In this document: piece after piece, positions 1-54,789 of the stretch
How the letters are laid out: every line of letters begins with the position of its first letter
Numbering within the stretch: the stretch's first letter is position 1
Source of the DNA: Elusimicrobiota bacterium
GTDB taxonomy: Bacteria > Elusimicrobiota > Elusimicrobia > UBA1565
DNA length: 54,789 nucleotides
Assembly: GCA_043819795.1 (NCBI GenBank)
Contig: JBDREN010000209.1
Span: 1-54,789, forward strand
Direction: 5' to 3'
Notes under the pieces: model-generated
The model's input: only the letters and a program-made list of their open reading frames with translations
Database searches by the model: none
What the model was told of the DNA's origin: nothing
Program-made: the position numbers and the translations under genes

Positions 1-146
1 GTCACTACGCCGAACGCGAAGCAACAACGCGCCTACGACCTTTTGGAGACCATCGCGGTGTAGACAGAACGGCGAAGTCGATTCTTGCGAAATCCTCTAA
101 TATTATCAGGACATCTCTCGGAAATTGCCGGGGAACTTCAGTTTAA
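1..146 (+). mobile_element. Right end of an insertion sequence (IS1634-like): transposase C-terminus (1..63) plus terminal region
   Basis: Frame 1 reads VTTPNAKQQRAYDLLETIAV*, like the T-P-x-x-x-Q-x-x-A-F/Y-x-L-L tail of IS1634-type transposases. It is followed by lower-GC DNA ending GGGGAACTTCAGTTTAA, after which an unrelated gene body begins. Left end is outside the window. Confidence 0.6.
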
Positions 147-546
147 TCTGGGGGTGCCCACGGGGAAGGACGCCCTTTCTTCCGAGGCCATCGAGCCCGT
201 CTTCAAGGGATTGGCCGATTGGGATCTGGGCGGGGGCTTTTCCTTGGGGACCAATGCCGGCCTGGATGTCCAAGGATGGGACAATAGCGGCGAGGACTTC
301 GCCCGGTTCCTTTACGCGGCTTCCGTCGGCTACGGCGTCCCTTATTGGGAAGGAAGGATGCGCGTCTTCACGGAAATGGCGGGAGTCGCGGCCCTGGGCA
401 AGGCCCGGCCGAGCGAGCACACCTTCGACGCCGGCTTTACCGTCCTGATCACTCCCGATATCCAGGCCGACGCGTTCGTACAAGTGGGGGTGACGGACGC
501 GAGTCCCGATCTTCAGGCCGGCGCCGGCTTGAGTTGGCGGATCTAG
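147..546 (+). pseudogene. 3' fragment of an outer-membrane beta-barrel 'transporter' (phenol MetA-degradation-like) gene, probably IS-interrupted
   Basis: Amphipathic beta strands (NLGVPTG...FDAGFTVLITPDIQADAFVQVG...AGLSWRI). No start codon or signal peptide after the putative IS end. Confidence 0.55.
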
Positions 547-651
547 GCCGGTCGCCGGGAGCCGTGTCCTCGACGGCCGGAGCCTTGAAGCCTGACACCG
601 TAGGCCGGCGCCGTATCCGGCTTGCTCGCCGCAACATGCTATCATAGGGCT

Positions 652-2082
652 ATGGTTAAAAGACTGCTCTTTGCCGCATCCGCCCTCTTCCTGGCGGGCT
701 GCACCGCCTCCCAGACGACGCGGGGTCCCGGCGGAGCCCTGCTCGGCGCCCGTCCGGCCGGCGGCGACCCCGTCATGGAGCTCGATGTCTGCCCGTTCGC
801 CTCCCCGCGCGTGGCGAGCGTTTCCGGGTATAAGTGGGGGGCCGTAGTCCGCAACTATGAGCGTGCGGTCATCCCGGCCATGGTGAAGGCCTTCAAGTCG
901 AAGAAGAGTCACAGCGCGCCCTTCCGCTCCATTCAAAACATCAAGTCGCTCGACGACTCCCGCGGTATCGCGGCTTTCGGGTGCGATATTGCCGTGGAGA
1001 TCGGCATCCTGAACAAGAAGATTGCCGCCTGGACCTACTCCGCGCGCACCAAAAGGCAGTTGTTCGAATCCGTTTTCACCGGCGTCCCCGTAACGGGCGG
1101 CGATTGGGGCTTCAAGATGCGGGAAGCGGTATACAACGAGTTTCAGAAGGCCCCCGCGCTTTTGAAGCAGATCCTGGCCCAGCGCGACGCGGCGGCCGCG
1201 GAGGCCGCGGTGGCGTCGGGCGGCGTGTCCCAGGAGATGCTGGAGAAGATCGTCGCCTCGGCCGTGGCCAGGGGGAAGGAGGAGGAGAAAAAGCCCGCGG
1301 CGAAGACCTCGGACGTGGACACGCCGGGCTACCGCCGTCCGGAGCGCCCCCACGACTTCGCCGTGGTCGTCGGGATCGAGAAGTACTCCGAGATCGCTCC
1401 CGCCGCCTACGGCGAGCGCGACGCGGCGGCCGTCGTGAAGCATTTCGAGGCCCTGGGGGTCCCGCGCCGGAACATCGTCCACCTGCCGGGCGTCAAGGCC
1501 ACGCGGACGGGACTGCTCAAGTACCTCAACGCCTGGCTGCCCAAGAACGTGACACCCAAGAGCCGCGTGTATTTCTTCTACTCCGGGCACGGCGCGCCCG
1601 ACCCCGAAAGCGGGGAGGCGTATCTCGTCCCCTTCGACGGCGACCCGAACTTCCTCGCCGACACCGCCCTGCCGCTCAAGAAGCTCTACGCTTCTTTAAG
1701 CGGCCTTCCGGCGAAGGAGATCGTCGTGGCGCTGGACGCCTGCTTCTCGGGCGCGGGCGGACGTTCGGTCCTGGCCCGGGGAGCGCGTCCGCTGGTGATG
1801 CGGGTGAGGGGCGCCGCGCCGGTGTCCTCCAAGATCATCTTGCTGACGGCGGCCTCCGGCAGCGAAATCACGACGACGATCGAAGAGCAGGGCCACGGCA
1901 TCTTCACCTACTACTTCCTGAAGGGCCTGCAAGGCGAGGCGAAAGACCGGCGCGGCCGCGTGACCGCGGCGGGCCTCTACGACTATCTCAAGCCGAAGGT
2001 CCAGGACGAGGCGCGCCGCCAGAACCGCGACCAGACCCCGGGCCTCGTCGGCCACTCCAAGCGGGACCTCCTCCTCCGGTAA
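652..2082 (+). CDS. Caspase-family (peptidase C14) lipoprotein
   Basis: Lipobox LFLAGC; C-terminal domain with AVVVGIEKY, catalytic YSGHG and LDACFSG, and HGIFTYYFLKGL. Confidence 0.85.
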   Translation: MVKRLLFAASALFLAGCTASQTTRGPGGALLGARPAGGDPVMELDVCPFASPRVASVSGYKWGAVVRNYERAVIPAMVKAFKSKKSHSAPFRSIQNIKSLDDSRGIAAFGCDIAVEIGILNKKIAAWTYSARTKRQLFESVFTGVPVTGGDWGFKMREAVYNEFQKAPALLKQILAQRDAAAAEAAVASGGVSQEMLEKIVASAVARGKEEEKKPAAKTSDVDTPGYRRPERPHDFAVVVGIEKYSEIAPAAYGERDAAAVVKHFEALGVPRRNIVHLPGVKATRTGLLKYLNAWLPKNVTPKSRVYFFYSGHGAPDPESGEAYLVPFDGDPNFLADTALPLKKLYASLSGLPAKEIVVALDACFSGAGGRSVLARGARPLVMRVRGAAPVSSKIILLTAASGSEITTTIEEQGHGIFTYYFLKGLQGEAKDRRGRVTAAGLYDYLKPKVQDEARRQNRDQTPGLVGHSKRDLLLR

Positions 2083-2111
2083 TCAGGGTAGTGAAGACAG
2101 CGTCCCCGCCG

Positions 2112-2136
2112 GCCGGAGCCTGAGTCAGGCTCCGGC
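2112..2136. terminator. Perfect GC-rich palindrome between convergent genes, possible bidirectional terminator
   Basis: GCCGGAGCCTGA-G-TCAGGCTCCGGC; no U-tract. Confidence 0.4.
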
Positions 2137-2198
2137 GTCCGGGATTCAACGCTTCCCGTGGGATTCGGGCTTTCGTCGGGGAGCGCTTGCCGCGGTGA

Positions 2199-2903
2199 TC
2201 AACGCGAAGGCCGGACGAGCCGCACGCGGCCGCGTCCGTCCACGCTCACGAGGCCGCTGCGCTTGAGCTCCTCGATGAGCTCTTCGGGGCGGCACCCGCT
2301 CGAGAGATCCGCGCGGCTGGCGATGTCGTTGATGAGCGATTTTAGACGCGACGGCGGGTCTTTGATCCGCGCCAGGCGCGCGCCGTAGGCGTGGGCCGCC
2401 TTAGCGAGCTCCGAAACGGCGGGGGGATCGGCCGGCTTTCCCCGGCGCCGGCCGCGTGAGGCGCGGGCCGGCTTGGCCTTCGGCTCGGCGCTCGCGCGGC
2501 GCTCCCGCCGTTCGGGATGAGAGGTCCAGAGCACGGCCTGCCGGCCGATGCGCTGGAGCTCTTCGACGATCGCGCCGAGCTTCTTGTCGGCCGTCACGAG
2601 GGTAAACGGGATGTGCATCGGCAGCGTGGAATGGAGCAGCCCGGAGTGCAGCGCCATCACGAAATCCGCGGCGTTTCTGCCCCCCTCCCCTGAGAGCACG
2701 GGCAATCGCATCGGGATCGGGCTCAGCTTGCGCTCGAGGGCTTTGGGGACTGTCGCTCCCGGACGTAGGAATACGCGGACGAGCGTATCCTTCGTCAAGG
2801 GGAAATCCGGAGGAAGATGCGGGTCGTTGTCGCCGTCGATCAGGAGAACGGCGCTTATGGGGTCCTTCGTGCGCGCGGCATCGCCTTGGGTGTGCTCGGA
2901 CAT
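2199..2903 (-). CDS. PIN/NYN-like domain protein with C-terminal winged-helix (LOTUS/OST-like)
   Basis: LLIDGDN, GRNAADFVMALHSG, LVTADK acidic motif pattern; C-terminus LIEELKRSGLVSVD. Confidence 0.55.
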   Translation of the reverse strand: MSEHTQGDAARTKDPISAVLLIDGDNDPHLPPDFPLTKDTLVRVFLRPGATVPKALERKLSPIPMRLPVLSGEGGRNAADFVMALHSGLLHSTLPMHIPFTLVTADKKLGAIVEELQRIGRQAVLWTSHPERRERRASAEPKAKPARASRGRRRGKPADPPAVSELAKAAHAYGARLARIKDPPSRLKSLINDIASRADLSSGCRPEELIEELKRSGLVSVDGRGRVRLVRPSR

Positions 2904-3065
2904 ACGCCTACTATAGCTTTAAGTGATGGATCCGGCCAAGTTTGTCCGTGGGGCGCGGCTCCACCGGACACCAGGTAAATGCTGGTTTTATGAGAATTTC
3001 ACACCATCTGCCGTGCCGGATTGATGGGCAGTTCCGGTGGTTAGGGCGTCAGGCTGCAATGAAAC

Positions 3066-3488
3066 TTATGGTTCGGCGGCGGACGCGGCGAAAGACCCGG
3101 CGAGGGGCATCCGCTCGGCTTTTAGGATGGCCGTATGAGATCTGTTGAGAAACCGCGCGATATCGATGGGCTGGCGGCCATGCCCAAGCGCGTGACGGAT
3201 GAAGGCGCGGCGAGCCTCGGACACCGCGCGCCGCCGGCTGGGGCCGCGAAGAGCCGCCACGCCGACCCGCTTCTCCCGGCAGTACCGCTCAGCGAGAGAA
3301 AGCAGGGGCGTTTGTCTGAAGGCGGCGCGCCCAAGGAGTCGATTATCCGGCGGAGGGGCCGGTGGGGACGTGGACTCCTTTGGGACCGCAACCTGAGCGA
3401 GGCCTTCCAGGACGAATCGCCGGTAGCATCCCTGCGCCGCCGCCATTTCCGGCGCGAAGATGCCGAGAGGAAGCCGCCAGTCGATCAA
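3066..3488 (-). pseudogene. C-terminal remnant of a REP-associated tyrosine (Y1/RAYT-like) transposase with a DnaA-C-like HTH
   Basis: AAQGCYRRFVLEG and LRGPSRRRAVSEARRAF...IDIARFLNRSHTAIL; the HuH catalytic N-terminus is absent. Confidence 0.5.
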
Positions 3489-4513
3489 GCCGCGCGGGGC
3501 GGGAGCTTGTCGGCGTTGTGACAGGCCACCCTGTGGCCGGGACCGTCTCCCGCGACAGGCCTCAGCGCAGGAACCTTTTCCGAGCAGATCCCGCTCTCAT
3601 ACGGGCAGCGCGGGCGGAACACGCATCCGGAGGGAGGGTCCAGCGGGTTGGGCATCTCCACGCTCTTGAGCGGCAGGGCCTTGGGGGTCCCTCCGGCCGC
3701 CGGGCCGGCGGAGGGAATGGCCGAGAGCAGCGCCCGCAGATACGGGTGCGCCGGCCTCTGGATGCACTCGCCTACGACGCCCGTCTCTACCATCCTCCCG
3801 AGGTACATCACGATGATCCTGCCGTTCTCCGCGAAGTAGCGCGCCGTGGCCAGGTCATGGGTGATGTAAAGGAAGGCGATGCCCTTGTCGCGGTTCAGGC
3901 GCTTCATCAGGTCTATGATGGCGAGGCGCAAAGACACGTCCACGGCGGAAACCGGCTCGTCGGCAATGATGAGCTTGGGCTCCAGGATGGTGGCCCGCAC
4001 GATGGACACGCGCTGCCTCTGGCCGCCGGAGAGTTGAAAGGGATGCTTGTTCACGAAGTACTCCGGCGGGTTGAGGCCCATGGATCCCAGAAGCTCCAGG
4101 ACCCTTTGCTCCGTGTCCTTCCGCCCTTTCGTGATTCCGTGGAACCGCAGCACGGCCGCCAGGGTCTGATACACCGTCCTCACAGGGTTCAGGCTCGCGT
4201 AGGAGTCCTGATGGACCACCTGGACCATGCACCGCGTCCTCCTGTCCATCCTGAACTTCCTATCCCAGATGCTCCTGCCGTCGAACAGGACCTCTCCCTG
4301 GGAGGGCCGCAGCACGCCCAGGGCCATCTTGCCCACCGTGCTCTTGCCGCAGCCCGATTCTCCGACCATGGTGAGAATCTCGCCGGCATCGATGCGAAAG
4401 CCCACGTCGCGGGCGGCCTGGAGCATCCTGCCTCCGCTCACGTCGAAATGCATGTGCACGTTCCTGAGCTCGACGATGGGAGACGACCTCTTGGTTGCCG
4501 GGATATCCGTCAT
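3485..4513 (-). CDS. oppF: Opp/Dpp-family ABC transporter ATPase (OppF-like)
   Basis: GESGCGKST, LSGGQRQR, IADEPVSAVD, HPY...GCVFRPRC; start chosen by ATGA overlap with the upstream stop. Confidence 0.9.
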   Translation of the reverse strand: MTDIPATKRSSPIVELRNVHMHFDVSGGRMLQAARDVGFRIDAGEILTMVGESGCGKSTVGKMALGVLRPSQGEVLFDGRSIWDRKFRMDRRTRCMVQVVHQDSYASLNPVRTVYQTLAAVLRFHGITKGRKDTEQRVLELLGSMGLNPPEYFVNKHPFQLSGGQRQRVSIVRATILEPKLIIADEPVSAVDVSLRLAIIDLMKRLNRDKGIAFLYITHDLATARYFAENGRIIVMYLGRMVETGVVGECIQRPAHPYLRALLSAIPSAGPAAGGTPKALPLKSVEMPNPLDPPSGCVFRPRCPYESGICSEKVPALRPVAGDGPGHRVACHNADKLPPRAA

Positions 4514-5541
4514 GACGGGCCATCCGCCTTCTTCAGGCACGCGACCTGCCTGTCGAACGAGCTCTTATGCGAGGAAGTGCCGCCTCCAGACGTCGTTAGG
4601 GGGCGGCTGCCCGGGACCGCGGCGAGTTCGGGCGCCTCGGCCCGGCACGCCTCCTCCGCCGCGGGGCAGCGCGGGTGAAAGACGCAGCCGGAAGGCTTGT
4701 TCAAGAGGTCCAGCGGCGGGCCGTGGATGGGCTTGCACCGCAGTTCGCTTCCTGAGATCGACGGTATCGCGTTGATCAGCCCCGCGGTATAGGGATGGAG
4801 GGGTCTTTGGAACACCTCCTCGGTCTCCCCGGTCTCCAGCACCTTGCCGCCGTACATGATCACGATCCGGTGGGCGAGCATCATGGCGGCGGTCATGTCG
4901 TGGGTGACGAGCACCATGGTTAGGCCTCGCTTGGCATGGATGTCCAGCAGGATGTCGAAGATATGGGACTGGATGATGGTGTCGAGCGCGGTCGTGGGCT
5001 CGTCCAGCAGCACGAACTCCGGGTCCAGCACCAAGGACAGGGCGATCACGCATCTCTGCCTCATGCCGCCGGAGAGCTCATGCGGATAGCTTCGGAGCAC
5101 CCGGGCCGGGTCCAGCCGCACGAGCCGGAGCAGGTCCGCGACCTTGGCTTTGGCCTGCCCCCGGGAGACTCCCGCGTCGTGGTCGAACACGGTGTCCAGG
5201 AACTGGTCCTCGATCCTCATGGTGGGGTTGAGGGCGTTCTGGGCGGCCTGGAATACCATGGAGGCTTCGTTCCACCGGAACATCCGAAGCTCCTTGGGGG
5301 AAAGCCGGAGGAGGTCCCTGTCATGAAAGAGCATGCCGCTCCCTTCGCGGATCACGGCATTGGGCGCGGTAATCCCCAGGATGGCGGCCGTGAGGGTGCT
5401 CTTGCCGCAGCCGCTCTCCCCGATGACGGCCGTTATCCGGCCTTGCTCGATGTCCAGGTCCACGCCTTCCACCGCGGCCAGGATCCCCTCCCGCACCTTG
5501 TAGTCCACCGACAGGTTCCTGATCCTCAGGATGGGGTCCAT
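4510..5541 (-). CDS. oppD: Opp/Dpp-family ABC transporter ATPase (OppD-like)
   Basis: GESGCGKST, YPHELSGGMRQR, DEPTTALD, GCVFHPRCP. Confidence 0.9.
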   Translation of the reverse strand: MDPILRIRNLSVDYKVREGILAAVEGVDLDIEQGRITAVIGESGCGKSTLTAAILGITAPNAVIREGSGMLFHDRDLLRLSPKELRMFRWNEASMVFQAAQNALNPTMRIEDQFLDTVFDHDAGVSRGQAKAKVADLLRLVRLDPARVLRSYPHELSGGMRQRCVIALSLVLDPEFVLLDEPTTALDTIIQSHIFDILLDIHAKRGLTMVLVTHDMTAAMMLAHRIVIMYGGKVLETGETEEVFQRPLHPYTAGLINAIPSISGSELRCKPIHGPPLDLLNKPSGCVFHPRCPAAEEACRAEAPELAAVPGSRPLTTSGGGTSSHKSSFDRQVACLKKADGPS

Positions 5542-6387
5542 TCAGCGGCTCCTCAGCCTCGGGTCGAAGAGGTTCTCGACCGCGCTCCCGAAGCAGATGA
5601 GGCTGTACTGGAACAGCACGATCGCCAGCATGGGGGAGAGAAGGTACGGCAGCGCGTTGGGCACGAAGATGGAGCCCGTGGAGAAAGCCGCCAGATTCAG
5701 CATCATCCCCCAGTTCGTCAGGGAGAGCGGCACCAGGCCCAGGAGCATGATCCCCACGCTGGCGGTGATCGCCCCCTTGGCGATATGGATGAAATTGATG
5801 GTGATGAAGGGCACGATATTGGGCAGGAGCTCCTTGAACATGATGTGGGATGTGGACATGCCCAGGCAGCGGCAGACCTCGATGAACTCCGCCTGCTTGA
5901 GGGAGAGGACCTGCGCCCGGATGGCCCTGGCCAGGGGCGGCCAGCTCCAGATGGCCAGGACCAGGCCGAACGAGACGGGGTCGCGAATCTTCAGCAAGGA
6001 CGCGAAGATGGCCATGATGGGGAACGTGGGCACGGTGAGGAACACCTCGACCACCCTCATTAGGAGGAAATCGGTCTTGCCGCCGATCAGCCCGGCGGAG
6101 ATTCCGACGAGCACCGCGAGAAGGACGCCGAACACGGCCGTTGAGAAGGCTATGAGCATCACGTCCCTGGAGCCGTGCACGATCTGCTGGAAGGTGTCCC
6201 TGCCCGAGTAGTCCGTTCCCAGCCAGTGCTCCAGGGAGGGAAGCTGGAACCTCCCCTCGTAGTTCGTGGTGGTGTCGAGCTCCACGATATGGGGACCGGC
6301 CGCGGCCATCAGGAAGAACCCGCAGAGGATGATGAAGCCCGCGAGCGCCTGCTTGTTTCCCCTCAGTATGCCCCAGAAACGCTTCAT
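5542..6387 (-). CDS. oppC: ABC transporter permease (OppC-like)
   Basis: HWLGTDYSGRD, ARAIRAQVLSLKQAEFIE, WGMML; starts MKRFWG overlapping the oppB stop. Confidence 0.9.
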   Translation of the reverse strand: MKRFWGILRGNKQALAGFIILCGFFLMAAAGPHIVELDTTTNYEGRFQLPSLEHWLGTDYSGRDTFQQIVHGSRDVMLIAFSTAVFGVLLAVLVGISAGLIGGKTDFLLMRVVEVFLTVPTFPIMAIFASLLKIRDPVSFGLVLAIWSWPPLARAIRAQVLSLKQAEFIEVCRCLGMSTSHIMFKELLPNIVPFITINFIHIAKGAITASVGIMLLGLVPLSLTNWGMMLNLAAFSTGSIFVPNALPYLLSPMLAIVLFQYSLICFGSAVENLFDPRLRSR

Positions 6388-7376
6388 TTCCCGGCCTTGA
6401 TCCGCGGATCGAGCAGTGAGTACAGGAACTCCGACATCAGGACGGCGAAGATCATGGCGAACGTCGTCATCAGGAAGATGCCCTGGATCAGCATGAAATC
6501 CCGGTTCCCGATCGCCTGCCCCACGTAGAAGCCTATCCCCGGATAGTTGAAGATCCCCTCGATGAACATAGAGCCGCCCAGCATGGCGCCGAACGAGATG
6601 GCGAGCCCGGTGACCAAGGGGAGCATGGCGTTGCGCCCCACGTAGTGCAGGGTGATGGTCCTCTCCTTGAGGCCCTTGGCCTTGGCCACCGTGACGTAGT
6701 CCTCGTTCAGAGTGCTGGTCGCGGCGGCCCTGGCCTGGAGCGCCCAGGCGCCCATGCACTGGAGGGTGAAGGCGCTCACCGGCAGGACCGCGTGATAGAG
6801 CGCGTCTATGAGGAACGCCGGGTTGAACCCGGGCGCCGTGTCCGAGCTATAGGCCCCGACGATCGGGAACCAGCGCAGCTTCACCGAGAAAACGACCAGG
6901 AGCAGCAGGGCGATCAGGAAATCCGGGATGGCCTGGGTGAACGTGGCGTAGAGGGTGATGGCATGGTCGAGAGCCGAGCCTCTCTTGCGCGCCGCGATCA
7001 TCCCCAGCAGGGTCCCGGCCGTGAAGCTGCCAAGCAGGGCCAGGCTGCAGACGAACAGGGTCCAGGGCAGGGATTTGAGGATGATCCTGCCGACCGGCAT
7101 TTTGTAGACGATGGACACGCCCATGTTGCCCTGCGCGAGCCCTGCCAGGTACTTCACAAACTGCATGAGCACGGGGGCGTCCGGGTCGTAGTTGAGCTGG
7201 GCCTTGGCCAGCTCATAGGCCTCGTTGTAGGGGACCCCCTGGGCCTGCTGCAGCTCCAGGGCGATCATGTGCACGATGTCGCCCGGCATCATGCGCAGAA
7301 GGAAGAAGGTGATGACCAGGGCCACGCATGCCGTGAAGACCGCGACCAGGATCTTCCGCCGGGTGGGGCCGCTCAT
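6384..7376 (-). CDS. oppB: ABC transporter permease (OppB-like)
   Basis: MPGD, EDYVTVAKAKGL, EGIFNYPGIG, LDPRI. Confidence 0.9.
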   Translation of the reverse strand: MSGPTRRKILVAVFTACVALVITFFLLRMMPGDIVHMIALELQQAQGVPYNEAYELAKAQLNYDPDAPVLMQFVKYLAGLAQGNMGVSIVYKMPVGRIILKSLPWTLFVCSLALLGSFTAGTLLGMIAARKRGSALDHAITLYATFTQAIPDFLIALLLLVVFSVKLRWFPIVGAYSSDTAPGFNPAFLIDALYHAVLPVSAFTLQCMGAWALQARAAATSTLNEDYVTVAKAKGLKERTITLHYVGRNAMLPLVTGLAISFGAMLGGSMFIEGIFNYPGIGFYVGQAIGNRDFMLIQGIFLMTTFAMIFAVLMSEFLYSLLDPRIKAGK

Positions 7377-9127
7377 CGCGGGATCCCCTCCAGGGTGCCG
7401 TCGATCATGAACGAGACCAGCGCCCCCTCCACGCCGTAAGACACGTTCGACCAGACCGGATTCTCCACGCCGGGCCAGCCCCGGACCCTCTTGCCGTCCA
7501 CCACGAACACCATCAGGTTCTTCTCATAGACCGAGAGGAAGGGGATGTGCTCGTGCGTGATCCAGGCGAGCTTCTCTATCAGCTCTCTCCTTTCCTTCTC
7601 GTCCCGGGTCTCATGCAGTCTCTCGACGGTCGCCGAAAGGTCCACGGTCCCGCCCCCCGGACCCCGGACCTTGTCCGCAATGCCGGTGGCCCTCCGCATG
7701 AACTCGCTCTTGTAGTACAGGCGCTCGTAGGACAGGACCGGCAGGCCGAACCTGGCGAAATTCGGTCCGAACTCGACCGCGACGTCGAAATCCCCGTCCC
7801 TCAGGTTCGTGCCGTAGAGCGCGCCCATGACGATCCTGACCTTGGATTTGACGCCGATCTTGTTCAAGAGCGAGGTCGCCACCTCGGCCCCGAGCACCCA
7901 GTCCGTGTTCTCGGAGGAGCTGATCTCAAGCTCCATGGGCGCGCCGTCGGGGTCGCGGTAGTAGCCGTCCTTGCCTTTCCTGTAGCCGGCCTCATCGAGG
8001 ATGCGCATGGCCTTCCGAGGGTCGTACTCGTACTTATCGAGCTTGCGCAGGAATTCCGCGGAGAGCCAGCGGTCCCTCTCCGAGCGCACGATGCCGGTGT
8101 TGTAGTCCGTGACCGGCCGGGAGTAGTAGTAGGAGATCTTGGTGACCCTTTCGCGGTCCACCGCGTGCGCGAAGGCCTTCCTGAAATTCACGTCCGACAT
8201 GGGCTTCTTCCTCAGGTTGAAGATGAAGCCGAACTCGTGAAGATCGGACGGGCACACCAGCTTGGTCCCGGGGTTGCGCTTGATCACCTGCTCGGCCACG
8301 TCGCGCGGCGTGGCCGGGCTGGACGCGTCGATCTCGCCGGCCATGATGAAGGCCCACATGATCTCGTTCTTGAGCCCGCGGAGGATCTTGATCTTGTCGA
8401 TTTTGAGCTTGTCCCGGGCCCAGCCGTCCGGAAACCTCTCGAGCAGCATCTCGGAGGAGGTCACGTTCACGACCCGGAAGGGCCCCGTTCCGATCGGGAG
8501 GGGGGGCCGGTACCGGCACAGTTTCTCCCGGAGCGCCTGCTTCTCGGCCGTCGCGGCCGCCCTCCCGATGAGCGGCAGGGCCTGCGCGGCCCATTCCTGG
8601 TACGGGTCAAAGGGGGAGGTGATCTTCTCGGTGAGTATCCGGATCTTGTCGTATCTTCGCAGCGGCTTCTTGAAGGCGAAGACGACGGTATGCTCGTCCG
8701 GGGTCTCTATCCCTTGGAGGCGCTGCCAGACCTGCCAACCGTGGATCGCGCCGAGCTGGAAGGTCGCGGCCACGTCCCTGGAGGTGAAGGGCTTGCCGTC
8801 GTGCCATGTGACGCCCTTTCGCAAGCGCACGCTCAGCCTTCTTCCGTCGCGGCTCTCCACGGCCTCCACCCCGAGCCTGGGCAGGTAACTCTCCCGGGTG
8901 GGAAGGTAGTAGAAGAGCGGCTCATGGACGTACCATGAGGCGCAGCCCACGGACTGGGGCGCCCAAGGGTTTCCGGTGTAGGCCGGGGGTATGGCCCACG
9001 ACCCGGCGCCCACGAACACCCGCTCCTTGGGCCCGGCGTCGCCCTTGCAGCCGGCGAGGCACAAGCAAAGGGCCAGTACTAGTGGGACCTGGCGAGAGGA
9101 GAACGGCCGCGCCGCGGGATCCGTCAT
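7373..9127 (-). CDS. Family 5 solute-binding lipoprotein (OppA-like, probably oligosaccharide-binding)
   Basis: Lipobox CLAGC, LRKGVTWHDGKPFTSRDV, PIGTGPF; adjacent to a glycosidase gene. Confidence 0.85.
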   Translation of the reverse strand: MTDPAARPFSSRQVPLVLALCLCLAGCKGDAGPKERVFVGAGSWAIPPAYTGNPWAPQSVGCASWYVHEPLFYYLPTRESYLPRLGVEAVESRDGRRLSVRLRKGVTWHDGKPFTSRDVAATFQLGAIHGWQVWQRLQGIETPDEHTVVFAFKKPLRRYDKIRILTEKITSPFDPYQEWAAQALPLIGRAAATAEKQALREKLCRYRPPLPIGTGPFRVVNVTSSEMLLERFPDGWARDKLKIDKIKILRGLKNEIMWAFIMAGEIDASSPATPRDVAEQVIKRNPGTKLVCPSDLHEFGFIFNLRKKPMSDVNFRKAFAHAVDRERVTKISYYYSRPVTDYNTGIVRSERDRWLSAEFLRKLDKYEYDPRKAMRILDEAGYRKGKDGYYRDPDGAPMELEISSSENTDWVLGAEVATSLLNKIGVKSKVRIVMGALYGTNLRDGDFDVAVEFGPNFARFGLPVLSYERLYYKSEFMRRATGIADKVRGPGGGTVDLSATVERLHETRDEKERRELIEKLAWITHEHIPFLSVYEKNLMVFVVDGKRVRGWPGVENPVWSNVSYGVEGALVSFMIDGTLEGIPR

Positions 9128-10134
9128 CAGGGAAGCAGGGCCTTGAGCCAGCTATTATCCACGCGGTCGTCCGCCTCGAGCAAGGCCCTGTTCCTGCCGA
9201 CATGGGCGCGGGTCGCGCCGCAGAGAAAAGACACCTTGGGCACGTCGCCGATCATCTCCCAGGGAGTGTCCGGGAAGCAGACGGGAAAGGGAAGAAGCCG
9301 CTCCAGCGTCAGTCGCCCGTCCTTCTCCCGAAGGAAACCCGCCGACCACCAGTACTGGTAGGGATCGCTGCGCGCGTGATAGGTAAAGAGGTAGCGCGAG
9401 CCGACGGCCAGGGGTTGGGCGCCCAGGCCGATTTTGTACACGCTCCACGCCGGCAGAGGCGCAAGGACTATCCGGTTGTCAACGGGCGGGGCAAGGCGGG
9501 GCAGGGCTCCGGGAACTCGGCTGCCGCCGGTCCCGTCGGCCGCGTTGCGCACCGCCTCCTCGAACCCGCGGCTGAAGTCGCCGCACCAGATGCAGGGCGG
9601 ATCGCCCCACTCCAAAGGCCGGTGGAAGAGAAAGGTCCGGCTTCCCGCCTCGACGCAGGCGGCGTTCTTGTTCCCGCGCATGGCCACTATGCCGGCGGGA
9701 ACCGCCTCGTCGGGAGCCCTGCCCAGGGCCACGCCGATGTAGTCGTCGTAACGCGCCCGGTTCGGGCTCCGGGTATCCCTTGCCAGGAGAAGGGAGTGCG
9801 TGTGGACCAGCCACTCCCGCATGGGCGAGCACCGGTCGTCCTCGCAGCCGACGGAGTAGTCGTTAACCGTGTAGCCGGGCCAGATGAAGTGCTCCTTCTC
9901 CTTGAAGAACGCGGTCCCGTTCGCGCTCGCATGGAGCCGGATCCAGCCCGGGTAGTTGCCGTGATGGGTGGAGAAGCGTACGAAGAGGTAGGTGTGTCCG
10001 TCGGCCGCGCGATAGGCTCCCGGATTGAAAAGGGCCTGCCCGGACTCGCACAGGACGACCGTCTTTTTGACCTTGCCGGCGAATACCCCGGCGGAAAGCT
10101 CGATCGTCTCGGCCAGGGTTCTGGCTCTCGCCAC
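9127..10134 (-). CDS. Divergent GH130-like glycosidase/mannoside phosphorylase
   Basis: FNPGA, GCEDDR, NKNAA, FHRP, KIGLGAQPL, PWEMIGDVPKVSFLCG. Confidence 0.7.
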   Translation of the reverse strand: MARARTLAETIELSAGVFAGKVKKTVVLCESGQALFNPGAYRAADGHTYLFVRFSTHHGNYPGWIRLHASANGTAFFKEKEHFIWPGYTVNDYSVGCEDDRCSPMREWLVHTHSLLLARDTRSPNRARYDDYIGVALGRAPDEAVPAGIVAMRGNKNAACVEAGSRTFLFHRPLEWGDPPCIWCGDFSRGFEEAVRNAADGTGGSRVPGALPRLAPPVDNRIVLAPLPAWSVYKIGLGAQPLAVGSRYLFTYHARSDPYQYWWSAGFLREKDGRLTLERLLPFPVCFPDTPWEMIGDVPKVSFLCGATRAHVGRNRALLEADDRVDNSWLKALLP

Positions 10135-10389
10135 ATTTACTAAGATGTTACCAAATCTTTCTCAAGGAGGAACTTGGGATGAAGATCGCGTTCATGGGGT
10201 CGTGGAGCAATGTCTTCAAATAGAAAAATAAGTCCGTTTCCTCCATGGCAAGTTAGGCGGCCGTTTATTGCGGCCGCATCTGCATGTGGAGCCGGCGCGG
10301 CCCGGAGCCGGACGGGCCGCCGGGATTGAGGGCGCGATATCGCGGTGCGGGTTCGGCGGCAGGCGGCCGCTCCGGCTATGCCGGGGGGA

Positions 10390-12081
10390 TCACATCTTCT
10401 CGGGCTTCGAGACGCCGAGGAGGTCGAGGCCCTCGGCGATGAGGGCGCGCACGCCGGCGCAAAGCGTCAGGCGGGCCTTGCTGAGTGCGGGCGCCTCCGG
10501 GTCCAGCACGTGGCAGAGCTCGTAGAACTTGTGGTAGAGCCCGGCAAGCTCCAGGAGGTAGGTCGGCAAGGCGTTGGGCGATAGCTCGCGCTCGCAGGCC
10601 TCTAGGGCGTCGGGGAACCAGGCCAGCTTGAGGAGGATCGTCCGCTCGATCGGGTGCTCGAGCAGGGCGAGGTCCTCGCTCCACGGGGTTTCGGCGGCGG
10701 CTCCTCCCGTCACGAGCGGCGAGTCGCCGGGGAGCAGGCCCCGCTGCACGGCCTCGCGGAAGATCGAACAGATGCGCGCGTGCACGTACTGGACGTAGAA
10801 GACGGGGTTCTCGTTGGACTGCTTTTTGGCGAGCTCCAGGTCGAAGCTCATGTGGGAGTTCGGCGTGCGCAAGGCGAAGAAGAACCGGCAGGCGTCCAGG
10901 CCGGCCTCTTCGACGAGCTCGCGCAGCGTGATGAACTCGCCGGCCCGTTTGGACATCTTCACGACCTCTTTCCCGCGCATCAGATGCACGAGCTGGTGGA
11001 CGATCGCGTGGAAGGTCCCCCTGGGGTAGCCGAGCGCTTCGATCGCGGCCTTCATCCTCGGGACGTAGCCGTGGTGATCGGCGCCGAAGATGTCGATGAG
11101 CTCGGTGGAGCCGCGCTCGAGCTTGTCCTGGTGGTAGGCGATGTCGGCGAGGAAGTAGGTGGGTCTGCCGTCCGAGCGGACCAGCACCCGCTCCTTCTCC
11201 TCGTCCCCTCCTTCCTTGACGGCGCCGAGCCATACCGCGCCCTCCTTCTCGTGGACGCGGCCGAGCTTTTTGAGCTTGTCCAGGACCGCCTCCAGCGCCT
11301 GGCGCTCGTGGAGCTCGGACTCTCGGAACCAGCGGTCGAAGCGCACGCCGAAGAGGTCCATGTCGGAGCGATGGGATTCCAGCATCCTGGCCACCGCGAG
11401 GCGTCCGAAGTCGGCCGCCTCCCAGCCGGAAGCCTCGGCCGGAGCCGCCTTGGCGATCTCCACGATGTAGTCGCCCTGGTAGCCGCCCTCCGGGACCTGG
11501 GCATCCTTCCCATGGAGCTGGTCGTAGCGGGCCTTGACCGAGAGCCCGAGCAGCTCCACCTGCTTGCCGGCGTCGTTGAAGTAGTACTCGCTCAGCACCG
11601 TGTGGCCGCGGCGACGCAGGATGCGCGCGAGGACGTCGCCCAAAGTGGCGGCGCGCGCGGACGCCACATGGACGGGGCCGGTCGGGTTGGCCGACACGAA
11701 CTCGAGAAGGATGCGGCGCTTGGCGGCCTCCTCGGGAGCCGCCTCGCCGCGGCGCCCGGGCCCGGCCACAGTATCCGCGAGGTTGCGGGTCAGGGCCTCC
11801 CGTGTGAAGCGCAGATTGACGAAGCCGGGTTTGGCCGCTTCGGCCGACTCGATCGCCGGGAGCTCTCCGGCCAGGAGCGCCCCGGCTTCCCGGGCGATCT
11901 CCAGGGGATTGCGCTTGAGCGCCTTGGCGAGCGCGAGGGGCCAGGGCAGCGCGATGTCGATGTCCCGCACGTGCTCGGGGGCGGGCTTGAGGACGACCGG
12001 AGGCGGAGCCTCGATGCCTCGCTCCGCGGCCCATGCGCGCAGTCGCTTCTCGATGTCCGCTTTGAGGCGTTCGAGGATCAA
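10390..12081 (-). CDS. argS: Arginine--tRNA ligase
   Basis: EFVSANPTGPVH, GADHHGY, KMSKRAG, YVQYVHAR. Confidence 0.97.
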   Translation of the reverse strand: MILERLKADIEKRLRAWAAERGIEAPPPVVLKPAPEHVRDIDIALPWPLALAKALKRNPLEIAREAGALLAGELPAIESAEAAKPGFVNLRFTREALTRNLADTVAGPGRRGEAAPEEAAKRRILLEFVSANPTGPVHVASARAATLGDVLARILRRRGHTVLSEYYFNDAGKQVELLGLSVKARYDQLHGKDAQVPEGGYQGDYIVEIAKAAPAEASGWEAADFGRLAVARMLESHRSDMDLFGVRFDRWFRESELHERQALEAVLDKLKKLGRVHEKEGAVWLGAVKEGGDEEKERVLVRSDGRPTYFLADIAYHQDKLERGSTELIDIFGADHHGYVPRMKAAIEALGYPRGTFHAIVHQLVHLMRGKEVVKMSKRAGEFITLRELVEEAGLDACRFFFALRTPNSHMSFDLELAKKQSNENPVFYVQYVHARICSIFREAVQRGLLPGDSPLVTGGAAAETPWSEDLALLEHPIERTILLKLAWFPDALEACERELSPNALPTYLLELAGLYHKFYELCHVLDPEAPALSKARLTLCAGVRALIAEGLDLLGVSKPEKM

Positions 12082-13151
12082 GCGTGCTTCCTTATCGCGA
12101 GCAACTGGATGAGGTTGTGGGGATCGCGGGCCTTGGCCAGCGCCTCATCGCGGCTGACGACGCCGTTTTTCACGAGGTGGGCAAGGTGCTGGTCCATCGT
12201 GATCATGCCGGACCTCGCGCTGGACTCGATCACGCCGTGGAGCATGTGGATCTTCCCCTGGCGGATGAGGTTGCGCACCGCCGGAGTCGCCACCATGACC
12301 TCGCGCGCGCATACGCGGCCCTTGCCGTCCAGGCGCGGGAGCAGCGTCTGGCTGACGACGGCCTTCAGCACCATCGAGAGCTGGACGCGGGCCTGCTGCT
12401 GCTGCTCCGGGGCGTAGACGTCGACTATGCGGTCGATCGAGGTGGGGGCGTCCTGGGTGTGGAGCGTGGCGAAGCATAGGTGGCCGGTCTCGGCGGCGGT
12501 CATCGCCAGCGAGATCGTCTCGAGGTCCCGCATCTCGCCGATCATGATGACGTCGGGGTCCTGGCGCATGGCGTGGCGCAGGGCCTCCGCGAACGACTTC
12601 GTGTGCTGGCCGACCTCGCGCTGTATGACGATGGACTTGGCGTCCCTGTGGACGAACTCTATCGGGTCCTCGACCGTGAGCACGGTCTTGCGCTGCGCGG
12701 CGTTGATGGCCTGGACGAGGCTGGCCATCGTCGTGCTCTTGCCCGAGTTGGTCGGCCCGGTCACCAGGACGAACCCGCGCGCCTCACGGGTCGTGCGGAT
12801 GACCGCCGGCGGCAGGCCGATCTGCTCCGGAGTCGGGATCTTCGAGGGGATGACGCGCAGGACGGCCCCGAGGCCCTTGCGCTGCCTGTAGACGTTGACG
12901 CGGAAGCGGGAGACGTCCGGGACGTTCAGCGAGCAGTCGAGCTCCCAGGCGTCCTCGAAACGCGTGCGCTGGTACTCGTAGAGCACCGAGTAGATCAGCC
13001 GCCGGCTCTCGTCCCGGGTGACCGTCTGGGCTCCGTCCAGAGGGACGATCTCGCCGCCGACGCGGATCAGCGGCGGCCTGCCGACGACGAGGTGCACGTC
13101 GCTGGCGCCCTTCGCGACGGCGGCCTTCAGGATGTCCAGCAGCTTAAGCAC
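12078..13151 (-). CDS. pilT: Type IV pilus retraction ATPase (PilT/PilU family), second copy
   Basis: ASDVHL, GPTNSGKST, TVEDPIEF, DPDVIMIGEMRD, AETGHL..TLH, AVRNLIRQ. Confidence 0.92.
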   Translation of the reverse strand: MLKLLDILKAAVAKGASDVHLVVGRPPLIRVGGEIVPLDGAQTVTRDESRRLIYSVLYEYQRTRFEDAWELDCSLNVPDVSRFRVNVYRQRKGLGAVLRVIPSKIPTPEQIGLPPAVIRTTREARGFVLVTGPTNSGKSTTMASLVQAINAAQRKTVLTVEDPIEFVHRDAKSIVIQREVGQHTKSFAEALRHAMRQDPDVIMIGEMRDLETISLAMTAAETGHLCFATLHTQDAPTSIDRIVDVYAPEQQQQARVQLSMVLKAVVSQTLLPRLDGKGRVCAREVMVATPAVRNLIRQGKIHMLHGVIESSARSGMITMDQHLAHLVKNGVVSRDEALAKARDPHNLIQLLAIRKHA

Positions 13152-13620
13152 GCTTCTTGCGCGGGCGCGTCTTGCCGCCTGCCTTCCGGGCCTGCGTCCT
13201 GCCGGCGGCCTTCCGGGGCTTCCCCACCCTGGCCTTCCCCGTCTTGTGGTTCCAGCGGACCTTCTTGGCTTTGTGGAAGACCTTGTCGAGCGCGTAGAGC
13301 TCGCGGGCGCTCGGGTGCATGAGGTGCACCAAGAGCCCCCCGTAGTCGAGCACGCGCCAGATCCCGCTGCGGCGGCCGTCGCGGTGCTGGGCGAGCATTC
13401 CCTCGTCCTTGAGGGTCTTGCGGACGCTCTCCTCGACGGCCTCCAGGTGGTTCGCGGAGGTCACGCTGACGATCAGCGTGTAGTCGGCCAGGGCGCTGAC
13501 CGGCCGCGTATGGAGGAGGGCGATGTCGTCCCCTTTCTTCTCGTCCGCGGCCCGCGCCGCGGCCGCGGCCAGGCGCTTGTAGAGCTTGCCCTGCTGCTGT
13601 GGAGACGGGCCGCCCGGCAT
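13144..13620 (-). CDS. rsfS: Ribosome silencing factor RsfS
   Basis: ADEKKGDDI, ADYTLIVS, WRVLDYGGLLVHLM, RELYALDKVF. Confidence 0.9.
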   Translation of the reverse strand: MPGGPSPQQQGKLYKRLAAAAARAADEKKGDDIALLHTRPVSALADYTLIVSVTSANHLEAVEESVRKTLKDEGMLAQHRDGRRSGIWRVLDYGGLLVHLMHPSARELYALDKVFHKAKKVRWNHKTGKARVGKPRKAAGRTQARKAGGKTRPRKKRA

Positions 13621-14531
13621 CAGATGCTGGCCTGGGTGTTCGTCTTGAGCCGCGACCGGAGCTCCTCTTCGGTGCGGTGGCCGATGTTCTCGAGCGCCGA
13701 GGTAATCAGGCGCGCGGTGGTGGTCAGCGTGCGCGCGAACTCGTTCTGCTGCTCGGGGTTGAGGGGTCTCGAGCGGTGGAAGACGATAAAGCCCATGACC
13801 CGCTTCTTGCCCGGGAAGATGACCTGGTAGGTGCTGTCGTCGAGCCAGGAGTTGGTCTCTGGGGACTCGGAGACCTCGAGCTTGCCCTTGACGGATTCGT
13901 AGTCCCGCTCGATGTCGACGAGGTCCATCTCCTCGTTGAACTCGTTGTAGACGTAGACCCCCGCGCACCAATCGTCCTCGAGGTACTGCATGAGGCGGTG
14001 CATGACCTTGTCGAGCAGGTCTTTCGGGCTCGCGCAGGGGTCGAGCAGGAGGTGGCTCAGGTCGAAGAGCAGGGTCAGCTCGTCGGTGGAGTTCCGCAGC
14101 CGGTGCGAGAGGGTCTTCACCAGGTGGGAGTAGAAGGCCGTCGCGGGGACCGGGTGCTCCTTGAGCCAGCCGTCGAGGTCGTGGCGGGTGAGCCGGAACA
14201 GCACTGACTCGCCCGAGGCGATCGCGTCGGCCGAGCGCGTCACCGATTCGACGAGCGCCATCTCGCCGAAGCAGTCTCCGGGACCGAGGATGGCCAGCTC
14301 CTTATAGTCGGCTCCGCCGCCCGTATGCGAGCGCAGCTTCTTGGCGATGCGGACGTTTCCGCCCGAGACGAAGTAGAGGCTGTCGTCCTTCGAGCCTTCC
14401 TCGAAGATCGTCTTCCCGTCGGGATAGGCCTCGGTCTTGAGGAGCGTGCCCAGCTCAACCAGGTCATCCTCGGGGATGCTGCTGAGCAGCTTCAGGGATT
14501 TTAGCAGCTGGAGTCTGTTCTCTTCGGTCAT
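13620..14531 (-). CDS. Cyclic-nucleotide-binding domain protein with a GAF-like C-terminal region
   Basis: IFEEGSKDDSLYFVSGGNV, GDCFGEMAL, RSADAIA; no Crp HTH. Confidence 0.8.
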   Translation of the reverse strand: MTEENRLQLLKSLKLLSSIPEDDLVELGTLLKTEAYPDGKTIFEEGSKDDSLYFVSGGNVRIAKKLRSHTGGGADYKELAILGPGDCFGEMALVESVTRSADAIASGESVLFRLTRHDLDGWLKEHPVPATAFYSHLVKTLSHRLRNSTDELTLLFDLSHLLLDPCASPKDLLDKVMHRLMQYLEDDWCAGVYVYNEFNEEMDLVDIERDYESVKGKLEVSESPETNSWLDDSTYQVIFPGKKRVMGFIVFHRSRPLNPEQQNEFARTLTTTARLITSALENIGHRTEEELRSRLKTNTQASI

Positions 14532-15628
14532 GGCTTCACCCCATCACGGTGGCTTTCTGGGCCGCGACCTTCCGGCCGACGAGCATCTCGAAGGTCGGGA
14601 GGTTGTGCACGCGCTTGGCCGCCTCCTCGATGTCCACGAGGCCCTGCTTGACCAGCTGGGCCAGCGCCTGGTCCATCGGCACCATCCCGAACTTCGCCCC
14701 CCGTGTCGATCGCCCCGTAGATCATGTGCGTCTTGCCCTCGCGGATGAGGTTGCTGATGGCCGGGGTCGTCACCATGATCTCGCGCGCGGCCACGCGGCC
14801 GGACCCGTCGGAGCGTGGCAGGAGGATCTGGCTGACCACTCCCTGCAGGGTGACCGCCAGCTGGACGCGGATCTGCGTCTGCTGGTGCGGGGGGAAGACG
14901 TCGATGATGCGGTCGATCGTGGAGGGAGCGTCCTTGGTATGGAGCGTCCCGAAGCAGAGGTGGCCGGTTTCGGCCGCCGTGATCGCGAGCGCGATCGTCT
15001 CGAGGTCGCGCATCTCGCCGATGAGGATCACGTCGGGGTCCTGGCGCAGGGCGCCCTTGAGCGCGTTGCCGAAGCTCTTGGTGTTCTGGCCGACCTCGCG
15101 CTGGCGGATGATGGACTTTTTGGACTCGTAGACGAACTCGATCGGGTCCTCGACCGTGAGGATGTGGTCGGGCCGCGTCTGGTTGACGAGATCCATGATG
15201 GCGGCCAGGGTCGTCGATTTCCCGGAGCCGGTGGGCCCGGTCACAAGGACGAGGCCGCGCGGCAGCTTGGAGAAGTTGATGACGGACGGCCCCAGGCGCA
15301 GCTGCTCGGGCGTCGGGATCTTCGAGGAGATCACGCGCATGACGGCCTCGACGCCGTTCTTCTGGAGCAGGACGTTGACCCGGAAGCGGGCGAAGCCGCT
15401 GACCGCGAAGGAGCAGTCGAGCTCCCAGGTATCCTCGAAGCGGGCTCGCTGATCCTCGTAGAGGATCGAGTAGATGAGGCGTTTGGATTCGTCGGCGTTG
15501 ATCACCGGGAAGCCCGGGATCTCCTGTATCTCCCCGGATGAGCGCATCATGGGGGGCTTGCCGATGACCAAGTGGATATCGCTCGCTCCCGAACCGACGG
15601 CCTGTTTGAGGATCTCTACAAGTTCCAT
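14528..15628 (-). CDS. pilT: Type IV pilus retraction ATPase PilT (apparent +1 frameshift near the C-terminus; corrected stop at 14536)
   Basis: GPTGSGKST, EDPIEF, LRQDPDVILIGEMRD, AISNLIRE; the native-looking tail continues in another frame after a G6 run. Confidence 0.93.
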   Translation of the reverse strand: MELVEILKQAVGSGASDIHLVIGKPPMMRSSGEIQEIPGFPVINADESKRLIYSILYEDQRARFEDTWELDCSFAVSGFARFRVNVLLQKNGVEAVMRVISSKIPTPEQLRLGPSVINFSKLPRGLVLVTGPTGSGKSTTLAAIMDLVNQTRPDHILTVEDPIEFVYESKKSIIRQREVGQNTKSFGNALKGALRQDPDVILIGEMRDLETIALAITAAETGHLCFGTLHTKDAPSTIDRIIDVFPPHQQTQIRVQLAVTLQGVVSQILLPRSDGSGRVAAREIMVTTPAISNLIREGKTHMIYGAIDTGGEVRDGADGPGAGPAGQAGPRGHRGGGQARAQPPDLRDARRPEGRGPESHRDGVKP

Positions 15629-15640
15629 GCTTACCTCCAG

Positions 15641-16726
15641 CTATTCTTCGCGCAGTTGGCTGCAGCGGGCGTAGTCGCCTCCTATCAGCACCATGACCGA
15701 GGCCCGCGGGCGCTCCTCCATCGCGGTGAGCACCTCGCTGTCGGGGCAGCCCAGCGCGGCGATGACGGCGCGCGTTCCGTCGGGCCGCCCCACCCGGTCC
15801 ATGAAGCGCGTGGTCCGTTCCCGGACGCGCGCGTCCCCGAAATGGACGACATCGAACCCCTTCCATCTTAATACTTTTGTGGCTTTGAAAGCGACCCCGG
15901 CCGTCCCCATGGCGTTGAGCACCTCGACAGTGACCGGCCCGTCGGTCTCGGGGAGCCCGGCCGCGTGGGAGAAGACCGCTTTAAGGAAGGGGGAGATCAG
16001 CTCCGGGCCCGGCATGCGGCCGAGGTGCACGCGCTCGGGGTCGAGCCGCTGGTACCGCGTCGCCAGCAGGAAAGCGTCGTAGGGCTTCAGGCCGGCGATG
16101 TCGTTGCCGAGGATCCCGCGCGCCGCGGCCGGAAAGCGCGGCCAGAATAGCGGGTCCTTGGCCCAGGCGACGAGGCGCCGCTTCATCTCGTCAGGGAAAG
16201 CCGGGCGCGCGTCGGCCGGAAGCTCGAGTTCCAGCCAGAACGCGGGGGGCCGCCGCCGCGGCCACGAGGCGTCGGCGCGCAGCAGCGCGAGCGCCGCGCC
16301 GGCCATGGCGCGCGACGCCCCCGGGATCAGGCCGTCGGTGGCGTATTCCTCGCCGTACACGTCGGCCAAGGTCCGGCCCCGCTTGCGCCCCGTGGACTCC
16401 CGGGCCACGGGAGTCGACGCGGGGATCACAACCAGATCGAGCGTGTTCTCGGCCGGGCCGTGGACGAGCAGGTAGAGGGCCGGGGGGACGACGCGTCCCT
16501 GCCCCTTGAAGCGCACCGAGAGCAGGCCGGCGATCGGCTCGTTTAGCCGCAGCGCGCCGGCCACCGGGGAGGCGCGGTCGCGCCAGACGGCCAGGGCGAG
16601 GGCGAGCAGCACGCATGCCCCGAGGATGCGGCTGGTCCAGGCATGGCGCGGGCAACTCGCCCCGGGCTCCCTAAAGGAAGCCGGAGGGCGGGCCCGCGTG
16701 TCCCCATCCGCGTGTCGCGTGGTCAT
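15641..16726 (-). CDS. Membrane protein with LytR C-terminal domain (degenerate LCP family)
   Basis: N-terminal TM; VEVLNAMGTAGVAFKATKVLRWKGFDVVHFGDA...VLIGGDY; usual position between yqeK and rsfS. Confidence 0.75.
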   Translation of the reverse strand: MTTRHADGDTRARPPASFREPGASCPRHAWTSRILGACVLLALALAVWRDRASPVAGALRLNEPIAGLLSVRFKGQGRVVPPALYLLVHGPAENTLDLVVIPASTPVARESTGRKRGRTLADVYGEEYATDGLIPGASRAMAGAALALLRADASWPRRRPPAFWLELELPADARPAFPDEMKRRLVAWAKDPLFWPRFPAAARGILGNDIAGLKPYDAFLLATRYQRLDPERVHLGRMPGPELISPFLKAVFSHAAGLPETDGPVTVEVLNAMGTAGVAFKATKVLRWKGFDVVHFGDARVRERTTRFMDRVGRPDGTRAVIAALGCPDSEVLTAMEERPRASVMVLIGGDYARCSQLREE

Positions 16727-17874
16727 GTCCCGTCCACGATGCGGTTCCAGACGGTCACCCCCGTCGGGTGCAGCCACTGGCCGCTCTTGAGCACGTACTC
16801 GAGCTTCATGCGGACCGCCTCGCGGTACCCTTCGTCGAGATCCCGCCGCGCCGCGCGCCGGATCCTTCCCGCCTCCGGAAAATCCCGGTCGGCGGAGCAG
16901 GCGTCGGCGGTGTAAAGCAGCCTGTCGAGCGGCGACATGTCCTTGTCGCCGAGCGTATGCTTGCGGATCGCGCTGAGCACCCCGGAATCCGCGGCTCCGT
17001 AGCGGCGGCGGGCGAGGTCCGCGCTCACGGCGGCGTGAAGGAGGCTCGGGTCGCGCCGGGCGGCCGCGTCGCGGTGGGGGACCCGGAGGCCGCGGGCTTT
17101 CGCGTAGGCCAGCATGCGGCTCATGGGGACGATCCGTCCGCAGTCGTGCAGCAGCGCGGCGTAGGCCGCGCGCTCGGCGTCGAGCCCGTGACGCAGCGCC
17201 AGATCGATCGCGGACCGGGCCACGCAGACCGTATGGTGATACCGCTCGCGGCCCAGCTCGCGCGAAAGGCGCGCCTGGAGATCGAGGCCGTAGAGCTTGC
17301 GCCTGCGGATGTGGCCCAGCACGAGCCGCCCAACCGCGGAGGCGACATCCTCGCCGGCCAGCAGGCGGCAGCGCACCTCCGTGGAGGAGATGTCGGGGAA
17401 AGAGCCGGGCAGAATGCCGAGCCGCGGCAAACCGCGGCCCCGCGGGTGAGCTCGCGCTCCGGACCTTCGGCCGATGAGGAACCCGCAGGCCGCCCGCAGC
17501 TCGGCGGGCCGTTTCCACGCCTCGAAGTCCTCGAGCGCGTCGCCGCCGGCCAGGAAATGGAATTCCGCGCCGGGATGGCGCAGGCGCAGATGGCGCAGGG
17601 TTTGGTAGGTGTAGGTCGTGCGGCCGCGGCGGACCTCGAAGTCCTCGACGGCCACGCCGCGCCGGCGGCCGGCCGGGATGCTCTCCTCGAGCGCGAGGCG
17701 CGTCATCCGTAGCCGGTCCGCGGCCGGCGCCCGCGCTCCGGGCTTGAGCGGGGAGCGGTAGGCCGGAACGATGTACGTCCGTTCGGGCCGCAGATGGCGC
17801 AGAGCGGCGGCGAGCATCCGCATGTGCCCGCGGTGGGGCGGGTCGAAGCTTCCCCCGAATACCAGCGCCTTCAT
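16723..17874 (-). CDS. nadD: Nicotinate-nucleotide adenylyltransferase fused to a YqeK HD-domain Ap4A hydrolase
   Basis: FGGSFDPPHRGH, DISSTEVR; then RYHHTVCV, ALLHDCG, LLHAAVSA, IRKHT, LYTAD. Confidence 0.92.
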   Translation of the reverse strand: MKALVFGGSFDPPHRGHMRMLAAALRHLRPERTYIVPAYRSPLKPGARAPAADRLRMTRLALEESIPAGRRRGVAVEDFEVRRGRTTYTYQTLRHLRLRHPGAEFHFLAGGDALEDFEAWKRPAELRAACGFLIGRRSGARAHPRGRGLPRLGILPGSFPDISSTEVRCRLLAGEDVASAVGRLVLGHIRRRKLYGLDLQARLSRELGRERYHHTVCVARSAIDLALRHGLDAERAAYAALLHDCGRIVPMSRMLAYAKARGLRVPHRDAAARRDPSLLHAAVSADLARRRYGAADSGVLSAIRKHTLGDKDMSPLDRLLYTADACSADRDFPEAGRIRRAARRDLDEGYREAVRMKLEYVLKSGQWLHPTGVTVWNRIVDGT

Positions 17875-17920
17875 GCCGCGATTATAGCAACCCTTGAGGA
17901 TGGAACGGGGAGGGGGCGCG

Positions 17921-18472
17921 TCAGCCGTCGCGTATGAAGCAGTAGTTGAACTCGGCGTCGTCGATGTTGGCGTCGCTGCCTTGGGATATCGCCTTCATCT
18001 CGCCGAATATCTCCTGGAGCTTGTCCCTGGCCGCCTGGGTCTCGAGCCTGTTGACCGAGAAGCACCATTGCCTCCCGCCCATATGCGTCGAGTCCCATCC
18101 GTAGAAATACTTTAGATCGGAGTTGTCCGTGCAGCCGGTGTTGCCGTCCAGGGGATCCGCGATGATGTCCCGGTAGTAGTCGCCAAGCTCCAGGTCGTCG
18201 CGGAGGTCGCTGGGGCATTTCGGGCTGATGTGGACCCCGGTTGCGTCCCCTTCGCCGGCGTAGTCGTCATTCTCGGCGCGATACATCTCCATGACCTTCA
18301 TGAAGTTCCGCACGTCGGCGAGCCGCTTGGCGTCGCGCGCCGTCTTGCGGAACTCCACGAACTTCGGAACGATCACGGACGTCAGGATGCCGATGATCGT
18401 GATAACGATCATCATCTCGATCAGGGTGAATCCCCTCGGGCGCTTCCGGCTGGGAACCGGGCGTCTGTGCAT
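17921..18472 (-). CDS. Type IV pilin / GspG-like pseudopilin
   Basis: Prepilin cleavage motif RG|FTLIEMMIVITIIGIL; ARDAKRLAD; DP motif; paired Cys. Confidence 0.88.
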   Translation of the reverse strand: MHRRPVPSRKRPRGFTLIEMMIVITIIGILTSVIVPKFVEFRKTARDAKRLADVRNFMKVMEMYRAENDDYAGEGDATGVHISPKCPSDLRDDLELGDYYRDIIADPLDGNTGCTDNSDLKYFYGWDSTHMGGRQWCFSVNRLETQAARDKLQEIFGEMKAISQGSDANIDDAEFNYCFIRDG

Positions 18473-18723
18473 GCCGAGCGGATGGTAACAGTTTCGCGTA
18501 GAGAAAGTCACCTCGATCATCCCATCAGAGAACCCGCCGTGCGTCGCGGGAGTCTTGTCCGGCCGGGGAAAGATAAACGTTTCCGGGCGCTTTTTGCGGC
18601 GCAGCCCGGGTCCCCGCGGACCTGCTCGGCGTGCTGGCTATAGGATAACGCGCCGGTGTTTCACGCGCAAGACCCATTATCTCGGCGCGAGCGAGGGCCC
18701 TCGGATCCGGCGAGGAGGCCGTC

Positions 18724-19830
18724 TTAGGGCCGGCCGAGGGCGGGCAAGGTCGGGCCCAGCCCGAGGTCGGGCTCCGAGGCGCGGCTTCCGGGGCCGGGAT
18801 CCAGCCCGCGCGCGGCCTCATGGTCCTCTCGGGCCTTGAGCCGCTTGCCCGTGGACTCGTATAGTCTGGCGCGGACCGTCCGGTAGTACGCCTCTTTTGG
18901 GGCCAGCTCGACGGCCCGGGACACGTCGCGCATGCCTTTTGAGACGCGTCCACGGTTGACCTCCAGCACCCCGCGGTTGAAGTGCCAGTTGGCGAGTTGA
19001 GCCGGCTGTTTCTTGTCCAGGCCTTCCCGCTCGGCCAGCAGGATGGCCTTGGAGAACTTCTCGATGGCCCGTTTCGGCCGGGCCATGTTCGAGTAGGCGG
19101 CCGCCTGCAATGCGTGGCCTTCGGCATGGTCCGGCGCCGCGGCGATCATCTTCCCGGCTTCCGTCGCGGCTCGCGAGTAGTCCTTCATCGCCAGATATAT
19201 CCGGGCGATGCCGTAGTGGCCGTCCGTGGCCTTCGGATCGAGGCCGGCGAGCGCGCGGTAGTCGGCGAGCGCTTCCTCATATCTCTTGGAGAGCTCATAG
19301 CTCCGGGCGCGGATGCCCAGAGCGGCCTTCTTGGCATCGGAAGCGTTCGCTTCGGGCACCGGCTCCTGGAGCGCCTGGGTGGCGAAGCGTACGGCTTCGC
19401 CCGTGTCGCCGCGGTTATGCGCCTTCCAGGCCAGGGTTATGTAGGTCTGGAAGTTCCCTCCCGCCGGGGCCGTGGTCTCCTGCCGGGCGCCCGGGACGCG
19501 TTTGCCGGCGCCGGCCTGAGGTCCGCCCGCCAGGCTTTTCAGCCGCGCCTGGAACTCGGGGGATTCGAGCAGGCCGCCCAGGTGCCGGACGGCGAAGAAG
19601 CCGCCGCCAAGCAGGAGCAGGGCGCAGGCCGGCAGGACCCACTTGACCGGACCGCCGCGCTTGGCTGGCTCCGGGGGGGCAGGCGGCCGCCGCGCGGCGC
19701 CCGCTTCCCGCAGCGCCTGGTCTATCCCCTTGCGCGGGACACCCGCCTTGAGGAGCGCCCCGCGGATCTGCTCCTCGCTGAACCGTCCGTAGTGCCTCTG
19801 GACGTATTCGAGTATCTCCCGGTAGATCAT
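18724..19830 (-). CDS. Single-pass membrane TPR-repeat protein
   Basis: TM WVLPACALLLLGGGFF, then several TPR-like helical repeats (YEEALADY..ALAGLDP, AVELAPKEA). Confidence 0.8.
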   Translation of the reverse strand: MIYREILEYVQRHYGRFSEEQIRGALLKAGVPRKGIDQALREAGAARRPPAPPEPAKRGGPVKWVLPACALLLLGGGFFAVRHLGGLLESPEFQARLKSLAGGPQAGAGKRVPGARQETTAPAGGNFQTYITLAWKAHNRGDTGEAVRFATQALQEPVPEANASDAKKAALGIRARSYELSKRYEEALADYRALAGLDPKATDGHYGIARIYLAMKDYSRAATEAGKMIAAAPDHAEGHALQAAAYSNMARPKRAIEKFSKAILLAEREGLDKKQPAQLANWHFNRGVLEVNRGRVSKGMRDVSRAVELAPKEAYYRTVRARLYESTGKRLKAREDHEAARGLDPGPGSRASEPDLGLGPTLPALGRP

Positions 19831-21053
19831 GGCCTTCCGGAGGTCCCCTCGTGGTGGCGCATCAGGGGGACGATGAGGCCGAGCCACGCCATCACGCCGG
19901 CGAGGGCGATGAACGAATAGGCCGACGTCAGGATGACGCCCGCCTGCTGGACCAGCGTGATGACCAGCGAGGCCCCGCCCTTGCTGAAGCGGTAGCCGAA
20001 TACGTCGATGATCTCCTTGGCGCGGTAGCGCGCGTCGAAGGAGAGCGGGATGTAGAGGATCTCCTTGGCCGCCCGGAAGACGGAGTAGTCGAAGCACTTG
20101 AACAGCAGGAAGGCCGCCGCCGCCGTCTCCAGGGAAGGATGGGCTATCAGGGCGGCGCAGGCCGCGGCGTGGATGAGGGGGAGCCCCAAGTGGATCGTCC
20201 GGATCGCCAGCCAGCGCAGCAGGATGGGGGCCGCTACGAACTGCAGGAAGGCCGCGCCGCTGTTGACCGCCGCGAAGAACCAGCCGATGAACGAGGTCTG
20301 CTTGTCGACATCCGGGATCGCGTTCTGGAGGATGCCCTGGAAACGGAGATCGAGTCCCACCGATACCACCTGCGTGGCCACGATCACCAGGAAGAGGAAC
20401 AGCAGGGGCCGCGACCTCCGGAACTCGCCGAGACCCATGTGGCCGTGGCGCCCCCCTTTCTCATCCTCGGAAGGCTGGGGCTCGCCGCACTTGGCGTAGG
20501 CGAAGTCGGAGAGGATCGCCGTGGGGATGACCGAGGCCGCCGCGAAAAGGACCAGCGTGGCGCTCCCCAGGGGCCTGGCCAGGGCGCCCACCAGCATCCC
20601 GCCCGAGATGGCGCCCAAAGACGCGACGCCGGCGATAGGGCCGTTGAGCTTGCGGGCCGAATCCCGGCCGAAGGTGCTGTTGATGAAGGACCAGTACTGC
20701 TCGATGATGAGGACGATGTACGCCTGGCGGAATACATAGAGGGCCCCGATGGCGAGCGATGAGCCGGCCCGGACGGCCGCGTAGCAGAGCGCGATCATCG
20801 CGCCCGAGGCCAAGGTCGTGACCAGGAGGGTCCTTCTGGGGCCCAGAAGCGAAAGCGCCCGGCTGTAGAGGTACAGGAGCAGGATGACGCCGAGCGGCAT
20901 GAGGGCCATCGCCACGGGGAGGTTCTCGGTCCCGTAGGCGGCCTTGAAGAGGGTGATCGACGGGCCGCGGACGAACTCGTAGCCGCAGAGGAGGAAGCCC
21001 GCGGAGAAGGCCGTCGGGATCGCGGCCCAGAGGTGTCGTGACGGGATTCCCAT
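19827..21053 (-). CDS. Npt1/TLC-family nucleotide (ATP/ADP) transporter-like MFS protein
   Basis: About 12 hydrophobic segments; QYWSFIN, KCFDYSVFRAAKEILYIPL..RYRAKEIIDVFGYRFSKG. Confidence 0.78.
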   Translation of the reverse strand: MGIPSRHLWAAIPTAFSAGFLLCGYEFVRGPSITLFKAAYGTENLPVAMALMPLGVILLLYLYSRALSLLGPRRTLLVTTLASGAMIALCYAAVRAGSSLAIGALYVFRQAYIVLIIEQYWSFINSTFGRDSARKLNGPIAGVASLGAISGGMLVGALARPLGSATLVLFAAASVIPTAILSDFAYAKCGEPQPSEDEKGGRHGHMGLGEFRRSRPLLFLFLVIVATQVVSVGLDLRFQGILQNAIPDVDKQTSFIGWFFAAVNSGAAFLQFVAAPILLRWLAIRTIHLGLPLIHAAACAALIAHPSLETAAAAFLLFKCFDYSVFRAAKEILYIPLSFDARYRAKEIIDVFGYRFSKGGASLVITLVQQAGVILTSAYSFIALAGVMAWLGLIVPLMRHHEGTSGRP

Positions 21054-21185
21054 GGCGGTCGATGGCCCGGCTCGCGTGTACGGTACAAATTAAACCGCCG
21101 TCTTGGCACCGGCCTGTGTCGAACCTCGTCCTTCTTTGGGCCGCGGAGTCCGGTGGGTTGACATCCGCGGGAGAAATTCAGGATT

Positions 21186-22403
21186 ATGGCTCCAATGAAG
21201 AAGATAGACTCCACGGCGGCGGCCCGGGGACTTCGCGTGGCGGCCTTCCGCGGGGTCCGTTACGATTTTCGGCGGACGAGCCTGAGCCGCGCGCTCTGCC
21301 CACCGTATGACGTGATCCCTGAGGAGTTGGCTCTCCGCCTGCGGCGCGTCCCCGGCAACGCCATCCACCTCGAGCTGCCGGCCGGCGCAGGAGAGCGGCG
21401 CTACCGGGACGCGCGGCGGCTCTGGGAGCGTTGGCGCGAGAAGGGGCTTCTCGTGATCGACGAGCGTCCCGCGTTCTACGCGGTCGAGCAGACGTTCCGC
21501 TTCGGCGGGTCCGCGTACCGCCGCGCCGGGGTGCTGGCCGCCCTCGGGCTCGACGAAGGCACGGCACGGCGCGTGTTGCCTCACGAGAGGACGCTGTCCA
21601 ATCCCAAGCGGGACCGCGCGCGGCTGCTGCGGGCCTTGGGGGTGAATACGAGCCCGATCTTCGCGATCTTCAGCGATCCGGGCCGGCGCTTGCGCGGCGC
21701 GCTGGACGCCGTGCGCCGTACGCGTCCCCTGGCCGCGGGCCGCGACACCGGGGGCGTGGCCTACCGGCTGTGGCGCGTCGATTCCCCGGAGCGGGTGGAG
21801 CGGATGGAGCGGGCGTTCCGCTCCCGCCGGCTGCTGATCGCGGACGGCCACCATCGCTACGAAGCGGCGCGCGAGCACCGGAGGCTCGCGGGCCGGAAGG
21901 GGGGCGGGCACGTTCTCGCCTACCTGGTGGCCGAGGAGGACCCCGGCCTTATCGTCAACCCCACGCACCGCGTGCTTCGCGACAGCGGCGAGGTCCGGGC
22001 CGCGCTCGCGCGGCACTGCGCGTCCCGGGCGGCCGCCGGCCTCCCGGCGCTTACGAAGGCGCTCGCTCGCGCCCCGTCGCCCTTCGCTTTCGGGCTCTAC
22101 GACGGGAGTTTCCGGCTGATGCTCCCGGCTCGCGGGGACCGCGGCGTGGCGAGCCGGTTCGGGACGGACTGGATGGCGCGCCGCCTGCTGGCGTCGGTGG
22201 ACCCCCAGGACATCTCCTATCGCCACCAGGCGGCCGAGGCGGTCCGCGAGGCGCGCCTCCGCCGCGGCTTGGCGCTCTTGGTCAAGCCGTTCTCGGTGCC
22301 GGATATCCGCCGGGCCGTGGCGCGCGCGGGGCTTCTTCCCCAGAAGTCCACCTACTTCTATCCGAAGATCGCGACCGGGCTTGTTTTTCGCCGCTGCGTC
22401 TAG
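21186..22403 (+). CDS. DUF1015 family protein
   Basis: CPPYDVI, PHERT, IADGHHRYE, PTHR, LPQKSTYFYPKIATGL. Confidence 0.9.
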   Translation: MAPMKKIDSTAAARGLRVAAFRGVRYDFRRTSLSRALCPPYDVIPEELALRLRRVPGNAIHLELPAGAGERRYRDARRLWERWREKGLLVIDERPAFYAVEQTFRFGGSAYRRAGVLAALGLDEGTARRVLPHERTLSNPKRDRARLLRALGVNTSPIFAIFSDPGRRLRGALDAVRRTRPLAAGRDTGGVAYRLWRVDSPERVERMERAFRSRRLLIADGHHRYEAAREHRRLAGRKGGGHVLAYLVAEEDPGLIVNPTHRVLRDSGEVRAALARHCASRAAAGLPALTKALARAPSPFAFGLYDGSFRLMLPARGDRGVASRFGTDWMARRLLASVDPQDISYRHQAAEAVREARLRRGLALLVKPFSVPDIRRAVARAGLLPQKSTYFYPKIATGLVFRRCV

Positions 22404-22465
22404 AGGGCCTTGGCGAGTCCGATTTTACGCTTTGACCGGCGCCCCCGTTGCGGTACAATGTCGCG

Positions 22466-23224
22466 GTGAAGGTTTCCGTCATCATCCCCACCTGGAACGA
22501 GGGGCGGCAGATCGGGGCCGCGCTCAGGCGCTTGCGCGGCATCTCCTCGGGCGTGGGGACCGAGGTCATCGTCGTCGACGGCGGCAGCAAGGACGAGACC
22601 GTCGCGGCGGCGCGCGAGTGGGCCGACAAGGTCCTGCCGCTCGGCGGCACGAACCGCGGCGCGCAGCTCCGGAAAGGAGCTCAGGAGGCCCGGGGCGACC
22701 TCCTCTTCTTCCTGCACCCGGATACGCAGCCCCCCGGCGACTGGCGGTCGCACCTCGAGCGTTTCTGGCGGTCGTCCGGCGCCAAGACGGCGTCGGCCAC
22801 GGTGTTCAGCGTGGACTACGGCAAGCGCTGGAGCTTCAGGATCTTCGCCTGGGGGCGGAACCTGCGGATGGGCCTGCGCCAGACGGCCTACGGCGAGGCC
22901 GGCATCTGCACGACGCGCGAGATCTACGAGCGCAGCGGAGGCATCCCGGAGATCCCGCTGATGGAGGATGTGGTGTTCTCCCGGCGCCTCAAGCGTCTGG
23001 GGCGCATCGTCCGGCTTCCGGGCCGCATCCGCCCGGCGGCGCGGCGCCTGCACAAGGCCGGCCCGGCGCGCAACGCTCTGCGCGAGTTCTGGATCCGGAC
23101 GCGGTTCGCCCTCGGGGATTCTCCGGAGTCGCTCTGGCGGCGCTACTATTCGGTGAAGATGCAGGACGCGCCGGGGCTCGCCGACGGCGAGCGGATACTC
23201 AAGAGGGCGGTCAGAGGGAACTAG
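22466..23224 (+). CDS. Family 2 glycosyltransferase (TIGR04283-like)
   Basis: SVIIPTWNE, VIVVDGGSKD, LFFLHPD, YGEAG, PLMEDV; GTG start after a TTGACC-16-TACAAT promoter. Confidence 0.85.
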   Translation: MKVSVIIPTWNEGRQIGAALRRLRGISSGVGTEVIVVDGGSKDETVAAAREWADKVLPLGGTNRGAQLRKGAQEARGDLLFFLHPDTQPPGDWRSHLERFWRSSGAKTASATVFSVDYGKRWSFRIFAWGRNLRMGLRQTAYGEAGICTTREIYERSGGIPEIPLMEDVVFSRRLKRLGRIVRLPGRIRPAARRLHKAGPARNALREFWIRTRFALGDSPESLWRRYYSVKMQDAPGLADGERILKRAVRGN

Positions 23225-24116
23225 CCTTCCGGAGCGCGCGGATCCGCGCGTCCAGCGGCGGGTGGCTCGAGTAGAGCAGAGCGACGAGCCCGCGGTCGCC
23301 GCCGTGTATCTTGAACATCGCGACGGACGCGTGGCGGTTGTCGACGAGCCGCGCGTGCCCCTTCAGAGACTCCAGCGCGTGGACCATCGTCTCCCGGCTC
23401 GTCAGCCGCGCCGAGCCCGCGTCCGCCCGGTACTCGCGCCAGCGGGAGAAGAAGTAGATGAGCGGCAGGGCCAGAAGGAACAGGACGTTCTCCAGCAGCA
23501 TCACGACGATGAAGTAGGCGAAGTATCCGAGCCCGCCCCCCTCGTCGTCGCTGCGCAGGAAGTTGTCGATCGCGAACGCGATGACCCGCGCGAAGAACAT
23601 CACGAATGTGTTCACGACGCCCTGGATGAGCGCCATCGTCACCATGTCGCCGTTGGCGATGTGGGCGACCTCGTGGCCGAGCACGCCCTCCACGGCCTCG
23701 TCGTCCATCCGCTCCAGGAGTCCCACCGAGACGGCCAGGAGCGAGCGCTCCTTGCTCGGTCCGGTCGCGAAGGCGTTGACCTCGGCGTTGGGGTAGACGC
23801 CGATCTCGGGCAGCGTCTTCAGCCCGGCGCGCGCGCACAGCGAGCGGACCTTCTCGGCGAGGAAGGACTCGGCCTCGCTCCGCGGCCGGTCCGGGTCGAT
23901 AAGCGCGACGCCCATGGCGCGCTTGGCCGTCCATCGCGATATCTGCAGGGAGATGAACGAGCCGAGGAAGCCGAAGGCCGCGCAGAATATCAGCAGGCCC
24001 TCGTAGTTTATCCCGCGCGCGGACAGGTAGGGCCGGATCCCCAGGAGGTTGAGGAGGATCGAGATCGTCAGGACGACGACGATATTGACCGCGAGATAGA
24101 AGAATACCCTTCTCAT
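23211..24116 (-). CDS. htpX: Membrane zinc protease HtpX
   Basis: NAFATG, GHEVAHIANGDMVT, FSRWREYRAD, SHPPL. Confidence 0.95.
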   Translation of the reverse strand: MRRVFFYLAVNIVVVLTISILLNLLGIRPYLSARGINYEGLLIFCAAFGFLGSFISLQISRWTAKRAMGVALIDPDRPRSEAESFLAEKVRSLCARAGLKTLPEIGVYPNAEVNAFATGPSKERSLLAVSVGLLERMDDEAVEGVLGHEVAHIANGDMVTMALIQGVVNTFVMFFARVIAFAIDNFLRSDDEGGGLGYFAYFIVVMLLENVLFLLALPLIYFFSRWREYRADAGSARLTSRETMVHALESLKGHARLVDNRHASVAMFKIHGGDRGLVALLYSSHPPLDARIRALRKASSL

Positions 24117-24149
24117 GGGCTGTGCCCGGGAACGAGGGCGGCCGCTATA

Positions 24150-24515
24150 TCAGCTGAGGACTTCCTTGACCTTGCTGAGGATGGCGTCCATGCCGGCGCC
24201 CTTCTGCAGGGCCCCGTCGGCGTCGCGCAGGTGGCCTTCCTTGGCCTCCTTCGCGATGTCGCGCCCCGTCATGATGAGGATCTTCGCGCGGGTCCGCGTT
24301 TTCTTGCGGACGTCCAGAGCGGGGGTCGTCGGGTCGAGGCCGGGCATCCCCATGTCGAGCAGGATCAAGTCGGCGGTGACGTCCTTGAGCTTGTTGATGA
24401 TCGCGTCGGCGGAGGCGGCCGATTCCACCTTGAATCCGTCGGCCTCCAGCGCGGCCTTCAGAAAGTCCGCCATATCCGGTTCGTCGTCCGCTATCAGGAT
24501 CGTCTTCTCCGCCAT
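24150..24515 (-). CDS. Single-domain response regulator (receiver)
   Basis: ILIADDE, DLILLDMGMPG, ILIMTG, LQKG; AGGAGG Shine-Dalgarno upstream. Confidence 0.85.
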   Translation of the reverse strand: MAEKTILIADDEPDMADFLKAALEADGFKVESAASADAIINKLKDVTADLILLDMGMPGLDPTTPALDVRKKTRTRAKILIMTGRDIAKEAKEGHLRDADGALQKGAGMDAILSKVKEVLS

Positions 24516-24689
24516 GAAAGCCTCCTGTTCTAGAGCCGATTTCCTCCCACTGTCCTCTATGGCCCCCCCATAGTACTCTAGCGGAAGTCCGGCGTCAAGA
24601 CGGCGGCGGGGAAGGTTCCCCTCCGCGAGCTTCTCAAGCGCCCGGATTAGCGGGGCCAAGTGCTTTGGCGAACGCGGGTCCAGGTCTAA

Positions 24690-24848
24690 GGGCTCGGAAA
24701 GAAATAAAGGTGCCGTTTTGGACGCCGATGCATCCCGGCCGGCCGCGTTGCTTGTCGGTCACATACCGACGGGTATGCTCCCTCCTCGCGCCTTGCCGGC
24801 CGGGCGCCTCGACGCCCAAAATCGACACCTTTATTTCTTTCCGAGCCC
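24690..24848. mobile_element. MITE-like non-autonomous element, 159 bp
   Basis: Perfect 23-bp terminal inverted repeats GGGCTCGGAAAGAAATAAAGGTG / CACCTTTATTTCTTTCCGAGCCC flanked by TAA on both sides; the interior is also self-complementary. Confidence 0.8.
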
Positions 24849-25012
24849 TAAAGCCTTCCGCGCGTCGGGCCCCGTCAGAGGCGTCGGCCATCGACGCCAT
24901 TATAGCGCTTTGTCTTGACGCTTCGGCGGAGGGAATGGTACCGTGTCCCGACAGCCGTCAAACGGGTCCCCGCGCCCGGAAGGCGGGACGTCCGGGCCGG
25001 ACCATTTTAAAG

Positions 25013-25807
25013 ATGGATACCTCCGCCGAAGAAAAAAAGACCGACGAGCTGCTCGTTACCACCGAGGGGCCGGTCGGCGTCGTGCAAATCAACCGCCCCC
25101 GGGTCCTGAACGCGCTCAGCCATTCGGTCATGAAGATGCTCGTGTCGGCGTTGGAGCGCTTCGACGAGGACGATGAGATCCGCTGCGTCGTGCTCACGGG
25201 CGGCGAGCGGGCCTTCGCCGCCGGCGTGGACATCAGGGAGCTGGAGGACGCCTCGATCGTCGACTTGCTGACGAAGCGGCAGATGCTCCGATGGGACCGG
25301 ATCCGTGGGATCTCGAAGCCCATCGTGGCCGCCGTCAACGGGTACGCCCTGGGCGGCGGCTGCGAGCTGGCCATGGCGTGCGACATCATCGTGGCCGGCG
25401 AGACGGCGGTCTTCGCCCAGCCCGAGATCGACATCGGCGTCATCCCCGGCGCCGGCGGGACCCAGCGTTTGACGCGGACGCTCGGCAAGCCGCTCGCGAT
25501 GGATATGATCCTCACCGGCCGCCGCCTGTCGGCGTCCGAAGCGCTCGCGCACGGGCTCGTGAGCCGCGTGGTCCCCGCCGAGAGGTGCCTCGAGGAGGCG
25601 ATGCGGCTCGCTCGGGAGATCGCCAAGAAGCCGGCGGTCGCCGTGCTGATGGCGAAGGAAGGGGTGGCCCGGGCGCTCGACATGAGCCTCGAGACGGCGC
25701 TGGATTACGAGCGGAAGCTCTTCTACCTGCTTTTCGGGACCGAGGACCAGAAGGAGGGCATGAAGGCCTTCCGCGAGAAGCGCAAGCCCGAATTCAAGGG
25801 GAAGTGA
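25013..25807 (+). CDS. Enoyl-CoA hydratase (PaaF-like)
   Basis: INRPRVLNAL, AFAAGVDI, GYALGGGCELA, QPEI..G..PGAGGTQRL, EGMKAFREKRKPEF. Confidence 0.92.
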   Translation: MDTSAEEKKTDELLVTTEGPVGVVQINRPRVLNALSHSVMKMLVSALERFDEDDEIRCVVLTGGERAFAAGVDIRELEDASIVDLLTKRQMLRWDRIRGISKPIVAAVNGYALGGGCELAMACDIIVAGETAVFAQPEIDIGVIPGAGGTQRLTRTLGKPLAMDMILTGRRLSASEALAHGLVSRVVPAERCLEEAMRLAREIAKKPAVAVLMAKEGVARALDMSLETALDYERKLFYLLFGTEDQKEGMKAFREKRKPEFKGK

Positions 25808-25829
25808 GCTCGCTCCGGGAGGGCGCTTT

Positions 25830-26642
25830 GTGACCGAGACCGTGACGACCGCCGAAGAGCCGCTGATCACCCGGACCGAGGGCGGCGTCCTGACGCTGAC
25901 GCTCAACCGGCCGGACGCGCTCAACCGGCTGACCCCCGTCATGATGGATGGCCTGCGCGCCGGTCTGAAGAGGGCGGCGGGGGACCCGTTGGTACGCGTC
26001 GTCGTGATCACCGGAGCGGGCCGGGCATTCTGCGCCGGAGCGGACCTCGAGGAGCTCAAGAAGGCCTGCCGCGAGGGGGCCGAGCCCTCGCTCGGCGGCG
26101 AGCTTCGGAAGCGCTTCATCCCCCTGGTTCAGCAGATCCGCCGCATGGAGAAGCCTGTCGTGGGCGCGGTCAACGGCCTCGCGGCCGGGGCGGGCGCGAG
26201 CCTGATCCTCTGCTGCGACATCAAGATCTGCTCGGCGACGGCCAAGTTCGTGGCGGACTTCATCCGGCTCGGGCTCGTGCCCGACCCGGGCTTCACCTAC
26301 CTGTGCGCGCGATCTCTCGGCTTCTCGCGCACGCTCGAGCACGCCTGGACCGCGAAGCCGATCCAGGCGACGGTGGCCGAGCATTTCGGTCTCGTCAATA
26401 AGGTCGTGCCTTCCGACGAGCTGGCCCTCGCGGTCAAGGCGACCGTCGACGAGCTCCTCAAGGCGCCGCCGCGCGCGGTGGCCCTCACCAAGCGGGCCGT
26501 GAACAGGGCGCTCGAGAATACGTTCGACGACCAGCTCGACTACGACGCCCATCTGCAGGAGGTCCTCGGCCGGACGGAGGACCACCGCGAAGGCGTGGCC
26601 GCCTTTGTCGAGGATCGCCCGCCGAAGTTCACGGGGGAATAG
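25830..26642 (+). CDS. Enoyl-CoA hydratase/isomerase (PaaG-like)
   Basis: LNRPDALN, AFCAGADL, AVNGLAAGAG, F.RLGLVPD.G, DHREGVAAFVEDRPP. Confidence 0.88.
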   Translation: MTETVTTAEEPLITRTEGGVLTLTLNRPDALNRLTPVMMDGLRAGLKRAAGDPLVRVVVITGAGRAFCAGADLEELKKACREGAEPSLGGELRKRFIPLVQQIRRMEKPVVGAVNGLAAGAGASLILCCDIKICSATAKFVADFIRLGLVPDPGFTYLCARSLGFSRTLEHAWTAKPIQATVAEHFGLVNKVVPSDELALAVKATVDELLKAPPRAVALTKRAVNRALENTFDDQLDYDAHLQEVLGRTEDHREGVAAFVEDRPPKFTGE

Positions 26643-26652
26643 GGCTGCGCCG

Positions 26653-27732
26653 ATGAGCGGGGTCCGGACCCTGGCCGTCATCGGGGCGGGCGACGCGGGG
26701 CGGGGCATCGCCGAGCTCGCCGCCCGCCGCGGCGTGGCGGTCCGCCTCTTCGACACCATCCCCCGCGACTTCGCCGAGGCGCGCGAGCGGATCCGGAAGA
26801 GCCTCGACGAGCGGGCGGCCGCGGGTGAGATCACCCGCCATCAGGCCGCCAAGGCTCTGTCCAGAGTCCGGCAGATCGCCCGCATGCAGGACCTGCGCGG
26901 GGCCGACTTCATTATCGAGGCCGTGCCCGAGGCCTTCGCCATCAAGAAGACGCTTTTCCGCGACCTGGACGGTCTTATCCGGCGGGACGTCGTGCTCGCG
27001 ACGAGTACCTCCCGATCATGCGTCCAGCGCCTTGCCGAGTTCACGCACCATCCAACCCGCGTGCTGGGGATGCGTTTCGTCGAGTCCCCGTTCGCGGCGA
27101 AGCTCGTCGAGGTCGTGCGGCATGAAGACACGCGGCAGCCGATCCTGAACGCGGCGCGGGCCTTCGCTCGGCGGCTCGGGTGCGTGCCGGTCACGGTCAG
27201 GGACGGCCCCGGGTTCCTCGTCGACCGGCTCTTCTGCCGCTACTGGGGCGCGGCCCAGCGGCTGGCCGCCGGGGGCGCCGGGACCTTCGCCGGGATCGAC
27301 CGCGCCGCGAGGGAGCGGGGCGTGCCGGCGGGGCCCTTCGAGACCATGGACTCGAAGGGTCTTGCCGCGAGCCTTGAGACCGCTAAGTTCGTCTACGAGG
27401 GGCTCGGTCGCCCCCGGCGCCTCCGTCCGAACCCGATCCAGGAGGAGCTCGTCGCCGCCGGCTGCGGCGGACGAGTGTCCGGAAAGGGCTTCTACCTCTA
27501 CAAGCGCGGCGAGCCAGTGCGGGAGAATCCCAAGGCGGCGGCGCTCCTGCCGGCGGACGGGCGGCCGCTCACGTCCGACCGGATATGGAACGGCCTCATG
27601 AAGGCTGTCCACGGCGAGGGCGAGCGGATCGTGGCAGAGGGCGTCGCGTTCAAAGCCGGGGTGGATGAGGCTGTTCGGGTCGCGATGGGCTTCCCCCGGG
27701 GACCCTTCTCCTGGCGGCGGGCACGCCGCTAA
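26653..27732 (+). CDS. 3-hydroxyacyl-CoA dehydrogenase-like protein (PaaH-like, catalytic motifs degenerate)
   Basis: VIGAG..GRGIA, IIEAVPE, PGFLV.R, GPFETMD, G.VSGKGFY, MGFPRGPF. Confidence 0.8.
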   Translation: MSGVRTLAVIGAGDAGRGIAELAARRGVAVRLFDTIPRDFAEARERIRKSLDERAAAGEITRHQAAKALSRVRQIARMQDLRGADFIIEAVPEAFAIKKTLFRDLDGLIRRDVVLATSTSRSCVQRLAEFTHHPTRVLGMRFVESPFAAKLVEVVRHEDTRQPILNAARAFARRLGCVPVTVRDGPGFLVDRLFCRYWGAAQRLAAGGAGTFAGIDRAARERGVPAGPFETMDSKGLAASLETAKFVYEGLGRPRRLRPNPIQEELVAAGCGGRVSGKGFYLYKRGEPVRENPKAAALLPADGRPLTSDRIWNGLMKAVHGEGERIVAEGVAFKAGVDEAVRVAMGFPRGPFSWRRARR

Positions 27733-27874
27733 TCGCTCACATTCCCAGCCTTCCCTTCTTCGTCGGGACAGCTGTAAAGGCTTTCGGCCTATTTGGGTGT
27801 GGGCCCTCCTGCCCTGCTCGTTTGGAACTCAAGACCCCTGCGAATAGGCGCGGCCGGTGTAAAATATCAATAAG

Positions 27875-28807
27875 ATGAAGGCGATCCGCTGGATCTTGGG
27901 GGCACTTCTGCTGGCCTGCGCGGGTCCGGGATTCACCGCTGAGCCGTCCGCCTTGCGCGGGCTCCTCGACGCGGCCGGCGTGGAGAGCCTCCCGGATGCC
28001 GGTATCCCGCAATCCGTTTCTCGCGACCAGGCCGGGAGCGCGGACACCGCGGCGATCGTGAAGGACATGACGTCCCCGCATCAGCTCTCGCGGCGGCGCA
28101 GCCGCCCGGCGTTCACCGATCTCATGGATCTCGTCATAGATCCCAGCTGCGGCGCCTACGGCGGCGACGTCGATGCCGACGTGCGGCGGGCGGTGGCGAG
28201 CCTGTTCCTCAACTCGGTGGAGGAAGGTCTTGACCGCCTGGAGGCGTGGGCCCCGGGCTTGGTGGCGGAGATCCAGTCCAACGTCGCGGGCAAGAGACTG
28301 ATCGTCTATTGCGGCGGCTGCGGCGAGGGCGTCGGCAAATTCGTGACGGACACTTTGAGCAGGAACATCCTTTATTACTCCCCGGCGGAAGGCGGTCTGG
28401 CCGGCATCATGATCCGGAGCGCGGGCCGAAGCGCCCAAGGTCCCCAGTGCCGCCGGGCTCCCGGGATGCCGGGCCGGGTTCATTCCGATCCCCACCTGGC
28501 GTGGGGCGCGAACAAGAACGCTCTCTTTCACGAGTTCCTGCACTTCGCCGGCGTGGACAACGTCGACCAGGACACCCACAACCGGCTGGACTCGTGGTCC
28601 GCCGGCCGTCAGGCGGACCGGGTCTTCTCCTGCGCGGCCTTGGCCCATCCCACGCCGGTCGCCCCGGTCGCCAAGTGGTCCATGCGCGGATGGTACGCGT
28701 CCACCGTCCGGTCGTGCTCCACGTGCGTGGATCCGGATTCTCCGTTGGTCCCGAAGTGCCGGCGATCGTTCCCGGAAGGTCCCGCGCCGAACCTCGACAG
28801 ATCGTAG
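27875..28807 (+). CDS. Secreted Cys-rich hypothetical protein with an HExxH motif
   Basis: Signal peptide MKAIRWILGALLLAC; LFHEFLHFAG. Confidence 0.65.
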   Translation: MKAIRWILGALLLACAGPGFTAEPSALRGLLDAAGVESLPDAGIPQSVSRDQAGSADTAAIVKDMTSPHQLSRRRSRPAFTDLMDLVIDPSCGAYGGDVDADVRRAVASLFLNSVEEGLDRLEAWAPGLVAEIQSNVAGKRLIVYCGGCGEGVGKFVTDTLSRNILYYSPAEGGLAGIMIRSAGRSAQGPQCRRAPGMPGRVHSDPHLAWGANKNALFHEFLHFAGVDNVDQDTHNRLDSWSAGRQADRVFSCAALAHPTPVAPVAKWSMRGWYASTVRSCSTCVDPDSPLVPKCRRSFPEGPAPNLDRS

Positions 28808-28819
28808 GATGCTCTGGCC

Positions 28820-29644
28820 GTGGGCGACAAAAGCGAACTCAGATACGCCGTCCTTCTCATAAAGCAGGAGTTTCTCCGTCCGCCGGAGATCGCCCACGTC
28901 TTGGCCGCGGTCCGGAAAGTGCCTTTCCACGACGTGATACCCGCGGCGAAGAGCTCCTGGGGGATCATCGCGGGCGATCTAGAAAAGAAGGCCGCTCAGG
29001 AGCTGGCCGGGTTGCTGAGCGGCTCCGATCTCGGAGCCCTCGCCATCCCCCGGACGCTGATCGAGGATCTCCCCCCGGCCCGCAAGGCCGCGGAGCTTGG
29101 ATTGGGTCCCGATGGCCTGCATGTCCCCCGGGATACGGGGGGGACGGAGCGGGTCGCGAAAGAACGGCTCGCGCTCATCGCCGCGTCTGGCTTTAAAGAG
29201 GCGGAGCTCAAGAAAGAGAAGGGGGAGCGGTATCCGAGCGCGGGCCACGCGGAGGTGGGCTTCGGCCTCGCGGCTGTGACGGGCCTCCCGATCGGCCCGG
29301 GCCGGCGGAAGCGGGAGCCGGCCAAGCCCCCGGCGAGCTCCGAGCTCGTGTTCTACTTCGACCTTTTTCTGAAGAATCCCTCCGAGCGCCTGAGGATCGA
29401 CGCCCAGCGATTCGACTTCTCGTGCCTCAAGGCGCGCATGGCCTACAACGTTCTGGGAAACCTCAGGCGGCTCATCGAGAGCATGGTGAGGATAGCGCCG
29501 GCCGCGAGGCAGAACAGGGGCGCGAAGGTGATCGCGGAGAAAAGGCCCCTGCGAGAGATGGGTTACGAGACCCCGGCCGACCTGGATCGCGAGTGCCGCT
29601 GGCTTCTGACCTTGGATTCCTTGGGCCTTCCGGCGGATTCCTGA
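28820..29644 (+). CDS. Hypothetical protein
   Basis: Long ORF with protein-like composition directly downstream of the previous gene. Confidence 0.65.
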   Translation: MGDKSELRYAVLLIKQEFLRPPEIAHVLAAVRKVPFHDVIPAAKSSWGIIAGDLEKKAAQELAGLLSGSDLGALAIPRTLIEDLPPARKAAELGLGPDGLHVPRDTGGTERVAKERLALIAASGFKEAELKKEKGERYPSAGHAEVGFGLAAVTGLPIGPGRRKREPAKPPASSELVFYFDLFLKNPSERLRIDAQRFDFSCLKARMAYNVLGNLRRLIESMVRIAPAARQNRGAKVIAEKRPLREMGYETPADLDRECRWLLTLDSLGLPADS

Positions 29645-29745
29645 ACCCGCTGCGTTTGCCGAAAATTTACCTTTCTGTCATGCGGCCGTAATATGAATTC
29701 GGCATTATATTGAAGAAGAAATCGCCGAGGGAGGGAGAAGCCGCC

Positions 29746-30390
29746 ATGACTTCCTACCGGTTGTCCGTGATTGTCGCGGGAATCCTCATGTTGGCCGCGT
29801 CAGTGGCCGAGGCGCAATCGAGAATCCGGTACCGAGGGCAGCGAGGCGGCGGCCTCGCCGCGGGCCGGAGCGGCCGCGCCTACAGCCCCGGCGGAGGCTC
29901 GCACTCCATGCGGATCCGCAGGGCGGCCGTATCCCGGCCAAGCGCCATGGCTTCGCGGCGCGGGGCATCCTCTTTCGGAGCGTCTCAATCTTCGGGGCAG
30001 CGGGGCCCCGGAATCACGCCCATTCCCTCTGCGCCCTCGCCGGCGCACAACATCCGCAGGACGATGGCCTACCGCTGGCAGGCGGCCCCCGAGGCCAAGC
30101 CCGGAAAGCCGATGCCGTTCATCCGCGACGAGTTCTTGGAGCGCCTGGCGCGGGAGCGGCGCGTCCAGGAGGGGATACGCGAGCTTCCGTACACCCGCAC
30201 GACGATCCGGGAAGACGACGACATCCCGGCGCGCGGCGATGGCGCGGTCTTTATCGGTGGAGGCTCCTATCTGCCGGTCGCGATCGGGAGCACCGGGACG
30301 CACAACCGGGACCAGGGGGGGCGCCCTGCGGACCCCGGAAGCCCCCCCGGCTCATCCTCCGGGAAAGGCAAGGGAAAAGACAAGAAGTAG
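29746..30390 (+). CDS. Secreted low-complexity hypothetical protein
   Basis: Purine-rich RBS, signal peptide ending VAEA|Q, Gly/Ser/Arg-rich body. Confidence 0.6.
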   Translation: MTSYRLSVIVAGILMLAASVAEAQSRIRYRGQRGGGLAAGRSGRAYSPGGGSHSMRIRRAAVSRPSAMASRRGASSFGASQSSGQRGPGITPIPSAPSPAHNIRRTMAYRWQAAPEAKPGKPMPFIRDEFLERLARERRVQEGIRELPYTRTTIREDDDIPARGDGAVFIGGGSYLPVAIGSTGTHNRDQGGRPADPGSPPGSSSGKGKGKDKK

Positions 30391-30415
30391 TCCGGGCTCC
30401 AACCCCGAGAATTCC

Positions 30416-30444
30416 TTGCTAGAACTGGGTTTCTCTGTTATACT
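30416..30444 (+). promoter_or_regulatory. Sigma70-type promoter for the ncRNA/tmRNA locus
   Basis: TTGCTA-17 nt-TATACT with extended -10 TG; predicted start near 30451. Confidence 0.75.
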
Positions 30445-30450
30445 GCGAAT

Positions 30451-30830
30451 GGAAGTTCACCCGCGCCTGTCGTATCCGTCGTCGATGAGTGGTCAGCGCC
30501 GGTTGCGCGGAGCGCCAACCGGTCGCTTGCACCGCTGTGTTATCAAGGGATTGCCCGCCGGTGGGGGGCGGGGCTCCCTGATAGAGTAGAGGTGTAAGCG
30601 CCGCAAGCGCAAAGCGCTTGCGATGCTGGCATGGGTGCGACCTATTAGTGGGCGGCATGGCCCGCCCACCTTAGTAGGGGTGACCCGCAAGGCCCACTCA
30701 GGCGATGTGGGTCTTGCGGGCTCGAGGGGGCGGCAGCCCCCAGGGGGAGCACCCGCGCGAGCACGGTACCTTACTCGCGCGGGCCTTCAGGCCCCGAGCG
30801 CAGCGAGGGGTGCGACAAGCGGGGGTGAAT
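30451..30830 (+). ncRNA. Large structured ncRNA, resembling a shortened OLE RNA (5' domain)
   Basis: No credible ORF; at least six hairpins enclosed by a 23-nt closing stem (21 pairs). Motifs CAAGGGAUUG..UCCCUGAU, GGCAUGGGUGCGAC, AGUAGGGG..ACC, AC.CAGGCGAUGU occur in the order I recall from OLE RNA (recollection, not searched). Confidence 0.6.
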
Positions 30831-30913
30831 AGGTTCGACAAGCGTCGTATTACCTGGAAGCCGCAGGCCCTGGTTGGTCGGAGCCAGGATAAAATCCGGC
30901 CAAAACAACAAAA

Positions 30914-30946
30914 GCCAACTCACCGTTGGCCTGGGCCACTGCCTAA
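30914..30946 (+). other. tmRNA proteolysis tag reading frame (A)ANSPLAWATA*
   Basis: A-rich run then GCC AAC TCA CCG TTG GCC TGG GCC ACT GCC TAA after the pk1 region. Confidence 0.85.
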
Positions 30947-31163
30947 CCCGCAGTAAGTCCACGTCGGTCCCCCGACGCCTGCTAGGGGGGTGCCGGCGTC
31001 AAGAAGCAGGCTGGGAGCCGCGTCGCGCGCTTCGTCGACGCGGGTCCGAGACCATAACGGAGCTGGTCCCGGGATACTTGTCCGGCGGTTTTCCCGGGAC
31101 GAGACCAACGCCGGGCTAAGCCTGTAGTGGCCCCAGGGGGCGGCGTTTGGACGCGGGTGCGAT

Positions 31164-31832
31164 CAAGATGGTCGCCTCCCGGAGCGATCCGGGATGATAA
31201 AACCTGGCTTAATCAGGGGAACCTAAATCCACCGCTGATCGTACATAGCGGGGGACATGGCAATCCTGAGGGGCGCAAGCCCTGCAGAGACTGTTCCCGG
31301 GCAGGGTCCGGGGACGATGGAAAACGGAATGGCTGAGACGGATAAGGCCTATCTGGCCGGGCTGATCGACGGTGAGGGCACGATCACGTTGACGCGCCAT
31401 CATCGCAATCAGTTCCCTCAACCGAGAGTGTCGATCTCCAACAACAGTCTTGAGTTGTTGGAGTGGGTGAGGGAGCGGCTGGGCTGCGGAAATATCATCC
31501 GCCGTTCGCCACGCAAGGAGCACCATGGCAAGTCCTATGTGTGGCAGGTCCAGCTGGCTGGTTCAGCGCTGAAGGTGCTGCGAGAGATCAGGCCTTATCT
31601 CGTGCTGAAGCGTCGGCATGCCGACCTGCTTCTGGAAGACTATAAGGCGTGTACGCCTCGCAACGGGAAGTATTCCCCGTCCATGCTGGCGGCGAAGCGC
31701 GGGCTGGTCGGCCAGATTAGGCGGCTGAATCAGACGGGTCGGTCACGTTTTCCATAATACGTCAGGCTCCGTCGGCTTCGGCCGGCGGGTGAAGAGATAG
31801 TCCACGCCGCTCGGAAACGAGCGGGATGCGTG
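31164..31832 (+). mobile_element. Group I intron (669 nt, IA-like with P7.1/P7.2) in the tmRNA T-loop
   Basis: 5' exon ends in U and pairs GCGAU/GUCGC with a U-G wobble (P1). P AATCAGGGGAA, Q GGCAATCCTGAG, R GCAGAGACTG, S AAGAGATAGTCC; P3 CCTGGC/GTCAGG; P8 UUCG and P9 GAAA hairpins; terminal G at 31832. Confidence 0.93.
31317..31757 (+). CDS. Intron-encoded single-motif LAGLIDADG homing endonuclease (146 aa)
   Basis: DKAYLAGLIDGEGTI, VSISNN..ELLEWV...LGCG.I, L.EIRPYLVLKRRHA; alternative start at 31329. Confidence 0.93.
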   Translation: MENGMAETDKAYLAGLIDGEGTITLTRHHRNQFPQPRVSISNNSLELLEWVRERLGCGNIIRRSPRKEHHGKSYVWQVQLAGSALKVLREIRPYLVLKRRHADLLLEDYKACTPRNGKYSPSMLAAKRGLVGQIRRLNQTGRSRFP

Positions 31833-31888
31833 TCCCGCCACCTCCACCATTTTTTGTGGGCGCGGTTCGCGTCCACTAGGGGTCTTCT

Positions 31889-33214
31889 ATGCTGGGCAGG
31901 CGCAACGTCGCGCTCCTGGGCTCCAACTTCATCTTCGCGGCGGTCTGCGCCGCCCTGTTCTTCTATCCGGGCTGGGAGCTCGTCCTCTACCCGGCCTGCG
32001 GCATCATCTTCCTCTGGAACGACTTCCGGCGCGAGGACGAGATCCACGTCATCTTCGTCTTCCTGGCGACCGCGGCCGCGCTGCTGCTCATGACGCGGGC
32101 CACCGATCCGGGCGTGCGGGTGGGGTTGGCCATCGAGGTCGTGGGGGTCTGGGCGCTGAGCTTCGGGCTCGGCCTGCACCGCGGCCAGCTGGCATCCGAG
32201 GAAGGGCGCGTCCTGAGCAAGGTGGACGAGATCGAAGCCCAGACGCGCGACAGCCAGCGCGAGCTGCGCTTCTACAACACCTACGAGGGCACGGCCGTGG
32301 CCCAGATCCGCTTGCGCCGGGACCTGACGCAGGCCGCCAAGAGCCTGGGCACGACGATGGACCCCCACGAGGTGCAGGTGCGCCTGATGAAGATTCTGGA
32401 GGGGCGCTACAAGGGAAGCCGGGTGAAGATCCTGCCCGGCATGCCGCAGGACCCGATCGTCAACTGGGCCGCCAAGACGCACGCGCCCGTGCTCGTCAAG
32501 GACATGGATCTCGAGATGCGGTTCGGGCCTCGCTCGACGGGGCACGGGTTCCGGTCGGCCCTGGTCGTCCCCCTGAGCGTCATGAAGAAGCCGTACGGCT
32601 TCGTGGCCCTCAAGGCCGAGAAGACGGGCGCCTACACCAACGACGATCTGCGGACCGTGGACCTTTTCGCGACGCTCGCCTCGCTTACGCTCGAGAACAT
32701 TCACCTTTACGAGGAGGTCCACAGCCTCGCGACCCACGACGGCTTGACGCAGCTCTTCACTCAGCGTGCGTTCCGGATGAGACTGAAGGAGGAGATGCTC
32801 CGGGCCGGGCGCAGCCAGATGCCGATGGGTCTGATCATGGGCGACATCGACTTCTTCAAGCGCTACAACGACACCTACGGCCACCAGGCGGGCGACGAGC
32901 TCCTGCGCGCGGTGGCGCGCATACTCGTCAACCAGACCAGGCCTGTCGACTGCGTGGCGCGCTACGGAGGGGAGGAGTTCGCCGTCATCCTCCCGAACAC
33001 GGTCCACGGGCGGGCGGTGGACCTGGCCAACCGCATGCGCGACGCGGTGGCTTCGGAGCCGTTCGTGTTCCAGGGACAGCGGACGCGGGTCACGATGAGC
33101 TTCGGGGTGTCCTCGTTCCCGAGCGACGCCACCTCCCTGAGCCAGCTCGTCCGCGTGGCCGACGAGAGGCTCTACAACTCGAAGTCCCAGGGGCGCGACC
33201 AGGTGACGGGGTGA
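31889..33214 (+). CDS. Membrane-anchored GAF-GGDEF diguanylate cyclase
   Basis: N-terminal TMs, GAF-like region, DGLT, DIDFFKRYNDTYGHQAGD, RPVD I-site, RYGGEEF. Confidence 0.93.
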   Translation: MLGRRNVALLGSNFIFAAVCAALFFYPGWELVLYPACGIIFLWNDFRREDEIHVIFVFLATAAALLLMTRATDPGVRVGLAIEVVGVWALSFGLGLHRGQLASEEGRVLSKVDEIEAQTRDSQRELRFYNTYEGTAVAQIRLRRDLTQAAKSLGTTMDPHEVQVRLMKILEGRYKGSRVKILPGMPQDPIVNWAAKTHAPVLVKDMDLEMRFGPRSTGHGFRSALVVPLSVMKKPYGFVALKAEKTGAYTNDDLRTVDLFATLASLTLENIHLYEEVHSLATHDGLTQLFTQRAFRMRLKEEMLRAGRSQMPMGLIMGDIDFFKRYNDTYGHQAGDELLRAVARILVNQTRPVDCVARYGGEEFAVILPNTVHGRAVDLANRMRDAVASEPFVFQGQRTRVTMSFGVSSFPSDATSLSQLVRVADERLYNSKSQGRDQVTG

Positions 33215-33411
33215 TGATTCCGCTTCGGGGGGTTCAGCGAGCGTTCGACCGAAGGGAGAGCAGCGAGCGACGACGAAACGGGGGGCGAGCAGCCCCCCTT
33301 GTGGAGCGCCGAGCGGAGCGCGCACCTTCCGGAGCGAGGCTTGTCCGACGCTCCTCCTGGGCGATTATCAATCGCCCGAGCGAAGGAGGGCGCGACCAGG
33401 TAACCGGCTGA
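33191..33411 (+). repeat. 24-bp imperfect direct repeat of the gene 3' end flanking a palindromic REP-like insert
   Basis: GGGCGCGACCAGGTGACGGGGTGA (33191-33214) vs GGGCGCGACCAGGTAACCGGCTGA (33388-33411); internal hairpins GGGGGGC..GCCCCCC and GGGCGATT..AATCGCCC. Confidence 0.75.
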
Positions 33412-34712
33412 TGGATGCTTCCTGGATCCTCGGAATCCTTTCGCTGTTTCCCGCGGCCGCGCTCTGGGCCGCTTGGCCGCGCCGCAGTTGGGCCGCTTGG
33501 GCGGCCGGGGGAGGGTGCCTGGCCCTCTGGGCGCTGGGGTTCCTGGCCGTCGAGCCGGGGCTGAGGATCGGCTGGACGTTCTTGGGGCTGGGCAGCCTGC
33601 TCGCCTGCTTCTACGCCAGTCACGTGGTGGCGCGAAACGCCGTCAAGTACGCCCAGCTCGACGCGATGCTCGCCAAGCGCGAAGAGGCGCGGGCGAAGGT
33701 CGCCCGGTCCCTGGAGGCGGCCAAACCCCGCACTAGGGACATCGAGATCGAGGGGCGCGAGGTGACGGCCCTCTACGGGATGGCCAAGGGGCTCTCTGAG
33801 GCGCTGACCTGGGCCGAGATCCGGCCGAAGATCGAGCTCGCGGTCGAGCAGTATCTCCGCGTCGAGGAGTTCTCCATCTATGTGGCGGGGCGCCACGTGC
33901 AGGACAACCTGCTTCCCCTCGTGCGCCGCTGGGTCGGCACCTCGCTCGGGGCTTCCTGGCCCACGCTACAGCGCTACCTTCAGGAGCGCGGCGTCCCGCT
34001 GACCGTGCCGCACATCATCGAGTCGCCGGAGCGGGCGGTGGCCCTGCCGATCTACGAGAGCCAAAAGTTCATGGGCTATTTCTACGCGCGCGTCCCTCCG
34101 ACGGCGGACGCCGAAGCCCTGCTGGCCAAGGCGCAGACCTTCGTCGACGAGATCTCCTTCGCGTTCCGCCGCATCAAGCTCTTCCAAGAGGTCGAGAAGC
34201 ACTCGCAGGTCGACGGCCTTACCGGGGTCTTTCGTCGCCGCGTGCTCGATGAGAAGCTGGAGGAGGAGGTCATCCGGGCGCAGACCTTCAAGACCACGTT
34301 CTGCCTGATGATTCTTGACATCGACCGTTTTAAGTCCTTGAATGACACGTACGGCCACCAGTTCGGCGACAATGTGCTCGAGAGGATCGGAGAAATCCTT
34401 AAGAGGAGCGTCTACGAGACCGACTTCGTGGGGCGCTACGGCGGCGAGGAGTTCGCGATCCTGCTCCCGCGCGCGGAGGCGGCCGGCGTGCTGCGCAAGG
34501 CCGAGGCCGTGCGCAGGGCCGTCGAAGAGGAGCCGTTCGAGCTGGCGATGGAGCGGATCCGCGTGACGGCCTCGATCGGCGTCGCGCATTATCCGCGCGA
34601 CGGGAAGACGGCCGAGGCGGTCGTCAAGCAGGCTGATCAAGCCCTATACTACGCCAAGGAGCACGGACGCAACCAGGTCGTCGACATATCGGCCGTGCGC
34701 AAACTCTCATGA
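33411..34712 (+). CDS. Membrane-anchored GGDEF diguanylate cyclase
   Basis: TMs, DGLTG, DIDRFKSLNDTYGHQFGD, RYGGEEF; lacks the RxxD I-site (YETD). Confidence 0.93.
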   Translation: MDASWILGILSLFPAAALWAAWPRRSWAAWAAGGGCLALWALGFLAVEPGLRIGWTFLGLGSLLACFYASHVVARNAVKYAQLDAMLAKREEARAKVARSLEAAKPRTRDIEIEGREVTALYGMAKGLSEALTWAEIRPKIELAVEQYLRVEEFSIYVAGRHVQDNLLPLVRRWVGTSLGASWPTLQRYLQERGVPLTVPHIIESPERAVALPIYESQKFMGYFYARVPPTADAEALLAKAQTFVDEISFAFRRIKLFQEVEKHSQVDGLTGVFRRRVLDEKLEEEVIRAQTFKTTFCLMILDIDRFKSLNDTYGHQFGDNVLERIGEILKRSVYETDFVGRYGGEEFAILLPRAEAAGVLRKAEAVRRAVEEEPFELAMERIRVTASIGVAHYPRDGKTAEAVVKQADQALYYAKEHGRNQVVDISAVRKLS

Positions 34713-35833
34713 ACGAAGACCCCTACATCCCGGGCCCGGCCCCTGATCCGGAGCCCGATCCGCAGCCGGCCCCCGCCCAAGAGGCCGGGGCGCCGGAGCC
34801 CGGACCCGCCCAGGCCGACGCCGAGGCTAAGGCTCAGGCCGCGCCGTCCGGCGAAGTCCCGCGCAAGAGGCGCTTGGTCAAGGCGCTGATCGTGCTCTAT
34901 GCGGTCAGTGTCGTCGCGGCCGTGGTCGTATTATGGCAGGCGCAGCTACGGAACGCGGGGTCCAGGGGCAAGTCGGCGCTGGACGTCTCCAAGGTACTGC
35001 TCTCCAAAAGGAGCGATTACGTCGGTTTGGTGACGATCACGGGCCCCATCTATCAAGGGGAGGGCCGCCGGATGTTCGAGCGCGGGCTTCATCAATGGCG
35101 CCGGCGCATCGAGAAGCTGGCCAAGAACAAGGACGTCAAGGCGATCGTGGTGGTGATCAACTCCCCGGGCGGCAGCGTCGGCGCGGTCCAGGAGATCCAT
35201 AGCGCTCTCTTGCGCGCGCGCAAGGAGCACAAGAAGCCGATCGTCGCGCAGATGGGGGACACGGCGGCATCGGGCGGCTATTACGTCGCCGCGGCCTGCG
35301 ACAAGATCGTCGCTCATCGGGGGACGCTGCTCGGCTCGATCGGGGTGATCTTCCATCACAGCAACATCGAGGGTCTCTTCGACAAGCTGGGCATCAAGTC
35401 GCGCGTGATCAAGTCGGGCAAGATGAAGGATATCGGCTCGATGACGCGTCCCATGACCGAGGAGGAGCGGCAGCTGCTGCAGGACCTCATCGACAACGCC
35501 TACGGACAGTTCCTGAAGGCCGTATCGGAGGGAAGGGGCCTCCCCGAGGAGCGGCTGCGCCCGTTGGCCGACGGCAGGATCTTCACCGGTGAGCAGGCCT
35601 TGGAGGTCGGGCTGGTCGACCAGCTCGGCGATTTCCGCGACGCGGTCGACCTGGCCGGCAAGCTTGGAGGGATCGAAGGCGAGCCGAAGCTCCTGAGCGA
35701 GACGGACTCCTTCGCCAACGTGCTCGAGTTCCTCGAGTCGAGGGCGGCCGTCCTGCTCGCTCCCGAGTGGCCGCTGCTGCGCGAGGTGCGCCGCCTCGAC
35801 CACAGCGGGCTCGAGTACCGCTGGAGGAACTGA
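34709..35833 (+). CDS. sppA: Signal peptide peptidase SppA (S49)
   Basis: INSPGGSV, AASGGYYVA, GSIGVI, DGRIFTGEQALEVGLVDQLG. Confidence 0.93.
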   Translation: MNEDPYIPGPAPDPEPDPQPAPAQEAGAPEPGPAQADAEAKAQAAPSGEVPRKRRLVKALIVLYAVSVVAAVVVLWQAQLRNAGSRGKSALDVSKVLLSKRSDYVGLVTITGPIYQGEGRRMFERGLHQWRRRIEKLAKNKDVKAIVVVINSPGGSVGAVQEIHSALLRARKEHKKPIVAQMGDTAASGGYYVAAACDKIVAHRGTLLGSIGVIFHHSNIEGLFDKLGIKSRVIKSGKMKDIGSMTRPMTEEERQLLQDLIDNAYGQFLKAVSEGRGLPEERLRPLADGRIFTGEQALEVGLVDQLGDFRDAVDLAGKLGGIEGEPKLLSETDSFANVLEFLESRAAVLLAPEWPLLREVRRLDHSGLEYRWRN

Positions 35834-36456
35834 TGGCGGCGACGGGGTTCCCCCAGGCCGCGGCCCGGCCGGCCGCGGCGGACGGCCTCAGCGTCTTCTA
35901 CGATTTCATCGAGGCGCCGGAGCTCGCGGCCGAGGAGATCCGCCGCCGCCCTCCGGTCGCGTTCGGCGTCCTGGCCTACATCCTAGGCGCGACGAGCCTG
36001 TTCCTGGCCCAGGCCCTCGTCGGCAAGGGGGCGCTCCTCGGGCTCTCCTGGTTCTCGCTGGGCGTCGCCTGCGCGTGGAACCTCGGCACGGGCCTGCTCT
36101 TGGCCGCGGTCATCCATCTGCTCGCCGAGGCCATGGGCGGCGCGGGGCGCGTGATGCCGCTGTTCGTGCTGCTGGGATTCGGCGAGCTCGCCTGGGCGTT
36201 GATCCTTCCCGGGGTGCTTCTGCTGCAGGCGGCCGCGCCCGGCAACCCTTGGGCCCTCCGGGGGGCGTTCCTCCTGGTGGGCTTCCTGGCGCTCGTTCTG
36301 AAGGCACGCGGCATCCGGCACAACTACGGCTTCAGCGCTCTGCGGGCCTGGTTCGTGCTGATCGCGCCTTACTTCGCTGTGGCTGCGTCGCTGGTACTCG
36401 TATTCGCCGCCGCCCTGTGGGCCGTCGCCCAGCAGTTGCTGAAGGCCTTATCATGA
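35833..36456 (+). CDS. Yip1-like integral membrane protein
   Basis: About five hydrophobic segments; coupled to sppA by TGATG. Confidence 0.7.
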   Translation: MAATGFPQAAARPAAADGLSVFYDFIEAPELAAEEIRRRPPVAFGVLAYILGATSLFLAQALVGKGALLGLSWFSLGVACAWNLGTGLLLAAVIHLLAEAMGGAGRVMPLFVLLGFGELAWALILPGVLLLQAAAPGNPWALRGAFLLVGFLALVLKARGIRHNYGFSALRAWFVLIAPYFAVAASLVLVFAAALWAVAQQLLKALS

Positions 36457-37169
36457 AGATCCCGATTCCCGAGACCTACGAAGGATACCCCGTCGTCACG
36501 CCCGCCCGGATGGCGGAGATCGACCGGGAGGCGATCGAGCGGCACGGCATCCCGGCGTTGGAGCTCATGGAGAACGCGGGCCGCTGCGTCGCCGAGGAGT
36601 GCGGGCGGTTCCTGAAGGAGCATTGCGAGCGCGCCATCGAGGACATCATGATCACCGTCTGCTGCGGCAGGGGCAACAACGGCGGCGACGGGCTCGTGGC
36701 CGGGCGCTACCTGAAGCAGATGGGAGCCGAGGTGATGGCCTATATCTTGCCGCCGAAGCGCGGGGGGAAGTACTCCGGGGAGGTCCAGAAGAGCCTGTCC
36801 CGGGCCGCGACGACCGGCGTGTCCATCCATCAGGTCTCGGAGGAGCTGGTGGAGCTCGACGTCCGGCTCCGGTCCTCACACCTGGTGCTCGACGCCCTGC
36901 TCGGGACGGGCTCGAGCGGCAAGCCGGCGGGCTACGCCCACAAGATGATCCAGCGGATCATGAAGGCCGGCAAGCCGGTGATCGCCGTGGACATCCCTTC
37001 CGGGCTCAACCCGGAGACCGGATACCACAGCGGCGTGATCGTCACCGCCGCGGTGACATGCACGCTGGGGCTGCCGAAGACCGGCCTGCTGGCCCAGGCC
37101 GCGAAGCGCTTCGTGGGCGAGGTCAAGGTGCTCGATATCGGTTTCCCGAAGGAGCTGCTAAGCCCCTGA
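36453..37169 (+). CDS. nnrE: NAD(P)H-hydrate epimerase (stand-alone YjeF-N)
   Basis: LMENAG, CGRGNNGGDG, DALLGTG, AVDIPSG. Confidence 0.92.
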   Translation: MKIPIPETYEGYPVVTPARMAEIDREAIERHGIPALELMENAGRCVAEECGRFLKEHCERAIEDIMITVCCGRGNNGGDGLVAGRYLKQMGAEVMAYILPPKRGGKYSGEVQKSLSRAATTGVSIHQVSEELVELDVRLRSSHLVLDALLGTGSSGKPAGYAHKMIQRIMKAGKPVIAVDIPSGLNPETGYHSGVIVTAAVTCTLGLPKTGLLAQAAKRFVGEVKVLDIGFPKELLSP

Positions 37170-37194
37170 TATCCCGGACGACGGGAGAACCCTC

Positions 37195-37881
37195 ATGAGA
37201 CGAGATTCCGGATTGACGACCCCGACCGCGCTCGCCGCCGCGGTCGTGCTGGGGGTGGCGGCGGCGGGCTGCTCCAAGCCCGCGCCGGAGATCAGGAAGG
37301 GCCCGGAGACGCCGGCCTCGGCCTCGGCAACGGCCCCGATGAAGAAGGGGCTGTACGTGACGCTCGACACGACCCAAGGCGAGATCGTGGCGCGACTGCT
37401 GCCCGAGGAGGCCCCGAAGACGGTGGAGAACTTCGTCGGGCTGGCTACAGGCAAGAAGGAGTGGACCGACCCGGCCACCGGGCAGAAGACCACCCGGCCG
37501 CTCTACAACGGTACGCATTTCTTCCGTGTGATCCCCGGGTTCATGATCCAGGGCGGCGATCCGCTCAGCAGCGGCTTCGGCAATCCCGGCTTTCGTTTCG
37601 AGGACGAGTTCTTCCCGGGCCGGACCTTTGACCGGGCGGGGCTGCTCGCGATGGCGAACTCCGGGCCGGACACCAACGGCAGCCAGTTCTTCATCACGCT
37701 GGCCCCGGTTCCCCACCTCACCAACAAGCACACGATCTTCGGCGAGGTCGTGAAGGGCCAGGACGTGGTCGGGGCCATCGCGGCCGTCGAGCGCACCCGG
37801 ATGGACCCCCAGACGGGGCGCGTGATCGACCGGCCCGCGGTGCCGCAGGTCCTGAAGGAAGTCCGCATAGAAGAACGATAG
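37195..37881 (+). CDS. Cyclophilin-type peptidyl-prolyl isomerase, lipoprotein
   Basis: AAAGC lipobox; APKTVENF, FRVIPGFMIQGGDP, AMANSGPDTNGSQFFIT, HTIFGEV. Confidence 0.93.
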   Translation: MRRDSGLTTPTALAAAVVLGVAAAGCSKPAPEIRKGPETPASASATAPMKKGLYVTLDTTQGEIVARLLPEEAPKTVENFVGLATGKKEWTDPATGQKTTRPLYNGTHFFRVIPGFMIQGGDPLSSGFGNPGFRFEDEFFPGRTFDRAGLLAMANSGPDTNGSQFFITLAPVPHLTNKHTIFGEVVKGQDVVGAIAAVERTRMDPQTGRVIDRPAVPQVLKEVRIEER

Positions 37882-37966
37882 GGTAGTAGGTGCTCCCTCG
37901 GCGCGTCTTGAATCCGGGTCAGGCTCGGCCCTCAAAAGCGGCACCCACTGAGTCGAGGCGGCGCTA

Positions 37967-38656
37967 GTGCGGCGCATCGCGGAGGGGCTCTACCAGCTCG
38001 AGGCCGGCGGGTTCGTCAACGCCTACCTGATCGTGGGCAGCGCCGATCTCACCTTGGTCGACGCCGGGCACTCCCGCTCGGCCGGGGCCTTGGCCGCCGA
38101 GCTCAGAGACAACGCCTTCGATCTCCGGGACATCGGGCGGGTGGTCGTCACGCACGCCCACGCCGACCACGTCGGCGGGCTGCGCTTCCTGCTCGGCAAG
38201 CACCCGATCAAGGTGCACGCCCATCCCGGCGATATCCCGGTCCTGACCGGCAAGGCCCCGGCGCGCCGCCTCAATGGCTTCAAGGGGTTCTGCCTAGGCT
38301 TCCTACACGAGCATCTCCTGCCGTGGCTGCCGGTCGAGATGGTGATCCCGGCCGAACCCGGCAGGCCGCTGCGCGGCATACCCCAATGGCAGATCCTGCA
38401 CACGCCGGGCCATACGGTCGGCTCGCTGAGCCTTTTTCATCCCGTAAAGCAGATACTCGTGTGCGGCGACGCCCTTTCCAACCGCGGCGGGAAGCTGCAC
38501 CTGCCCGAAGAGTGCTTCAACGAGGATCCCGAGGCCCTGCGTCTCTCGGTGGGGAAGCTTTCGGAGCTCGACTGCGACACGCTCTGCTGCGGGCACGGCC
38601 CTGTGCTCCGCGGCGGCGCCTTCCGCCATATAGAAGCCGCCCTGGCTAAGAAATAA
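37967..38656 (+). CDS. Metallo-beta-lactamase-fold hydrolase
   Basis: THAHADHVGG, HTPGHT, GDAL, GHG. Confidence 0.9.
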   Translation: MRRIAEGLYQLEAGGFVNAYLIVGSADLTLVDAGHSRSAGALAAELRDNAFDLRDIGRVVVTHAHADHVGGLRFLLGKHPIKVHAHPGDIPVLTGKAPARRLNGFKGFCLGFLHEHLLPWLPVEMVIPAEPGRPLRGIPQWQILHTPGHTVGSLSLFHPVKQILVCGDALSNRGGKLHLPEECFNEDPEALRLSVGKLSELDCDTLCCGHGPVLRGGAFRHIEAALAKK

Positions 38657-38692
38657 GGATAAGTCCCCGATCATCGCCTCGCCGGATGCTGG

Positions 38693-39439
38693 CTAGCGAA
38701 GGCGCGCGCGGATGTCCTGCGCGATGGCGGCGAGATGCTCGCGGATGCGGGGGTTGCGCCGTTCGAGCAGCGGCAGGACCTTGAGGCGGACCCAGTTGCG
38801 GGTGAAGCGCGTCGAGCGGTTGGTGGGGTCCTTTCGGTATCGCAGTCCGTAGGCCCGGCAGTAGGCCAGGACCTCGGCCCGGCTCAGGACCAGGAGCGGG
38901 CGGATGAGCTGGACCCGGCGAACGCCGCGTCCGGCCCCCTCGCGCAGGACGCGCTTCGGCGGGATGCCGGCGAGCCCCTTCGCCTTCGTCCCGCGCAGCA
39001 AGTGCAGAAGCAGGGTCTCGGCCTGGTCGTCGAGATGGTGGCCGGTCGCCGCCTTGTCGCAGCCGAGGCGGCGGGCGCAGGCCGCGAGAGCGCGGTAGCG
39101 CAGGCGCCTGCCCGCGTCCTCGAGGCTGCGGCGCTCCCGCGAGGCCAGCTCCGAGACCGGAAGCCGCTCCAGCACGAACGGCAGGCCGAGCTGGCGGGCG
39201 AGACGCTCCGCGAAGACGGCGTCCCGGTCGGCGCCGCGGCCGCGCAGGCCGTGGTGCATGTGGAGGACCGTCGCGATCAGGCGCCGTCTCGCGGCGAGCC
39301 GGCTCAGGCGGTGGGCCAGGCATACGGAATCGGGGCCTCCCGAAACGGCGACCAGGACGCGGTCGCCCCGCGAGAGGAGGCCTTCGGCCCGGTCGAAGGC
39401 CGCCAGGCGGGAGAGGAGCCGTTTGGGAGCCGGGGGCAT
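38693..39439 (-). CDS. tilS: tRNA(Ile)-lysidine synthase (short, catalytic domain only)
   Basis: VAVSGGPDS, HHGLR, RRLRY, GHHLDDQAET, IRPLL, DPTN..FTRNWVR. Confidence 0.92.
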   Translation of the reverse strand: MPPAPKRLLSRLAAFDRAEGLLSRGDRVLVAVSGGPDSVCLAHRLSRLAARRRLIATVLHMHHGLRGRGADRDAVFAERLARQLGLPFVLERLPVSELASRERRSLEDAGRRLRYRALAACARRLGCDKAATGHHLDDQAETLLLHLLRGTKAKGLAGIPPKRVLREGAGRGVRRVQLIRPLLVLSRAEVLAYCRAYGLRYRKDPTNRSTRFTRNWVRLKVLPLLERRNPRIREHLAAIAQDIRARLR

Positions 39440-39546
39440 GGCACCATCTTACAATAGCGGCTCTCGTATCGGCAAACTTGCGCTTTCCTCACGCAAAAAT
39501 AATATAATTAGCCTACTTAATCATTCGATCTCGGGAAAGCTAACCT

Positions 39547-39930
39547 ATGGCGAAGAAAGTATTGGTCGTCGACGACGAGCCGGAGATGCTGAACCTCATC
39601 CGCTTCACGCTGGAGCAGGGCGGCTACGATGTGGTCACCTGCGACTCGGGCCGGCACGCCTGGAACGCGATCCTGGAGAACAAGCCGGACCTGCTTCTTC
39701 TCGACGTGATGCTTCCCGGCATAGACGGCTATTCCTTGCAGATCAAGATCTCCCAGGACGACAAAACGAAGGGCATCCCGATCGTCGTCCTGACCTCCCT
39801 GGAGCCCTCGAAGATGCTGTTCAAGAAGTTCGAGCAGGTCCGGGGCTTCATGACCAAGCCGTTCAAGACCGACGAGCTGCTCGCCAAGGTCGAGTCGCTT
39901 ATTGGGAAGTCCTCCGAGTCCCCGGCCTAA
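39547..39930 (+). CDS. Single-domain response regulator (receiver)
   Basis: VLVVDDE, DLLLLDVMLPGIDG, IVVLTS, TKPF. Confidence 0.9.
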   Translation: MAKKVLVVDDEPEMLNLIRFTLEQGGYDVVTCDSGRHAWNAILENKPDLLLLDVMLPGIDGYSLQIKISQDDKTKGIPIVVLTSLEPSKMLFKKFEQVRGFMTKPFKTDELLAKVESLIGKSSESPA

Positions 39931-39939
39931 GGCGGGACC

Positions 39940-41238
39940 ATGTCCGAAGACGCGTTTGACGCCATTGTCGTAGGTGCCGGCCCCGCCGGCGTGTCGGCCG
40001 CCATCACCATGGCCCGGGCCGGGCTGTCGGTCGTGGTCTTGGAGCGGGGGGAGTACCCCGGCGCGAAGAACGTGCAGGGGGCCGTCCTCTATTCCCAGAT
40101 GCTCCACGATATCGTGCCCGAGTTCTGGAAGGACCCGCAGGCCGCCATCGAGCGGCCGGTGGTGGAGCAGCGGACGTGCCTGACCACCGACGACTCCTTC
40201 GTCACGATGGCCTACAACTCGAAGAGGTTTCTCGAGGGCGTCCCGAACTGCTACACGATCATCCGCGTGCACTTCGACCAGTGGTACGCCGGCAAGGCCG
40301 AGGAGGCGGGCGTCGAGGTATACCCGGGCGTCAAGGTCGACGACGTGGTCCGGAAAGACGGGAAGATCGCGGGCGTGAAGACGAGCGAGGGAGACGAGCT
40401 CTTGGCCAGCGTCGTCATCGCTTGCGACGGCGTGAACTCGATCCTGGCCCAGAAGGCCGGCTACCGAGAGGAGCTCCGAGCGGCCGAGGTGGCCCTCGGC
40501 GCCAAGGAGGTCCTGGAGCTTCCCGCCGAGAAGATCGAGGAGCGCTTCGGCCTGGAGAAGGGCCACGGCGCGACGATGGAGATCTTCGGCTCGGTCTCCC
40601 TCGGCATGCTCGGCTACGCTTTCCTTTACACGAACAAGGACTCGCTCTCGCTGGGCGTCGGGTGCAAGCTGAGCCACTACCAGAAGAGCGGTATCCGGCC
40701 CTCCGAGCACCTGGAGTTGGTCAAGAAGCATCCCTGCCTCAAGAAGCTGCTCGAGGGCACGAAGACCCTTGAGTATTCGGCGCATCTCATCCCGGAGGGG
40801 GGCTTCAAGTCCATGCCGCCTTTGGCCAAGGACGGGTTTTTGGTCGCGGGCGACGCGGCCCAGATGGTCAACCCGGCGTTCCGGGAGGGCTCGAACCTGG
40901 CGATGACCTCGGGGATGCTGGCCGGCGAGACGGTCATCGAGGCCAAGAAGAAGGGCGACTTCAGCGAGGCGACCCTGTCCGCGTACGTGGACAAGCTCCA
41001 GTCCTCCTATGTCCTGCCGGACCTCGAGGAGGTCAAGGACATCGAGGACCACGTGGAGTCGTGCGAGGGCTTCCTCGACTTCTATCCCAAGCTGGCCTGC
41101 GATCTCGCTCACCTGCGTTTCTCGGCCGACGGGCAGCCCAAGAAGGACCATTTCAAGAAGGCCATCCAGCTTGTCCGGCGGCGGGGTTTCCTGCGCATGG
41201 CCCGGGACCTGTGGCCGCTCAGGAAGGTGGCTGTATGA
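39940..41238 (+). CDS. fixC: FAD-dependent ETF:quinone oxidoreductase FixC-like
   Basis: IVVGAGPAG, ERGEYPGAKN, DGVNS, FLYTNKDSLSLG, EYSAHLIPEGG, GDAA, EGSNLAM.SG. Confidence 0.9.
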   Translation: MSEDAFDAIVVGAGPAGVSAAITMARAGLSVVVLERGEYPGAKNVQGAVLYSQMLHDIVPEFWKDPQAAIERPVVEQRTCLTTDDSFVTMAYNSKRFLEGVPNCYTIIRVHFDQWYAGKAEEAGVEVYPGVKVDDVVRKDGKIAGVKTSEGDELLASVVIACDGVNSILAQKAGYREELRAAEVALGAKEVLELPAEKIEERFGLEKGHGATMEIFGSVSLGMLGYAFLYTNKDSLSLGVGCKLSHYQKSGIRPSEHLELVKKHPCLKKLLEGTKTLEYSAHLIPEGGFKSMPPLAKDGFLVAGDAAQMVNPAFREGSNLAMTSGMLAGETVIEAKKKGDFSEATLSAYVDKLQSSYVLPDLEEVKDIEDHVESCEGFLDFYPKLACDLAHLRFSADGQPKKDHFKKAIQLVRRRGFLRMARDLWPLRKVAV

Positions 41239-41549
41239 GCACGCAAGGCCCCGTCAAAGAGACCGTCGAGGCGAAACTCGGTCTACTGGACTTCAAAAAG
41301 TACTCCGAGACCCATATCACCATCAAGGACGCCTCCCCCAATTCCCCCTGCGTCACGCAGTGCGAGGACAAGCCCTGCGTGGCCGTCTGTCCCGCGAAGG
41401 TCTACGAATGGGAGGAGGAAAAGAAGCAGGTCCTCGTGGCCTACGAGAACTGCATCGAATGCGGTGCCTGCCGCATGCTCTGTCCCTTCGACAACATCGA
41501 CTGCGACTGGCCCCCCGCCGGCCACGGCGTCAAGTACAAGTACGGCTGA
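41235..41549 (+). CDS. fixX: Ferredoxin-like protein FixX
   Basis: CPAKVY, ENCIECGACR..CP, WPPAGHGVKYKYG. Confidence 0.9.
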   Translation: MSTQGPVKETVEAKLGLLDFKKYSETHITIKDASPNSPCVTQCEDKPCVAVCPAKVYEWEEEKKQVLVAYENCIECGACRMLCPFDNIDCDWPPAGHGVKYKYG

Positions 41550-41835
41550 GCCGCTCCTCCTCCCGCCGCGTATCGGATCACCTGCCCGCCGCGGCCGATC
41601 CTGCCTCGTCGACGGCTAGCAAGGCCCGCAACCGACATCCGGCCGCTGCGGGGACAGGAGGCTGTGGAGGCCTTTCGCCGCCCCGTATCGTCGCGCGCGG
41701 TCGCCGTCACCCGACGGAGATCGTCCCCGCCGGCCGCGGCAAACCTGACAAATTATAAAAAGCACTAATTTTCAAGCGTTTTTTCAATATAGATGTCAAT
41801 GCGTTGTCATTGACTTTTGGGATTCCGCAGTGTAT

Positions 41836-44800
41836 ATGAATTACAGAGAGGCGTTTTCTATGGAGCCTGATCTCGGAGATCCCGGAGCTTCTCTTAAGCG
41901 TGACGAGGATTTGAAGAGGGTCCGCGAGGCGCTCGGCAAGGCCTTGCAGGACTTCCTTCAGGTCCTTGACGTGGGCGGCCTCGAGTCCATCGGTCTTCTT
42001 CGCGAGCCCGTACCGCCCGGCGCGCAGGTCAAGAAGGAGATGGATTCGCTCCGGATGCTGGCCGAGACGGGGACCGAGCGTCTGAGCGAGGAGCAGCGCC
42101 GCTACGCCGAGCTGCAGGAGATGCTCGACGACCTCTCCCATTGGGGCGAAGGCGCCCCGGAATCCCTGCGGCGGAGCCTCCAGGACGAGGGGACCAAAGA
42201 GAGGCTCGCGCAGGAGGTGGCCGGGCGGCTGGAGAAGGCTCGCAAGGCGCGCGAGGCGGCGCTGTCGGAATACGAGCGGCGCCTCGGCAAGATGGAGGCG
42301 ATCTACACGAGGTCGCTGGCCAAGGCCGAGAGGCGCTACAAGACGGAGCTGGAAACCCTCGGGTACAAACATAAGGAAGGCGACTGGATCACCGAGAGCG
42401 TGTCCGAGGAGGACCCGTTCTGGGACCAACAGCTCAAGCGAAAGAAGGTCATCGCGGAGTTTAAGTACCACGCCCGGCGCCGGCAGATCCAAAAGGCCTT
42501 CGACCGCCTCAAAGAGAAGCTTTACTCGGAGATCTGGGCGGAGGAGCGCCGGCGGCTGGAGACCACGATCATCGGCCTGGAGAAGAGGCTGGCGGGCGTG
42601 CGGGCCGCGCTTTCCTCCACCGAGCTGCGCGCCAAGGAGGAGTCGGACAGGGTAAGGCGCTACGTCGCGAGGGAGAAGAAGTGGGGCGAGGCGTGCCGGC
42701 GGCTGGAGGACGAGCTCCTGGCCCGCAAGAACGAGCTGGCGCATCTGCGCGACCCCATGGCGGCGGCCTACACGCGCCGAAAGGCCGAGGCCGAGCGGGA
42801 CCAGGCGTGGGCCGTGCGCGAGAAGGCTTTCGATGAGGAGCGCCGGAAGCTCAAAGAGGAGATCGTCGCGCGGGAACGGACTCTGGAGGAGCTCAGCGTG
42901 AAGGCCGCGCAGACGCGCGCGGAGGACGCGGCCAAGCTCCGCGAGGCCTTGGCCAAGCGCGAGGCCTTGTGGCTGCGGGAGCGGGGGAAGCTGGAGGAGG
43001 AGGTCCTGGCGCGGGACAAGGCGTTGGTGGACCTGCGCGCCTCCGGCCGCGAGGAGCACGCGGGCGTCGAGGAACGCATGCGGGAGGCCGGCCGGCTCGA
43101 GGCCGAGATCCGCGCCCGGGAGAAAGCCCTGCGGGAGGCGCGGGACACCGCGGCCGAGGCCTGCGCGCGCCTGGAGGCCAAGCTGAGAAAGTCCGTCGAG
43201 GATCGCGAGGCGCTGTGGGAGGACGAGCGCCGGAAGCTGGAGACGGAGATCCTCGCCCGGCAGAAGGACCTGGAGAGCCTGCGCGCCTCCGCCAAAGACG
43301 AGCAGGCCCGGCTCGAGAGCGGGTCGCGGGAGGCGGCCGCGAGACGCGAGGCCGAGTGGGAGGATGCTTTCACGAAGCGCGAGGCGGAGTGGAAGGATGC
43401 CTCCGCCTCGCTCGAGGCGCAGTGGAAGGAGGCGGCCGCGAGACGCGAAGCCCTTTGGAAGGAGGCCTTCGAGAAGTGGGAGGCGCTCTCCAAGGCGGAT
43501 CGCGTGAAGCTGGAGGAGGAGGTCCAGGCGCGGGACAAGTCCCTGGAGAAGCTGCGCGACTCCGCCCGCGTGGAGCGGGCGCGTCTCGACGCCGAAGTGA
43601 AGGAGGCCCTGGCCAATCGCGAGTCGCACTGGAAGGAGGCCTTCGCGAGCCGGGAGGCCGTATGGGAGCAGGAACGCGCGAGCCTGGAGCATGAGCTTCG
43701 GGCCCAGGAGAAGGTTTTAGAGAGCCTGCGCGCCTCGGCCCGTGCGGAGCAGGCCCGTCTGGAGGCCGAGGAGAAGGACGCGTCGGCCAAGCGCGAGTCG
43801 CACTGGACGGAGGCCATCGCGAACCGGGAGGCGGTGTGGGAGGCCGAGCGCGCGAGCCTGGAGCGGGACATCCGCGAGCGGGAGAAGGCTTTGGAAAGCC
43901 TGCGCGCCGCCGCTCGCGCGGAGCAGGACCGGCTTGAGGCCGACGAGAAGGACGCGTTGACCGATCGTGAGTCGCACTGGAAGGACGCTTTGGAGAACCG
44001 CAAGGCGGTGTGGGAGGCCGAGCGCGCGAGCCTGGAGGTTGATATCCGGGCCCGTGAGAAGGCTTTGGAGGACCTGCGCGCGTCGGCCGGCGCGGAGCGG
44101 GCCCGCCTCGAGGCCGAGTCGAAGGACGCGTTGGCCAAGCGCGAGGCGATGTGGACCGAATCGTCCGCCAAGCGCGAGGCGGCGTGGAAGGAGTTTTTCG
44201 CCAAGCGCGAGGCCCTGTGGAAGGACGAGAGCGAGAAGATGCGTGGCGAGGTCCTGGCCAAGGAGAAGGCCCTGGAGTCCTTGCGCGCGTCGACGCACGA
44301 GAGTCTGGGCCGCCTCGTGGCCGAGTCGAAGGAGGTCGCCGTGAAGCGCGGCGCCTTGTGGAACGAGGAGCGCCGGAAGCTCGAGGGTGAGCTTGCGGCG
44401 AGGGAAAAGACCCTCGATGACCTGCGCGTCTCCGCCCGCGGGCCCCGGCTGCGCAAGCTCGCCTGGGGGGCGGGGCTCTTGACGGCCGCGCTGGCCGCCG
44501 TGGCGGGCGCGGCTTGGTTCCTGTCGGCTCCCGACGGCCGGCCCGAGGGAAGGGACTATCTCCTTTCCCACAAGCACCCGACGGCTCTTGTGTGGTATGG
44601 CGGGAGCCTGTGGACCGCCGACTGGGTGACCCAGAAGGTCTATGAGTACGACCTGCGCCGGGGACGGCTCGAGGCCGTACGCTCGGCGGAGCTCCCGGAC
44701 GCGCGCATCACCGGGCTCGCGGTGTCGGGCGACCGCCTCTACGTCTGCGACCGGGAGAAGCGCGAGATCCAGGTGCGCCGGCTCGACGGGAAGCTCTCGC

Positions 44801-45210
44801 TTGAGAGCGCTCACCCGAGCCCCGGACCGAACCCGTCCGCGCTCTTCTGGGACGGGCGCTATCTGTGGTCGAGCGACGCGGCGACCGGCCTCATCTACAA
44901 GCACGGGGCGGACGCCGGGATGGCGGTTCTCGAGAGCTATCCGGCGCCCGGCGGCGCGCCGGCCGGGATATTCAAGGACGAGGCCCACTTCTGGTCCGCC
45001 GACTCGCAGTCGAGGCTCATCTACCGGCACCGGCTCGACGCGGAGTTGAGTGTGCTCGCGGCCTACTCCCTGCCGCTTCTGGATCAGGGCTCCGAGCCCC
45101 TGTCGGGCTTCACGCTCAAAGGCGACGAGGTATGGATCGGCCGGGACGGCTCGGCCAGCATCCACGCCCTGCCGCTCGCCGCCTTCGAGGAGAACGGCCG
45201 GTCCCGCTAA
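41836..45210 (+). CDS. Large coiled-coil repeat protein with one TM and a C-terminal beta-propeller
   Basis: About 870 aa E/K/R/A-rich helical region, TM LAWGAGLLTAALAAVAGAAWFL, then repeats of the P.(G/A)L.WDG..LW..D type; start codon uncertain. Confidence 0.85.
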   Translation: MNYREAFSMEPDLGDPGASLKRDEDLKRVREALGKALQDFLQVLDVGGLESIGLLREPVPPGAQVKKEMDSLRMLAETGTERLSEEQRRYAELQEMLDDLSHWGEGAPESLRRSLQDEGTKERLAQEVAGRLEKARKAREAALSEYERRLGKMEAIYTRSLAKAERRYKTELETLGYKHKEGDWITESVSEEDPFWDQQLKRKKVIAEFKYHARRRQIQKAFDRLKEKLYSEIWAEERRRLETTIIGLEKRLAGVRAALSSTELRAKEESDRVRRYVAREKKWGEACRRLEDELLARKNELAHLRDPMAAAYTRRKAEAERDQAWAVREKAFDEERRKLKEEIVARERTLEELSVKAAQTRAEDAAKLREALAKREALWLRERGKLEEEVLARDKALVDLRASGREEHAGVEERMREAGRLEAEIRAREKALREARDTAAEACARLEAKLRKSVEDREALWEDERRKLETEILARQKDLESLRASAKDEQARLESGSREAAARREAEWEDAFTKREAEWKDASASLEAQWKEAAARREALWKEAFEKWEALSKADRVKLEEEVQARDKSLEKLRDSARVERARLDAEVKEALANRESHWKEAFASREAVWEQERASLEHELRAQEKVLESLRASARAEQARLEAEEKDASAKRESHWTEAIANREAVWEAERASLERDIREREKALESLRAAARAEQDRLEADEKDALTDRESHWKDALENRKAVWEAERASLEVDIRAREKALEDLRASAGAERARLEAESKDALAKREAMWTESSAKREAAWKEFFAKREALWKDESEKMRGEVLAKEKALESLRASTHESLGRLVAESKEVAVKRGALWNEERRKLEGELAAREKTLDDLRVSARGPRLRKLAWGAGLLTAALAAVAGAAWFLSAPDGRPEGRDYLLSHKHPTALVWYGGSLWTADWVTQKVYEYDLRRGRLEAVRSAELPDARITGLAVSGDRLYVCDREKREIQVRRLDGKLSLESAHPSPGPNPSALFWDGRYLWSSDAATGLIYKHGADAGMAVLESYPAPGGAPAGIFKDEAHFWSADSQSRLIYRHRLDAELSVLAAYSLPLLDQGSEPLSGFTLKGDEVWIGRDGSASIHALPLAAFEENGRSR
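43552..44073 (+). repeat. Three tandem 174-bp (58-aa) intragenic repeats
   Basis: Equivalent CTGCGC anchors at 43552, 43726, 43900 and 44074. Confidence 0.85.
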
Positions 45211-45375
45211 GACGGGCAGAGCCAGGCCGCGCCCCGCACGCCGCTGGAGTCCCCGTACTTGGCCTTGAGAAGACGCGTGACGGGGCGGTCGGTATAGACG
45301 TATTTCCTGACTTCCGCGATGGGACACCCAGACAAAGCCGTATGGTAAGCCGCCGTTTCCCTCTATTGACTCTCT

Positions 45376-45604
45376 GAGGCTCTGCCGTTGCGGCGTCGTG
45401 TCGTCGGAGATTCGCGTCAGCGCAGTTCGTACGCGGTCTGAGGGACGGATTCCCCTCTCCCCCGAAGGGCTAATCTTTACCCACAACTATTTTGAGCACA
45501 AGGGGAGATGGGGATTTTTGAGAAGATTCATGATGGAGGCGTCAGTGGTAAAGGTTGTAAGCCATATCCGAGGCTCCGCCGTTGCGGCGTCGTGTCGTCG
45601 GAGA
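45376..45604. repeat. Two 35-bp direct repeats (one mismatch) in a long intergenic region
   Basis: GAGGCTCYGCCGTTGCGGCGTCGTGTCGTCGGAGA at 45376-45410 and 45570-45604. Confidence 0.85.
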
Positions 45605-45817
45605 CCTGCTATGCCGCGCGCACAACCAGCTGCATGCCCGCCGTGTGTTCGGAGAAGCGGCGATGCATCTTGGCGGGTGTGGAACCGGGTGAGGCGCAGA
45701 CGTATGTGGTGCGGTACGGGAGGGACTCGGGAATAGGAGGGGGGCCGCCGACAAGCGTCCCCGGGCGGCGGGATACGGGACAGGACCCGCGTGGACGGCT
45801 TTCCGCCCTGACGCCCG

Positions 45818-47911
45818 CTAGTTCTGAATGTGGCTGATGTCGGCTACGGACTTGAAGAGGCGCACCAGGCGCGCGAGCAGGGTCAGCCGGTTGCGGCGGA
45901 GCTTCTCGTCCTCGGCCATGACCATGACCTTGTCGAAGAACCGGTCCACCTCGGGCTTGAGCGCGACGAGCGAGCGCAGCCCCTCCTCGAAGAGGCCTTG
46001 GGACACCTTCTCGCTCACCTCGCCCTCCAGCCGGCAAAGCGCCCCGAAAAGCTCGCGCTCGGCCTCGTCGGCGAGGAGGCTCTTGTCCACGTCCCCGTCG
46101 GCGTCGAATTTCGCCTGCCGCAGGATGTTCGAGGCCCGCTTGAAGGCCTGGGCCAGGGGGACGAAGTCCGGCTCCGGCCGCAGAGCGTGCACCGCGGCCA
46201 GCCGCTGGAAGGTCCGCGCGATGTTCTCCAAGCCGCCGGTCCGGACCGCCCGCAACTCGTCGATCCGGTAGCCGCGGTCCAGGAAAAGCGTCTCCGCCCG
46301 CTGCCAGAGGAACTCGAGGATGTCCCGGCGCGCGGCCGGCATGTCGAAGCCTTTCTCCGCTCCGCGGGACTTGACCAGCCCCAGGGCCTTATCCACGGCC
46401 GCGGGGACGCTCACCGGCATCTGCTTCTCGAGCAGGATGCGGACCGCGCCGTTGCCGAGCCGGCGCAGCGCGAAGGGGTCCTCGCTCCCGGAGGGCTTGA
46501 AGCCCGCGGCGATCATCGCGCAGACCGTGTCGAGCTTGCCCGCCAAGGAGACGATGCAGCCCTCCAGGGAGGTGGGCAAAGGAGCCTTGGCCACGACCGG
46601 ATAGTGGAACTCCGACAAGCCCAGCGCGACCTTCTCGCCCAGGCCCTCGTGGCGGGCGTAGACCCCGCCCATGGTCCCCTGAAGCTCGGGGAACTCGCCG
46701 ATCACGTCGGTCACCAGGTCGGCGTAGGCCAGCGCGGCGGTCCGCTTGACCGAGGCGACGTCGATCTCCCGGTCCTGCAGCAGCGCCTCGGAGATCCACC
46801 GGGCCAGGTCCTCCACCCGGGCGGTCTTGTCCCCCATGGAGCCGAGGCCTTTCTGGAAGGTGACGCGGGCGAGGCTCTCGGCCCGCCGCGCCAGCGGCGT
46901 CTGGCGGTCGCGCCGGAAGAAGAAACGCGCGTCGCTGAAGCGGGCGTCGAGCACGCGCTCGTAGCCGGTCTGGACGCCTTTCTGCCCCTCGGAGATCCCG
47001 TCGCGCACCCCGATAAAGTCGGGCTCGAGCCCGCCCGAGCGGCCGAGGATCGGGAAGAACATGAGCTGGCGCTTGAGCACCGTGGTCAACAGCGCCTGGG
47101 GCAGCTCGAGGTACTCCTCCTTGAAGTGGCCCAGGACGGCGACCGGATACTCGCACAGGCAGAGGGTCTTCTCGATGAGCTCCGAGTCCGCGTCCAGCCG
47201 GCCCCGGGAGCGCTTGGCCGCGGCCTCGAGAGTGTCCAGAAGGGTCTTGCGGCGCTCCTCGAGGTCCACGATCACGCAGCGGTCGCGCAGCTGCCGCACG
47301 TAGCGCTCGGGCGCGGCCACCGTCAGCGGCTTGGCGCCCAATGCGGCCAGGCCCCGGACCTTATTGCTCGACCGGACCCCGGCGATCTTGAACGAGACCA
47401 CCCTCTTGCCGCATAAGGCGAGCAAAGTCCGGATGGGGCGGGCGAAGCGGTAGCGGGTCTCCTCCCAGACCAGACCCTTCGGGAACTCGAGCGAGCCGAT
47501 GAGCCGGGGCAGGAATCGCTGGAGGACCTTGAGGGCCGCCTCGCCGGGCAAAGTCTTGCGCGCGAGCAGGAACTCCCCCTTCTTCGGGATAATCACCGTC
47601 TCGAGATCCTGGGGTTTGACGCCCTGCGAGCGCGCGAAGCCCGCGGCCTGCTTGCTGAAGGCCCCGCTCTCGTCTTTGAGCAGACGGGCGGGAGGCCCGG
47701 TCACCTCGCGCGTCTCGGGCGCGGACCTGTCTTGAAGGCCGGTGATCAGAAGAGACATGCGCATCGGCGTCCCGAAGGTCTTGAGCTCCTCATAACCGAG
47801 GCGGTCCTCCTCCAGGAGGGCGGCGGCGTTGCGCTCGAGCTGCCTTAGGGCGGGCAGGAGGAACCGCGCCGGGAGCGACTCGACTCCGATCTCAAGGATG
47901 ACGCTCTTCAT
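45818..47911 (-). CDS. glyS: Glycine--tRNA ligase beta subunit
   Basis: [49 protein letters not shown]. Confidence 0.96.
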
Positions 47912-48771
47912 GCCGGCACCTCCTGCCGCTTGGCCTCGGCCTCGAGGTAGGCGTTGATGACCTTCTTGGCGAGGCCTCGGACGCGCGCGATGTACTGCGC
48001 GCGCTCGGTGACCGAGATGGCGCCGCGAGCGTCCAGGAGGTTGAAGAGGTGCGAGCACTTGAGCACCATGTCGTAGGCCGGCAGGGGCAGCGCCTCGGCG
48101 GCCAGCCGCTTCCCCTCCGCCTCGTAGTCGTCGAAGTGGCGGGCCAGCATGCCGGCGTCCGAGGAGTCGAAGTGGTAGGTGGAGAACTGGCGCTCCGCCT
48201 CCTTAAAGAGGTCGCCGTAGCGGACGCGCTCGTTGTAGGCGATCTCGAACACGTCGTCCTTCCTCTGGCAGTACATCGCCAGGCGCTCGAGGCCGTAGGT
48301 GATCTCGACGGAGATCGGATCGAGCGTGACGCCCCCCATCTGCTGGAAATACGTGAACTGCGTGACCTCCATGCCGTCGAGCCAGACCTCCCAGCCCACG
48401 CCGGAGGCGCCCAGGGTGGGGCTCTCCCAGTCGTCCTCGATCCAGCGGATGTCGTGCTTGCGGGCCTCGATCCCGATGGCCTTCAGGGAGCGCAGGTAGA
48501 GCTGCTGCACGTCGGCCGGGGAGGGCTTGAGGATGACCTGATACTGGAAGTATTTGGCCAGGCGGTTCGGGTTGTCCCCGTAGCGTCCGTCGGCCGGACG
48601 GCGAGAGGGCTCGACGTAGGCCGCCCGGGTCGGGGCCTTGGTCAGCGCGCCGAAGAACGTCGCCGGGTTGAACGTGCCGGCGCCCTTCTCAAGGTCGTAG
48701 GGCTGGACCAGCAGGCAGCCTTCCCGCGCCCAGAACTTCTCGAGACTCATGATGATGTCTTGGAGCGTCAT
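47908..48771 (-). CDS. glyQ: Glycine--tRNA ligase alpha subunit
   Basis: [59 protein letters not shown]. Confidence 0.97.
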
Positions 48772-49487
48772 CGTGCCTCCCCGGACGGAGCCGCGCTCCG
48801 CCGATGGTCGTTTATGAAACCGCTTCGCCCCGGCTCGAACACCAGCGCCGAACGCAAAGGCTGGTCCGTCAGCCGCTCGACCGCCCGCCGGACCACAACC
48901 TCCAGCCGTCCGAGCCGCTCCCGGTCCTCCGGCAGGCCCGCCACCTCCTCCAGGTCGCCCGCGTGCAGGAGCTCCCAGAGCCGCCGGTTGCGCTCCGACA
49001 CGCGCCTGCCGCGCATCCCGAAGCCGGCGATCTCGAAGAGCCGGAGCGCGAACGCGTACGTGACCCACTCGGCGGCCGCGTCCGTGATGGCGCCCCCCGG
49101 CCGGTCCAGGACCGAGAGGCACCGCGTCGCGAGGGCGTATTTCCCCGGGTTCGGGCTCCAGGGCGGGGTCAGGCGCTCCAGGAGCTCGCATATCTCGAGA
49201 CCGCGGAGCGTGGAGGCCAGGCCGGTCCGGATATCCGGGAACACGGTGATCAGCTTGCCTCCGGTCGCGATGCCCAGCTCCGCCCCCGGACGGACGAAGA
49301 GGCGGTATTCGCCCCACACCATGGGCTCCGAAAGGGCCTTCAGCTTGCCCCGGGGCCGGTTCACGCCGGTGAAGCGCACCGGGATCTTGCCGAAGGCCTC
49401 GGTATAGAGCACCGAGATCCGGTCGGCCTCGCGGTGCTCCCGGCGCGAGAGCGTCAGGGCCGCCGTGGTGACGAGCGTGCCTCTCAA
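48768..49487 (-). CDS. recO: DNA repair protein RecO
   Basis: [20 protein letters not shown]-terminal motif; recO-glyQ-glyS synteny; TTG start inferred from overlap. Confidence 0.82.
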
Positions 49488-49849
49488 GGCTTGCCGGCCG
49501 CCAGCCGCGCCTCCGCCTCGAGGACTTCGAGCATGCGCTCGTAGCTGCCATCCGGCAGAGGCTCGAAGAGCGCGCGCGTCCGGTCCGGAAGGTCCTCGAG
49601 GAGGGGGGCGATGGAGTTCACGTCGTAGGCGCTGAAAAGGAGGTACTTGTCGCCGAAGCTCCGGGAGCCGAAAAAACCCATCGCGCGCTCCGGCGCGAGG
49701 AGCTTGAACACGGCGATCTTCTCCAGCGGCTCGAGCTCGGGCCAGACGCCCGCCAGCCGCTCGCAATCCCCGCGGGCGCAAAGGCGATCCTTGAGCGCCC
49801 GATACTCGCGTCGGGCGAGGAGCGATCTCGTCTCCTCGGCGTCCCGCAT
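49484..49849 (-). CDS. Small hypothetical protein, possibly MgtE N-terminal-like
   Basis: Helical ORF coupled to rec[14 protein letters not shown] pattern. Confidence 0.55.
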
Positions 49850-49863
49850 GGCCGGCGCGCGCG

Positions 49864-50535
49864 CTACTTCCGCGATTCTTCGGCCGAGATGAGGCCGGTC
49901 TCGATGCCCTTGACCACGGCTTCGGTCCGGTTGCTCACGCCCAGCTTCTGGAAGATGCTGTTGAGATGGTTCTTGACGGTCTTGACGCTGCAGCCGATCT
50001 CGGCGGCGATCTCCTTGTTGGCGAGGCCGCGGCCCAGATTGGAGAGCACGCGGCTCTCGGTCTTCGTCAGCGACGTCAGCGAGGCATCGGACGAGCCTCC
50101 CTTCGTGCGAAGACCCGACAGGAGCTTTCCCATGACCGACTGGGGGATCATCATGCCTTCGGTGGCGAAGGTCCGGAGCGCGCGCACCAGCTCCGCGGCG
50201 GGCAGCATCTTGGACAGGTAGCCGTTGGCTCCCGCCTGTATCGCCTCCAGGACATGGGCCTCGTCCTCGAACGCCGAGAGGATCAGGATGTTCGTGTCGG
50301 GCAGGTCCTTGCGAAGCTGACGCGTGGCCGAGATCCCATCGAGGTGAGGGAGCTTGATGTCCATCAAGATGACGTCGGGCTTGAGCTTCTTGGCGATGCG
50401 CATGACTTCCTGGCCGTCCACGGCCTCGCCGACGACCTCGATCCCCTTCTCCGCATCGAGCAGGTCCTTGATGCCCTCACGGAACAACGTCTGGTCCTCG
50501 GCGATCAAGACCGATATCTTCTTCTTAGCAGGCAT
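49864..50535 (-). CDS. NarL/FixJ-family DNA-binding response regulator
   Basis: VLIAEDQ, DVILMDI.LP, GYLSK; LuxR HTH LT..E..VL..LG.GLANKEIA...SVKTVKNH. Confidence 0.93.
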   Translation of the reverse strand: MPAKKKISVLIAEDQTLFREGIKDLLDAEKGIEVVGEAVDGQEVMRIAKKLKPDVILMDIKLPHLDGISATRQLRKDLPDTNILILSAFEDEAHVLEAIQAGANGYLSKMLPAAELVRALRTFATEGMMIPQSVMGKLLSGLRTKGGSSDASLTSLTKTESRVLSNLGRGLANKEIAAEIGCSVKTVKNHLNSIFQKLGVSNRTEAVVKGIETGLISAEESRK

Positions 50536-50689
50536 GAAATCCTCCCGGTGTCCTATGTCATTGTAGCAAAAAGTCGAGCCGGCGCCGCAGGCCTGCCCTG
50601 CCGCGCTCAGTCCGCTGAGTTATCGGGGACTCCGTCGTAAGATCGCCGTTGGCCTTCCGGCGACCGTGTCAGGACCCAGCGTCCGTTTC

Positions 50690-52336
50690 TCAACGCCTGC
50701 CGATGGGTTTAAGGAGGCCGCCGGGCGGCGCCGCGGCCGGAGCGGGGAGGGGGGGGAGCCCGCGCCGCAGGATATCGATCGGGAAGAGCTCCGCGCGCAT
50801 CCGGTCGTGATCCAGACGGATCACTCCGGGGGAATGGAGGAACAAGAGGTCCTGCTCGCCCAGGATCACCGGGTCGGCCTGCAGCGCCAGGTAGTAGGCG
50901 CCCGGCAGCAGGCTCGCGAACTCGAAGCGCCCGCCGGGGCCCGGATAGGCCGAGGCGACGAGTCCGTCGTAGGCCGCGATGACGGTCGTCGTCGAGGGGA
51001 TCGCGAACAAGCCGACCCGGATACCCGGGGCCGGCCTGCCGTTGAACAGCAGCCGCCCGGCGACGCTCCCATCGCGGGTCTCCGCGATCGGCTCGACGTG
51101 GATGTCGTCGTCGTAGAGCGGCCACAGTCCCCGGATGCGTCCCAGCCAGGCGTCCGACCGCTCCTGATCGCCGAAGCGCGCGTACGCCGCGGAGAAGCCC
51201 TCGTAGATCTTCTGCGCCTGGCGCACGCGTGGGAAGCGCGCTCGCGCCGCGGCCCGCGCCATCCTCTCGAGCCTTTCGTAGTTCTCGGGCGTGGCCGGAG
51301 CGACCCGAACGGCGGCGAGGAACCCCTCGTAGTCCGGGGGGAAGCTCGGGCCCGCGCGCGTCATCGCCGCGTCGAGATGCTCGTCGGGCATCCAGCTCAG
51401 CGCCCAACCCACCCGCAATGCGCGAAGAGCTTCGCCCAGAAAGAGCGTCTTGTATCTATGGCCCCGCAAGTAGCGTCCCAGGGACCTGAGGCTGGATTGA
51501 GACACGTCCACGCCTTCGGCCGAGAGCCGGACCTTCCGGACCTGGCTCCCGGGAGAGCCGTCGGGAGCCGCGAGGACGACGATAGCGACGGTCTCGGCCT
51601 CGGACGCCCTGGGGACCCGTGCGGCCGCGGAAAGGCTCGGGGCTCCGGAGTCCCAGAACATGAGCAGGTAGGCTTCGCCGAGCTCGACCGGCGCGATCCA
51701 GGCGGCCATCGCGACCGTCGCGGTCGCGAGCGCGCGCGGGACGAAGGTCTTCATGAGCAGCAGCGCGACGAGCAGGGCGCCGGTGGCGAGGAAGAGGGCC
51801 GGCAGCGAGAGCGTCAGCAGCCCCCCCGCCGTCGGCAGCCCCATGCGCCGCAGCGCGTCGGCCAAGAAAAGAGCGCGGCCGGCGTAGAGGCCCACGATCG
51901 CGGTCCCGCATCCCGCCAGCGCGCCGGCTCCCGCCAGCCGGAGCCAGGCGGACGACGGCGGCGGAGGGAGCCACCGGTCGAGGCTCCCGGCCAGGCCGCG
52001 GCGCGAGGCGGTCCAGAAGGCCAGCGCCCCTAGAGCCGCCAGGGCGCCCGCGTACCGAAGGGCGAGCGCCTCGTCCAGGCGGACCGGCCAGTACCAGATG
52101 CCGAAGACCCGGGCGGGCCGGAAAGGCGCGAGCGCCGCGTAGACGAACGCCGCCACCGCGGACGCCCCCGCGAGCGTCCAGAACCGGCCGCCGAGAGGGG
52201 CGACGAATACGTCGAGGCTGAGGCGGTCGTTGAGCGCCCGGAAGAGCCCCGCGGCCACGGCCGCGGCCCCCAGCGCCGCGGCCAGGAGGACGGGCAGCGG
52301 GACATGGCGGGTGGATTCGAATATCAGGATCGTCAC
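50690..52336 (-). CDS. Multi-pass membrane protein with a C-terminal carboxypeptidase-regulatory-like domain
   Basis: About six TMs; GSVAGRLLFNGRPAPGIRVGL...GGRFEFASLLPGAYYL. Confidence 0.7.
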   Translation of the reverse strand: MTILIFESTRHVPLPVLLAAALGAAAVAAGLFRALNDRLSLDVFVAPLGGRFWTLAGASAVAAFVYAALAPFRPARVFGIWYWPVRLDEALALRYAGALAALGALAFWTASRRGLAGSLDRWLPPPPSSAWLRLAGAGALAGCGTAIVGLYAGRALFLADALRRMGLPTAGGLLTLSLPALFLATGALLVALLLMKTFVPRALATATVAMAAWIAPVELGEAYLLMFWDSGAPSLSAAARVPRASEAETVAIVVLAAPDGSPGSQVRKVRLSAEGVDVSQSSLRSLGRYLRGHRYKTLFLGEALRALRVGWALSWMPDEHLDAAMTRAGPSFPPDYEGFLAAVRVAPATPENYERLERMARAAARARFPRVRQAQKIYEGFSAAYARFGDQERSDAWLGRIRGLWPLYDDDIHVEPIAETRDGSVAGRLLFNGRPAPGIRVGLFAIPSTTTVIAAYDGLVASAYPGPGGRFEFASLLPGAYYLALQADPVILGEQDLLFLHSPGVIRLDHDRMRAELFPIDILRRGLPPLPAPAAAPPGGLLKPIGRR

Positions 52337-52343
52337 GCCGTGG

Positions 52344-53531
52344 TCAGTGGTCCTGGGCGTCGATGAGGCGGCCGGTGATCGCGTCGTGCCGGAACAGCGT
52401 CCTGCCCAGGGTGAACTCCCAGAGCAGCTTGGTCTTCCACAGCTCCGGCGAGCTGAAGGGGGAGGCGCGGTAGTTCCTCAGGCGCAGGGTGCCCGTGCGG
52501 GTGAAGCTCCGGCCAAGCCCCTCGTTCATCACCTCGGGCTGGACGACCAGCAGAACGTCGATCACCCGGTCGCTGTCGACGAACTCCCCCTTGATCACCT
52601 CATGGAGGTTCAGATCGACGGGGATGTAGCGCGTCGTGCCGATCCCGACTTCGTTGTTGCAGGAGTAGACGCTCTCGAAGCCGCGCGTGCGCGGGTAGTA
52701 GAAGTAATAGGACCAGCCGTCGCCCGGTCCCGTGCACGGGCTTGCGCCCCAGGAGTCCACGAGCCCTTCGATGGCCATCAGGCTCGATCCGGGGTAGTGC
52801 TCGCGCGCGTAGGTGAGCACCCGCTGGATGTCGGTCTTCGCGGTGTAGACGCTCTCTTTTTTCGGACGCTCCCTCAGCACTTCGGCATCGAGGGGGCCGG
52901 TGGAGATGTCCACGGCGCTCAGGGACACGCCGTAGCGCTCCGGGTCGAAGACCTCGTTTCTCGCGGCGTCGACGATGAAGCTCTTCTTGCCGATGACCAC
53001 CTTCCATATGGCCGGATGATCCGTGAAGCGGCCGTCCTCGAGGCGGGAGAGCACGAGGGTGAACGGTCGCTTGCCGGAGGCGTTGTGGTCGCGGGGGTCC
53101 AGCGACACGCCGCCGCGCTTGATGGCGTATAGGGTCATGTCGCTGTCGATGAACTTGCCGGATATGGGAAGCGTCGCGGTGCTCGAGCCGCGCGAGCGCA
53201 GCAAAACGTGCGGCCCCTCCGTGACCCCCCGGCATTCGAACATGATGAGGAACTTCTCGTTCTTCTCGGAGTAGAACGTATAGCGCCAGCCGTTCTGAGA
53301 CGGAAACTTCCTGTCGCAGCGCGAGACGCCGTCCGCGGGGGTCCTGCCGTTGATCGAGACCAGGACGGCGTCGCGGTATTTCTTGCGAGCCTCGGTGTAG
53401 ACCTTGCGCAGATAGGTGCCAGCCGTGTCCTTGGGCTCCGCCCGGGACTCGGCCTTGGCAGTAGCGGCGAAGGCCGGCGGACCGACCAGCAACAACGACG
53501 CGAGTGTTCCGATCTTCGCAGCGGCCTTCAT
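52344..53531 (-). CDS. Secreted hypothetical protein with an internal domain duplication (PepSY-like)
   Basis: Signal peptide ending AFA; two copies of AR..Y....L..I.G......C......GW.Y.FY...C...I.G.F.DSD; ends HDAITGRLI. Confidence 0.7.
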   Translation of the reverse strand: MKAAAKIGTLASLLLVGPPAFAATAKAESRAEPKDTAGTYLRKVYTEARKKYRDAVLVSINGRTPADGVSRCDRKFPSQNGWRYTFYSEKNEKFLIMFECRGVTEGPHVLLRSRGSSTATLPISGKFIDSDMTLYAIKRGGVSLDPRDHNASGKRPFTLVLSRLEDGRFTDHPAIWKVVIGKKSFIVDAARNEVFDPERYGVSLSAVDISTGPLDAEVLRERPKKESVYTAKTDIQRVLTYAREHYPGSSLMAIEGLVDSWGASPCTGPGDGWSYYFYYPRTRGFESVYSCNNEVGIGTTRYIPVDLNLHEVIKGEFVDSDRVIDVLLVVQPEVMNEGLGRSFTRTGTLRLRNYRASPFSSPELWKTKLLWEFTLGRTLFRHDAITGRLIDAQDH

Positions 53532-53622
53532 CGATGGCATCATTGTACCCGAAAGTCTTTTTCTTCTCCAGGGGGCTCCGTGAAAAATCAATAAAATGCT
53601 GCACAAATGGAGGACGGCGAGC

Positions 53623-53651
53623 TTGACAGCTCGCGCCAGGACGTATATAAT
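53623..53651 (+). promoter_or_regulatory. Consensus sigma70 promoter of the rpmH operon
   Basis: TTGACA-17 nt-TATAAT. Confidence 0.9.
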
Positions 53652-53659
53652 GGCGTGTT

Positions 53660-53797
53660 ATGCAACCCACGTTTAGACCCAATAGGCGCAAGCGCGCCAG
53701 GAAAATAGGATTTCGTGCCCGCATGAGTACTCCCGGCGGCCGGCGGACGCTCAGCCGGCGCCGACAGAAGGGGCGTCACAGCCTGATCCCCTCATAA
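53660..53797 (+). CDS. rpmH: 50S ribosomal protein L34 (absent from the ORF track)
   Basis: [45 protein letters not shown]. Confidence 0.96.
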
Positions 53798-53821
53798 CAG
53801 GCGCTGGACCGGACAAGGCGG

Positions 53822-54202
53822 TTGGCGGAACATCGCAGGGGGAAGTTCGGCCCGGAAGCGCGCCTCGGCGGCTCCGACATGGAGCGCGTTTTCTCTGAGG
53901 GGAGGAAATATCTGCGGCCGGACCTTGTATTCTGGCATCGCCCGCGTGCCGAGGCGGAGGACGCCGGAAGGGCCGGTCCCCGCCTGGGCATCTCCGTCAG
54001 CCGGAGGCTTGGAACAGCGGTCCGCCGCAACCGGATCAAACGTCTGTTGCGCGAATCGTTCCGCCTCAACAGGCACCGGATCAGGCCGGACTCGGACATC
54101 GTCGTCTATCCGAGGATAGGTTGCCGCTGGACCGGCTTCGCCGATGCCGAAACGGCCCTGCTGGATTTATGCCGCAGGGCGGGCGTTCTCAGGGAGGATT
54201 AA
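53822..54202 (+). CDS. rnpA: Ribonuclease P protein component
   Basis: [29 protein letters not shown]; synteny. Confidence 0.93.
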
Positions 54203-54213
54203 GGAGGCGTCGC

Positions 54214-54588
54214 GTGCGATATCTGCTCTTGGAGGTCCTCGGCCTCTTGCGTGCGATTCGGGCCGCGCTCTTGGCGCCAACCTGCAGGTTCACGCCGACC
54301 TGCTCCCGATACGCCGAGGAGGCGCTGACGCGCCACGGGGTCTTGCGGGCGGTCACGTTGACCGCGGGCCGGCTGCTCCGGTGCCATCCCTTCCATCCGG
54401 GAGGGTGGGACCCGGTTCCGAATACCATTTTCCAGAAGCATCGGCCCCCCCACTTCAGCAGCCCCCCGCGGGGGGGCCGCTCGCAACGCCCCGTGGGGGA
54501 GGGATGCGGGAAATCCCACACAGAACAAAGGATGAGCATGCCCCCTCTCACGGGCGCATCCCTCCCCGCGGGGGAGGGATGCGGGTAA
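54214..54588 (+). CDS. yidD: Membrane protein insertion efficiency factor YidD with a repeat-derived C-terminal extension
   Basis: AAGGAGG RBS + [30 protein letters not shown]. Confidence 0.9.
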
Positions 54589-54589
54589 T

Positions 54590-54789
54590 ATGGACAAGAA
54601 TCTGATCCTGGCGGTCGCGCTTTCGGTCCTGGTCTATGTGGGCTGGTTCAAGTTCGTCGAGAAGCGCTACCCCCCGCCGCCGAGCCGGAAGGCCCCCGTG
54701 GCCGGGACGGCGGTCGGCGCCCGGACCGGCGGCGCGGCGCCGGGAACCCGCCCGCGGCCGGAATCGGCCGCCCAGAAGAGCGCTCTCCC
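54590..54789 (+). CDS. yidC: Membrane protein insertase YidC (5' part, runs off the window)
   Basis: MDKNLILAVALSVLVYVGW N-terminus; follows rpmH-rnpA-yidD. Confidence 0.85.
   Translation, partial: MDKNLILAVALSVLVYVGWFKFVEKRYPPPPSRKAPVAGTAVGARTGGAAPGTRPRPESAAQKSAL

Follow-up and report, generated by a model that had tools for sequence, protein, structure and literature searches.

A tmRNA gene of an Elusimicrobiota bacterium divided in its T-loop by a group I intron that encloses a LAGLIDADG endonuclease gene

How does a bacterium with apparently one tmRNA gene come to carry a 669-nt insert in the T-loop of that gene, and what has kept the endonuclease gene in the insert intact? The question is raised by a contig of 54,789 nucleotides (JBDREN010000209.1 of assembly GCA_043819795.1), analysed in full and called the window here. 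The original prediction described a split ssrA gene, an actively mobile group I intron with an intact LAGLIDADG reading frame, and a non-clostridial host. For the last point, the closest named record with the endonuclease is indeed an Elusimicrobia genome.

The predicted ends of the tmRNA gene, its tag frame and the boundaries of the insert hold to the base (Table 1). In-silico removal of 31164-31832, which is flanked by TGCGAT and TCCCGCC, leaves a 360-nt tmRNA that ARAGORN calls with the tag ANSPLAWATA*, and the predicted ligated exon junction reads GGTGCGAT/TCCCGCC. Nine positions that keep the same insert length (-4 to +4) were compared in a junction test; the predicted one alone combines a -1 U, a terminal G and the T-arm and acceptor sequence of relatives, while 0/8 shifted junctions match that sequence in intron-less relatives (reference loci L025 and L034). 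Across its full 360 nt the spliced form is at most 88.9% identical to intron-less relatives. Standard annotators had been expected to miss this ssrA, which is true of ARAGORN (0 tmRNA genes in the unspliced window and genome) but not of Rfam, whose model RF00023 scores 88.3 bits on the unspliced DNA against a cut-off of 47, with a span of 30828-31183 and the 3' end wrongly placed within the intron.

A check for another ssrA found a single tmRNA gene above the Rfam cut-off in the assembly, which is 90.3% complete and consists of 241 contigs. Downstream of the split gene lies a GGDEF-type gene that is also found 3' of the intron-less tmRNA gene in relatives, so the split tmRNA sits at the native locus. 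An intact SmpB gene is present in the genome. That trans-translation would depend on splicing, as proposed, is implied by the anatomy. Back-up rescue could nonetheless come from two short proteins with a GGQ motif and basic tails, which match the ArfB model (NCBIfam) below its cut-off.

Table 1. Coordinates of the tmRNA gene, the intron and associated features (window positions unless a contig is named).
Feature	Position	Strand	Basis or remarks
Sigma-70 promoter of tmRNA transcript, predicted	30416..30444	+	TTGCTA, 17 nt, TATACT, extended -10
tmRNA gene, intron-split	30821..31849	+	5' end GGGGGTGAA at 30821, CCA end at 31849
tmRNA exon 1	30821..31163	+	Acceptor 5' strand, pseudoknot region, tag frame, 5' T-arm part to -1 U (31163); RF00023, ARAGORN on spliced form
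Tag reading frame ANSPLAWATA*	30914..30946	+	ARAGORN resume consensus and tag, in-silico spliced form
Group I intron, 669 nt	31164..31832	+	T-loop position 7 (after sixth loop base); omega-G 31832; junction test, RF00028, covariation
P1	31159..31175	+	Exon GCGAU with internal guide sequence; U31163-G31171 wobble at 5' splice site
5' ribozyme half	31177..31292	+	P2 31177-31194; P3 5' strand 31203-31208; P4 31213-31217 with 31265-31269
5' ribozyme half, continued	P6a 31271-31282; P7 5' strand 31289-31292	+	Hand-mapped pairing, covariation
P7.1 hairpin	31293..31315	+	8 pairs, mean pair probability 0.89
P7.2 5' strand AUGGAAAACG	31317..31326	+	AGGAGG-type Shine-Dalgarno just before endonuclease start in most relatives
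LAGLIDADG homing endonuclease gene, single-motif, 142 aa	31329..31757	+	LAGLIDGEG at 31353-31379; Pfam, AlphaFold, Foldseek, dN/dS
P7.2 3' strand CGUUUUCCAU	31746..31755	+	10 pairs with 31317-31326, mean pair probability 0.99
3' ribozyme half	31761..31832	+	P3 3' strand 31761-31766; P8 31768-31789; P7 3' strand 31799-31802
3' ribozyme half, continued	P9.0; P9 31807-31824; omega-G	+	Hand-mapped pairing, covariation
tmRNA exon 2	31833..31849	+	Last T-loop base, T-stem 3' strand, acceptor 3' strand, encoded CCA; identical to intron-less relatives
GGQ-motif proteins, ArfB-like	L161 282-698 (contig C32); L162 212-658 (contig C214)	-	Same genome

The element is almost certainly a group I intron in a tmRNA. 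Its helices are named by the standard group I scheme, and P1, P2, P3, P4, P6a, P7, P7.1, P7.2, P8, P9 and P9.0 all pair in the window sequence. The core helices P3, P4, P6, P7, P8 and P9 with the P3/P7 pseudoknot are present, as are the predicted U-G pair in P1 and the terminal G, and P7.1 and P7.2 form two extra stems between P7 and P3'. T-loop positions are numbered after the legend of Fig. 2 in PMC11915505. Of the two Rfam models suggested for checking the locus, RF00023 recognised it, as described above, but RF00028 gave 22.9 bits (31154-31824, E 0.0035), below the cut-off of 50, because the ORF loop of about 420 nt breaks the model; the cut-off is a library threshold and no biological criterion. 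The endonuclease-free intron of the relative G012 scores 49.5 bits.

Covariation was examined over 17 related introns. In the alignment used for the count (A3, all 17 introns), 97.3% of 764 cells in nine helices are paired, with P8 pairing checked in the window only. Both sides have changed with pairing kept in 22 of the 46 pairs over these introns, and a separate compensatory check covered 15/17, the misaligned G012 and L130 being omitted; an alternative alignment (A4) was left out of the counts because the P3 strand of the window was misaligned in it. None of 500 shuffles reached the observed pairing, a result that kinship of the sequences can also produce; slid controls nonetheless fall to 32-49%, in a comparison that favours the real structure in so far as it was drawn from the window row. 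The U-G splice pair is present in 17/17 introns and all four P7 pairs are invariant across them, while P7.2 has 7-10 contiguous pairs in every one, around loops of 11 (G012) to 425 nt. A plain energy fold, a method that cannot model the pseudoknot, gives pair probabilities of 0.20 for P3 and 0.18 for P4.

The reading frame in the intron is an intact LAGLIDADG frame as predicted, with 32.2 bits against the Pfam model LAGLIDADG_3 (PF14528, cut-off 22.5) and a start refined to ATG 31329, from which homologs align. The AlphaFold model of the 142-aa protein has a pLDDT of 92.7, and the best structural matches found by Foldseek are I-CreI and I-CvuI, with a TM of about 0.7-0.8 for single-motif LAGLIDADG enzymes. 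The protein has the alpha/beta saddle fold and one LAGLIDADG helix with the catalytic acidic residue. It resembles I-CreI, I-CvuI, I-MsoI and I-Vdi141I in fold, in the acidic residue of the helix-1 motif and in the lysine of the YL-LK motif, at 20-27% identity. These enzymes reside in rRNA introns, whereas the putative target of the window protein is the DNA of the tmRNA T-arm. The symmetry of that target, centred on the T-stem, amounts to 6/11 pairs, and two other centres are equally symmetric.

A homolog search returned 512 proteins at E ≤1e-10, with 26 at 130 bits or more besides the query itself, and D14, E16 and K94 are invariant across the top 28 homologs. Comparison of the window with G029 gave a dN/dS of 0.113 at a dS of about 2.4, which is near saturation; two further comparisons were saturated. 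This ratio indicates that the endonuclease is under purifying selection.

The endonuclease gene forms the loop of P7.2, and its TAA stop overlaps the foot of the stem. The longest ORF, with a start at 31257 (31257-31757, 166 aa), was rejected since a start there falls inside the core of the ribozyme and the majority of homologs start close to 31329. An alternative in-frame ATG at 31317 would add four amino acids and has moderate upstream pairing with the anti-Shine-Dalgarno (-6.5 kcal/mol). The 5' strand of P7.2 pairs with the anti-Shine-Dalgarno motif at -8.5 kcal/mol or stronger in 13 of the 17 introns, a raw count without a shuffled control. The start region of the window, at -3.3 kcal/mol, is the weakest of the 17, and the P7.2 stem has been preserved through compensatory changes despite this weak strand. 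Because the start region is one strand of P7.2, translation would occur mainly when the stem is open, which would keep ribosomes off the ribozyme.

The 3' end of the gene also varies. A one-base difference ends the window ORF at the foot of P7.2, 12 codons ahead of the tail of its closest homologs, which the shifted frame still encodes; many homologs are equally short. Of the next 27 homologs, 10 have an ORF that extends into P3' and P8, and in two (P0007 and P0009) the ORF continues across the 3' exon of the tmRNA. Endonuclease ORFs without a stop in the intron and 3' exon were seen in L046 (G029, 848-1423, minus strand) and in the proteins P0007 and P0009. An excised intron with such an ORF would be a non-stop message and therefore a substrate for tmRNA itself.

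To place the intron among its relatives, 60 genomes were searched, of which 54 have a tmRNA above cut-off, and 50 loci were read. The expected intron-less alleles make up 47/50, and the intron is present in three: in G012 without the endonuclease, in G014 cut by the contig end, and in G029 with the endonuclease. The TGCGAT loop occurs in all three carriers and also in 10 parsed empty loci; relatives further show the loop variants TGCAAC, TGCAAA and TGCGAA. A sample of 400 genomes from the phylum yielded G098, whose intron contains the endonuclease, and G368, whose intron retains no more than both ends of the gene. In L094 and L130 the gene is frameshifted or deleted. Every stage of a homing cycle can thus be read from sequence among the relatives, namely empty sites, intact genes (window, G029, G098), broken, two-ended and gene-free introns. 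Eight relatives (L042, L043, L048, L050-L054) have tmRNAs with non-canonical T-arm loops (GGCAGCA, GGCAGTG) that lack the -1 U and are presumably unable to host an intron of this type.

The claim of active mobility was not upheld by the divergence of these introns. Intron-core and exon identity are 83.7 and 83.7% in one of the two closest carriers and 79.8 and 79.9% in the other, dS is about 2.4, and the Shine-Dalgarno strand is the weakest of 17. Recent horizontal transfer among the closest carriers is unsupported, since intron identity follows exon identity. In the more distant carriers the intron core is somewhat nearer than the exons (70.7 against 61.8% in G098; 71.6 against 70.3% in G368), which can be explained by the conserved core. 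The intron has no blastn match in a phage collection, and an exact 28-base pattern of its core is absent from a metagenome collection. This pattern fits an old element, often lost and kept by occasional homing, and no fresh invasion.

Sequencing runs were also searched for the locus. In DNA run X3, a 643-nt contig showing 29 differences reaches from exon 1 across the 5' splice site into the first part of the gene; the 3' splice site is crossed by a contig of 256 nt from DNA run X1. None of 24 listed sequencing runs holds half of the query words. Of four runs searched at 80% likeness, two are RNA runs, and in these the spliced junction was not found, their contigs covering exon 1 only; these contigs belong to relatives, so that splicing is neither shown nor excluded by them.

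We consider it likely that the locus is an old resident intron in the single tmRNA gene of this Elusimicrobiota bacterium and that it still carries a working homing endonuclease; the element as a whole is well preserved and probably functional. This account builds on the anatomy, the boundaries, the covarying structure, the intact fold, the purifying selection and the empty alleles seen here, and from the general biology of group I introns and LAGLIDADG enzymes we infer splicing, translational control, target site, cutting and homing. The split gene would be transcribed as one precursor, in which the ribozyme would cut after U31163 with free guanosine and join exon 1 to U31833, restoring the T-loop UGCGAUU. 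The mature 360-nt tmRNA would then work with SmpB. The endonuclease gene, placed in the P7.2 loop outside the catalytic core, would be translated mainly before P7.2 closes or after the intron unfolds. Its product, as an I-CreI-like homodimer, would cleave the T-arm DNA of tmRNA alleles that lack the intron, and repair of the break would copy the intron in. Occasional homing may have preserved the gene over long times, while other lineages would have lost the gene or the whole intron.

The alternative that survives best, though we judge it unlikely, is that the intron splices while in this lineage the endonuclease has fallen silent, is beginning to decay or is retained solely as a maturase (a splicing helper), and that the element is now inherited vertically. 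The eroded Shine-Dalgarno strand and earlier stop in the window, the divergence of intron and exon in step and the presence of all stages of gene loss among relatives would suit it, and a LAGLIDADG maturase is known for the 23S intron of Thermotoga neapolitana (PMC3984707). However, the frame is intact with invariant catalytic residues, a dN/dS of 0.11 and an end branch of only 0.13 for the window protein, and ATG 31317 offers a moderate upstream pairing site (-6.5 kcal/mol). As for a maturase, endonuclease-free relatives retain the same core, so splicing seems independent of the protein.

It is far less probable that the gene is dead, with an intron that no longer splices and with rescue left to ArfB-like factors or to an ssrA that the assembly lacks. 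The 90.3% completeness, the two short GGQ proteins below the ArfB cut-off and the search of RNA runs, in which junction reads were not found among contigs of relatives, leave some room for it, but every counted helix pairs, no damage is seen in the acceptor stem, tag frame or CCA, SmpB is intact and the GGDEF-type neighbour marks a native locus. An assembly artefact that joined a foreign intron to the tmRNA is hardly credible even for a draft of 241 contigs in which the endonuclease has a GC3 of 0.73 against 0.95 in a neighbour gene, because the exon-intron pairing in P1 is exact, G012, G014, G029, G098 and G368 have the same intron at the same site, and the 5' and 3' splice sites are crossed by contigs from two further DNA runs.

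The founding case of an intron-form tmRNA is said to be that of Williams in 2002. The original prediction took such a host gene to be rare, a view overtaken by the catalogue of Nawrocki, Petrov and Williams (2025; PMC11915505), with 883 intron-form tmRNAs, every one interrupted in the T-loop and the majority at position 7. Introns at position 7 occur there in 21 phyla, none exceeds 700 bp, and an endonuclease gene is present in 36 of the 883, placed in the P7.1 region in 19 of 23 founding cases. The split gene in the window is one further case of this class, with which it has in common the host gene, the subsite, the -1 U with G in P1, the omega-G, a length below 700 nt and a nuclease in the P7.1/P7.2 region. 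There is no difference of kind, although the strong Shine-Dalgarno strand of P7.2 is lost in the window copy. The class includes a close relative: JAHFCF010000021.1/3810-2803 (L070), from Elusimicrobia and with a 64%-identical endonuclease, is in the seed list, the first 23 (long) rows of which do not contain the window coordinates. P7.2 as a ribosome-binding site and endonuclease genes just outside the intron go undiscussed in the available part of that paper. A literature search found no paper on an Elusimicrobi- tmRNA intron and, judged by titles and abstract openings, none on a free-standing homing endonuclease beside tmRNA.

I-TevI of the T4 td intron belongs to the GIY-YIG family, unlike LAGLIDADG enzymes. 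Hiding the ribosome-binding site in a hairpin is a known way of controlling intron endonucleases (PMC3073962), and the window arrangement is like that of td/I-TevI in its nuclease gene in an intron loop, its stem-hidden ribosome-binding site and, in many relatives, an ORF end that lies over ribozyme helices. The td intron differs in having the gene in the P6 loop, an mRNA host and a local hairpin, whereas the stem in the window closes around the whole gene. The window adds a case to the 4% of the 883 that keep an endonuclease, is a warning to annotators that such ssrA genes are missed by ARAGORN, and offers a clean, compact substrate for testing the homing of tmRNA introns and how nuclease translation is fitted into a stable RNA. 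It brings two additions, a nuclease gene in the loop of P7.2, a stem whose 5' strand in most introns serves as the Shine-Dalgarno of that gene, and a protein family that stays beside tmRNA genes.

That family was followed in a metagenome scan with homolog alignment, which confirmed at least 498 of 597 candidates; the best 80 loci were kept, several of them near-duplicates. Among these best 80, 72 adjoin a tmRNA gene (motif parsing, with Rfam on 20 loci). By motif parsing the gene lies within P7.2 in 14 of the best 80 and directly after the 3' exon of an intron-bearing tmRNA in 47 (43 sense, 4 antisense), with a duplicated tmRNA 3' end in four of the 43 sense loci. The remainder of the best 80 comprises one gene after a 3' exon without a parsed intron, nine partial loci, eight with nothing and one unparsed. 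Examples with the gene right after the tmRNA 3' exon are L101, L116, L118 and L149 (many among L100-L158), and in the four with a duplicated 3' end it is a duplicate T-loop and acceptor end that follows the gene. L092, L093, L096 and L097 have introns at T-loop position 2 with a member of the endonuclease family antisense inside (L092 and L096 by eye, the others by motif).

A tree of the endonucleases (84 rows, 143 columns, quick method, root open) groups the window with G029 and G098 (SH-aLRT 95), with a short end branch of 0.13 for the window protein and outgroups on very long branches. An order of events from outside to inside the intron had been considered and was dropped, as the tree with its open root leaves the order undecided. 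As a tentative reading, the gene may be the captured state of an endonuclease family specialised on the tmRNA T-arm across bacteria, caught both before and after capture. The series would run from genes outside ORF-less introns to antisense genes in position-2 introns and sense genes in P7.2 of position-7 introns. After capture, the Shine-Dalgarno of the gene would have become a strand of P7.2, tying nuclease synthesis to the unfolded intron.

If this reading of capture is true, the layouts would form a natural sequence of stages along the collaborative-homing route to mobile introns, and the protein of the stop-less relatives would be tmRNA-tagged for destruction by its own host gene. The collaborative homing of ORF-less introns with free-standing endonucleases is described in PMC3984707; the relatives just outside ORF-less tmRNA introns in 47 of the best 80 loci resemble it, unlike the window gene, which lies inside its intron. 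A nuclease found both inside and outside tmRNA introns could be used to test how mobile introns form.

Upstream of the gene, the lone promoter-like site in 30300-32000 (0.3 +/- 0.5 in shuffles) is the probable promoter of the tmRNA transcript. Between it and the mature 5' end are about 370 nt filled with repeats, which would form a precursor leader of that length. At 30633-30819 (plus strand) is a hairpin-rich repeat of 187 nt with GGGTGCGAC at each end, separated by 1 nt from the start of the tmRNA; blastn gives 28 matches to it in the genome, some in tandem, and Rfam none. Elsewhere, copies stop 1-4 nt short of tRNA-Pro, tRNA-Val and tRNA-Trp, a further copy precedes a tRNA-Leu-like start, and related copies lie directly 5' of the tmRNA in G007, G013 and G012. 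The fold of region 30560-30822 has a z of -5.6. The repeat is MITE-like, perhaps favouring tRNA leaders. A second dispersed family, with 26 blastn matches in the genome, occupies 30492-30620 (plus strand), between the predicted promoter and the 187-nt repeat.

Group I introns were also met elsewhere. In other Elusimicrobiota genomes, L065, L067 and L069 are 23S rRNA introns bearing LAGLIDADG genes. The genome of the window itself has a second group I intron (L160, contig C90, 996-1219, minus strand; RF00028 46.8 bits), which is ORF-less and interrupts an apparent tRNA gene in the anticodon arm.

What the first reader, a model, noticed from the sequence alone, without database searches (positions are those of the whole stretch)
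30455..30830. Closing stem of the upstream RNA sequesters the tmRNA 5' acceptor strand
Seen: GTTCACCCGCGCCTGTCGTATCC (30455-30477) pairs with GGGTGCGACAAGCGGGGGTGAAT (30808-30830) at 21 of 23 positions, 3 of them G-U. The last 10 nt are tmRNA nt 1-10, including the whole acceptor strand and the expected RNase P site. CGACAAGCG also occurs twice (30813-30821 and 30836-30844). Inference: two mutually exclusive folds. The leader could hold the 5' strand until the distant 3' exon is made and spliced, or could gate tmRNA maturation.
Basis: partly seen in the sequence, partly recalled or inferred. Interest (0 to 1): 0.75.

Follow-up and report, generated by a model that had tools for sequence, protein, structure and literature searches.

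The report
Conserved leader hairpin locking pre-tmRNA
In this bacterium and some relatives, the precursor of the ribosome-rescue RNA (tmRNA) starts with a hairpin that covers the first bases of the mature RNA and probably has to be cut before the RNA can fold; the hairpin does not depend on the gene's intron, and its large loop is only repeated DNA.

Summary
The 23-bp stem is real (21 pairs, 3 G-U; 0 of 2000 shuffles) and conserved. 14 of 69 tmRNA loci examined in this order (probably Elusimicrobiota) have the same leader hairpin in the same register, with compensatory changes; 13 of 14 keep a G-G mismatch opposite tmRNA nt 2.

(1) There is no 'upstream RNA': 30492-30820 is a dispersed repeat filling a loop that is a few bases long in some relatives. 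(2) The intron is not the trigger: 11 of 14 stems occur without it, and the lock persists after in-silico splicing. (3) The 9-nt direct repeat is unique to this genome.

Best reading (0.5): a pre-tmRNA lock opened by a cut near the mature 5' end, most likely RNase III; the mismatch lets the cut piece fall off. No cut was observed, and the RNase III register test was not significant (p=0.35). 46 of 69 loci have almost no leader, so the stem is dispensable.

In passing: the repeat's end sits 3-4 nt from +1 of several tRNA genes. The scan had not noted this stem; it had noted a MITE-like repeat in another Elusimicrobiota genome.

The parts
30416..30444 (+). sigma70-type promoter with extended -10; start site inferred near 30451-30453
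   Evidence: Only promoter-like site in 30300-32000; a TGnTAYAnT-type box was called upstream of tmRNA in 64 of 69 order loci
30455..30477 (+). 5' arm of the leader hairpin; G30463 faces tmRNA G2
30492..30620 (+). dispersed repeat, module A (in the hairpin loop)
   Evidence: 35 BLAST hits of 30 nt or more in own genome, self-hit included
30633..30820 (+). dispersed repeat, module B; its right end (GCGAC plus 4 nt) is the inner half of the 3' arm and abuts tmRNA +1
   Evidence: 33 BLAST hits; ends listed
30808..30830 (+). 3' arm of the leader hairpin (leader -13..-1 plus tmRNA nt 1-10)
30821..31163 (+). tmRNA 5' exon
   Evidence: RF00023 88.3 bits at 30828-31183; ends set by comparison with relatives
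30914..30946 (+). putative tag reading frame ANSPLAWATA*
   Evidence: translation; resume codon inferred from the Rfam alignment
31164..31832 (+). group I intron in the T loop
   Evidence: RF00028 E 0.0033, below gathering score; -1 U, P1 and terminal G
31257..31757 (+). LAGLIDADG homing endonuclease ORF inside the intron (true start probably further in)
   Evidence: PF14528 E 1.3e-7, above cut-off
31833..31849 (+). tmRNA 3' exon: T-stem 3' strand, acceptor 3' strand, ACCA

Best explanation
The feature is the 5' leader hairpin of pre-tmRNA, not a separate RNA. Shown by sequence comparison: a roughly 23-bp stem spans the mature 5' end in a fixed register, with a G-G mismatch at nt 2 and a loop of any size. 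Predicted: it zips up once nt 10 is made and outcompetes the acceptor stem with or without the intron. Even if the acceptor forms, the leader next to the RNase P site stays paired. Inferred: a double-strand nuclease, most likely RNase III, cuts within about 2 nt of +1. The freed 5' piece then binds only weakly because of the mismatch and is displaced by the 3' acceptor strand. RNase P removes any leftover base. The result is a precursor resembling the near-leaderless transcript that most relatives make directly. The repeat in the loop is a passenger; the hairpin may be what lets hundreds of bases of repeat sit between promoter and gene (inference).
For: Same register in 14 loci: paired 14 of 14 at +1, +3, +4, +5, -1, -2 and -5; G-G at +2 in 13 of 14. 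Position -1 is G-C 7, A-U 5, C-G 2. The 5' arm follows changes in the tmRNA itself, at +6 in G006 and +9 in G012, G014, G006. 15 or more Watson-Crick pairs of 20 in 11 of 14 loci, against 0 of 55 other order loci and 0 of 27 loci outside the order. Locked fold favoured by 3.2-14.2 kcal/mol in 10 of 11 intron-less loci, and -1..-10 stays mostly paired when the acceptor is forced. After a cut at -1|+1 or -2|-1 the 5' piece binds by 6.7-8.0 kcal/mol (Kd about 2-20 uM), against 11.1-12.4 (about 2-15 nM) if nt 2 were paired. The stem length matches the 22-bp RNase III footprint (PMC3867540, passages). RNase III, RNase P RNA and protein, and SmpB are encoded. Stable leader structure slows RNase P (PMC10731613, passages).
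Against: No cleavage was observed, and no RNA contig covers the leader. The best RNase III register (-2|-1) avoids G-C antideterminant pairs at 42 of 56 positions, but column permutation gives p=0.35. The register giving the exact mature end is the worst (5 of 56) by E. coli rules (rules from PMC1540722, passages). The stem is absent from 55 of 69 loci, and RNase III is present regardless (91 of 101 genomes). G005, G018 and G020 do not beat their shuffles, and G018 prefers the mature fold. The 14 loci are related, not independent. Energies ignore pseudoknots, tertiary contacts and SmpB.
Confidence: 0.5

Rival explanations
1. Transient holder without a double-strand cut: the 3' acceptor strand, helped by tertiary contacts, SmpB and RNase P, displaces the weakened outer half; or a single-strand cut in the loop plus 3' exonucleases removes the 5' arm.
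For: The mismatch halves the lock, from 13.8 to 7.3 kcal/mol. G018 already favours the mature fold. The stem forms as soon as nt 10 is made.
Against: The inner stem at -1..-10 stays paired when the acceptor is forced. Stem-bearing tmRNAs are no more prone to mispair nt 1-7 than others (median 0.4 vs 1.1 kcal/mol, p=0.79), so there is no sign they need a holder.
Confidence: 0.22
2. Neutral by-product: an old inverted duplication or repeat insertion kept paired by template switching, with no function.
For: Absent from 55 of 69 loci; patchy on the tree, at least 2 and probably 4 changes; the inner 3' arm equals the repeat end.
Against: Template switching should erase the G-G mismatch, yet 13 of 14 keep it. 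All 6 f3 leaders, G003 and G006 have the stem without a repeat-filled loop. Only the tmRNA copy had a matching left arm among 15 repeat ends examined.
Confidence: 0.12
3. Relay: the 5' arm hands the acceptor strand over by switching to the T-stem 5' strand, whose C2 would explain the conserved G.
For: The arm pairs with the T arm at 6-7 of 7 positions in all 8 f1 loci, and the conserved G faces C in 13 of 14.
Against: In all 6 f3 loci the T stem changed and the arm did not follow (C-C clash). Forcing this pairing costs 1.9-20.3 kcal/mol.
Confidence: 0.08
4. One reading: the stem holds the acceptor strand until the intron is spliced.
For: 3 of 4 intron-bearing loci have the stem; the 5' arm is complementary to 9 nt in the intron at 31785-31793.
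Against: 11 of 14 stems lack an intron, and G029 has the intron without the stem. G012 (intron) and G006 (none) are tree neighbours with the same stem. Splicing does not weaken the lock.
Confidence: 0.04
5. A separate structured non-coding RNA or riboswitch upstream of tmRNA.
For: Very stable fold, z -8.99.
Against: No Rfam match. The interior is a dispersed repeat. Leaders run from 43 to 376 nt with unrelated loops.
Confidence: 0.03

Closest known systems
RNase III processing stems, e.g. rRNA leader-trailer helices (PMC11404451, passages)
   Same: A long duplex in a stable-RNA precursor, of RNase III size, next to the mature end.
   Different: The leader pairs with its own 3' part and with the first 10 mature bases, not with a trailer. 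It blocks rather than encloses the mature fold.
Standard pre-tmRNA processed by RNase P (PMC10731613, passages)
   Same: tRNA-like ends, with RNase P present. Inhibition of RNase P by leader structure is known.
   Different: Here the leader takes the whole acceptor 5' strand, so no RNase P substrate is predicted until it is removed.
Intron-form tmRNA genes (PMC11915505, passages)
   Same: Group I intron in the T loop with a LAGLIDADG gene; 883 intron forms are known, 36 with a homing endonuclease gene.
   Different: The main text has 0 occurrences of 'leader', 'upstream' or 'Elusimicrob'; supplements were not read.
Bacterial MITE/REP-like repeats, e.g. Correia elements cut by RNase III at their inverted ends (PMC10969869, passages)
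   Same: Multi-copy, non-coding, hairpin-rich repeat in a transcript leader.
   Different: No terminal inverted partner in other copies; the stem exists without the repeat; the repeat end is registered to tRNA +1.

Membership tests
RNase III processing stem | Duplex of about 22 bp | tested here: met
   21 of 23 paired here, 17-21 of 23 across 14 loci
RNase III processing stem | Enzyme encoded | tested here: met
   PF14622 hit above cut-off in G000
RNase III processing stem | A register avoiding G-C pairs at proximal-box positions 2 and 4 | tested here: inconclusive
   Best register 42 of 56, permutation p=0.35; exact-end register 5 of 56
RNase III processing stem | Staggered cleavage with 2-nt 3' overhang | not testable with these tools
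   Only assembled contigs of relatives were available; none covers the leader
rRNA-type leader-trailer helix | Leader pairs with the trailer and encloses the mature RNA | tested here: not met
   The partner is leader -13..-1 plus nt 1-10
Riboswitch or independent ncRNA | Conserved single-copy core across relatives | tested here: not met
   Loop variable and repeated elsewhere in the genome; no Rfam match
MITE (loop repeat) | Multi-copy and non-coding | tested here: met
   35 and 33 hits on 39 contigs; flanks looked intergenic by inspection only
MITE (loop repeat) | Terminal inverted repeats | tested here: not met
   An inverted partner of the right end was found for 1 of 15 ends, the tmRNA copy
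MITE (loop repeat) | Target-site duplication and a partner transposase | not tested
   One 33-bp duplication seen by eye at C138; no systematic test
tmRNA T-loop group I intron | -1 U pairing with G in P1, terminal G, T loop restored | tested here: met
   rules from PMC11915505
tmRNA T-loop group I intron | Catalytic core matches RF00028 | tested here: inconclusive
   22.9 bits against gathering 50, E 0.0033, with the ORF as a long insert
tmRNA T-loop group I intron | Self-splicing | not testable with these tools
   No contig covers the intron

The most novel reading that the evidence does not exclude
This order has an RNase III-first route to the tmRNA 5' end. In addition, the released leader's 3' arm seeded a repeat family that spreads through RNA and lands exactly at the +1 of tRNA genes, like a bacterial SINE. 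The arm exists without a repeat-filled loop in G003 and G006, and the repeat end lies 3-4 nt from +1 in five genomes.
Probability: 0.12. Interest if true: 0.8.

Novelty: new variant of a known kind. Interest (0 to 1): 0.55.

Why it matters
tmRNA 5' maturation is normally a one-step RNase P cut of an open leader. A conserved hairpin that buries both the acceptor strand and the RNase P site implies an extra, possibly controllable, step. It can be tested in vitro with short RNAs, because f3 leaders are only 43-110 nt. The repeat registered to tRNA +1 may be a separate lead on a mobile element with an unusual target. The effect is confined to part of one uncultured order and is dispensable in most relatives, which limits its reach.

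Tried and rejected
Mean pairing probability of nt 1-7 against shuffled leaders did not discriminate, because a G-rich end pairs with anything. It was replaced by a fixed-register count.

The RNase III register test was not significant.

The idea that stem-bearing tmRNAs misfold more was not supported.

The T-arm relay fails in f3.

RNA runs held only small shares of the stretch. Four were laid as contigs and cover only the tmRNA body; leader and intron have no cover, which proves nothing. Three X1 contigs of relatives start at 30821, which is only a weak hint for the mature end.

Only 2 of 80 were tmRNA loci with a full stem, so other phyla are not excluded.

No 16S rRNA is assembled, so there was no pre-rRNA stem to compare. 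No RNase J above cut-off was found in a 90% complete genome.

PMC6212792 returned only a short text with a figure legend. Likeness to CGTC-type REPs was not established, since the consensus sequences are in figures not held (PMC3733652).

The first fold used wrong coordinates and was ignored. Intron-mode ARAGORN output was mostly false calls and partly cut.

Full report
Observation. The pairing is as described: 21 of 23 positions, three G-U, mismatches G30463-G30822 and C30467-A30818. No shuffle of 2000 reached 21. It is in both the MFE and centroid folds. Downstream lies a tmRNA gene (RF00023) that starts at 30821 and is split in the T loop by a group I intron, 31164-31832, carrying a LAGLIDADG ORF. 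That gene form is known: 883 intron forms, 36 with a homing endonuclease gene (PMC11915505, passages). One promoter-like site, 30416-30444, was found in 30300-32000, so 30455-30820 is most simply the tmRNA's own leader.

The 'upstream RNA' is repeat DNA. The leader interior has 55 matches in the own genome at E up to 10. It consists of module A (35 hits of 30 nt or more) and module B (33 hits), together on 39 contigs. Rfam finds nothing in it. The inner half of the 3' arm is the right end of module B. The first CGACAAGCG is that end plus four bases; the second is the common tmRNA UCGAC motif plus P2. The identity is 9 of 9 here and 3-7 of 9 in the other 13 stem-bearing loci, so I treat it as coincidence.

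Relatives. 95 of 101 order genomes have a tmRNA match. I took 70 loci: the 30 best and 40 chosen to cover genera. 69 could be parsed; L046 could not. They include all 15 f1 and all 6 f3 genomes with a match, and 48 f2. 46 of 69 have 14 nt or fewer between the -10 box and +1, 5 had no box called, 4 have a different 64-68 nt leader whose hairpin lies upstream of the gene, and 14 have the junction-spanning stem: 8 of 15 f1, 6 of 6 f3, 0 of 48 f2. A blind scan of 450 nt upstream gives 15 or more Watson-Crick pairs of 20 in 11 of these 14, in 0 of the other 55, and in 0 of 27 loci outside the order (3 more not parsed).

The register is fixed. Positions +1, +3, +4, +5, -1, -2 and -5 are paired in 14 of 14; +2 is G-G in 13 of 14; -4 is a purine mismatch in 6. 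Position -1 is G-C 7, A-U 5, C-G 2, and the 5' arm follows changes in the tmRNA itself at +6 and +9. Eleven of 14 beat their shuffles (at most 4 of 300); G005, G018 and G020 do not. Leaders run from 43 to 376 nt. On a tmRNA tree of 39 of the loci the trait needs 4 changes, at least 2 forced by well-supported branches: either old and lost repeatedly, or gained more than once. These loci are kin, not independent tests. The only 2 of 80 fetched hits of a genome-wide pattern scan that are tmRNA loci with a full stem are titled Elusimicrobia bacterium (L162, L169). They are my basis for the phylum and are not added to the counts.

The intron is not the switch. Stem without intron occurs 11 times, both 3, intron without stem 1 (G029), neither 54. 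The locked fold beats the acceptor fold by 7.3 kcal/mol spliced and 5.7 unspliced in G000, and by 3.2-14.2 in 10 of 11 intron-less loci; G018 prefers the acceptor. Without the leader the acceptor costs 0-2.3 kcal/mol in all but G020 (6.1). When the acceptor is forced, -1..-10 stays mostly paired.

Mechanism. In stepwise MFE folds the stem completes at nt 10 and persists to the end of exon 1. RNase P reads an open leader and is slowed by nearby structure (PMC10731613, passages), so I infer the hairpin must be cut first. RNase III fits by size (22-bp footprint; PMC3867540, passages) and is encoded, as are RNase P RNA, RNase P protein and SmpB. After a cut at -1|+1 or -2|-1 the 5' piece binds with Kd of about 2-20 uM, but about 2-15 nM if nt 2 were paired, which gives the mismatch a purpose. 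Against this: by E. coli rules (PMC1540722, passages) the exact-end register is the worst (5 of 56), and the best one, -2|-1 (42 of 56), is not significant under column permutation (p=0.35). RNase III is present in 91 of 101 genomes whether or not the stem is. The nuclease is therefore an inference. Displacement without such a cut (0.22), a neutral by-product (0.12) and a T-arm relay (0.08; fits f1, fails in f3) remain. Stem-bearing tmRNAs show no extra tendency to mispair nt 1-7. RNA data do not decide: only contigs of relatives, none over leader or intron; three X1 contigs start at 30821.

Side finding. By my hand count over there are 25 terminal repeat ends in G000. Six lie exactly 4 nt before the +1 of tmRNA, tRNA-Pro, tRNA-Val, tRNA-Trp, and 5' halves of tRNA-Ser and tRNA-Leu; one abuts the RNase P RNA 3' end on the other strand. 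ARAGORN tRNAs in the genome. An exact pattern gave 19 matches in five relatives. By inspection 8 are true repeat ends, of which 6 lie 3-4 nt before a tRNA, 1 is the G012 tmRNA leader and 1 is elsewhere; the other 11 look like chance. Some of these tRNA sites (Trp, Val) are probably inherited rather than separate events. Only the tmRNA copy has an inverted partner (1 of 15).

Novelty. Five searches (listings only) returned no paper whose title or abstract start describes a tmRNA leader that sequesters the acceptor strand. The library lacks most subscription journals, and I read no supplements; those of PMC11915505 may hold this gene. The nearest kinds are RNase III processing stems (PMC11404451, passages; PMC11780869, passages and section 24; PMC8708148, passages) and repeat-borne RNase III sites (PMC10969869, passages). 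It works like a processing stem but fails the leader-trailer definition. Two earlier scan notes concern a MITE-like repeat in another Elusimicrobiota genome and a differently built inverted repeat around another tmRNA; neither describes this stem, and I checked neither. Verdict: real, conserved in part of one order, probably functional, independent of splicing, mechanism untested. Interest 0.55.

Noticed in passing
G000 C61, C95, C180, C235, C140; L112, L115, L116, L118, L122, L128: The right end of the module B repeat lies 3-4 nt before +1 of tRNA genes (Pro, Val, Trp, Thr, Leu, Arg, and 5' halves of Ser and Leu) in five genomes.
   Followed up: partly
G000 C120:51364-51369: A repeat end abuts the 3' end of the RNase P RNA gene on the opposite strand.
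   Followed up: no
G000 C138 near 6266-6455: A repeat copy is flanked by a 33-bp direct duplication of a gene's 3' end.
   Followed up: no
G000 C235 near 493 and C140 near 9351: 5' halves of tRNA-Ser and tRNA-Leu break off at the anticodon loop, as island attachment remnants would.
   Followed up: no
G000 C20:4770-4845: The tRNA-Ala(GGC) leader has a 10-nt stretch complementary across the tRNA 5' junction, seen by eye.
   Followed up: no
L041-L044, L050: Five f2 genomes have a different leader of about 65 nt with a strong hairpin ending just before tmRNA +1.
   Followed up: partly
window 31164-31832; L011, L012, L021: Closely similar T-loop introns begin in G012, G014 and G029, across two families, suggesting transfer or repeated loss.
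   Followed up: no
window 31785-31793: Nine intron bases are perfectly complementary to the leader 5' arm 30456-30464.
   Followed up: no
window 33215-33400: Another hairpin-rich intergenic stretch, between two GGDEF-like genes, resembles sequence next to a repeat copy on C190 (by eye).
   Followed up: no
G000 C179, C6, C95: Three full-length reverse transcriptase domains are encoded; any link to the repeat is untested.
   Followed up: no
window 53876-54181: The RNase P protein gene lies in this window.
   Followed up: no
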